A stretch of DNA of 64,000 nt, from contig NC_083294.1 of the NCBI RefSeq assembly GCF_963506605.1, positions 12,090,001 through 12,154,000 on the forward strand. The letters run 5' to 3'. Within the stretch, counting starts at the first letter, position 1, and each line of letters starts with the position of its first letter. The stretch comes from Zootoca vivipara. Lineage: Eukaryota. This document shows, piece by piece, positions 1 through 64,000 of the stretch. The notes under the pieces are model-generated. The model was not told the DNA's origin. It searched no databases and saw nothing but the letters and a program-made list of their open reading frames with translations. The position numbers and the translations under genes are program-made.

Positions 1-137
1 ATGAGCAGCCTCCCCCCAATCGCAAGTGCTTCGACTGTGACCAACGCGGTCCCACCTACACTGACATGACAGTGGGCAGCTTCGTGTGTACCTCCTGCTC
101 CGGCATCCTACGAGGTTTAAATCCACCTCACAAAGTC
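1..137 (+). pseudogene. AGFG1: AGFG1 (ArfGAP/HRB)-like processed pseudogene fragment, probably in SLC31A1 intron 1
   Basis: Reads MSSLP-(1-nt frameshift at 16-17)-NRKCFDCDQRGPTYTDMTVGSFVCTSCSGILRGLNPPHKV, the AGFG1 ArfGAP C4 zinc finger. Similarity stops abruptly at ~137 and is followed by CR1-like sequence. It may extend left of the window. Confidence 0.8.
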
Positions 138-2364
138 CCTCCCCCTGTGTGCACATCTGTCTCCAAGGCAGGTGGCCATCCAGCCTCTGCTTAAAAGCCT
201 CCAAGGAAGGAGAGCTCTTGACTCAGGATGAGTAGGAGGGGAAAGGGAGAGAATAGAAGAGGCAGAAAATGGAAAAGACCATAACAGAGTGGCAGAGCAC
301 CTTGTGCTCTGTATGCAGAAGGATCCCAGGTTTAACCCCCAGGTACCCCCAAGTTTGAAATCCTGGAGAGCTGCTGCCAGCCTGGTTGACAGTAAAACCT
401 GGATAGCTCAGTTGGCTAAAGTGTGGTGCTTATAATGTGCACGGAAGAGAGCGCCGAGCGTCCTGGGCCAGTGGGACCCAGTTGTACCAGCACTTTAAAA
501 AAAAAGACACTCCCTGAAAATAAGCCACCGTGTGTTGTTGTTTTTTGAGGAAAAAAAGTTATAAGACGGTGTCTTTAAAAAAGGGAAAACACGGTAGGAG
601 GCTGCAATCTTGTGCCTCCTAGGGCTTACTTGCATGGGATTTGTGTTGTAAAAGCATAAATAATCTTCATAAAATAGGAATACTTTTAAGACTCAGGCAG
701 GTAAAACTGAATCTAAAAAAGAAGTTAATGTAGCGACAGCCAAAACACCATTGAAACAAAGTTTTCAATAAATGAAAAAAGAGAAGTGGCTTGACAAATC
801 TCCAAGTGGGGAGGTGCCACTGTTGAAAAGGCCCTGTCATGGGTACCTTTGTAGCTGATTTTCCCAAATGGGACAAGGAGCAGAACCTCGAATTTGGTTC
901 AGTTAAAAAAAAAAAAGTTCAGTGGGACATGTTAAACATTGGCTGCAAAATACCACTTATATGTTGACAAAATTCAGAGAGAATAAACCTGAGCAAGTGG
1001 GTTCAAATTGGAAGAAAAAATTATTTAGACTGGGGATGGGAAACCTCTGGCACTCTGGGTAGTGTTGGTCTCCAGTTTCCACCAGCCCCTGCCAGCCCAG
1101 ACAGTAACCAGGGGTGATGAGCATTGTAGTCCAATAACAGCTGTACTGTAGGCTAGTTTCCCATCTCTGACATAAACATTAGGAAGAACCCTGATGTTAC
1201 AATCTGTTGGGCAGTGAGACAGAGTGTAAGCGGAGGTTTGATGGACATCTATCAGACTCCCTGTATGTAGTACTACATTTACGAAGTGTAGAGATTCCTT
1301 CAAGCTCAATAGCTCTATGAGACCCTCTGCATGCAAAGCGTGTGCTCTGCACCAGGCCACAGCCATTCAAGGACCAGTTTCTATATTTAAAGTTGCAACC
1401 TTGGAGCTATACACAACCCTTTAATATGCATGTGAGTACATGGTGTGCGCTTGTAGCGGGGGAGGTTGCCTAGCACTGGAACACATTCAGCTCTTGATCT
1501 TCATGCTTTTTCATCATTTATGCTAATGTGCAGAGCAGACACAGTGTCGAGAGGTGCAGCCCCTCCCTGCCCTGAGATTCAGCTGCCAGGATTCACTTGG
1601 GTTGCCCGGGCTGCTTGGAAGTCCTGCCTGCGGCAGACAATAAAGTGCTTTCAGGCTGAGCCACTGGCTTCCTGTCAAGAACCGCACACTTTGCTTTGGG
1701 GGCTGTAGCTCTTCTTCTGCACTTGACTGGCTATGTTGTGCAGGGATCTCCTTTTGCAGTGGCTGGAAAACCTCTGAGCATCTGGTATTGCTATGTAAGC
1801 TGTGGGCCTTGGCATGTTTGTGGGGCAGGAAAGAGGCTCTCGCCTCTTTCCTTAAGTTACTTACTATTGTATATTCTTATTTGATACCCACCTTTTTGCC
1901 TGACGTTACGCAAGGCAACTTACAGATAAAAAACAAGAAGGGTTGAAAACATAGAAAAGACAGTAATTAAAAACAACTAAACATTCATAAAATTAAAAAT
2001 GTATACATATATAAAATCTATTAAAACCGTATCAAGAATTGCAATAAAAACAGCACAGCGCCAGACTTTCATTAAAAGCAGTCAATTCCCCCAAGCCTGT
2101 TGGAACAAGAAGGTCATCACCTGCTGGCAGAAGGACAACAAGGAGAGAGCCAGTCTAGCTTCTCTAGGGAGGGAGTTCCAAAGTCTGGGAGCAGACACCG
2201 AGGATGCCGTCTCCCACGTTTGTACCAAGCATGCCTGTGAGGGTAGTGGGACTGAGGGCCTCACTACTGCTGCTGCCATTACCATATCGAAAGTCATTCA
2301 GAGCTGGGTTGGATACTGTAACATTCCAACCTTTTACCATAGTTTCCACCCTTGTTTCTGCCCT

Positions 2365-2915
2365 AGAATCATAGAATCATAGAGTTGGAAGAGACCACAA
2401 GGGCCATCCAGTCCAACCCCCTGCCAAGCAGGAAACACCATCAAAGCATTCCTGACAGATGGCTGTCAAGCCTCTGCGTAAGGACCTCCAAAGAATGAGA
2501 CTCCACCACACTCCTTGTGAGCAAGTTCCACGGTCGAGCAGCTCTTACTGTCAGGAAGTTCTTCCTAATGTTTAGGTGGAATCTTCTTTCTTGTAGCTTG
2601 AATCCATTGCTCCGTGTCCACTTCTCTGGAGCAGCAGAAAACAACCTTTCACGCTCTTCCATATGACATCCTTTAATATATTTGAACATGGCTATCATAT
2701 CACCCCTTAACCTTCTCTTCTCCAGGCTAAACATACCCAGCTCCCTAAGCCGTTCCTCATAAGGCATCCTTTCCAGGCCTTTGACCATTTTGGTTGCCCT
2801 CCTCTGGACACGTTCCAGCTTGTCAGTATCCTTCTTGAACTGTGGTGCCCAGAACTGGACACAGTACTCCAGGTGAGGTCTGACCAGAGCAGAATACAGT
2901 GGTACTATTACTTCC
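2365..2915 (-). mobile_element. CR1 LINE 3' fragment (ORF2 C-terminus, 3' UTR and ATTCTATG tail)
   Basis: ORF 2441..2989 contains [25 protein letters not shown]...[11 protein letters not shown], typical of CR1 ORF2. The terminal octamer repeat (tagaatcatagaatcatag on +) lies at ~2365-2383. Confidence 0.9.
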
Positions 2916-5425
2916 CTTGGGAGACTTCTTGGTTTGCCCCATGCATAGGGATTCTGTGGCCCTCCTGATGTTATTGGACTCCCCATCACCTTAATGAAGA
3001 GTTATTAATCTGTGGATTAACGTTGCAAGGTGATTTGTGGATACATTCTTAAAACCATTTTAAATAATTTTAAAAGCAGCAGAACAACTGTGTATAGGTT
3101 TAAAAGCAACACAGGATGAACACCTAGGCAGAGACCTTTTCCTCTTGTTGAAACAAAGATGAAAACAAACAGTCTTCAATTGTTTCTGGAAAGTACAGAT
3201 GGCAGGTGCCTAACATATATTTTATTATTATTATTTATTCAACTTATACACCACCCTATACACGGAGGTCTCAGAGCGGTTCACAAAATATCTCAAGAGG
3301 AAAACTCAGGAAGATAGTGGGATGCCCACTATCTGGTTCCCCATTCCTGGTTTACACATATAAAATCGCTGGCACCACCAATCCATTTCTTCCTTCATAA
3401 CTTTCCTTGGAGTCAGTCTTCTGCTTTATTCCCTGAAAGTCCTCATCCCTAATTGAAACAAAGCCAACGTGTGGTAGACTTTGATAATATTAATTCCTTG
3501 TTATTCTTGACTTCCTTCTTCCCTCTCTGTTGAAATTTAGGCTGTGAGCTTCTTTGAGCAAGGACATGGCTCTCTTCCTGCACCACTCCCCAAATACATT
3601 ACTCCTTGGAAGTGCCATGGCATTATAAACCATAAAACCCCATTATCTAGCTGAGTTTTCCTGACTCAGAAAAGGGGGGAGGCAGGAGTTTGTGTCCAGT
3701 GTCCATCATTACTAGCTTCCTTACAGTACCTGTAAAGTACCTTCTTTATAGTACCAAACTACTATATAGTTTGGACCACTATATGGTAAACGTTTAAACA
3801 TCTCCTTGCTTGGATTTCTTATCACTTTTCCTCCTGTGGAAACAGCTACACCTTTTCTCTCTCTTTCCCTGGAGACTATTTGATTATCCGTGGCAATGAG
3901 ATTAAAAAGATTTCAGTCCAACCTTCTGTGCACTTAACCATCTCCCGCCTCATTAAATTATGAAGACATGGGGGAGGCTGTTGCTCTGGCAATGGGGACT
4001 AGATGGCTGGGGGCAGCCGATGTCCTTTTCTGCTGCTGGACAACGCCTTCACCTAATGTGACTGTAGAGATCTGTTCCCCATAAAACGCCCAGTTGCCAA
4101 TTAGAGGGGAAAGTTTCCATGCATTTGACTTTTGAGTTGATGTAATTTAAAATAGGTCTGTAGCACAATTAAACCCTGCAGCAACAAAGTTATCTTTGTA
4201 GATGTTTGTGGATAACTCCTGCAGTTCCCAAGCAGAGATTTGATAAAAAGCATGTCCATTTTTGCTTATTCCTGCTCCCTGTCGCGTCATAGAATTGTGG
4301 GTCTGGCTACAAGGTGACCAGGTTCTCTTTTGTCCTCTGTGTAGTGTAGGAGGATGCTCATTGGGCCTGGTGGACCAATGTTATGAAGAATATCAGTAGG
4401 TGGAGCCTGAATCAGTGATAGGTAGAGTGAGTTTTAGTCCAGCCTTTCCCCCCCTTCTGAGTTCTACAAGGGCAGCACTGAGACTTAAGAGGAGGAGTCT
4501 GGGCTGGATGTAAGTAACGAGGCAGGCTGGGGCTGGCAGAGGGCAGACTGAGTTTGGCGGGGCAGTCTCCTGTTTGCTCTACTATGTCTAGGGCAGCCTT
4601 GGAAATTATTACGGAATAGTTCCCGGCCTGCTACATGCTTTTAACTACCCTCTGACACCCTTTCCTTCTCCAGTTCTTAAATGCCAATTCCTTCTGCCAA
4701 GCTACTAAGGGACTCTTCCATGGGCTTGTTGCCCTTCACAGCTGGAAGAGGTGAATGGGATAGCTTTGTACTGCTCTGTCTATTATAGTATAGGTCAGGG
4801 GTCGGCAACATAAGGCCCATGGGTCACAAGTGGCCCACAAGGGTCGTTTAACCAGCCCACGAACCGAGCCACTACTGCTTCATGGTCTGATCTAAAGTAG
4901 ACTGTAGCAGCATCACCATATAAATATATGGGGGGGGGGATAAAAAGAAATGGGTCCCCAAATGCATGCTTGAGTTGAAGTTGGGTCCCAGGTCTGTAAA
5001 GGTTGAAGACTACTGCTGCAGGTGACTTTGGGCCACTCGCCGGCTTTCAGCCTAACCTCAGAGTGGTTGTGAGATACAATGGAGCAGAGAGGGGAAATGA
5101 TGGAATATAAATAAAAAGCACTTTTAATGAATGTACTTCTCCATATACATGTTAGCTATTCTTGCATTGCGCAATCTTCCAGAACTGATTTCCATATCCT
5201 TATAAGGTCTGGAAACTTGGTTTTCCGAAAAAAATTAAAAGAGTAATGAACATTCCAGTGTTTGTGTAGAATATCCCTAGGCTTGGTCTAAGGGCCAAGT
5301 TTCTTAAGATTAGCTACAGGCATGCCTCTTCCGCTAGAGGTACTCTCTTCTTAATGTCTTCTATTGTGTGTGTGTCTTCCAGGCTTCTACAGCATCCCCT
5401 GCCCTCTAGTTCCTTGGGGATCAAA

Positions 5426-8768
<3,343 letters not shown>

Positions 8769-9605
8769 CACCAGACAACGGGTCCAGGCCTTTCCCTACA
8801 GCCTTTGGCAGGGACCAGGTGCAGCCCAGTCTTACTGGAAACCAGGCCAAGAACATCCCATATGATGCCCCCCCACCCAACTTTCTGGGGATGAAACCTG
8901 TGCCTCTCACCTCTCTCCCCCCCCTCCCCATTTATCCCTCCTTCCCAATAAACATGGGCTCCTGACTGGTGGAAAGAGTGCTGATCGCCAGCTAAGATAG
9001 CCTGCTTAGAATGGTTGGCTTTGTATGCTAGATAAAATTAGTGTGTTTGATTGTACTTTTTTGTTTTTAGACTGTACCATGATTGAAAATAGCTGGCAAG
9101 CTGACAGGAAAATTATTCCACGTTCTTTTCATAATACTTTTAAGTAGCATATGCTCTCTTTTTTTTTTGCAGGGGTGGGGTGGACAGGGTGCAAGTGGAT
9201 GGCCATACTCAAATCAGTGGTAGCAGAAAGGTACAGAGAGCCTCAGTCATTATGCCAGTACTTCTTTCTGATAATATAACAGAGGCCTGTGTCATTTTCT
9301 TGGAGGCTCTTGATCACTTGTTTCCTCAATGTTTGAGTCTAGTATTGTGCTCTTCTCCCAAACCCCCAGGCCAAGCAGTTTATGCTGCCCTGGTTTTGGG
9401 CAGCCTGTTGCCTCTGGTCCGGGAACTGCTGCAGCACCTGCTTTCCAGAACAGCAGTGGGCCTCTACACATCAGCCAGGGGTAATAGGCCAACTTCTAGG
9501 AACAACACATAGCTCGTGTGCAACTGGGACCTGCTGATTTAACGGTGGGATGTGCAAAAATGAATGCAAATGAAACCAGTTTTCAAAGTAGCAAGTTCTA
9601 TTTTA

Positions 9606-9611
9606 AATAAA
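9606..9611 (+). promoter_or_regulatory. Candidate polyadenylation signal of SLC31A1 (a more proximal AATAAA is at 8947-8952)
   Basis: AATAAA followed ~20 nt later by a GT/T-rich tract (ggctttgtttcgactttt). Confidence 0.5.
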
Positions 9612-11064
9612 CTGATGGAACAAAACACTGGCTTTGTTTCGACTTTTGGGTAGGGAGAGTGTCTGTCTTATACAAACGGTTTGCATATTGATCCACAAGA
9701 TTGGAACTCCCTCAGACCAGACTGGTTGGGAAATCTTTAGGCAGTTTCTGCTCCAGCGATTCATCGGTCATTCTTTATTGTGGAAGGAGTAAGTGGGTGG
9801 GTTTCGCTCCTGTTATATTTCTGCAATGGCTTTTGTCTATTTCCTGGCCCCTTTAAGATAAAGACCAGCACAGGAGTTGCCAGGGAGCACACATACCTAT
9901 TACCCCCTCCAGACGTTGTTGAACTACAACTCCCATCATCCTCCCTAGCCATTGGCTGATGGAAGTTAGAGTTTAGCAGCATCTGAAGGGCCAAAGGTTC
10001 CCCACACCTGCGTTAATCCATTTACAGGTAGGCATCTCAGTTTGCATTTTCAAGCAGCAAGCTAGCTAGGGATCAATGTCCTTGAAATGTCTAACCATCA
10101 TAAGAAAGTTAGTTTCCCTCCTAAGAACACTACTGGTTTTCTCTGAAGTAACACTATCCCAGAAGAAAGTGCAGGTTGTGCCGGTAGTTCCTGGTATGTT
10201 CTAGATCTAGCCCCAAAATAATAGTGCATGTCTCAGGATGCTGATGGGCTGGGCTGATGGGAGTTGTATTTCAAGACATCTGGAGGGCCAAAGGTTTCCC
10301 CACACCTGCCCTAAGCCCGTCAGCAATACAATGTAAGAAATCTGTCCCGGAAGGGTTACAGGGCTCTGTTGATGGCATCCAGGGCATACCTACCTTCCCC
10401 AAAAGGAACAAATGTGAAGAATGGCAAACCAATTATCTGTTTTAGTGTCATGCAAGAGGCTACTTTCTTAGGTAGAAAGGAGGACCTGGAGGCTGCAATT
10501 GGGCATTAGTGGCCTATGTTGCATGCCAGTGCTCACTTGATGACCCTTAATATACAGATTCAAGAGCTGCTTTGTAGCAGACCACACAAATACAACTAGA
10601 GCTAATGAAGGATGTAACTCTTTTTTTCTGTGCTGATTAATACACAGCCAGTAGGGCCTCTGGGTTTATTCACAAGGAACAAGGAACTCTGCAAGAAAAA
10701 CATCTCATGAGGGACTGGGCCAGTTTTCCCATCAATACAACAAACAATAGTTTAAGTTTGCTGTAGAGAACCTTTGGCCCACCAGATGTTGCTGAACTAC
10801 AACTCCCATCATTCCCAGCTGTTGACCATGCTTGCTGTGGCTGATGGGAGTTGTAGTTCAGGAACTTCTGGAGGGCCAAAGGTGTAGCTGGAAGTGCCAA
10901 ACAGCATCAAACTGAAATAACTGATACAGAAGCCGAATAGGACTTTAATCAGCATTAGTTTGTCCTGCAGTAAAACGTTATGTAGCAAATAGGCTCCTCC
11001 CACTACCTCATTCCCCGGCAGCAGGTATTCACACAGGCATTACTACCTCTGTATCTAGAGGTTA

Positions 11065-11427
11065 GGGACGCGGATGGCGCTGTGGTCTAAACCACTGAAC
11101 CCTTGGGCTTGCCGATCAGAAGGTCGGCGGTTCGAATCCCCGCGATGGGTGAGCTCCTGTTGCTCGGTCCCAGCTCCTGCCAACCTAGCAGTTTGAAAGC
11201 ATGCTAAAAAGTGCAAGTAGATAAATAGGTACCACTCCGGTGGGAAGATAAACGGCGTTTCCATGCGCTGCTCTGGTTTGCCAGAAGCAGCTTAGTCATG
11301 CTGGCCAGATGACCCAGAAGCTGTCTGCAGACAAATGCCAGCTCCCTCAGCCAGTAAAACGAGATAAGTGCCACAACCCCAGAGTCGTCCATGACTGGAC
11401 TTAACGGTCAGGGGTCCCTTTACCTTT
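11065..11427 (+). mobile_element. Sauria SINE, full length
   Basis: 5' GGGACGCGGATGGCGCTGTGGTCTAAACCAC head, GGTTCGAATCCC B-box, 3' GGGGTCCCTTTACCTTT tail; flanked by an aggtta direct repeat. Confidence 0.85.
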
Positions 11428-14400
11428 AGGTTATCTAGCTAATAGCCACCAATTTATTTGCTATGAATTTGACCAATCTCTCTTTAAAGGCATCAAACCA
11501 GTGGTCATTGCCAAATCCTGTGTCAGTGAATTCCATAAACTAATTTGGATGTTCGTCGTTTTGGGTATGTCTTGACTCTGTTGCCATTGATGAGGTAGAG
11601 CATTGCGTAGCAGATGAGGGTTCCCTGTACATGTTGGAACTACAACTGCCAGCACCCCTGGCCATTTGACTAGGGTTGATAGGAGTTGGAGTTCACAACA
11701 TCCGGAGAGGGCTGCCAATTGGCTACCCCTGTCTACAGGAGCCCTTTGGGCAAGTTTATTGGAAGCTAAAAATGAAAGCAGTGTATCATTTAACTCTTGG
11801 TCATTCAATATGTTATTATGTTGCTTAGCATATAATAAGAGAGGCTTTCTTTTAATAATTTGCCTAAGCTCTTCCCTGAAACTACATTTATTGAGTCCTA
11901 ATTCAAATAAAACAGCTCCTCTGTAGGGGAACACTTAGGACTGTAAAGGAAATATTTTGGGCTGATTTCTTAGGCATAATTTCTTTAGAAGGCATCTGCA
12001 ACCCTTCTTGAGCAGGCTTGGCTTTCAGTCCCTGCATATAAAAATCATACCCACTTTTCTGCTTTAGACTTCTGCAAAAATTGACTTTGGAGGCAACAAA
12101 AGAGTAGAATTTAGATAGGCATTTGCTTCAAGTGGTTTTTTTTTTGTTTTTGATTTTTGCAAATTGCTTTGAGTGTGGGTGGTTCTTTTCATCCAAGATC
12201 ACTGCGTGCCCCAAATGAATAATACTTTGTAAGTAAAGTTAGTAACTTTATAAAGTGAGATGTAAGGTTATTACAGAATTTCTGCATGCAGTCTGTCTTT
12301 AGCATGAAGCAAACAAACTGTGTCCTAGTTTGAATGTCACAGTCAAATGGCTTCTCCAGGTCTATGTTGTTGTGTTTTGTGTGTTTTTAACATTTCACTA
12401 TACACTAAGTCACTGAGCTAGGTGCAAGCAGCTTCCAACCTCCTCTGAATCATCCCTTTATAGGCAAGATGCTCATACTAGGGATGGGGAACCTTTGGGC
12501 CCACCAGGTACTGCTGCACAAAAGTTCCCATTTCTGACCAGGGGCTGTGCCGGTTAGGCTAATGGGAGCTGGAGTCCCAACATCTGCAAGGCCACAGATT
12601 TCCCCAGCTCTGCCCTAATGCTAGTATCAGTGTGCTCCTAGCTTTAGGAGACTTAAACTTTCATTTTATATACAGATGGGAGGAAACCAGTCTCTTCTAG
12701 TGTGCCTAATCTTGACTTATATCTTATGTATAACTGGAAGCAAACCAAAACAGGCAATTTGCATCTTATGCGCATTTAACATGTGATTTTAGCAATACAT
12801 GCTTGGCAGCAGCTACATTCCAGCCTTTTTCTTCTGCCTCTGTTTCTCTGCTTGCTCCCTCCCATCGGTCCACAAACCGATGTCTGCCCAGGCAAGTACT
12901 GCTTGGCATGTTCTGTGAGTGGGGTGCCTTTGGTGGAAGTGTAGTAGCTCTGAGAATGAAGATCCGCAATGTTCTCATGAGAAGTTGCAAGAAAGGCTTT
13001 TCGGTCTGGGTGTACTTGAGGCCTCCAGCTTCCTCCCACCTCTGAGCCTTCAACTTGCCAGTTGCCCCCTTTGAATAGTCATGGCTTCTCAAAGAATCCT
13101 GTGAACCTCAGTTAAAGGTACTGAGAGTTGTTAGGAGACCCACTTTCCCCCTCACAGAGTTATAATTCTCAAAGTTCCCATGGTAAAAGGATTGACTGTT
13201 AAGCCACTCAGGGAATTGTAGCTATAAGAGGGCTAGGGGTTTACTAACAACTGCAGCACCCATAACAAATAAAAGTTCCCAAGATTTTTTGGGAGAAATA
13301 ATGATTGCTAAACATATGGCGCAGTTGGGGTCTCATTTTACTTGCTAAAGAATTGTGTTGCTGGTGCTGTATACCCCACCGTGCCCAATAAACAATGGTG
13401 CCTTTCAGTATCTTTTCAGACTTGTCTCTCTCTTCTAGCAAAATATTCTATGGCAGATGTACATTAAATCCAGTTTGAGATTGCCCATCTGATAACATTA
13501 TATAAGTACAGATGAACAGTCTATGTATGTAACTAATAAAGCAGAATGTATCTTATAGAAATTGTGTGTGTGTGTGGAATGTTTCAAAGGACCCTGCATG
13601 GCACCTAGCAGTACCATGAAGCTAGTGTCTTTTTTTTTTATGGCCAGCATATTTCATGCATTTCGGTGTCAAAACATTTTTTAGAATCACACACAGGAGA
13701 TAGATTTTGATGCTGCCTCCCTATATATACTGGCCACATTCACAAAACACATTTAAAACACTATTGTTTTAAATAGTCATGGCTTCGCTCAAAGAATCCT
13801 GGGAACTGATTTGCTAAGAGGGCTGAGAATCGTTAGGAGAATCCTTTTCTGCTCCCAGAGTGGTTTATCAATCCCTCTTCACAGGGGACTCTGGGAATTG
13901 TAGCTCTGTGAAGAGACTAGTGGGTCTTCTAACAACTCTCAGCACCTTTTGGTGGGAGCGATGGTTGAAGCTCGAGAGCAGGCAGAGCTGCAGGCAACAT
14001 GACCACCAGTCAGAAGCATCAGGACTTTGTGGCTGAGCCCATGTGGGACAAGTCTCTTGGTACTTTAGCTGGCATTGGAGATGTACTTGGCAGGAAGCTG
14101 GAAGACAAAGGCTTTGACAAGACGTACATGGTTCTGGGACAGTTCTTAGTGCTGAAGGACAAGGACCTCTTCCGCAAGTGGCTGACGGACACGTGCAGTG
14201 CCAACACCAAGCAATCCAGACTGTTATGGCTGCCTGGAGGAATGGTGTGATGCTTTCTTGTGAATGTTGGCCAAAGCCTGATGGATGCTGCGAGGGCTTT
14301 TGTAGTTGAATAGAGATTGCTCCTCCCCATCTCTCTCAGCACCTTCCAGCATCTACACAGGCTGCTGAAGGCTATTGCTCCCAACACTGGGGTGGGGTAG

Positions 14401-14704
14401 GGGAAGCCATGGTCGCCTTTTAATGTAACTGAATCTTTTTTCCTCCAGGGACAGGATTGAGAAACATCAAATGTTCTAATTTGATGCTCCATGTAGGTCA
14501 TTGTTTTTTACGTGGCTTTAATAGCAACCCCCCTCACTGTTAGGCCACCCAACTCCAGAAACAGAACTGTCTGCTAACAATAATGGAAGCTCCCCTACTC
14601 CCTTTGAGCTCCAATTAGAATGAGGTTTACCCGTCAATTCTGAAGACAAAAGATGTTAGTAGGATTATTATTTTTGTGATTTCTCTCCAGTGTTTGATCC
14701 CCAC

Positions 14705-16739
14705 TGATATAAGCAAAAATCTGCCCTTATTCCCTTATTGCAGGGGTGTCAAACTCAAATTCATCGGGGGGCGCATCAGCAGTTTGGTCACCCTCAAAGG
14801 GCCGGTTGTATCTGTAGGACTATGTGTCCACTCTTTATTATCATAAATTATTGTCACTGCATTCAATTATTACTGTTTTTTGTAATAATGTAAGTAATAA
14901 CTAGCTCTGAAAGCAGAAACATAGTCAGAATAATGGCAAGTAGATATTCAAACGTACAATTATTGTACAATTTATTGAAAAATGATTTTTGATAACTGCA
15001 CTGGGTGGTGGAGGCTCGCTAGGGTTTCATGCAGGACCTTTGCAGAGCTACTAGTACCTGGAGATGCTGGGGTCCTTCCGCATACAGGACAGATGTTCTG
15101 CCAGTGAGCCACCACCCTTCACCAAAGGGACTGGCTGAGGTTGACTCACTGGAGCTGCTCTCCTGGTTCCAGGGTTTAAGGGCCAGAAGTATAAAGCAGC
15201 ATCCTATGTTTCTGAGGAGAGGGAGAGGGAGAGGGAGGGGAGGGGAGGGAGGGAGGAAGGAAAGAGGTGAGAGAAAGAAGAGTAGGAAAGAAGGAATAAA
15301 GAATGAAAGAAAAAGAAAGAGGGAGAGAAGACAGAGATAGAGAAGGAAGGAAGGAGAGGGAAAGAAAGAATAAGAACGAGAGAGAGGAAGGAAGAAAGGG
15401 AAGGGGGGGTGGCCGCCTTGATTCAGCGCCAGAAAAGAGCGCGAAGGGACCCAGGGGCAAAAAGCATTTCCCGTGCAGCGTGAGGCAGCGGGTGTCCGTT
15501 TTAGGAGAAGTGCGTAAAGCCTCAGAGTTGCACGTTCGTGAGGCTGAGCCGCTGCTGAGCTCACGTTCATGAGGCTGAGCCGCGGCAGGAGGAGGAGGAG
15601 GTGAGGCAAGAGGAGGCGGAGGTGGCGGCTTGCCGGAGAGTCCCGAGCCTCTGGGACGCAGCAGTGCACTGCAGCACTTTGAATCCTCCTCCTCCTCCAC
15701 ACAGTGCTGCTGGGTGCTTTGTCTGTGCTTCAGCAGCAGCCGTTTCCAGGCGCCGAGCCGTGGCAGGAGGAGGATTCAAAGTGCTACAGAGCACTGCTGC
15801 ATCACAGAGGCTCGGGACTCTCCGTGCGGCACTGCCGGGCACTGACGCAGCAAGCTGCCTCCTCCTCCTCCTGCTGTGGCTCGGGGCGCTCCACGCAGCG
15901 CTGCTCTGGCCACCTTTCTACCCCCTCCGGCCCCAGCTGTTTGTTGGCGCTTTGTCGGCGCGGCGCTTCAGCAGCAAGGTCCCGCTGCTGGGCCCTGCTG
16001 GCTGGGGCGCTCGGCGGGCCACATGACGATGTCTGGCGGGCCGGATTTGGCCCCCGGGCCTTGTGTTTGACACCCGTGCCTTATGGGGTACACAAGAGCC
16101 CTTATTGGGTTCTCCATTGGAGAATATAACAGAGGCCAACCAGAGAAGTTTGAGAAGCAAAGCCTTTATTTTTGCTGTTGCAACAGGGTCCCTCCCCTCA
16201 CGCAGGAGAACAAGGAAGGAACCCAGAACAAAAGAGAACCTCCACTTTTATCAGTTTCCCCATCACCAAGAAACACCCCCAATACATCATTCCTACATCA
16301 CAACTATGTAATCAATACTTCACAAAAAAGGAGGGTTCAAGGTAGAAATCTGAGTACTTTTGACACCTCTCCTAGTCCTCCTCTCACCCCTCCCAGGTGT
16401 GAATTCCTAAACACAAAGAGAAATTAACATTTTCGTAAGAGTTGATCACTGTTTTGTTTGGAGGAGTCTTCCATTGTGAATGAGATGGCTAGCAGTCTGG
16501 CACCATTGATGGGGAAATGTCCAGGAGGCTCAGGATTATGGCTCCCAAGTTGCTAGTCATGTGGAAATGTGTGTGTGTAATTCAGTGGGGTGGGGGAAAC
16601 TCCAACAAGATGGATATCACTTTAATTCTGGTCAGTTTGGGAGAGTCAAAATGGTTTTCAGGCCTGTCTTCCTGTACTGTTTGCGTGGTACATTTATGAA
16701 CATTTATTATATATGTGTGACCTCGAAATTCTTATAACA
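14705..16739 (-). mobile_element. Solo LTR (~690 bp net), interrupted by a hAT element
   Basis: On the minus strand it begins TGTTATAAG (16739) and ends TATATCA (14705). 4-bp TSD CCAC at 14701-14704 and 16740-16743; internal AATAAA at 16170-16165. Confidence 0.8.
14741..16078. mobile_element. Non-autonomous hAT (Charlie-like) DNA transposon, 1338 bp
   Basis: TIRs CAGGGGTGTCAAAC / GTTTGACACCCGTG (13/14 match); 8-bp TSD ccttattg / ccttatgg. Interior has a GA-rich tract and GC-rich inverted repeats, with no transposase. Confidence 0.85.
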
Positions 16740-16859
16740 CCACTATAATTTTTATGCTACTCGGTTTATTGGCAAGAACCCAAAATCAGCTGTGTTAACT
16801 ATTAAAAAAACAACTCTTAGCAACTGTATCTGCAGCTCCCAGAATTCTTTGTGCCAGGT

Positions 16860-17130
16860 TATCTGATAATGCCTTATCTGCTTGCCTTTTCTGGTAGTCT
16901 GGCCATTCCTTTGAGATGGTAATTACTTAATTCCTGAGACAATGCGAAGGTTCTCTCACCCCCTCCCCCTCCTTGCAGAGAAACATTTGGTCAGTTGGGG
17001 AGTCAAAATGGTTTCAGGACTGTCTTCCTATGCTGCTTCAGACATGTGGTTTATATATTTATTTACGTGTTTGCTTGGTACATTTATTAGATATATATTT
17101 ATTAGATAAGACCTTAAAATTCTTATAAGA
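16860..17130 (-). mobile_element. Second, partial LTR related to the 14705-16739 LTR
   Basis: 16988-17130 (tggtcagttggggagtcaaaatggtttcaggactgtcttcct...aaattcttataa) parallels 16629-16737. Confidence 0.6.
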
Positions 17131-17173
17131 TTAGAAAACTATAAAAATAAAGAAAAAAAATAAGTTTGCAAAA

Positions 17174-17528
17174 GGGGACCCAGGGGTTAAACCACAGAGT
17201 CTAGGGCTTGCTGATCAGAAGGTCGGCAGTTCGAATCCCTGCAACGGAGTGAGTTCCCGTTTCTTGGTCCCGGCTCCTGCCCACCTAGCAGTTCGAAAGC
17301 ACATCAAAGTGCAAGTAGATAAATAGGGACCGCTCCAGCGGGAAGGTAAACGGCGTTTCCGTGCGCTGCTCTGGTTCGCCAGAAGCAGCTTTGTCATGCT
17401 GGCCACATGACCTGGACGCTGTCTGTGGACAAACACCGGCTCCCTCGGCCTATAGAGCAAGATGAGTGCCGCAACCCCAGAGTCGGACACGACTGGACCT
17501 GATGGTCAGGGGCCCCATTAACTTTACC
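17174..17528 (+). mobile_element. Sauria SINE
   Basis: Same body as 11065-11427; flanked by the direct repeat taagtttgcaaaa. Confidence 0.85.
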
Positions 17529-18159
17529 TAAGTTTGCAAAACAATGATTACCATGTGGTTAGGGCAGATCAATGTGTCAGTGTCCACTTATGACATATCA
17601 GCAAAAGTCGCAAATTGAAAGATAACTATAGCATGTACACAAAAATCGATTTCAGATTTGAAATCAGCATTGAAAGAACTTATAAGAACAGTTGGAAATT
17701 CTCATGCAACAGAAAGAAAAAAAATGTTCCCCATAATCTAGGGCCTCTCAGTTGTAAATAGACCCACTCTACAACCACCTCAAAGTAAATATATATATAA
17801 TACTGTATGCTCAATTTCACTTCTGTTGCTGCACCCGTCAGCAAGGCTCACGGTCTCTTTCACTGTCCATTTATGTTTATACAATGAAGCATGCAAAGTT
17901 AAAAAGAAATATTTTATTAAGCACAGCAGCCTAGCAAAGTTGCACAAAAGAAACCATCACGTAAGGCAGAGATCCCATTTTTGTAGGGAAAGCAAGACTT
18001 GCTCTGCTTTGAGGAGGAATTCCATTTAAAGCCTAGAGGAGAGAAGCTCAGTCTCTTCTGCTATTTCTAAAAAGAGGCTGTCGGGCTCTTGAAACAAATT
18101 CCAGCTTTCTTCCAAAGCTCACAGGTTCCAGGGCACTGCCACTGTCCACCCTCTGGGCT

Positions 18160-19434
18160 CTAGAACTCAAAGTTCCCAAACTGAGATGAACGGTTGTTTG
18201 GTTTGGGCTGGGGTTTGTAGCCAATTCGGTCATGTATCATCTGTTCCCGGCTCTTATGATCAGTGTTGAGTCCCAGCGCACCCTCACCATCGCTGGCTCC
18301 CACCACGTCCACCTCCTCACGCTTCCTACGACTCTGTGGAAACAAATGGGAAGCATGATTAAAGAAAACTTCTCCAGGACAATCACATATGCGCCCCCTC
18401 CGCCCATGACATGTTTTCTTTTTCAAATATAGCTGTAATGAATCAGGTTCTTTGCTTTCAGATTTAGGACACTGCAAGCTGTCAAAAAGTTCTGCCACAG
18501 AAAGGGGCCAAAGACCTTTACTTATGAGTGCAGGGGGCCAACATGAAGACAACCTCAAGCATAATTTGGGATTTAGATCTGCTACTGTGTATGCACAAAC
18601 ACACCTTCTCACAGGAACACAGGTAGCCGTTTTATACCAAATTGGACCACTGTTTCATCTTGCTCAGTATTGTCTACTCTGCGGGATTTCAGGCAGGGAG
18701 TCTCCCAGCCCTACCCAGGAGACTGAACTTGGGAGCTTCTGCGTGCAAACGAAATGCTTTACAACTGAGCTTATGGTCATCTAACATAAAACACAGGAAG
18801 CTGCCTTTTACTGAGTCAGACCATTGGATCCACTTAGCTCAGTATTGTCCACCCTGTTTGGCAGCACTTCTCCACGGTTTCAGGCAAGAAGCCTCTTCCA
18901 GACTTACTTGGGGATACTCACAATTTAACCTGGGACCGTCTCAATGAAAAAAAAAACCCTTTGCCACTGAGCTGCGACCTTTCCCCAGCCAACAACCTTA
19001 TATTAAAACAAGCAAACAGCAGCCCTGAGGAGCCAGTGTCCTTTCTCCATACTGTGCAGCACAGTTGGAGGGGGGAATTGCGCCCAACCCCAGCGGGTGG
19101 CTCTACCTCACCACCTGTTTACTCAGTACCCTCCTTAGTGGGAGAGAGCAGCCCGGGCCGGGCAGCTCAACAACAAACAGGATGGCTACTCCCCCTGTGA
19201 GGAGAAACAGCTTTTTAAAAAAGAAAAGAGAGCAAGGACAAGAGAATCTCTAAGCATGTGCAGAGTGCGCAAACAACAACAACAACAACAACACCGAAGA
19301 AATATGGGCAAGGAGCGCTTCGCCGTCCCGCAGCCAACCACCCACTCACCCACCTCGAGTTCCTTGCGGGCGCCGTCGAACTCCTCGATGTCGTCCAGCT
19401 TCAGTTCAAGCCGCGTCGGTTTCCGCCGCAGCAT
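18160..19434 (-). CDS. CDC26: APC/C subunit CDC26; complement(join(18160..18333,19354..19434)), 84 aa
   Basis: [27 protein letters not shown]|[59 protein letters not shown] donor at 19353, CAG acceptor at 18336-18334, AATAAA at 17918-17913. Confidence 0.96.
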
Positions 19435-19783
19435 CTTGCAAGCAGACCTTTCCCCTGCGGCTCTCTCGCGCGTGCGCAGCAGCTCCCCGCTCTTTTCTTC
19501 ACCTGCACCTCTGGCTCAGGCGCCGAAAGCCAGAGGCTCGATCCCACCATGCCCCACGTCGCCGGCCAGCAACCCGGAAGGTCCCGCTCCGCATCACCAT
19601 GGAGCTCCAGGGAGGCTAGAGCGGCCCGCTCTCCGGGATGGAATGGAAAGGCACCATTGGCTGTGGCGCTCCGCGAGGGCGGGGGGAGGGAGCCGCTGTG
19701 CCGGAAGTGTTTGTGGGGAGCCCGCTGTGTGTGATTCCCCCACTACACAGCCCCGGTCTGAGAGGAAGGGTCGGGAAATCGCC

Positions 19784-19810
<27 letters not shown>
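19300..19810. promoter_or_regulatory. CpG-rich bidirectional promoter of CDC26 and PRPF4
   Basis: Divergent ATGs only 350 bp apart (19434 and 19784), high CpG density, ETS/GABP motif CCGGAAGTG at 19701-19709, and a G-rich GC-box-like tract at ~19676-19690. Confidence 0.8.
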
Positions 19811-31919
<12,109 letters not shown>

Positions 31920-33965
31920 GGGGAAGGAGCATTTCTGCCAGATTGGCCCTGCCCAGCTCCCGCAGCCAAGGAAGGCAGCCTGCTGTGACACCCTGGGACT
32001 CCGCCACAGATGGCTTGATGTCCTTCTGGGATACTGCCGCCTCCTCACACATGCACACCCTCTGGTCAGGCCAAGCTGAGTTTGAGAACACCTTCCCTAT
32101 TGCATTCCGCTTCAGTTGTGTCACCTTGGGTGCTAACTGAGCTGGTAGGGTGGGTTGTTCCAGTTGTTATTTGGGAGTGGGGTCACAGCTTCTTACTCGG
32201 ACAGAGACTTTTCTTGAAAAACGACACCCTAACATTAAAGCAGAGTGGCTGCTTGAAAATGGTGAAGCCTGTGTGGGTTGTGTTTTTGACAGATGGTTTC
32301 TTGAGCCAAGCAGCCTCTGGTGGTGGGGTGCCTCCCCTGCCCCACCCCCCAGTGCTCAGCTTTCCTATTATCACTCCTGCATTCATAGAAACATCAAGTT
32401 GATAGTGACCTTAAAGATCATTAGCCCAGGAATGGTGAAACCACAGGCCCCCTAAGCCAAAGGTGGCCCTCCAGGCTTCCCTGTCTGGCCCTCAGGACTC
32501 TCCCCAGGCCACAACCCTCCGCAAACCATGTTTCACATCCTCCCTGAGAGTTTTTACCTGGCAGGGATGTGTCCTTTCACTCTGATAATACTTGCTTGCC
32601 TAGATGGAGGATATGGAAGGGCGTGTGTGGATATGGAAACTGGCCTGCTGCACAGAGGTAACATTTACTACTCACTTTTGCCTCGCCCCACCTACCACCA
32701 GCATGTGGCACTCAGAAGGTTGCCCTGAACGGAATGAGGTGTAATTGGGTTGGGGGGAAAAGATTTCCCACCCTTGAATTGGCATTTCCTTGTAGGGAAA
32801 GGCGCTGCAGCCACCCCACTCATGTTCATTTTGTGTGTCCCTTTCCCAACCCACCCTGTCAGCGCTAAACCTACCTCCTTGCAAAGACCCAAAAGATTGC
32901 TTTGATTCTATTATCAGCCCCCACTCTTAGAAGCTGATGCAATTTGAAACAGAACAATACAGCGTAGATACAAAAGTTTTAATGTCACTGCCGTTTGGCC
33001 CTCTAACCAGTAGTGCACACACCAGGAGAAAAAACCCTTGAGCATCTGCCTTCATTTTCATGCCTGCATGACGTGATTACACAGAGGACCATCTCCAAGC
33101 TTGGACAGAGGACAGTTAAGGTCTGCAGCCTTGGTGGTTCCACCTTCAGCAGTGCAGTCCGTGTTCTCTGGATGTTGGGAACTCATAATTGGCTGCAGCA
33201 GAGGCATTTGGCACAGGGGAAGAGGCTGGTTTGGAGGGTTGGCATAGCTCAGTGGTAGAGCCTTACATGCAGAAGCTTCCAGGTTCAATCTCCAGAATCT
33301 CCAGGTAGGAATAAGAGAGACAGACCACTGCCTGAAACCCTGGAGAGCTGCCACTCAGTATAGAAAATATGGCGCTAGATGGACCAATGGCCTGACTAAA
33401 GCAGTTTCCTTTGTCCCTTTACTCCAAGTATGGGGAAGCTTGGGCCCTCCAGACGTGGTTGTGTTACAGCTCCCATCATGACCAGAGATGATGGGAGTTG
33501 TAGTTCAGCAACACCTGGAATGAGAAAAGCTCTCCTCTCCACCTGCTATATTCCCATTATCCATTTTCACCCTCTTGCCCACTTTAGCCAACTTAAGAAG
33601 CAGTGAGTTTGTTCGTTGAAATGCTCCCACTGCCCTGTCATGTCCTCATCCGCATCCCTATGTTAAAGCTCACAAGTAACCCTCAAGGTCAAATCCTGGG
33701 ACCCAGTGGCAGTCCAAACCATTTTGCTGTCTGGGGCGAAGGACAATTGGCAGTCTCTCTCTTGTTCGATAGGCAGAATCTGAAAGAGCTTTGAGTCTTA
33801 AATCATAACTGGGCAAGGCCTTCCAGCACACTTGAGCTGGCTTAGAGAACTCAAGGCAGGCTGTGTGGCACACACAAGTTAGTCCTCCCAACACTTTGCT
33901 GCTGCTTGCCAACCACCTCTACCCTGCTCCCAGCATCTTCCACCTGAGAAGGCTGCTGGTCCCTG

Positions 33966-34556
33966 TCACCCCCACCCCCAAAAGAACTGCCTGGTCCAAA
34001 AGATGGAGAAGATGAGTAGTAAAGTCACGCTTAAGATGACAGCCATCAGGTAGGTGAAAATCCGGAGCTGGGGGTTGCAGGCACACACCCACATGGGGGA
34101 GCGGTGGCGGTTGGGCAGGGTTGTGGCGGCAGTGGTGGTGCTAGCCGGGCGGCTTTGCTCACGGTAGCTCTCAATGCTGGGATCTGTCACTGGGCCCAGG
34201 TCCAAGGTGTAGACCCTGGGCTGGCGGAGGAAGTACCTGCTCTTGCGCTGCTCCTTCAAGCACAGCTGCCGGCCTTCCAGGATGATGTGGTTGGGCTCCA
34301 GGCGCAGCAGGCGCAAGATGGCCTCATTGGTGGGCAGCTCAGTGACGGGCTGGTCGGAAGGGAGGACGGTAAGGTGGCGGCAGAGTGGGCACTGCAAGCG
34401 GTTCTGGGCCGGGGACACCAAGCTGAGATGAGCCAGGCACTCAATGCAGAAGGAATGTTGGCACTGAAGGACCTTGGGGGTGCGGAAAGTGTTGTCGTAA
34501 GGGTTCCAGCAGATGGGGCATTCAGCCTCCTGCCCCTGGACCTGCTTCTCAGCCAT
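33966..34556 (-). CDS. RNF183: RING E3 ubiquitin ligase RNF183, single coding exon, 196 aa
   Basis: MAEKQ...ECPICWNPYDNTFRTPKVLQCQHSFCIECLAHL...LQCPLCR (RING-HC) with a C-terminal TM helix IFTYLMAVILSVTLLLIFSIFW. Splice acceptor ttttttag just upstream (34566-34564). Adjacent to PRPF4, as in human 9q32. Confidence 0.93.
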   Translation of the reverse strand: MAEKQVQGQEAECPICWNPYDNTFRTPKVLQCQHSFCIECLAHLSLVSPAQNRLQCPLCRHLTVLPSDQPVTELPTNEAILRLLRLEPNHIILEGRQLCLKEQRKSRYFLRQPRVYTLDLGPVTDPSIESYREQSRPASTTTAATTLPNRHRSPMWVCACNPQLRIFTYLMAVILSVTLLLIFSIFWTRQFFWGWG

Positions 34557-36182
34557 GGGGAGACTAAAAAACAAGGGCAGGTGTAACCATATAGCAGCAT
34601 CAATGTAGTGGAACCTTTGGCCCACGAGATGGAATGTTTGGTTTGCCATGGGGCCATGCTTGCTGAGACTGATGGGAGTTGTAGTTCTTCAGCATTGGTG
34701 GGGGGGGCAAAGGTTCCCAACATCTGGCTTTTACAGCATCAGCAAATGCAAAGAGAGAGGTCCTCTGCCCAAGGGAGTTTGCAGTATGAAGTTTAAGAGT
34801 GGAAGCGAGCCCTTCTCTTGCAAAGCAATTGATAAGGCAAAGGTGGGAAAATAAACATCCACATCAGAACAGCCTGCTGGATCAGGCCAATGGCAATCTA
34901 GTCCAGCATCCTCTTCTCACAGCAGCCAACCAGAAATACACAAGAAACCTTGAGCATAGACATCATGGCTAGTAGCCATTGATAGCCTTATCAGAGGAAG
35001 CACACAGAGGGTTGTGCTTTAATGGTAGAGCCACTGCCAGTCGGTCTAGAGAAGCTAGTCAAAGGATCAGTGCTCTTGACTCTTATCATAAAGGCCTTTA
35101 TGGTCCTACGCCCTACCCACCCCTGCAAAAAACAACAACACCCAAAACAAACCTACCTTGCCTTGAAAAGCAGGAGATGTGGGCAGTGTGGCCTCATTCT
35201 AACTCAATTCCATCCAGGATCAATGTTTCTTTTCACACCGCCCAGAAGTCTGATGCATTCTTCTTCTGCTCCCTTATTCTTTCTTAAGATTGGTGAGCAA
35301 GTGTGGGCTTGCAGCTGGATCTGAGCTGGTCCAAAATGAAGAGAGAGAGAGCCTAGGCAGGAAGATGCTTCCTTTGCAGGTGCTGCTAAACCAAAGGTGT
35401 TCTCTCTCCTCCTCCCATTCTCAGGGGACTTTGTCCCTTAGGCAGAGCTTGGCGTTTTCTTCTGTCAGGTTGGTAAGCAGCTGTTGTTTACTACCAGGGC
35501 CTGGCAGCCAAGGTGAGAGAACTGGTGGAAGGCTGGCAGGGAAATCCTCGGGCTGCCTTGGAAGTTAGGAAGCCCCAAGCGGACCTATTTTTCAGCACTG
35601 CTGCCATTGATTTTAGGTAACTTGGTTTAGGAGCATAGGAAAACAATGAGGCATGCTCCAAGAGGCAGAGCAGCATTCGGCCTAAAATCCCAGCACAATT
35701 CTCAAAAGTAGTAAGACATTTATTTTTTCTCCTTTACACCTTCCACCGCCTCCTCCTAGTACTGAATTGTAGCTTCTGAACCTTGGTGGGAGGGCAAAAA
35801 CTTTCCCCCTTTTACATTGCAATGGTGGAAACAGGTGTAAATGTATTATTTAACATCACTAATATACTGCTTGATTGTGCTAAAACCTCTAAACAATACA
35901 TCCCCCCATTTTTAAAAAACGTTTTTTTTAAAAAAGCATTAAAATTAATTAAAATTAAACATGTTAACATCTACATGCCCATATCAACTTTTTGATACAA
36001 AGATGTTTTTAGCAGGCACTGAAAAGAGTACTACAAAGATTTCCCACCTGATTTCAATCGGCAAGGAGTTCCAAAGTGTGTGTGCTGCCACAGAAAAAGT
36101 TTGGCTTTTTGCAAGTGTGGAACAAGTATTCTGTGGAACCAGTAACAGTGCTCAAGTGGGCACATATGAGATGAGGTGATCC

Positions 36183-36221
<39 letters not shown>
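36183..36221. repeat. (AAT)n microsatellite
   Basis: About 13 perfect units. Confidence 0.9.
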
Positions 36222-36450
36222 CTCGTGCATTTGTAAGTGATATTATGGTTTGTTTACTTTTGTGTGTGCAGAGTCCCCCCCCAGCAGTGAAAAGAATATT
36301 AATATGAAAGAAAATGCACAATGATTAAATCAAAGCAATATAAAATGGTGAAGGGGCATGGCTTGCCGAGAAGCCTAATGGCAGCCTGATCCAGCATCTC
36401 CTATATGTAAGAGGCTAATTTATAGTTGAACGACTGCCAAGTAAAAGCAT

Positions 36451-36793
36451 AAAAGGTAAAGGGACCCCTGACCGTTATGTCCAGTCACGGACAACTCTGG
36501 GGTTGCGACGCTTATCTTGCTTTACTAGCCGAGAGAGCCAGCATACTGGTCATGTGGCTAGCATGACAAAGCCACTTCTGGCGAACCAGAGCAGCACTTG
36601 GAAGCGCCGTTTACCTTCCCGCTGTAGCGGTACCTATTTATCTACTTGCACTTTGAGGTGCTTTCAAACTGCTAGATTGGCAGGAGCTGGGACCGAGCAA
36701 TGGGAGCTCACTCCGACGCGGGGATTCGAACCGCCGACCCGATCGACAAGCCCTAGGCTCTGTGGTTTAACCCACAGCGCCACCTGCGTCCCC
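36451..36793 (-). mobile_element. Sauria SINE
   Basis: Reverse complement of the 11065 element; flanked by the direct repeat agtaaaagcata. Confidence 0.85.
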
Positions 36794-37252
36794 AGTAAAA
36801 GCATATTGCTCCTCAAATTTATCTTCAGCAAGGTCATGTTGTGGGGGTCATAAAAGTTAGCTGGCTAAGCAAGATTTACAAGAAGTGTTAGAAGCGCATT
36901 GCCCAGTGCTGCTTGAAGAGACTGGCAAAAACTAAATATCCCCTGGTTATGTGTTTGTGAACTGCCTTCATGCTCTCATCACACACAAAACTCCCAGGTT
37001 AACTCACATCCTGCCCCCCTCCCCCTCCGCTCTGGTGTCTCAACAAGGAGCAAGCCCACCCCACAACCAATCACCCTCACTGGGATGGGCAAAGCCAATC
37101 CTCAAAACACTAAAATCCTTCCCTCCCTTCCCAAATTCCAGAGGTACCATACATTTAACCATTGGTCATAATATACTGTAATGGAACTTCCAGTTTCAGA
37201 GGCAGTATCCTTCAGGCCATCAGTTTAGTGGTGCAGCTGGGTAATTGTAGGT

Positions 37253-37389
37253 CAGGCACCCCCAAACTGCGGCCCTCCAGATGTTTTGGCCTACAACTCC
37301 CGTGATCCCTAGTGTAACAGGACCAGTGGTCAGGGATGATGGGGATTGTAGTCCAAAACGTCTGGAGGGCCGAAGTTTGGGGATGCCTG
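37253..37389. mobile_element. Palindromic hAT-type MITE
   Basis: CAGGCACCCCCAAACT...AGTTTGGGGATGCCTG with a perfect 8-bp TSD ttgtaggt (37245-37252 / 37390-37397). Confidence 0.85.
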
Positions 37390-38016
37390 TTGTAGGTCTT
37401 ATTACTGCTGTGCATTGTTTCAGTTGCAAAAGAAAAGAAAAAAAAACCTCTTCTCCCTTCCAATCCAATGCGCTTTATAATAGTTCTACCTGCACTGTCA
37501 GAGGCTATGAATACTAGTTGTTGAGAATTAGAAATTGAAGAGTGCACTCAGGACCTGCTTCTGGGCTTTCCATAGGCATCTGCTCAGCCACTGTGAGTGG
37601 CCAGCCAGTGATTCGGACAAACAGGATGCATATTATCCTCCAGCCTTGCTGGCTGCAGCTCAGTGGCAGAGTACCTGTTTTGTATGCAGAAGATGCCAGG
37701 ATCTGTCTCCTGAAACATCTCCACATAGGACTGGGAGAAAATCCAGCCTAAAACCTGGACTGCTGCTGCCAGTCAGTGTAGACAATACTGGGTGTGTTTA
37801 TTTCCAGAAATACAGCTGACTAGAATCAGGGTAGTGCTCCTGATGCTACAATTCAGGTTGAAGGTTTCTTAACCTGTAGAATCTTCAAAACCCAAGGAAC
37901 AGTGGCTTCTGTTTTTTAATGCATGCCATCCAGACTCTCCAGACTCTGCAGCCATACTAGACATCGGCAGGAAGGTGTCCTCTTCTGAGAGTGTTGGCAC
38001 TCCAGGCAACTGCTCC

Positions 38017-38974
38017 TCAGCAAACAAAACCACGTTCCAAATACTGTTCAGACCTTACCAGGAGGACAAGGAAACTCCCATTGCAAGTGACCAATTTATC
38101 TACTGCCCTATCAGCAAAGAGAACAGTATTCAAAATATCAGACACCAGTCTGGGAGTGAGGACTTGGAGGAGGAACTCTTCCCGTGCTCGTTTCATACCA
38201 TTCAGCAGCACAGCAAGGTTGATCTTGGTGGCCAACTGTTTCCCATCCACAGAGCTCCATGTGGACACCATTATGCCATAAGGTACAAGACTTTGCCCCA
38301 CATAAATCTCTGCAGCAGAGATATCACAGGTCCCATTTTCCAGGATGCCCCTCCAGGGAAGCCAGACACTACTTTGCTCGAGATATCGAAGTTTCACGGC
38401 ACTCTCCTCCGTCAGGAGGGAAAGAGTGGCTTTGGTGAGGCACAGAAGTGTGCTTCTTGCATCACCCAGCCCAGCGGTGACCAGGACCCAAGGTTTGTCA
38501 GGATTTGTCCCTCCCAGCTGGCCACGTATGTATTGCTGCAGAATCTGCCACGTAGTTTCTGGCTGGTTTGGGAAGAGAAGGCGAAGGAGTCCAAGCCGGC
38601 TTTTGGGCAATTGATTCTTGGTGGGGCTCGCAGCCCTGTAGTCACCCAAGGATAAGTGGCTGTTACCATGATGGAGCAGGATCATAGAAACAAAGACAAA
38701 CACAAGGGCCAAAAAGGCAGCAAGGGAAACAGAAGGGAGGAAATCAGAGTCTTGCAGGTCTGGTGCAGGAGTTTCGGTAGAGGCAGAAGGAGCTGATCTT
38801 TCTCTGGCCTCCACCTCTGCACGCTTCCAGGGTTCACAACACGGTTCTTCAGGGAAGTTTCTACAGTCAAACAAGTAGGTCTCCTCATCATCAACGTCTT
38901 TCCACATCCCTTGCATGTCTTGGTTTTCTAGCACAGAGAAAGAAAGGAAAGCTGAGAAGCAGGGTGTTTAAAAC

Positions 38975-39013
<39 letters not shown>

Positions 39014-39766
39014 CTCTGAACGAGGTAGTAGGGACCTGAAATAGTATGGCTGTACCATTTCACTCCGAAGGCAGAGGGTCACATTCTGGAATGTTCCCTG
39101 CAGGTCCAAATCCAACATAGCTGGAACTTCTCTGCCTGCTGTGCTAGCTTTTTATTTTTTGGGGTATAGAATGAATTCATTTTATTTTATTTATTTATTT
39201 TCATACAGAGAAGCATAAATAACCACCCCAGAGGCCGCCCTTGTCTGCAGTTTTTGTCCCCTTAAAACTCTACCCCTTCTTTGAGAGCCAGTGTGATGTA
39301 GTGGTTAGAATGCTAAACTAGGACCTGGGAGACCAGAGTTCATTTCTCCACTCGCTGGGTCGCCTTGGGCCCAGTCACAAACTCTTAGCCTTACCTACCA
39401 CACAGGGTCGTTGTGAGGATAAAAGCAGCAGCGGGAGGAGAAGTGTGTATGCCACCTTGACCTCCCTGGAGGAAAGGTGGGATATAAATGTAATAAGCAA
39501 ATGAATAAAATAAATGACGTTGCAAGTGCAGGTTTATCATTAGACAGAGCTAACAATGGCTATTTGCCTCTACCTAGAAGCCATATTTGGTAGCGGCCAT
39601 CGCAACACCTTGTGGTTGTGAGTTTCCAAAGGTTTATTGCACATCACATGCAAAAGATAATGCCAAGAAGTTGCCATACCTACACCAGAGACTTACTTTC
39701 AGCTTGGAGTGCAGACATGTCTTGAGCCGTTCTCTGGACAGAGGATTGTTTCCCACAAATCTTCAT
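38017..39766 (-). CDS. Divergent torsin-1A-interacting protein (LAP1/LULL1, TOR1AIP)-like type II membrane protein; proposed complement(join(38017..38927,39697..39766)), ~326 aa
   Basis: 911-nt terminal exon after a strong polypyrimidine-TAG acceptor. TM helix VSLAAFLALVFVFVSMILL, then LRLLFPNQPETTWQ...NPDKPWVLVTAGLGDARSTLLCL...DKL...LVLLVRSEQYLERGFVC*, resembling the recalled LAP1/LULL1 luminal domain (FPGQ..LW...NP.EP...TLKCL...DKL...LVLPVQP...RGICL). The upstream exon ends with a GTAAGT donor in matching phase 1. ATTAAA lies ~97 nt after the stop. Confidence 0.7.
38977..39012. repeat. (CA)n microsatellite just upstream of the acceptor of the TOR1AIP-like terminal exon
   Basis: About 18 units; reads (TG)n on the sense strand of that gene. 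Confidence 0.9.
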
Positions 39767-40267
39767 CTATAGGTACATCTCCCTTACATCTGGCACCTAC
39801 TGATCATGGAGAGAAGGAAAAGAGGAGAGTGGCCTAGTTAAAGTAGCCTCTTGTAGCAAAAACAGCCAAGACCCCTGAGATCCCTTAAGAGACCAACACA
39901 TTATCTGTGGCAAACATTTGCATAGGGAGGAGCCCAGTTTGTCAGATACACAAAGTAGGCTGCAGAGACTGAAATATAGGTAACTGCCTAATCCCAAATC
40001 AGACAGCTGGTGCATATAGTTCAGTCTTGTCTACTCTGACTGGCAGTGGCTCTCCAGGGTTCCAAGCAAGGGTGTCTCTCAATCTTTACCTGGAGATGCT
40101 GGTAATGAGAGAGAGAGTCGTGGGAAAGTGAGGGAGTAATTTATTTGGCTCCACCTTTCTCCTCCCACAGGAGCAAAAATAAATTGTACTCTTTGGTGAC
40201 AGAACCCCAGCAGAGATTTAAAAATCACAACACATGCAGCAAAGTAAAGCATGGAAATATAGTAGTG

Positions 40268-40331
40268 CCTGGCGTGCTCTGGCCCATGGGGTCACGAAGA
40301 GTCGGACACGACTAAACGACTAAACAACAAC
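40268..40331 (+). mobile_element. Bov-B/RTE LINE 3' tail fragment
   Basis: cctggcgtgctctggcccatggggtcacgaagagtcggacacgactaaacgactaaacaacaac. Confidence 0.75.
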
Positions 40332-43300
40332 AGACCTTTAAGATATACCCTTGTTGTGAGTTTGAAAACTTCCCTCTTCCTCTGGCATGGACTGACAGCA
40401 AGTAAGAAGGCAGGTAGGTTGGGGGTTGGCTGAGGGCATGGTGAGATTGGTGGGGGCAGTGCTCCATATGTCCAATGGACCAGCCACTACTAACCCTCCA
40501 AGGAAGCTGATCAATGGGCACACTCAGTCCTAACTGGGAAGTATTGGGGGGCAGGGAGCTTCCTCAATTTAGGATTTCTGCTCCCCTCCCCAAATATTTT
40601 TGTATTTCTGCAAACAATGGGGTTCCTCCGAACTTGCTTGGGGATACAGCTTCTGCTTTCTTGTGTCTGGGTGTTGTCATGTGGCTATAAAAGGATTGGC
40701 ACTTGACTCTGAACTTTGGAAATAAAGGAAATGTGAGCACTGAAATGCTTATCAACTCTTATGGTCTGTTATGAGCCATTAAAAAAAAAAGGCCTGGCAG
40801 CTTTTATAGGATAATCTCAGAGAAAGGTGCTATTTTGTCTACAAAGTGATCAATAAACATTGGCCACTCCAGTGAGGTGGGACAAAGTAGGCTAAAGGCA
40901 AAGTTTTAAAGAGGGAGAAAAATGAAGAGCTCCCTGCTGAGTTTCCACGTTTGCTAGTGTATATATATTCGATCACTTTAAAGGCAATAGTTCTTCAGCT
41001 GCATGCACACTTTTGCTCTCAGACAAACACAGATCCCACATCTAACACCAGTGCTACACGCCACTCCCATCTCCATGAGCTGTAAGAGATTCCTGGGGCT
41101 CCAGGTGTTTAGCCAAGGTTGTGTCTCCATTGGGAAGATCGAGGCACAGCAGAGGCTAGTATCTTTAATAAATATGGCTGATTAACACATATTTACACCT
41201 AGATATCTGCCATGGAGGGGTTGCTGAACATTATACCCCAGGAGTGTCTCTCATCATTGTCCCTCTCATATCTTCAGCAAACTTGGGTCCAAAACAGCAG
41301 CCAGTCATGGCTCCTGGCCTCCAGCCAGTGCCAAAGTGGTTCTGACCTCTACACACACACCCCATATAAAGTTCTGGCCTCCCCAGAAGCTCATGGAGAA
41401 CTAGCCTTTGCTCTCCTTCCCAGCACACCTCCTGCCAAAACCCCAAGCCTCCTGTGAAATTACACTTTTCCCTTTCACCTCACCGCCCCCTCCCTGTCAC
41501 TCCTGTTTTGCACAGACCTGAGAACCTTATTTGATGTATAGTACCTGGCCACTGTTTCATAATGGTTTGCATTCAACCAGCCAGGCCAGACTGGTTTGCA
41601 TAAGCTGGCCCATGGATTCCTTTTCTGACACAGTTCTGTAGCCTGCATTTCCCATTGGGTTTGGGGGAGGGGGGGTCTCCCCCTGACCAAACTCTTAACA
41701 ATATTCACCTAACCATCTTATTGGGAAGCGCTGTAGCTTAGCAGAAGAGCACCACCATTTTGCATGTAGGAAGTCCCAGGTTCAGTCCTTGGAACCTCAG
41801 GTAGGGCTGGGAGACACCTCTGCCTGAAACTCTGGATTGCTGCTACCGGTCAGTACTCGGGCTAGAGCAGGTATCCTGTGTTCCTGGAAAGCGCCATAGC
41901 TCAGTGGTAGAGCATCTGCTTTGCATGCGGAAGGTGCCAGGTTCTCCAATGGCATCTCCTAGTAGAGTTGAGAGACCCTTCTAAGTGAGGCTCTGGAGAG
42001 CTTCTGCTGGTCAGAGTAGACAGGGCAAGCTATATAAACCCTATCTTCATTCTTGAGATGTTTAGACTCGCCTTTACTTCATGCTTTGCTGTATGCGCAA
42101 AAGTTGGCAAAAGTTCTCAGATTCCTGGCACTTTCTAGAATTGCACGAAACATAAAATGGTTCGTTCCCCACTCCCTCTCCCCAAAAAAGTTACAGGTAT
42201 TATAGAACCAAGGAGAAAAAGTCTTGAAAAGGAGCAAATACTTACCACCCTTTCCACGTACAAATGGGGTACACTCCACTCCCCCATGAAAAGGTTCCCT
42301 TGTTTCAATTCAAGTTGTTCACTGCTCTGTCAACTTGGCACCACCAACTTCCCTGCAGACACCTCTCATCTGCATACAGGTAGACAGTTATCACAGGTAT
42401 GCAACTAACAGAAGATCTCCTCCCTCCAAGGCACAGTTTTCCCCAGGTCCTAAAGCTAGTACCTCTTAGTTTTGGGCGTAACACATAATGAGTGCATACA
42501 GACCAGGGCTTAATTCATTTGTACAGGTTCTGCAGAGAAGTCACACCTGGCTTGATCTCATCCCAGCAACATCAGAAGCTGCCTTACAGTACTTCAGGCA
42601 TATTGGTCCATCTAGGTCCACACTGATTAGCAGAGATTCTCCTAGGTTTTGAGCAGGAATCTCTCTTATCCTGAACTGGAGATGCTGAGGATTTAACCTA
42701 GGACCTTTTCAAATGTGAGACATGTACTCTGCTACTAAGATACATGCAACTGAACACACTACAGCTAAGTCCTACATGCAATCTATTATGCACTATGTGT
42801 GTCCCCCACTACTGTGCTCCTGTGCAAATTTTTTAAATGTGTTATAAACAAAAAATAAGGGCATGAAACATTTCCCAGCATGACAACAAAGCCTCCTGCA
42901 TATACAATATATGATGCTGCCATTTAGAAAACAGGAACCAGCAATCCTAATGGCAAATTCCTGCTGTCTGTGGATTGAGAGAGGCACTCTGGACATGCTC
43001 AAAAACCTCCCTCCACCTATTGTAACTAGCAGGTATGGATAGACAAACAAACCTATCAATTTTTGTTTCTCATTCTCTCCCTTTCCATTTTAAGTCTCCC
43101 TTTCCACATTGGTTTGTGATTTATTTATTTTTACGTCCTCCTGAAAATTCAGCAGCTTTTTGATGTAAATTATTGCTAATATAAACAGTTTGCTATGCAA
43201 TTTTGCCTGATATACACATTTTTGCAAAGCAATTTTCCCTTCATCTTTGTATCTTGTTTCCATTAATATAGACATCTTTATGCACACTTCAAGCCAATAT

Positions 43301-43729
43301 ATATAATTTTGTACACAACACTAGACTGGCGATCTGGCTTGCAAAATTCAGAGAAGAGCAAATTTCAAAGGGAGGCTGCGCTTCGATCCGCACTTGGTTT
43401 TGGAGAGTTCAAATCAGGTAGATTCATCTTTAAATGTGAGCAGAAACTAATTTCTCCCCCAGCCCTAGTCACAAGTTATGCTGACTGAGGGAGATGGAAA
43501 CTGTAGTCCATCAGCATGTCTAAGGCCATAGGTTTCCCACGCCTTTATATTAAACCCGCACCCCCAGATTTCCTCCTGCCTACCATGCATGTAAAAGTTA
43601 GTGCAGCGGATAAGATTCAAAGGCAGCACAGTAGCTAAACTATTATAATTATTGATATTTATTAAATCTGCATAGATACCACCCTTCATCCGAAGATCAC
43701 AGGGCGGATCACATAATAAAAGCAAGAGC

Positions 43730-43767
<38 letters not shown>

Positions 43768-44848
43768 AAGCCAATAACTCCCCTTCAACCAAACACATTT
43801 AAAAGAACATGGAATGTTAATCAGCCTGGCTAAAAAGAAAGCTTTTTGCCTGGTGCCTAAAAATATGTAGTGAAGCCGCCAGGCAAGCCTCACAAATTAG
43901 CAAAGTTTTGGCAAGTCCTAACCAGTAACTATGCAATAATGTTTGCACTGCTTCTTTTGGAAAGCAAAAGCAAGCTGGCTGTTTCCACTGAAAGTGGAGA
44001 TTCCCAGAATGAACCTCCCTTAAGGGTGCCCTATGCCCTGTTTTAAGTCGACCGCCTGCAACACCTGCACACCAAGCAAAAATTCAACAGGTTGAGCTAT
44101 TTCCAAGGAGAGGCTGGGGAAACGCAGCCTGCGATTTCCCCCGCTTCCAGCACACAGCGGTTCAGGAAGACCCAGTGCTTTTGGCCAGTTAAAAAGATAG
44201 CACAAAAGTAAAGCTGGTAAGAAAAACTTGGCAGTTCTAACGCCCCTGAGACTTCTTAGTCTCTCACATACACTTGGCTTGCTGTTTTCATGTGGTGTGA
44301 TCCCACGTGGCTGCAGTGTTATCTGTGTGGAATGGAGAACCTCAGTTGCCCTTTGTATAGCTGTTGGACCTCAGTTCCCATTGGCCCCAGCCAGCACCGC
44401 TGAAGATCAGGGATGATGGGAGCTGGAGCCCACCAACATCTGGAGGGCCACAGGTCTCCCAATTTCCGGAAGATATAGATGCTGCACTCAAATGGCTGGT
44501 CCGGTCCTGTGGACAGCTTTCACCCTCCTTCAAGGCCTTGTGGCAATTGGGTGGGGGAGACCACCAGTGGGTTAGTAAAAAACAGATGCATCACCTATTA
44601 AATGATAGCTTGTTGGTCCTACACAGAGTGGACCCACTTAAAATTATGGGCACAAGTTACTTGAGGAACAAACTGGGTTCAGACTTATGTCAAGCTCTGC
44701 TCATTCACAATGAATCTTAGGAGAGACTTCCTAACAGAAGAAGCTGCTTGATAGTAGAATAGACTTGCTCTTCTTTGGCGAAATTGTTTAGGCAGCATCT
44801 GGGTGGGAATCTTTCAGGGGTCTTGGACTTGGGAAAATTCCTGTCAGG

Positions 44849-45800
44849 TGTTATAAAAATTATATGGGGCGGGGGAGCAGGACACCATTATTAATGAACA
44901 GAGAGGGGTGACAGAATTTGACAGCTGCAACTACCCAGAATCCTGTTCAATGCCATCTTCCCGTCTCCTCACCCCTCCTGCTAGGACGCAACCCTGCCTG
45001 AAGGAACGCTTAAGTATCTGCATATGCACACATGTCTCAACATTAGCATAAGCTCACACATTTCCCTTCTCCACCTTCCCCTCCGCCCCAGACTCCGCCC
45101 CAGACTCGGGTTCACTACAGAACCCGATTCTCTCTGTATTAGAATTGCTGTTTTATGTCTCAGAAACTTTATATATCAGGACTACTACCTTTTGCATAGA
45201 ATTCTCTGTATTAGATATGTCTCCTGTAAAAGGAAATGCTGCATGAACCATGTATGACCCCAGCCCACCTGAACCTTGCCCCATCGCCATCCTGATTCAA
45301 AAGACACACATGGACAAAGATGGATTAACTGGGACAGTTTATTCAAACCTCCAGAAGTGTCACCTTTTACATAATCCCAGGGATCATCCTTGTGTGACCT
45401 GGGGGAAAACACCTGCCGGATGGACCCCAACCCCATGGCAATCGCCAGGAATGGCCCCACCTCAATTCCCATCTAGACTGATCAAACAAAGGGAAACCCA
45501 TCAACAACAGGAGGAGAGCGATTGACATCTCGCCATATGAAGAAATAGTCTTCTCTGCACCCAGTTAATCCCATCACCACCCATCCTCCTTGTCCTTCCC
45601 CTCCCTCCAAGTAAAGGGATTTTCACGTGGGGAGGTTCACCATTTCCTGGGGTCCTTCCTACATTCTTTGAGGCAGAGACCCTACAGCTGTAGTTCTTTC
45701 TTTTCTGTAATAAAAGGATCAGTTTGTTTTTCCTGACAGCATCGTGTGGTCTCTGTCATTTCCCGGCGGAGCTGAACTTAGTGCAAATTTTGGAGCCACA
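44849..45800 (+). mobile_element. Probable solo LTR
   Basis: Starts TGTTATAAAA, has AATAAA at ~45709 and ends GCCACA. No convincing TSD, so the boundaries are approximate. Confidence 0.4.
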
Positions 45801-46521
45801 GATACTGGAATGCCCATAGGTTAGGGTAGAACAGGGTGGGTTGGTGGGTGGGTGGAACTGAGGGAAGATGGTGGGAGGGGCTTAGCTGCAGGGTGCAGCC
45901 TCCCCCAGTTGACCTTGGGGAAGAGACCTATTGGGGATGGGGAGGACAAACACTGCATTTACAGCATGCATAACATCCCCCCACCATTGTTATGGCTGCT
46001 GGGAATTACGGTAGTAGCTCTGTGAGGAAATAAACTGGAATTACCAGGATCCTTTGGAGATGTGTGTTTTAAATGTATGGCATGTACACATGTAGATTCT
46101 CTTCTACCATAATAAGGATGATGGCAATAATAATGATTGTTTAATTATTTGTATCCCTTATCTGAGTTGCCTATCTTTGTCACCCAGCTCAAGCATGATA
46201 CCTCCTGTGTTATCTTATTTCTACACCCTGTTTGCTCATCCTCCCTGACTTCCTCTTTTTGGTCTGCTGCTAGACCAGAGCAACAGAGATTTTTCTCCAC
46301 AATAGCACACTTCGTTTGGTATTTCTTCCAAGGCTGCTATTATTTTTGCTTTTTCTGCTTTTTCCTTGCCCATTTGGGGAAACCCCAGACCAGAAGGTTT
46401 GCTGGAAGGCAAACAGCATCTCTGGGTGCAGAGGGAGTGGGAACAACTGGGCAAACAGCTCTGTGCCCTCCATCTCCATCTCCATCTCTCTCTGGGAGGG
46501 AAAGGCACACCTTGAGCCACC

Positions 46522-49500
46522 CTGGATCCCCGCATCAAAGAGCCGCTCCTCTGCAGGGAGCCTGGGGAAGATTATCAAACCTTCAAGGCGAAAGATGCTC
46601 AGCTGGCGGAGAAAGAATATTACAGGTAAAGTTTCTGCCTCTGCTAATTTCATCTCCCTTTTCCCCTTTCTTATGCCTAAAGGTACACCTTTCTTGCTTA
46701 CAACTCTTCCCCCTTAAATCCCACTTTCCTGGAATACTTTTGGCTTAAGCTGCTAGTCCTCATCCCGCACCAGATCCACACCATACTTTTAAAGCATATC
46801 TAACACATGTTTAAAGCACATGGGCTCACCCTCCCCCAAAGAATCCTGGGTACTGTAGTTTGTAAGGGTGTTGGGAATTGTGGCTCTGTGGAGGGAAAAC
46901 TATAGGTCCCAGGATTCTTGGTGGCCAGGGAGCTGACAGTTCCTGTACAAAACATCATGTACTTTGATAATGTGTTGTTTGTGTTGCTGTGATCCAGGAG
47001 TGGGAGAAAACATTTTCAGCCCGAGGCAAGGCATTCACTTCTGGCAAGGGTTACATGCCAGCGATAGCCAGATTTGCCAGTGGGCATAGCTGCCAAGTTT
47101 TCCCTTTTCTCGCGAGGAAGCCTATTCAGCACAAGGGAATTTCCCTTAAAAAAAGGGAGAACTTGGCAGCTATGCCAGTGGGCAAAGTAACACATGTAAA
47201 GCAAGAAGCCTGATAATATTGCAGATATTAATATTAGTTACAGGTAGGTAGCCGTGTTGGTCTGAGTCGAAGCAAAAATAAAAAAATTCCTTCAGTAGCA
47301 CCTTAAAGACCAACTAAGTTTTTATTTTGGTATGAGCTTTCGTGTGCAGTGTGCAGTGTGCATGCACACGAAAGCTCATACCAAAATAAAAACTTAGTTG
47401 GTCTTTAAGGTGCTACTGAAGGAATTTTTTTAGATATTAATATTGTGCAGTTGGAAGCAATTGGATGCATTAAAGCTAACTCCTCTTGGAATAAAACACT
47501 GTCCAGTCCCATAAGTATTGTTCAAAGCTTTACTAACCAAATCTTCTTTCAAAACAGGTACAAAAACATTAATGATACATCCAAAATAATTCCTTAGTCA
47601 TGTGCATGTTCCAGCACAGGTTTGGCTTCTTATAAAATATGAAACCAAGGGTCTGTCTCTCCCACAACCTCCATTACATTACAGCCTGGGGCTGTTTTCT
47701 CTTTATCAGAGACCTCATTACCACATCCTTTGTTATTGGCTGCTTAAGAACAATGTCTCAACTCACACAAAACAGAGACCCGCAGATTAAAGTATGCATA
47801 AAAGGTCATTCTATTCTATCTCTTTCATGTGATTTAAGTCAGTCACATGATAAATCAGAAGACATCAACAGTTAATTATCAACCTGCTAGAGAGCTCCTG
47901 TTGCTCTTCTTTAGTTTCAGTGGAAATTTCCAGTTCAACCCTTAGTAATATACATACAGGCATTCACAATTTCAGTGTCAATTAAACAAGTAACCTATAC
48001 TTAACACATAAGAGTTCAAGGACACATTTCAGCCAAGAAAAAGCACTAAAAGAGGTTGTGGCTTAGGAGGGGTGCGTGGCCTGGAGAATGTTCAGGGGGC
48101 CATACAGAGAAACTTGGAGGGTTGGATTCAGCCTGCATGGAGGGCAGGTCCATGGAGTTTAGGACGATAAGATGGGGCTGCAAAAGAGGAAAGCTCCATT
48201 CAACGATAGAACCAGTACCTGGCAACCCTGGGCAAGTTGCCAGGAGCCTGTGGTTGGTTGCAATATCATCAAGTAAATGATGTATTCTCAAAGGATAAAA
48301 AATAGGCTTTGAAGACAAAAGGTCTAAATTTCAAATAGAATTGTTGGAAGGTAGAATTAAATTGTTGTCAAAAATGTATGATTTGCTGTTAGAATGGTAT
48401 ACAAAGGATGAATTGACAAAAGATGTGATGATAAAATGGGCAAAATACTTTGGGCATAATATCGAATATGATGCGTGGTTGAAATTATGGAATCAAACAT
48501 TGAAGTTCACGGCATGTACCGCCCTGGAAGATGATGTATAGATGGTATTTAACACCAGCAAAGTTAGCTAAAATGTATAGGATGAGTAATAAAATGTGCT
48601 GGAAATGTAATGAGAAGGAGGGAGAGTTTTATCATATGTGGTGGAAGTGCGAAAAAGTTAAAAGATTTTGGTAATTGGTATATAATGAACTGAAAAAGAT
48701 TTTTAAGTATACCTTTCCCAAAAAACCTGAGGTTTTTGGGAAAGGTATACTTAGGACTTATTGGACAAGAGATTGCAAAGGAAGACTATATATATATACC
48801 GTGTTTCTCATATTTTAAGGCATCCCCAAAAAATAAGCCATGACAGGATTTCTAAGGGTTGGTGAAAAATAAGACATACCCCGAAAATAAGCCATGTCGT
48901 GTAGCCCTGACCGAGCGAGAGGCGAAGGCGCGGGACCCAGCAGGAGCTCCCTGCCTGCTTCCCCGAGCCGTCGCGCATCGGGGGACAGAGCCGAAGATCG
49001 GCGGGCGCTCCTTGCTGGGCTTGACAAGCCCGGCAAACAGCGCCCGCCGATCTTCGGACCTGTCCTGTGTGACAGGCGGGGGTGGGGGGGGAAGCGGAGA
49101 TCGTTCTCCGCTCTCCCCCCACCCCCGCCTGTCACCAAAGATCGGCGGGCGCTGCTTGCTGGGCTTGACAAGCCCGGCAAACAGCGCCCGCCGATCTTCG
49201 GACCTGTCCTGTGTGACAGGCGGGGGTGGGGGGGGAAGCGGAGATCGTTCTCCGCTCTCCCCCCACCCCCGCCTGTCACCAAAGATCGGCGGGCGCTGTT
49301 TGCTGGGCTTGACAAGCCCGGCAAACAGCGCCCGCCGATCTTCGGCCCTGTCCTGTGTGACAGGCGGGGGTGGGGGGGGAAGCGGAGATCGTTCTCCGCT
49401 CTCCCCCCACCCCCGCCTGTCACCAAAGATCGGCGGGCGCTGTTTGCTGGGCTTGACAAGCCCGGCAAACAGCGCCCGCCGATCTTCGGACCTGTCCTGT

Positions 49501-51124
49501 GTGACAGGCGGGGGTGGGGGGGGAAGCGGAGATCGTTCTCCGCTCTCCCCCCACCCCCGCCTGTCACCAAAGATCGGCGGGCGCTGTTTGCTGGGCTTGA
49601 CAAGCCCGGCAAACAGCGCCCGCCGATCTTCGGACCTGTCCTGTGTGACAGGCGGGGGTGGGGGGGGAAGCGGAGATCGTTCTCCGCTCTCCCCCCACCC
49701 CCTCCTGTCACCAAAGATCGGCGGGCGCTCCTTGCTGGGCTTGACAAGCCCGGCAAACAGCGCCCGCCGATCTTCGGACCTGTCCTGTGTGGCAGGCGGG
49801 GGTGGGGGAGAAGCGGAGATCGTGCTCCGCTCTCCCCCCATCCCCGCCTGTCACCGAAGATCGGCGGGCGCTCCTAGCTGGGCTTGACAAGCCCGGCAAA
49901 CAGCGCCCGCCGACCTGTGCTGTGTGACAGGCGGGGGTGGGGGAGAAGCGGAGATCGTTCTCCGCTCTCCGCCCACCCCCGCCTGTCACCGAAGATCGGC
50001 GGGCGCTCCTAGCTGGGCTTGACAAGTCCGGCAAACAGCGCCCGCCAACCTGTGCTGTGTGACAGGCGGGGGTGGGGGGGAAGCGGAGATCGTTCTCCGC
50101 TCTCCGCCCACCCCCGCCTGTCACCGAAGATCGGCGGGCGCTGTTTGCTGGGCTTGACAAGCCCGGCAAACAGCGCCCGCCGATCTTCGGACCTGTCCTG
50201 TGTGACAGGCGGGGGTGGGGGGGGAAGCGGAGATCGTTCTCCGCTCTCCCCCCACCCCCGCCTGTCACCAAAGATCGGCGGGCGCTCCTTGCTGGGCTTG
50301 ACAAGCCCGGCAAACAGCGCCCGCCGATCTTCGGACCTGTCCTGTGTGACAGGCGGGGGTGGGGGGGAAGCGGAGATCGTTCTCCGCTCTCCCCCCACCC
50401 CCGCCTGTCACCAAAGATCGGCGGGCGCTCCTTGCTGGGCTTGACAAGCCCGGCAAACAGCGCCCGCCGATCTTCGGACCTGTCCTGTGTGACAGGCGGG
50501 GGTGGGGGGGAAGCGGAGATCGTGCTCCGCTCTCCCCCCACCCCCGCCTGTCACCAAAGATCGGCGGGCGCTGTTTGCTGGGCTTGACAAGCCCGGCAAA
50601 CAGCGCCCGCCGATCTTCGGCCCTGTGCTGTGTGACAGGCGGGGGTGGGGGGGAAGTGGAGATCGTTCTCCGCTCTTCCCCCATCCCCGCCTGTCACCGA
50701 AGATCGGCGGTCGCTCCTAGCTGGGCTTGACAAGCCCGGCAAACAGCGCCCGCCGACCTGTGCTGTGTGACAGGCGGGGGTGGGGGAGAAGCGGAGATCG
50801 TTCTCCGCTCTCCCCCCATCCCCGCCTGTCACCGAAGATCGGCGGGCGCTCCTAGCTGGGCTTGACAAGCCCGGCAAACAGCGCCCGCCGACCTGTGCTG
50901 TGTGACAGGCGGGGGTGGGGGGAAGCGGAGATCGTTCTCCGCTCTCCGCCCACCCCCGCCTGTCACCGAAGATCGGCGGGCGCTGTTTGCTGGGCTTGAC
51001 AAGCCCGGCAAACAGCGCCCGCGTGCACTTTATTAAAAAATAAGACATCCCTCAAAAATAAGCCATGTCGTGTTTTTTTGAAGAAAAAATTAATATAAGA
51101 CATGACTTATAATATGAGAAACAC

Positions 51125-51189
<65 letters not shown>

Positions 51190-63752: not shown

Positions 63753-64000
63753 TGGGATGCAGGTGGCGCTGTGGTCTAAACCACTGAGCCTAAGGCTTGC
63801 CAATGGGAAGGTTGGTGGTTTGAATCCCCATGATGGGGTGAGGTCCCGTTGCTCAGTCCCAGCTCCTGCCAAAAGCACCTCAAAGTGCAAGTAGATAAAT
63901 AGGGACCGCTACAGCGGGAAGGTAAACGGCGTTTCCATGTGCTGCTTTGGTTTCGCCAGAAGCAACTTAGTCATGCTGGCCACATGACCCGGAAAAACTG
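63753..64000 (+). mobile_element. Sauria SINE, cut by the window end
   Basis: GGGATGCAGGTGGCGCTGTGGTCTAAACCACTGAGCC head and conserved body. Confidence 0.8.

Follow-up and report, generated by a model that had tools for sequence, protein, structure and literature searches.

Torsin ATPases have no arginine finger of their own and, in the literature found here, depend on exactly two activators, LAP1 (TOR1AIP1) and LULL1 (TOR1AIP2); failure to bind these activators underlies DYT1 dystonia (PMC4358337, PMC4999309). Both activators are single-pass type II membrane proteins with a C-terminal luminal domain, a nucleotide-free AAA+-like domain without Walker motifs, described as an atypical AAA+ fold with a five-stranded parallel sheet flanked by helices (PMC4358337). 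The domain supplies the arginine finger, LAP1 R563 or LULL1 R449. R563 is strictly conserved in LAP1, and mutation of the finger in LAP1/LULL1 lowers ATPase stimulation but does not abolish it (PMC4358337). A disulfide joins a Cys of helix alpha1 to a C-terminal Cys (LAP1 C424-C582, LULL1 C310-C468; PMC4358337, PMC4999309), and the catalytic interface, which in LULL1 contacts torsinA through R276, K283, E385, R412, E415, E416 and R419, is the conserved surface of these proteins (PMC4999309). Literature searches for TOR1AIP3, for a LAP1-like cofactor without the finger, and for the LOC identifiers of six members of the family reported below found no description of a third member.

We analyzed a window of 64,000 nucleotides of Zootoca vivipara (GCF_963506605.1, NC_083294.1, positions 12,090,001 to 12,154,000), which contains no N and in which a first-pass annotation had pointed to an unrecognised, highly divergent LAP1/LULL1-like gene at 38017-39766 that appears to lack the arginine finger. 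Our analysis confirmed this observation: an intact two-exon gene is present on the minus strand, with the exon structure exactly as proposed. The ATG lies at 39766, the last base of exon 1 at 39697 is followed by GTAAGT, the acceptor AG is at 38929-38928, and exon 2 starts at 38927 within a split AAA (Lys) codon, followed by 302 further codons and a TGA. The open reading frame is intact at 38017..38934 (-), with 305 codons when read from an in-frame GTG inside the intron. The gene is not unannotated, since NCBI holds a 326-aa model for it, named only 'uncharacterized protein LOC118083896' (P0001 in the following), and this NCBI product is the spliced sequence used here; what was unrecognised is the family link. 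By tblastn, residues 1-23 of P0001 were placed at 39766-39698 (100%) and residues 24-326 at 38928-38020 (99.7%), with no other copy in the window. A second weak profile hit at 5721-5951 (+) (E 0.002) was not supported by any family member in tblastn and we take it as chance. The features of the locus are as follows.

39698..39766 (-), coding part of exon 1: 23 codons, MKICGKQSSVQRTAQDMSALQAE, plus the first base of the split Lys codon at 39697; the start conserved across species is the second ATG, at 39718-39716 (M17 of P0001, kept in 87% of family rows)
38928..39696 (-), intron of 769 nt (GT at 39696-39695, AG at 38929-38928), holding an (AC)18 microsatellite at 38976-39012 and SINE-like sequence
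38017..38927 (-), terminal coding exon: 2 bases of the split codon, 302 codons and the TGA stop at 38019-38017
38731..38748 (-), SDFLPS motif next to the membrane (P0001 residues 84-89)
38668..38730 (-), predicted membrane helix (P0001 residues 90-110)
38020..38667 (-), predicted luminal domain of 216 aa, distantly homologous to the LAP1/LULL1 AAA+-like torsin-activator domain
38548..38574 (-), FPNQPETTW motif (P0001 residues 142-150), aligned with LULL1 FPGQSSFLW; Q145 and W150 are near-invariant in the family
38440..38451 (-), TLLC (P0001 residues 183-186); Cys186 aligns with LAP1 C424 and LULL1 C310
38329..38337 (-), NGT sequon; an N-x-T sequon is kept at this site in most squamates (NGT, NGS, NRT, NKT)
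38074..38082 (-), NGS sequon, whose Asn (38080-38082; P0001 N306) sits in the column of the arginine finger
38020..38022 (-), C-terminal Cys, the last residue, in the aligned region of LAP1 C582 / LULL1 C468
37915..37920 (-), ATTAAA, a possible polyadenylation signal about 100 nt after the stop codon, read directly from the sequence

The remaining features described in the first-pass annotation were also present: an acidic N-terminal tail (18 D+E against 10 K+R in 83 residues), one membrane helix, and a C-terminal part of about 216 aa with the motifs FPNQ...W, NPDKP, TLLCL and LVLLV, ending LERGFVC. Homologs ranged from E 1e-76 (gecko) through 6.6e-14 (elephant shark) to 3.1e-04 (bichir, the weakest hit listed), which is far more than chance, and with more than 30 intact orthologs a pseudogene or chance reading frame was rejected. 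Short Logan contigs were considered as possible evidence of spliced transcripts but were rejected, as their N-termini ('MLK...') look like reading-frame calls that start in the end of the intron.

The gene belongs to a single-copy family found in squamates, turtles, crocodilians, amphibians, lungfish, non-teleost ray-finned fish (bichir/reedfish, sturgeon, gar) and cartilaginous fish, whereas no bird, mammal or teleost member was found. Every member is labelled 'uncharacterized' and none carries a precomputed Pfam domain. A maximum-likelihood tree of 28 members follows the species tree, as expected for orthologs of a lineage as old as jawed vertebrates. A family-profile search of a set of 5.8 billion proteins, limited to 8000 candidates, returned only 11 proteins and missed many known members, and therefore says nothing about LAP1/LULL1, or about birds and mammals; a search with the SDFLPS motif and membrane-helix segment alone found only the query itself, so that no remote members were reached in this way.

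To characterize the relation to LAP1 and LULL1, we first searched Pfam and PDB with the Zootoca protein alone, which gave only sub-threshold hits: LULL1 at E 0.01, and Pfam LAP1_C (PF05609) at 16.4-17.3 bits (E 0.003-0.005) against a gathering score of 26.8 bits. LAP1_C was nevertheless the top Pfam family, although only 4 of 31 family members matched it at E < 1, the best at 5.7e-4, and none reached the gathering score. A squamate-only profile was weaker still (E 0.39), and significance came only with the wider family. When searched against 177,635 PDB sequences, a whole-family profile (A2) hit LAP1 (4tvs_A, E 2e-5, profile 100-303 against chain residues 8-228 of 231) and LULL1 (5j1s_B, E 2.5e-4); a second whole-family profile (A3) gave 1.2e-4 and 9e-4, and a profile built from non-squamates only (A4) gave 2e-3 for each. 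In all three, LAP1 and LULL1 were the top two and the only sequences below E 0.1. It is conceivable that this similarity is convergent or due to chance and that the family consists of unrelated small type II membrane proteins, given the sub-threshold Pfam scores and the structural results below. However, we consider this very unlikely, because three profiles, one without any squamate sequence, converge on the same two proteins, the motifs are in the same order (FPxQ..W, TLxC, PxG, VLxVxPE, G-x-C end), and the predicted membrane topology and the cysteine pair agree.

The AlphaFold2 models, of the full-length protein and of the luminal domain, were mediocre (pLDDT 65-66). Foldseek found no global match to LAP1/LULL1 but a local one to LULL1 over the first 63-88 luminal columns (probability 1.00 and rmsd 1.8 A over 63 columns; probability 0.99 over 88 columns; TM 0.18-0.30), so that the AAA+-like fold is supported only for the first third of the domain and is not confirmed as a whole. 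The middle part was modelled at pLDDT 50-70 as three long antiparallel strands where LAP1 has beta3-alpha3-beta4; either the model is wrong there or the domain has been rebuilt. The top Foldseek hits (START/Bet v 1-like, SecB, inositol dehydrogenases) had rmsd of 11-17 A and TM below 0.26, and we reject them as noise.

The column of LAP1 R563 holds Asn of the NGS sequon in Zootoca, H or Q in snakes, A in turtles and crocodilians, and Arg only in gar, 1 of 29 informative members. In the profile alignment the family lacks about 10 residues just before the finger (LAP1 'NHMDPDKLNG'), and the DKL = DKL pairing proposed in the first-pass annotation is therefore not what the alignment gives; the alignment around the finger, which contains this gap, is uncertain. 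Given this gap, it could be argued that the protein is still a torsin activator using a different arginine: Arg lies within 1 residue of the column in 7 of 29 members (gar at the column; three turtles, two crocodilians and one squamate one residue further on), and many tetrapod members keep an Arg about 9 residues upstream (DRAVD / GRVP). We regard this as very unlikely, since no Arg or Lys column is conserved across the family in this segment, Zootoca, snakes, amphibians and cartilaginous fish have none near the column, and the other contact residues are also lost. Of these, LULL1 R276 and K283 align with I and G in Zootoca, and LAP1 K526, E529, E530 and R533 align with the family consensus n, s, s, s; the comparison did not include LULL1 E385.

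The cysteine pair of LAP1/LULL1 has a counterpart in the family. The TLLC Cys and the terminal Cys are each present in 87% of rows, and many members have exactly these two luminal Cys, although ray-finned fish have the first Cys about 13 residues later and Sceloporus lacks the last one. Every member has at least one N-x-S/T sequon on the C-terminal side of the single hydrophobic helix (AlphaFold2 residues 86-110), consistent with a predicted type II topology.

Conservation was concentrated elsewhere. All eight invariant columns (S84, D85, S89, L92, A93, L96, F100 and V103) lie in the SDFLPS motif, where S84, D85 and S89 are invariant in 23 species spanning jawed vertebrates, and in the membrane helix, where the invariant residues and near-invariant L107 share one helix face (a conservation moment reached by 10 of 10000 shuffles). 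Mean pairwise identity was 53% in that segment against 23-38% in the luminal parts. This reversed pattern points to an unknown partner in the membrane.

The first-pass annotation had interpreted the gene as a third family member that may bind torsins without activating them, as a decoy or inhibitor, or that has a torsin-independent role, and this interpretation is only partly supported by our results. The homology, the predicted topology, the order of the cysteine pair and terminal motifs, the absence of a conserved Arg from the finger column and the age of the lineage are in its favor, while its status as a third member, as opposed to extreme divergence of LAP1 or LULL1, rests indirectly on the distribution and tree of the family and on general knowledge, without LAP1 or LULL1 of the same species in the comparison. 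A decoy would dock on the ATP-bound face of torsins as LAP1/LULL1 do without supplying an arginine, holding torsin in an inactive, ATP-bound state or competing with the activators. The N-terminal helices, including the alpha0 contact helix of LULL1, are indeed the best-matching and best-modelled part. However, the charged contact residues are not kept, an N-x-T sequon falls in the helix aligned with contact helix alpha4 in many members, a sequon sits on the finger column itself in Zootoca and Sceloporus, where a glycan would hinder docking, and luminal conservation is low. The decoy idea thus gains nothing here and remains unlikely, weakly favored at best.

The explanation we favor, with reasonable though not full confidence, is that this is the Zootoca copy of an unnamed, fast-evolving, single-copy gene family of jawed vertebrates, a distant paralog of LAP1 and LULL1. 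In this view the product is a single-pass type II membrane glycoprotein of the endoplasmic reticulum or nuclear envelope, with a short acidic tail outside the lumen, the invariant SDFLPS motif, a membrane helix with one invariant face, and a luminal domain of about 215 aa that derives from the torsin-activator domain and is probably stapled by the same disulfide. Having lost the finger and the charged residues with which LULL1 holds torsinA, it most likely cannot stimulate torsin ATP hydrolysis in the canonical way, and we infer that it acts mainly through its membrane helix and the adjacent motif, by pairing with itself or with another membrane protein, the luminal domain being a degenerate scaffold. 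The gene structure, the family and its spread, the homology and the absence of a conserved Arg in the aligned column come directly from our analysis, whereas topology, localization, disulfide, glycosylation, expression, any binding to torsins, the loss of activator function and the membrane-based role are inferences from sequence.

It is possible, although we put this forward only tentatively, that the family is an ancient third branch of torsin cofactors, kept as a single copy from cartilaginous fish to reptiles, which has given up torsin activation and works either as a built-in negative regulator of torsins or in a torsin-independent process, through the invariant helix face and an SDF motif. 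Its non-detection in mammals, birds and teleosts suggests loss there, and the two-cofactor picture of torsin regulation drawn from mammals would then be a reduced state. A natural relative that keeps the scaffold but has lost the finger and the contact residues shows which parts of the domain are structural and which serve torsin, offers a candidate modulator that can be tested in axolotl, gar or lizards, and raises the question of why mammals, birds and teleosts appear to do without it.

Among the described systems, LULL1 (PDB 5J1S chain B) is the best single-sequence hit and the best local structural match, sharing FP-x-Q...W, NP..P and TL.C (C310). The C-terminal strand and G-x-C end of the family were aligned only with LAP1, the matching end of LULL1 with C468 being known from PMC4999309. 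In contrast to LULL1, the family has no Arg at R449 as a conserved feature and does not keep R276, K283, R412, E415, E416 and R419, its cytoplasmic tail is much shorter (about 60-85 aa conserved length, against more than 200), about 10 residues before the finger are missing, the middle of the domain is not recognisably similar, and the strongest constraint is on the membrane helix. LAP1 (PDB 4TVS) is the best profile hit, aligned over nearly its whole length, with the order alpha-alpha-beta1-alpha1(Cys)-beta2 ... alpha4 ... last strand ... C-terminal Cys in common. However, the strictly conserved R563 and the 'most conserved' C496 of LAP1 (PMC4358337) have no counterpart in the family, there is no long lamin- or chromatin-binding nucleoplasmic domain, and Pfam LAP1_C is not reached. 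Degenerate partners of AAA+ ATPases in general are nucleotide-free AAA+-like domains that complete a neighbor's active site, and the domain described here likewise appears to derive from an AAA+-like fold without Walker motifs; known examples such as LAP1 and LULL1 matter because they donate the finger, whereas this family appears to have lost that last catalytic contribution as well.

To characterize the locus, we first examined the coding potential of the minus strand, where an ORF of 305 codons runs from 38934 to 38017. The true exon starts inside this ORF, and an additional short coding exon lies upstream. The NCBI product "uncharacterized protein LOC118083896 [Zootoca vivipara]" (P0001, 326 aa), which was the spliced protein used in our analysis, maps back to exactly these two exons: residues 1-23 match at 100% and residues 24-326 at 99.7%, with the split Lys codon being the single difference. 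Nothing else in the window matches this protein. The gene model therefore already exists, although without a name, family or Pfam domain. The sequence contains no N, and the following features were identified in the gene and around it:

39697-39766 (-), upstream coding exon, from the ATG at 39766 to 39697, followed by GTAAGT
38017-38927 (-), terminal coding exon, starting after an AG at 38929-38928
about 100 nt after the stop codon, an ATTAAA
38976-39012, an (AC)18 microsatellite within the only coding intron of the gene
about 39290-39500, a stretch of the same intron that by eye looks like a squamate SINE, with a similar-looking element at about 40270-40330
41890-41970 (+), about 2 kb upstream of the gene, an Rfam tRNA match just above threshold (32.4 bits against 29) that ARAGORN does not call, probably a tRNA-derived SINE head
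33966-34649 (-), about 3.4 kb downstream of the gene on the same strand, a single-exon ORF of 227 aa with a C3HC4 RING finger (residues 43-92; Pfam E 1e-8; nearest solved RINGs TRIM32 and TRIM2) and a C-terminal membrane helix, which looks like a membrane-anchored RING E3 ligase
48994-51022, a GC-rich tandem array of a 144-bp unit (14.4 copies, 95% matches), which explains the overlapping ORFs of 277-342 codons on both strands there and a spurious SMN YG-box Pfam hit

To determine whether the gene belongs to a wider family, we conducted a word-indexed search and an exhaustive phmmer search of 1.84 billion representative proteins, which found 22 cluster representatives with E <= 0.001. These include squamates (gecko, Sceloporus, Pogona, python and several snakes), turtles and crocodilians, lungfish, axolotl, a caecilian and four frogs, elephant shark and sawfish, and sturgeons, gar, bichir and reedfish. 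All of them are labelled "uncharacterized" or "hypothetical", and none has a precomputed Pfam domain. No bird, mammal or teleost protein appeared in these searches. Crocodilians score 1.9e-38 and lungfish 1.1e-24, so annotated bird or mammal copies of similar divergence should have been seen; we interpret this as probable loss, although unannotated copies are not excluded. An ML tree of 28 members, built without LAP1 and LULL1 sequences of the same species, reproduces the species tree (cartilaginous fish; ray-finned fish; lungfish; amphibians; turtles with crocodilians; squamates), which is the pattern expected of single-copy orthologues since the ancestor of jawed vertebrates. The branches are long, with Zootoca being 57% identical to gecko, 40% to turtle and 27% to elephant shark.

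The relation to LAP1 and LULL1 was examined by sequence and profile searches. With the Zootoca protein alone the evidence is only suggestive: Pfam LAP1_C is the top family, but at 16.4 bits against a cut-off of 26.8, while LULL1 (5J1S_B) scores E 0.01 and LAP1 (4TVS_A) E 1.2. In contrast, a profile of 23 family members found only these two among 177,635 PDB sequences, LAP1 at E 2e-5 (profile positions 100 to 303 aligned with chain residues 8 to 228 of 231) and LULL1 at E 2.5e-4. A 31-sequence profile gives 1.2e-4 and 9e-4, respectively, and a profile built only from non-squamates gives 2e-3 for both, with no other PDB sequence below E 0.1. The shared elements are in the same order, i.e., FP-x-Q...W, TL-x-C in helix alpha1, P-x-G after the Walker-B-like strand, the last strand VL-x-V-x-PE, and a G-x-(x)-C end. 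We consider homology highly likely and a chance resemblance unlikely, although by Pfam's own rule no member belongs to LAP1_C. Within the window, the family profile also gave a weak match to a 50-residue piece at 5721-5951 (+) (E 0.002 among 1782 six-frame pieces); no family member matches it in tblastn, and it is probably due to chance.

AlphaFold2 monomer models based on the family alignment gave a pLDDT of 65 for the full length and 66 (pTM 0.67) for the luminal domain alone. The well-modelled parts are the membrane helix, the first part of the luminal domain (two helices, strand, helix, strand) and the last strand. Foldseek against the PDB found LULL1 with a probability of 0.99-1.00, but only over 63-88 columns (rmsd 1.8 A over 63); there is no global match, and the hits ranked above LULL1 are noise. 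LAP1 has beta3-alpha3-beta4 within a five-stranded parallel sheet (PMC4358337), whereas the model has three long antiparallel strands there, at a pLDDT of 50-70. Either the alignment is too shallow for a good model, or the middle of the domain has been rebuilt.

Based on the first-pass annotation, which had reported an intact LAP1/LULL1-like terminal exon that appeared to lack the arginine finger, we compared the finger region across the family. In the profile alignment, LAP1 "LWSRI-SHLVLPVQPE" pairs with Zootoca "VTCNG-SFLVLLVRSE", so that R563 pairs with the Asn of the NGS sequon (38080-38082). Every member was then anchored without gaps on the conserved Glu of the PE motif.

Residue in the finger column, by group
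Lacertid, iguanian, python: N
Snakes: H or Q
Turtles, crocodilians: A (with Arg one residue later)
Amphibians, lungfish, cartilaginous fish, sturgeon: S, V, M, G, E or I
Gar: R

What had been observed in the lizard thus holds, and the absence is a trait of the whole family rather than a quirk of one species, with Arg in this column only in gar. It should be considered that the family lacks about 10 residues just upstream, that the Arg one residue later in turtles and crocodilians lies within alignment error, and that many tetrapods keep an Arg about 9 residues upstream. The use of such an alternative arginine remains possible but is unlikely. The LULL1 residues that make the charge contacts with torsinA are R276, K283, E385, R412, E415, E416 and R419 (PMC4999309), and where these were mapped they are not kept. 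R276 and K283 pair with I and G in Zootoca, the LAP1 equivalents K526, E529, E530 and R533 pair with the consensus n, s, s, s, and the "most conserved" C496 of LAP1 pairs with a hydrophobic residue.

The conservation of the family itself has a different distribution. All eight invariant columns of the 23-species alignment are S84, D85, S89, L92, A93, L96, F100 and V103, which make up the SDFLPS motif next to the membrane and the first turns of the membrane helix. The invariant membrane residues fall within a 100-degree arc of the helix, a conservation moment reached by only 10 of 10000 shuffles.

Mean pairwise identity by region
N-terminal tail: 20%
SDFLPS motif and membrane helix: 53%
Luminal parts: 23-38%

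In the lumen, the Cys of TLLC and the terminal Cys are each present in 87% of rows. Many members have exactly two luminal cysteines, and every member has at least one luminal sequon. This fits a disulfide like LAP1 C424-C582 and an ER-luminal, glycosylated domain. The exceptions include the ray-finned fish members (sturgeon, gar, bichir), which lack the TLLC cysteine but have a single other luminal Cys about 13 residues further along the same helix, and Sceloporus, which lacks the terminal Cys. In addition, many non-squamate members carry an N-[LVF]-T sequon in the helix aligned with the LULL1 contact helix alpha4.

The interpretation given in the first-pass annotation was only partly supported: the reading as a finger-less relative of LAP1 and LULL1 agrees with our results, while its suggestion that the protein may act as a torsin decoy or inhibitor is not the role that we favour. 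Given that the contact residues are lost as well and that the constraint sits in the membrane, we rank a membrane-based role, through self-pairing or another membrane partner, above the decoy model; both roles remain hypotheses. The gene structure, the family and the profile alignments are results of the analysis, whereas the topology, the glycosylation, the disulfide, the inability to activate torsins and any role in the membrane are inferred from sequence and models.

Full-text literature searches on TOR1AIP3, on LAP1/LULL1 paralogues, on a finger-less cofactor and on the LOC identifiers of six members found no paper that describes such a gene, and the reviews and structure papers that we read speak of two activators. 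In comparison with LAP1 and LULL1, the best reading of this family is a third, finger-less branch of the same kind, which would be a type II glycoprotein of the ER or nuclear envelope whose luminal domain is a degenerate copy of the torsin-activator domain, and which would not activate torsins in the canonical way.

Follow-up and report, generated by a model that had tools for sequence, protein, structure and literature searches.

The SLC2A6 gene of the lizard Zootoca vivipara, which encodes the sugar transporter GLUT6, probably begins translation at a CTG codon. This codon lies at position 46522 of the stretch of 64,000 nucleotides analysed here (the window), in a gene that appears otherwise intact. 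An earlier note had put forward genuine non-AUG initiation as one option, alongside a recent start-loss allele and a base-call error. It is the first of these that we find best supported, through a leucine at the position of the initiator methionine in 20 models, an optimal predicted context and an open gene.

The GLUT6 gene and its CTG codon

Judged by its sequence, the gene is an intact orthologue of SLC2A6. The 513-residue model P0032 gave ten exon matches by tblastn, covering residues 1-513 with zero stops, six of them in the window and four in the locus L002, so that all ten exons are open and the earlier note was right to call the other exons intact. Exons 1-5, when spliced, give 262 open codons, of which 261 encode the same residue as XP_034969507.1, one of two RefSeq SLC2A6 models for Zootoca vivipara (the other being XP_060126545.1); the sole difference is at residue 1, where the model has M and the window L. 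The best match to exon 3 is a Zootoca vivipara SLC2A6 model (100% identical), and among the 31 hits to this query the named ones are mostly SLC2A6, with the remainder carrying hypothetical or MFS labels. The Pfam domain Sugar_tr (PF00083) spans residues 46-501 of P0032 (E 1e-80), and the region of the locus is single-copy in the genome G000. The lizard gene thus shares with GLUT6, a class III sugar transporter (PMC6929180, PMC9456207), its orthology by sequence, the Sugar_tr domain, an N-terminal dileucine motif and ten coding exons. The features considered here are as follows.

46356..46521, + strand: probable 5' leader, contiguous with exon 1 (contigs of runs X20 and X11)
46513..46515, + strand: in-frame TGA three codons 5' of the CTG, barring in-frame ATGs from acceptors farther 5'
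46516..46521, + strand: Kozak element GCCACC (-4 C, -3 A), from the window sequence
46522..46524, + strand: CTG at which initiation is predicted; some haplotypes carry ATG instead (run contigs, Met in XP_034969507.1)
46522..46625, + strand: SLC2A6 coding exon 1, 34 codons plus 2 nt
46525..46527, + strand: GAT, +4 to +6, completing CACC-CUG-GAU, which matches the most efficient context predicted in PMC9082881
46540-46551, + strand: EPLL dileucine motif in exon 1, residues 7-10
46595..46597, + strand: out-of-frame ATG (A at -3, C at +4) opening a 35-codon ORF with its stop at 51964-51966, in exon 2
48172..48272, + strand: intron-1 stretch used as first exon in XP_060126545.1, probably an annotation patch (exact window match; the model drops exon 1)
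51890..52052, + strand: SLC2A6 exon 2 (joined exons, tblastn)
57683..57889, + strand: SLC2A6 exon 3, with the first in-frame ATG (Met104) at 57725 (joined exons, tblastn)
59460..59559, + strand: SLC2A6 exon 4, with a GC donor (joined exons, tblastn)
61598..61809, + strand: SLC2A6 exon 5 (joined exons, tblastn)
63502..63654, + strand: SLC2A6 exon 6 (tblastn); exons 7-10 lie beyond the window, in L002, and are open

The plus strand reads TGA GCC ACC CTG GAT CCC CGC ATC AAA GAG CCG CTC CTC over 46513-46551, and the arrangement described in the earlier note, GCCACC-CTG-G with an in-frame TGA three codons upstream, is what 46513-46527 contains. Translation from the CTG includes DYQTF and then EKEYYR up to the GT donor after 46625, and 46522-46625 joins 51890-52052 in frame, as the note had proposed; its recognition of a GLUT6-like N-terminus likewise agrees with the near-complete identity to XP_034969507.1 and the placing of EPLL. 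The pattern GCCRCCNTGG has a single occurrence on both strands of the 64 kb, namely the CTG site. The best non-AUG context predicted in PMC9082881 is (C/A)(A/G)(C/A)(A/C/G)CUGGAU, and the lizard context CACC-CTG-GAT equals this predicted optimum. A stable hairpin 3' of the CTG was looked for and none was found: 46525-46585 folds at -16.9 kcal/mol (z -0.57), with 50 of 200 shuffles equally good.

The ATG at 46595 was also read correctly in the earlier note as out of frame and terminating in exon 2. In the spliced sequence it is the only ATG ahead of the first in-frame ATG, codon 104; it is formed by an Asp-Ala codon pair that is absent from most snake models. Out-of-frame AUGs 3' of a non-AUG start can make the non-AUG codon the sole start of the main ORF (PMC3105428, PMC5714202), which fits the position of this ATG. 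The note had further held that a start at Met104 would lose the dileucine motif and TM1. The loss of the dileucine motif stands, but under the usual GLUT topology TM1 and most of TM2 would go, not TM1 alone.

The leader appears to be continuous with the CTG. The contig of run X20 (organism G) covers the whole of 46356-46625 unspliced and ends exactly at the exon-1 donor, and that of X11 (organism A) covers 46300-46533, also unspliced; both are RNA by guess, and in both the leader and the CTG are not separated by splicing. The plus strand is ATG-free over 46198-46594, and the gap between ATGs at 46195-46595 is one of 5 gaps of at least 400 nt among the 1062 in the window. In a sample of the raw RNA reads of X23 and X24, amounting to about 6 in 100 per run, 0 fell on 46300-46700.

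Alleles at 46522 and the start position in other squamates

Of the 24 listed runs, 8 were examined, and the state of 46522 was read from contigs mostly of depth 2.6-6.5, which lose rare alleles; runs X1-X4, in which all 33 sampled words are present and which may include the source of the assembly, lie outside these 8. For organism A, which bears the same species label as the window, X5 (study P2) and X11 (study P4) are without change at this position. X7 (organism A, study P3, depth 30) has C>A there, and X13 from a relative (organism B, depth 6.5) also has A, together with 38 other differing letters over about 890; in both the same codon becomes ATG. X17 (organism F) and X20 (organism G) have no C>A at 46522 among the differences listed, although C>T is possible. 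The C readings each come from single low-depth contigs (depth 2.6-5.6). X7 carries a 6-nt deletion at 46468, and a dip in the depth of X5 there fits the same deletion; X7 and XP_034969507.1 possibly derive from one animal and may count once as evidence for ATG. Both the C and the A allele are real in the species. The Leu common to other squamates, together with the C read in organisms F and G, makes CTG the older state among lacertids.

We aligned the start-position residue across species by anchoring on the dileucine motif. In contrast to the CTG of the lizard gene, the non-squamate orthologues examined, among them birds and turtles, have Met here in 97 of 101 rows; the four exceptions are two opossum rows whose head is shorter and two bird rows, one partial and one of low quality. 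Within squamates, Met is found in four gecko models, Hemicordylus, Varanus and two Anolis. Leu occupies the position in 20 models from 19 other squamate species, spread over five lineages, so the change is not restricted to one recent lineage. Its bearers are Podarcis muralis, the amphisbaenian Rhineura, the anguid Elgaria, the agamids Pogona and Phrynocephalus, and 14 snake species; codons were read in lacertids, and elsewhere Leu is known from residues alone, so that any of six Leu codons is possible. In all 20 of these models the preceding residue is Thr, Asn or Lys, which implies A at -3, and the next is Asp or Glu, which implies G at +4, with the proviso that the preceding residue of two agamid models and of Elgaria may derive from a spliced patch.

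Conservation around this position is uneven in a manner that bears on its function. Mean protein-level identity between lineages is 0.14 for codons -22 to -3, 0.67 for codons -2 to +2, 0.35 for residues 3-7 and 0.62 for residues 8-21 (means over 22 pairs drawn from 8 rows, of which 4 are snakes, with Pantherophis omitted for its short upstream part and Notechis for a deletion). Identity therefore spikes around the start, where two of the codons concerned are non-coding in species that have Met. Selection on an initiation context would predict such a pattern, with the two codons ahead of the Leu under more constraint than the coding residues that follow it. Two skink models provide a natural control, since they have Arg at the old start and a new in-frame Met five codons upstream, as would be expected if the new Met had freed the old start. 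The models of nine further species stop short of the codon, several of them beginning at the Met104 equivalent or at unrelated leaders. The state counts for this reason omit Lacerta agilis, Podarcis lilfordi, Salvator, Sceloporus, Phrynosoma, Naja, Gekko japonicus, Protobothrops and Laticauda, as well as the newer Zootoca, Podarcis muralis and Pogona models and fragment isoforms. Extending the search to shorter proteins yielded no further squamate start, and a DNA pattern scan of metagenome contigs gave no match.

The history of the Met/Leu exchange can be read in more than one way. On a quick protein tree built without the N-terminus there are 5 changes among Met, Leu and Arg, compared with a shuffled mean of 12.4; four are Leu/Met changes, only 2 of which are forced by starred branches, and the backbone is open. 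This gene tree is equally consistent with several origins of Leu. The clade Episquamata unites lacertoids, snakes, anguimorphs and iguanians. Parsimony on the species tree requires 5 steps with Leu at the root of this clade and 7 if returns to Met are barred; the returns in the shorter history fall in Varanus, Anolis and the Zootoca allele, with organism B representing one more ATG. It is likely that the change from ATG to Leu had a single origin, close to the base of Episquamata. Met and Leu are one step apart only where the Leu codon is CTG or TTG, and the repeated exchanges therefore suggest that the Leu codon stayed near-cognate. Whether there was one loss with returns or several losses that each led to Leu, the codon would appear to be under selection as a start. 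Taken at protein level for most lineages, these patterns make it probable, though by no means secure, that the CUG start is old and clade-wide, dating from the base of Episquamata, with repeated returns to ATG.

Alternative readings of exon 1

It could be supposed that the CTG is a base-call or assembly error for ATG, given the A or Met in X7, X13 and XP_034969507.1, and the earlier note had said that reads with A at 46522 would overturn its proposal. Such reads exist in X7 and X13, but only as a second allele, which leaves the CTG standing. C>A is lacking in X5 and X11, which come from two other studies of the same species, and likewise in X17 and X20 from two relatives. With Leu at the position in 19 other species as well, the chance of an error is negligible and this option can be ruled out. 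A recent start-loss allele, null or nearly so and akin to the ATA of human FNDC5, would be tolerated if the loss of GLUT6 matters little. The species does have both ATG and CTG, and GLUT6 knockout reportedly has minimal effects in mice. The FNDC5 ATA, for its part, yields 1% protein (PMC3770677). Against a recent loss, however, stand the Leu common to Podarcis, Rhineura, Elgaria, agamids and 14 snake species, the C in organisms F and G, and a gene whose exon 1 is still conserved and open, and we consider it quite improbable.

The remaining alternatives supply an ATG from elsewhere, and we regard neither the upstream nor the intron-1 route as likely to be the main one. If an upstream ATG exon spliced into exon 1 after the TGA, the CTG would be an ordinary Leu codon or be skipped altogether, and the earlier note had named such an exon as grounds for giving up its proposal. 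Six snake models (three Crotalus, Pituophis, Ahaetulla and Erythrolamprus) do start at a common upstream MD(L/F)(S/L)P(A/V)SR. In three isoforms of Crotalus tigris the join falls immediately ahead of GQPTPSATL, at the same point as in the snakes with the upstream leader. Advanced snakes thus probably have a real upstream ATG exon, and Leu in these snakes may be an internal residue or a second start. An upstream in-frame AUG is available in those six snake models and the two skink models; in the lizard it appears to be unavailable, as the TGA stops any in-frame ATG from acceptors 5' of 46513. The only AG between the TGA and the CTG makes a poor acceptor (46517), with 32% pyrimidines and G at -3, compared with 68-100% pyrimidines for the gene's five real acceptors. 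A pyrimidine tract with GAG at 46499 does lie near the join of the snake models, and lacertid models place joins at the TGAG/CC boundary (XP_028571611.1), at EPLL (Lacerta agilis) and past the dileucine motif (Podarcis lilfordi), but these lacertid patches contradict each other and the newer Podarcis model. A further candidate, at 42995-43032, has an ATG and a good donor and is homologous to the exon of the old Podarcis patch. It is one base longer in the lizard and hence frame-shifted relative to that patch, five of the six join positions tried are out of frame, and the sixth, to CAG at 46557, loses the conserved dileucine motif. Since the X11 and X20 contigs moreover cross the site unspliced, we give an upstream exon little chance in the lizard. 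Exon 1 would be dispensable in CTG animals if the protein were made from Met104 or from an intron-1 first exon such as those of XP_060126545.1 and XP_077778454.1. Both current RefSeq lacertid models take the same intron-1 stretch, single-copy in G000, and the current Pogona, Phrynosoma and Naja models begin at the Met104 equivalent. However, the Zootoca and Podarcis models read 48172-48272 in different frames, and the donor at 48273 falls within an insertion of 3.45 kb that is flanked by a 15-nt duplication (48236, 51690). Such forms would also be without the dileucine motif that retains GLUT6 in the cell (PMC6929180), and exon 1 is conserved in the Leu-bearing lineages (0.62 compared with 0.14), which leaves this route about as implausible as a recent start loss.

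Homologues of the snake upstream exon or of the leader peptides of other models were not recognisable in window positions 1-52000, with two exceptions. These are, at 42996, a weak match to the old Podarcis patch and, at 51730, a 9-residue stretch that resembles the Phrynocephalus leader. The intron-1 "first exon" and 51706-51800 each have one match in G000, which does not support their being common repeats.

Proposed mechanism and known non-AUG starts

With CUG initiation as the preferred reading, we propose that ribosomes would scan the ATG-free leader and that some of them would begin at the CUG with initiator Met-tRNA, aided by CACC-CUG-GAU. The product would keep the dileucine sorting motif and all membrane spans. 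Most ribosomes that pass the CUG would next encounter the out-of-frame AUG at 46595 and terminate in exon 2, and this capture would mean that little of the crippled Met104 form is made. A CUG allele would, as the earlier note had supposed in speaking of dampened expression, be expected to give less protein than an ATG allele. Over a longer timescale, the Leu codon may have been held near-cognate since the base of Episquamata, with ATG regained in Varanus, Anolis, a lacertid relative and one Zootoca allele. In the literature, GLUT6 is retained inside the cell by its dileucine motif (PMC6929180), so the CUG form would be the form with normal sorting; it is lysosomal in macrophages and a target of NF-kB (PMC6929180, PMC9456207); and CUG starts go up with eIF5 and down with 5MP (PMC5714202). 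A wider scheme, which we offer tentatively and with more doubt than conviction, is that the change from AUG to CUG happened a single time, in an ancestor from which most living lizards and all snakes descend, and that selection has allowed only CUG or AUG since. The codon would then act as a heritable two-step dial of transporter dose, flipped by lineages and alleles and answering start-codon stringency (eIF1/eIF5/5MP) in inflammation, from which snakes and skinks would have escaped via new upstream ATGs.

PMC9082881, PMC3105428 and PMC5714202 describe main ORFs begun only or mainly at a near-cognate codon in EIF4G2/DAP5 (GUG), in R3HCC1 and GTF3A (both CUG) and in TEAD1. Lizard GLUT6 has the sequence features of a sole non-AUG start of the EIF4G2/R3HCC1 kind. 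It shares with EIF4G2, R3HCC1, GTF3A and TEAD1 a near-cognate codon in a strong context, an in-frame upstream stop, an out-of-frame AUG that precedes the first in-frame AUG, and conserved coding sequence past the codon. It differs from this group in that its ancestral codon is ATG, kept by outgroups, with a change that is squamate-only and reverts in several lineages; it also has both alleles in one species, no downstream hairpin and no GCCGCC extension. The ATG-to-ATA change of human FNDC5 (PMC3105428, PMC3770677) is similar as a lineage-specific near-cognate replacement of a conserved ATG in which the next in-frame ATG drops a targeting signal. That change, however, is recent, confined to one species and to a weak codon (1% product), whereas the CUG of GLUT6 sits in the context predicted to be best, and Leu at its position is common to five squamate lineages. 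As in the classes of Ivanov et al. 2011 (PMC3105428), in which extensions are non-AUG in mammals and AUG in non-mammals or some mammals, AUG and non-AUG alternate at a homologous position; those cases are human-centred N-terminal extensions, whereas here it is the canonical N-terminus of a reptile 12-span transporter, with polymorphism within a species. POLGARF uses a hairpin-stimulated CUG start, unlike GLUT6, which is without a stable stem-loop just downstream. In the leaky-scanning extensions of MYC and PTEN the downstream AUG gives the main protein in complete form, whereas the first in-frame AUG of GLUT6, codon 104, falls inside Sugar_tr.

We found no report of a non-AUG start in SLC2A6 or of a squamate SLC2A6 case in the literature searched, from which subscription journals and supplementary catalogues of non-AUG starts were largely absent. 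Vertebrate genes with a main protein made solely from a non-AUG codon are few and have been catalogued via human-centred screens. GLUT6 would be a case apparently specific to reptiles: its gain can be assigned to a branch of a tree, its reversals are countable, and one species carries AUG as well as CUG alleles of the gene. This makes directly testable the open question of whether a CUG start is a selected dose control or a tolerated weak allele. The CUG start of GLUT6 has likely been overlooked by gene-annotation pipelines, whose N-termini for lacertid and other squamate models conflict, as expected if the ATG is missing. The missing ATG would likewise explain why the squamate GLUT6 models in databases range from about 410 to 694 residues and have unrelated N-termini, several of them without the sorting motif.

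The leader and setting of the ATG and CTG alleles

The leader upstream of the CTG predicted to start SLC2A6 holds two features:

46377-46386, + strand: NF-kB-like site GGGAAACCCC, a sequence match about 140 nt 5' of the CTG
46468-46485: CTCCAT repeat

One CTCCAT unit is missing from the contig of run X7, which carries ATG, and probably also from that of X5, a run of the same organism without the C>A change at 46522, and the ATG and CTG alleles may therefore share a common deletion background. In the run contigs of the relatives B and G, the NF-kB-like site carries C>T at 46383, with the consensus retained. In mammals, GLUT6 is a target of RelA (PMC9456207). Given that the consensus has seven + strand matches in the 64-kb window, the site could be a chance match.

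The whole SLC2A6 locus lies at C19 of G000, the assembly searched for copy number, and the gene belongs to the chicken chromosome 17/human chromosome 9 block. Genes of this block sit on lacertid Z chromosomes (PMC6534595), so the ATG/CTG polymorphism may be Z-linked.

Upstream starts in snakes and skinks

A 16-residue upstream leader with an initial Met is common to the SLC2A6 models of advanced snakes (P0015, P0021, P0022, P0042, P0046 and P0053), its source apparently being a new upstream exon, and the skink models P0007 and P0008 have a new Met 5 codons upstream. Judged from these models, SLC2A6 has gained a new predicted start twice, separately in advanced snakes and in skinks. An intron 1 frame at 51730-51759, single-copy in G000, reads MAVLATNFD and resembles the leader of the Phrynocephalus model, MAVLTTKFN (score 29/44, next best 20), a likeness that is possibly due to chance.

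Introns and the exon 4 donor

48236-51704: insertion of about 3.45 kb in SLC2A6 intron 1, with one copy of a 15-nt direct duplication at each boundary (48236, 51690)
48800-51125: element nested in the insertion, with inverted ends at 48800 and 51111 and flanking TA runs
55560-56190: in intron 2, remnant of a CR1-like reverse transcriptase, identified visually in the translated sequence

The insertion contains broken LINE-like coding remnants, also recognised by eye, and the Podarcis model spans its empty site. Within the nested element, which looks like a non-autonomous DNA transposon, is a GC-rich tandem array (period 144, 14.4 copies, 95% matches). Exon 4 closes with a GC donor (59560-59561), and the frame is consistent with the RefSeq model.
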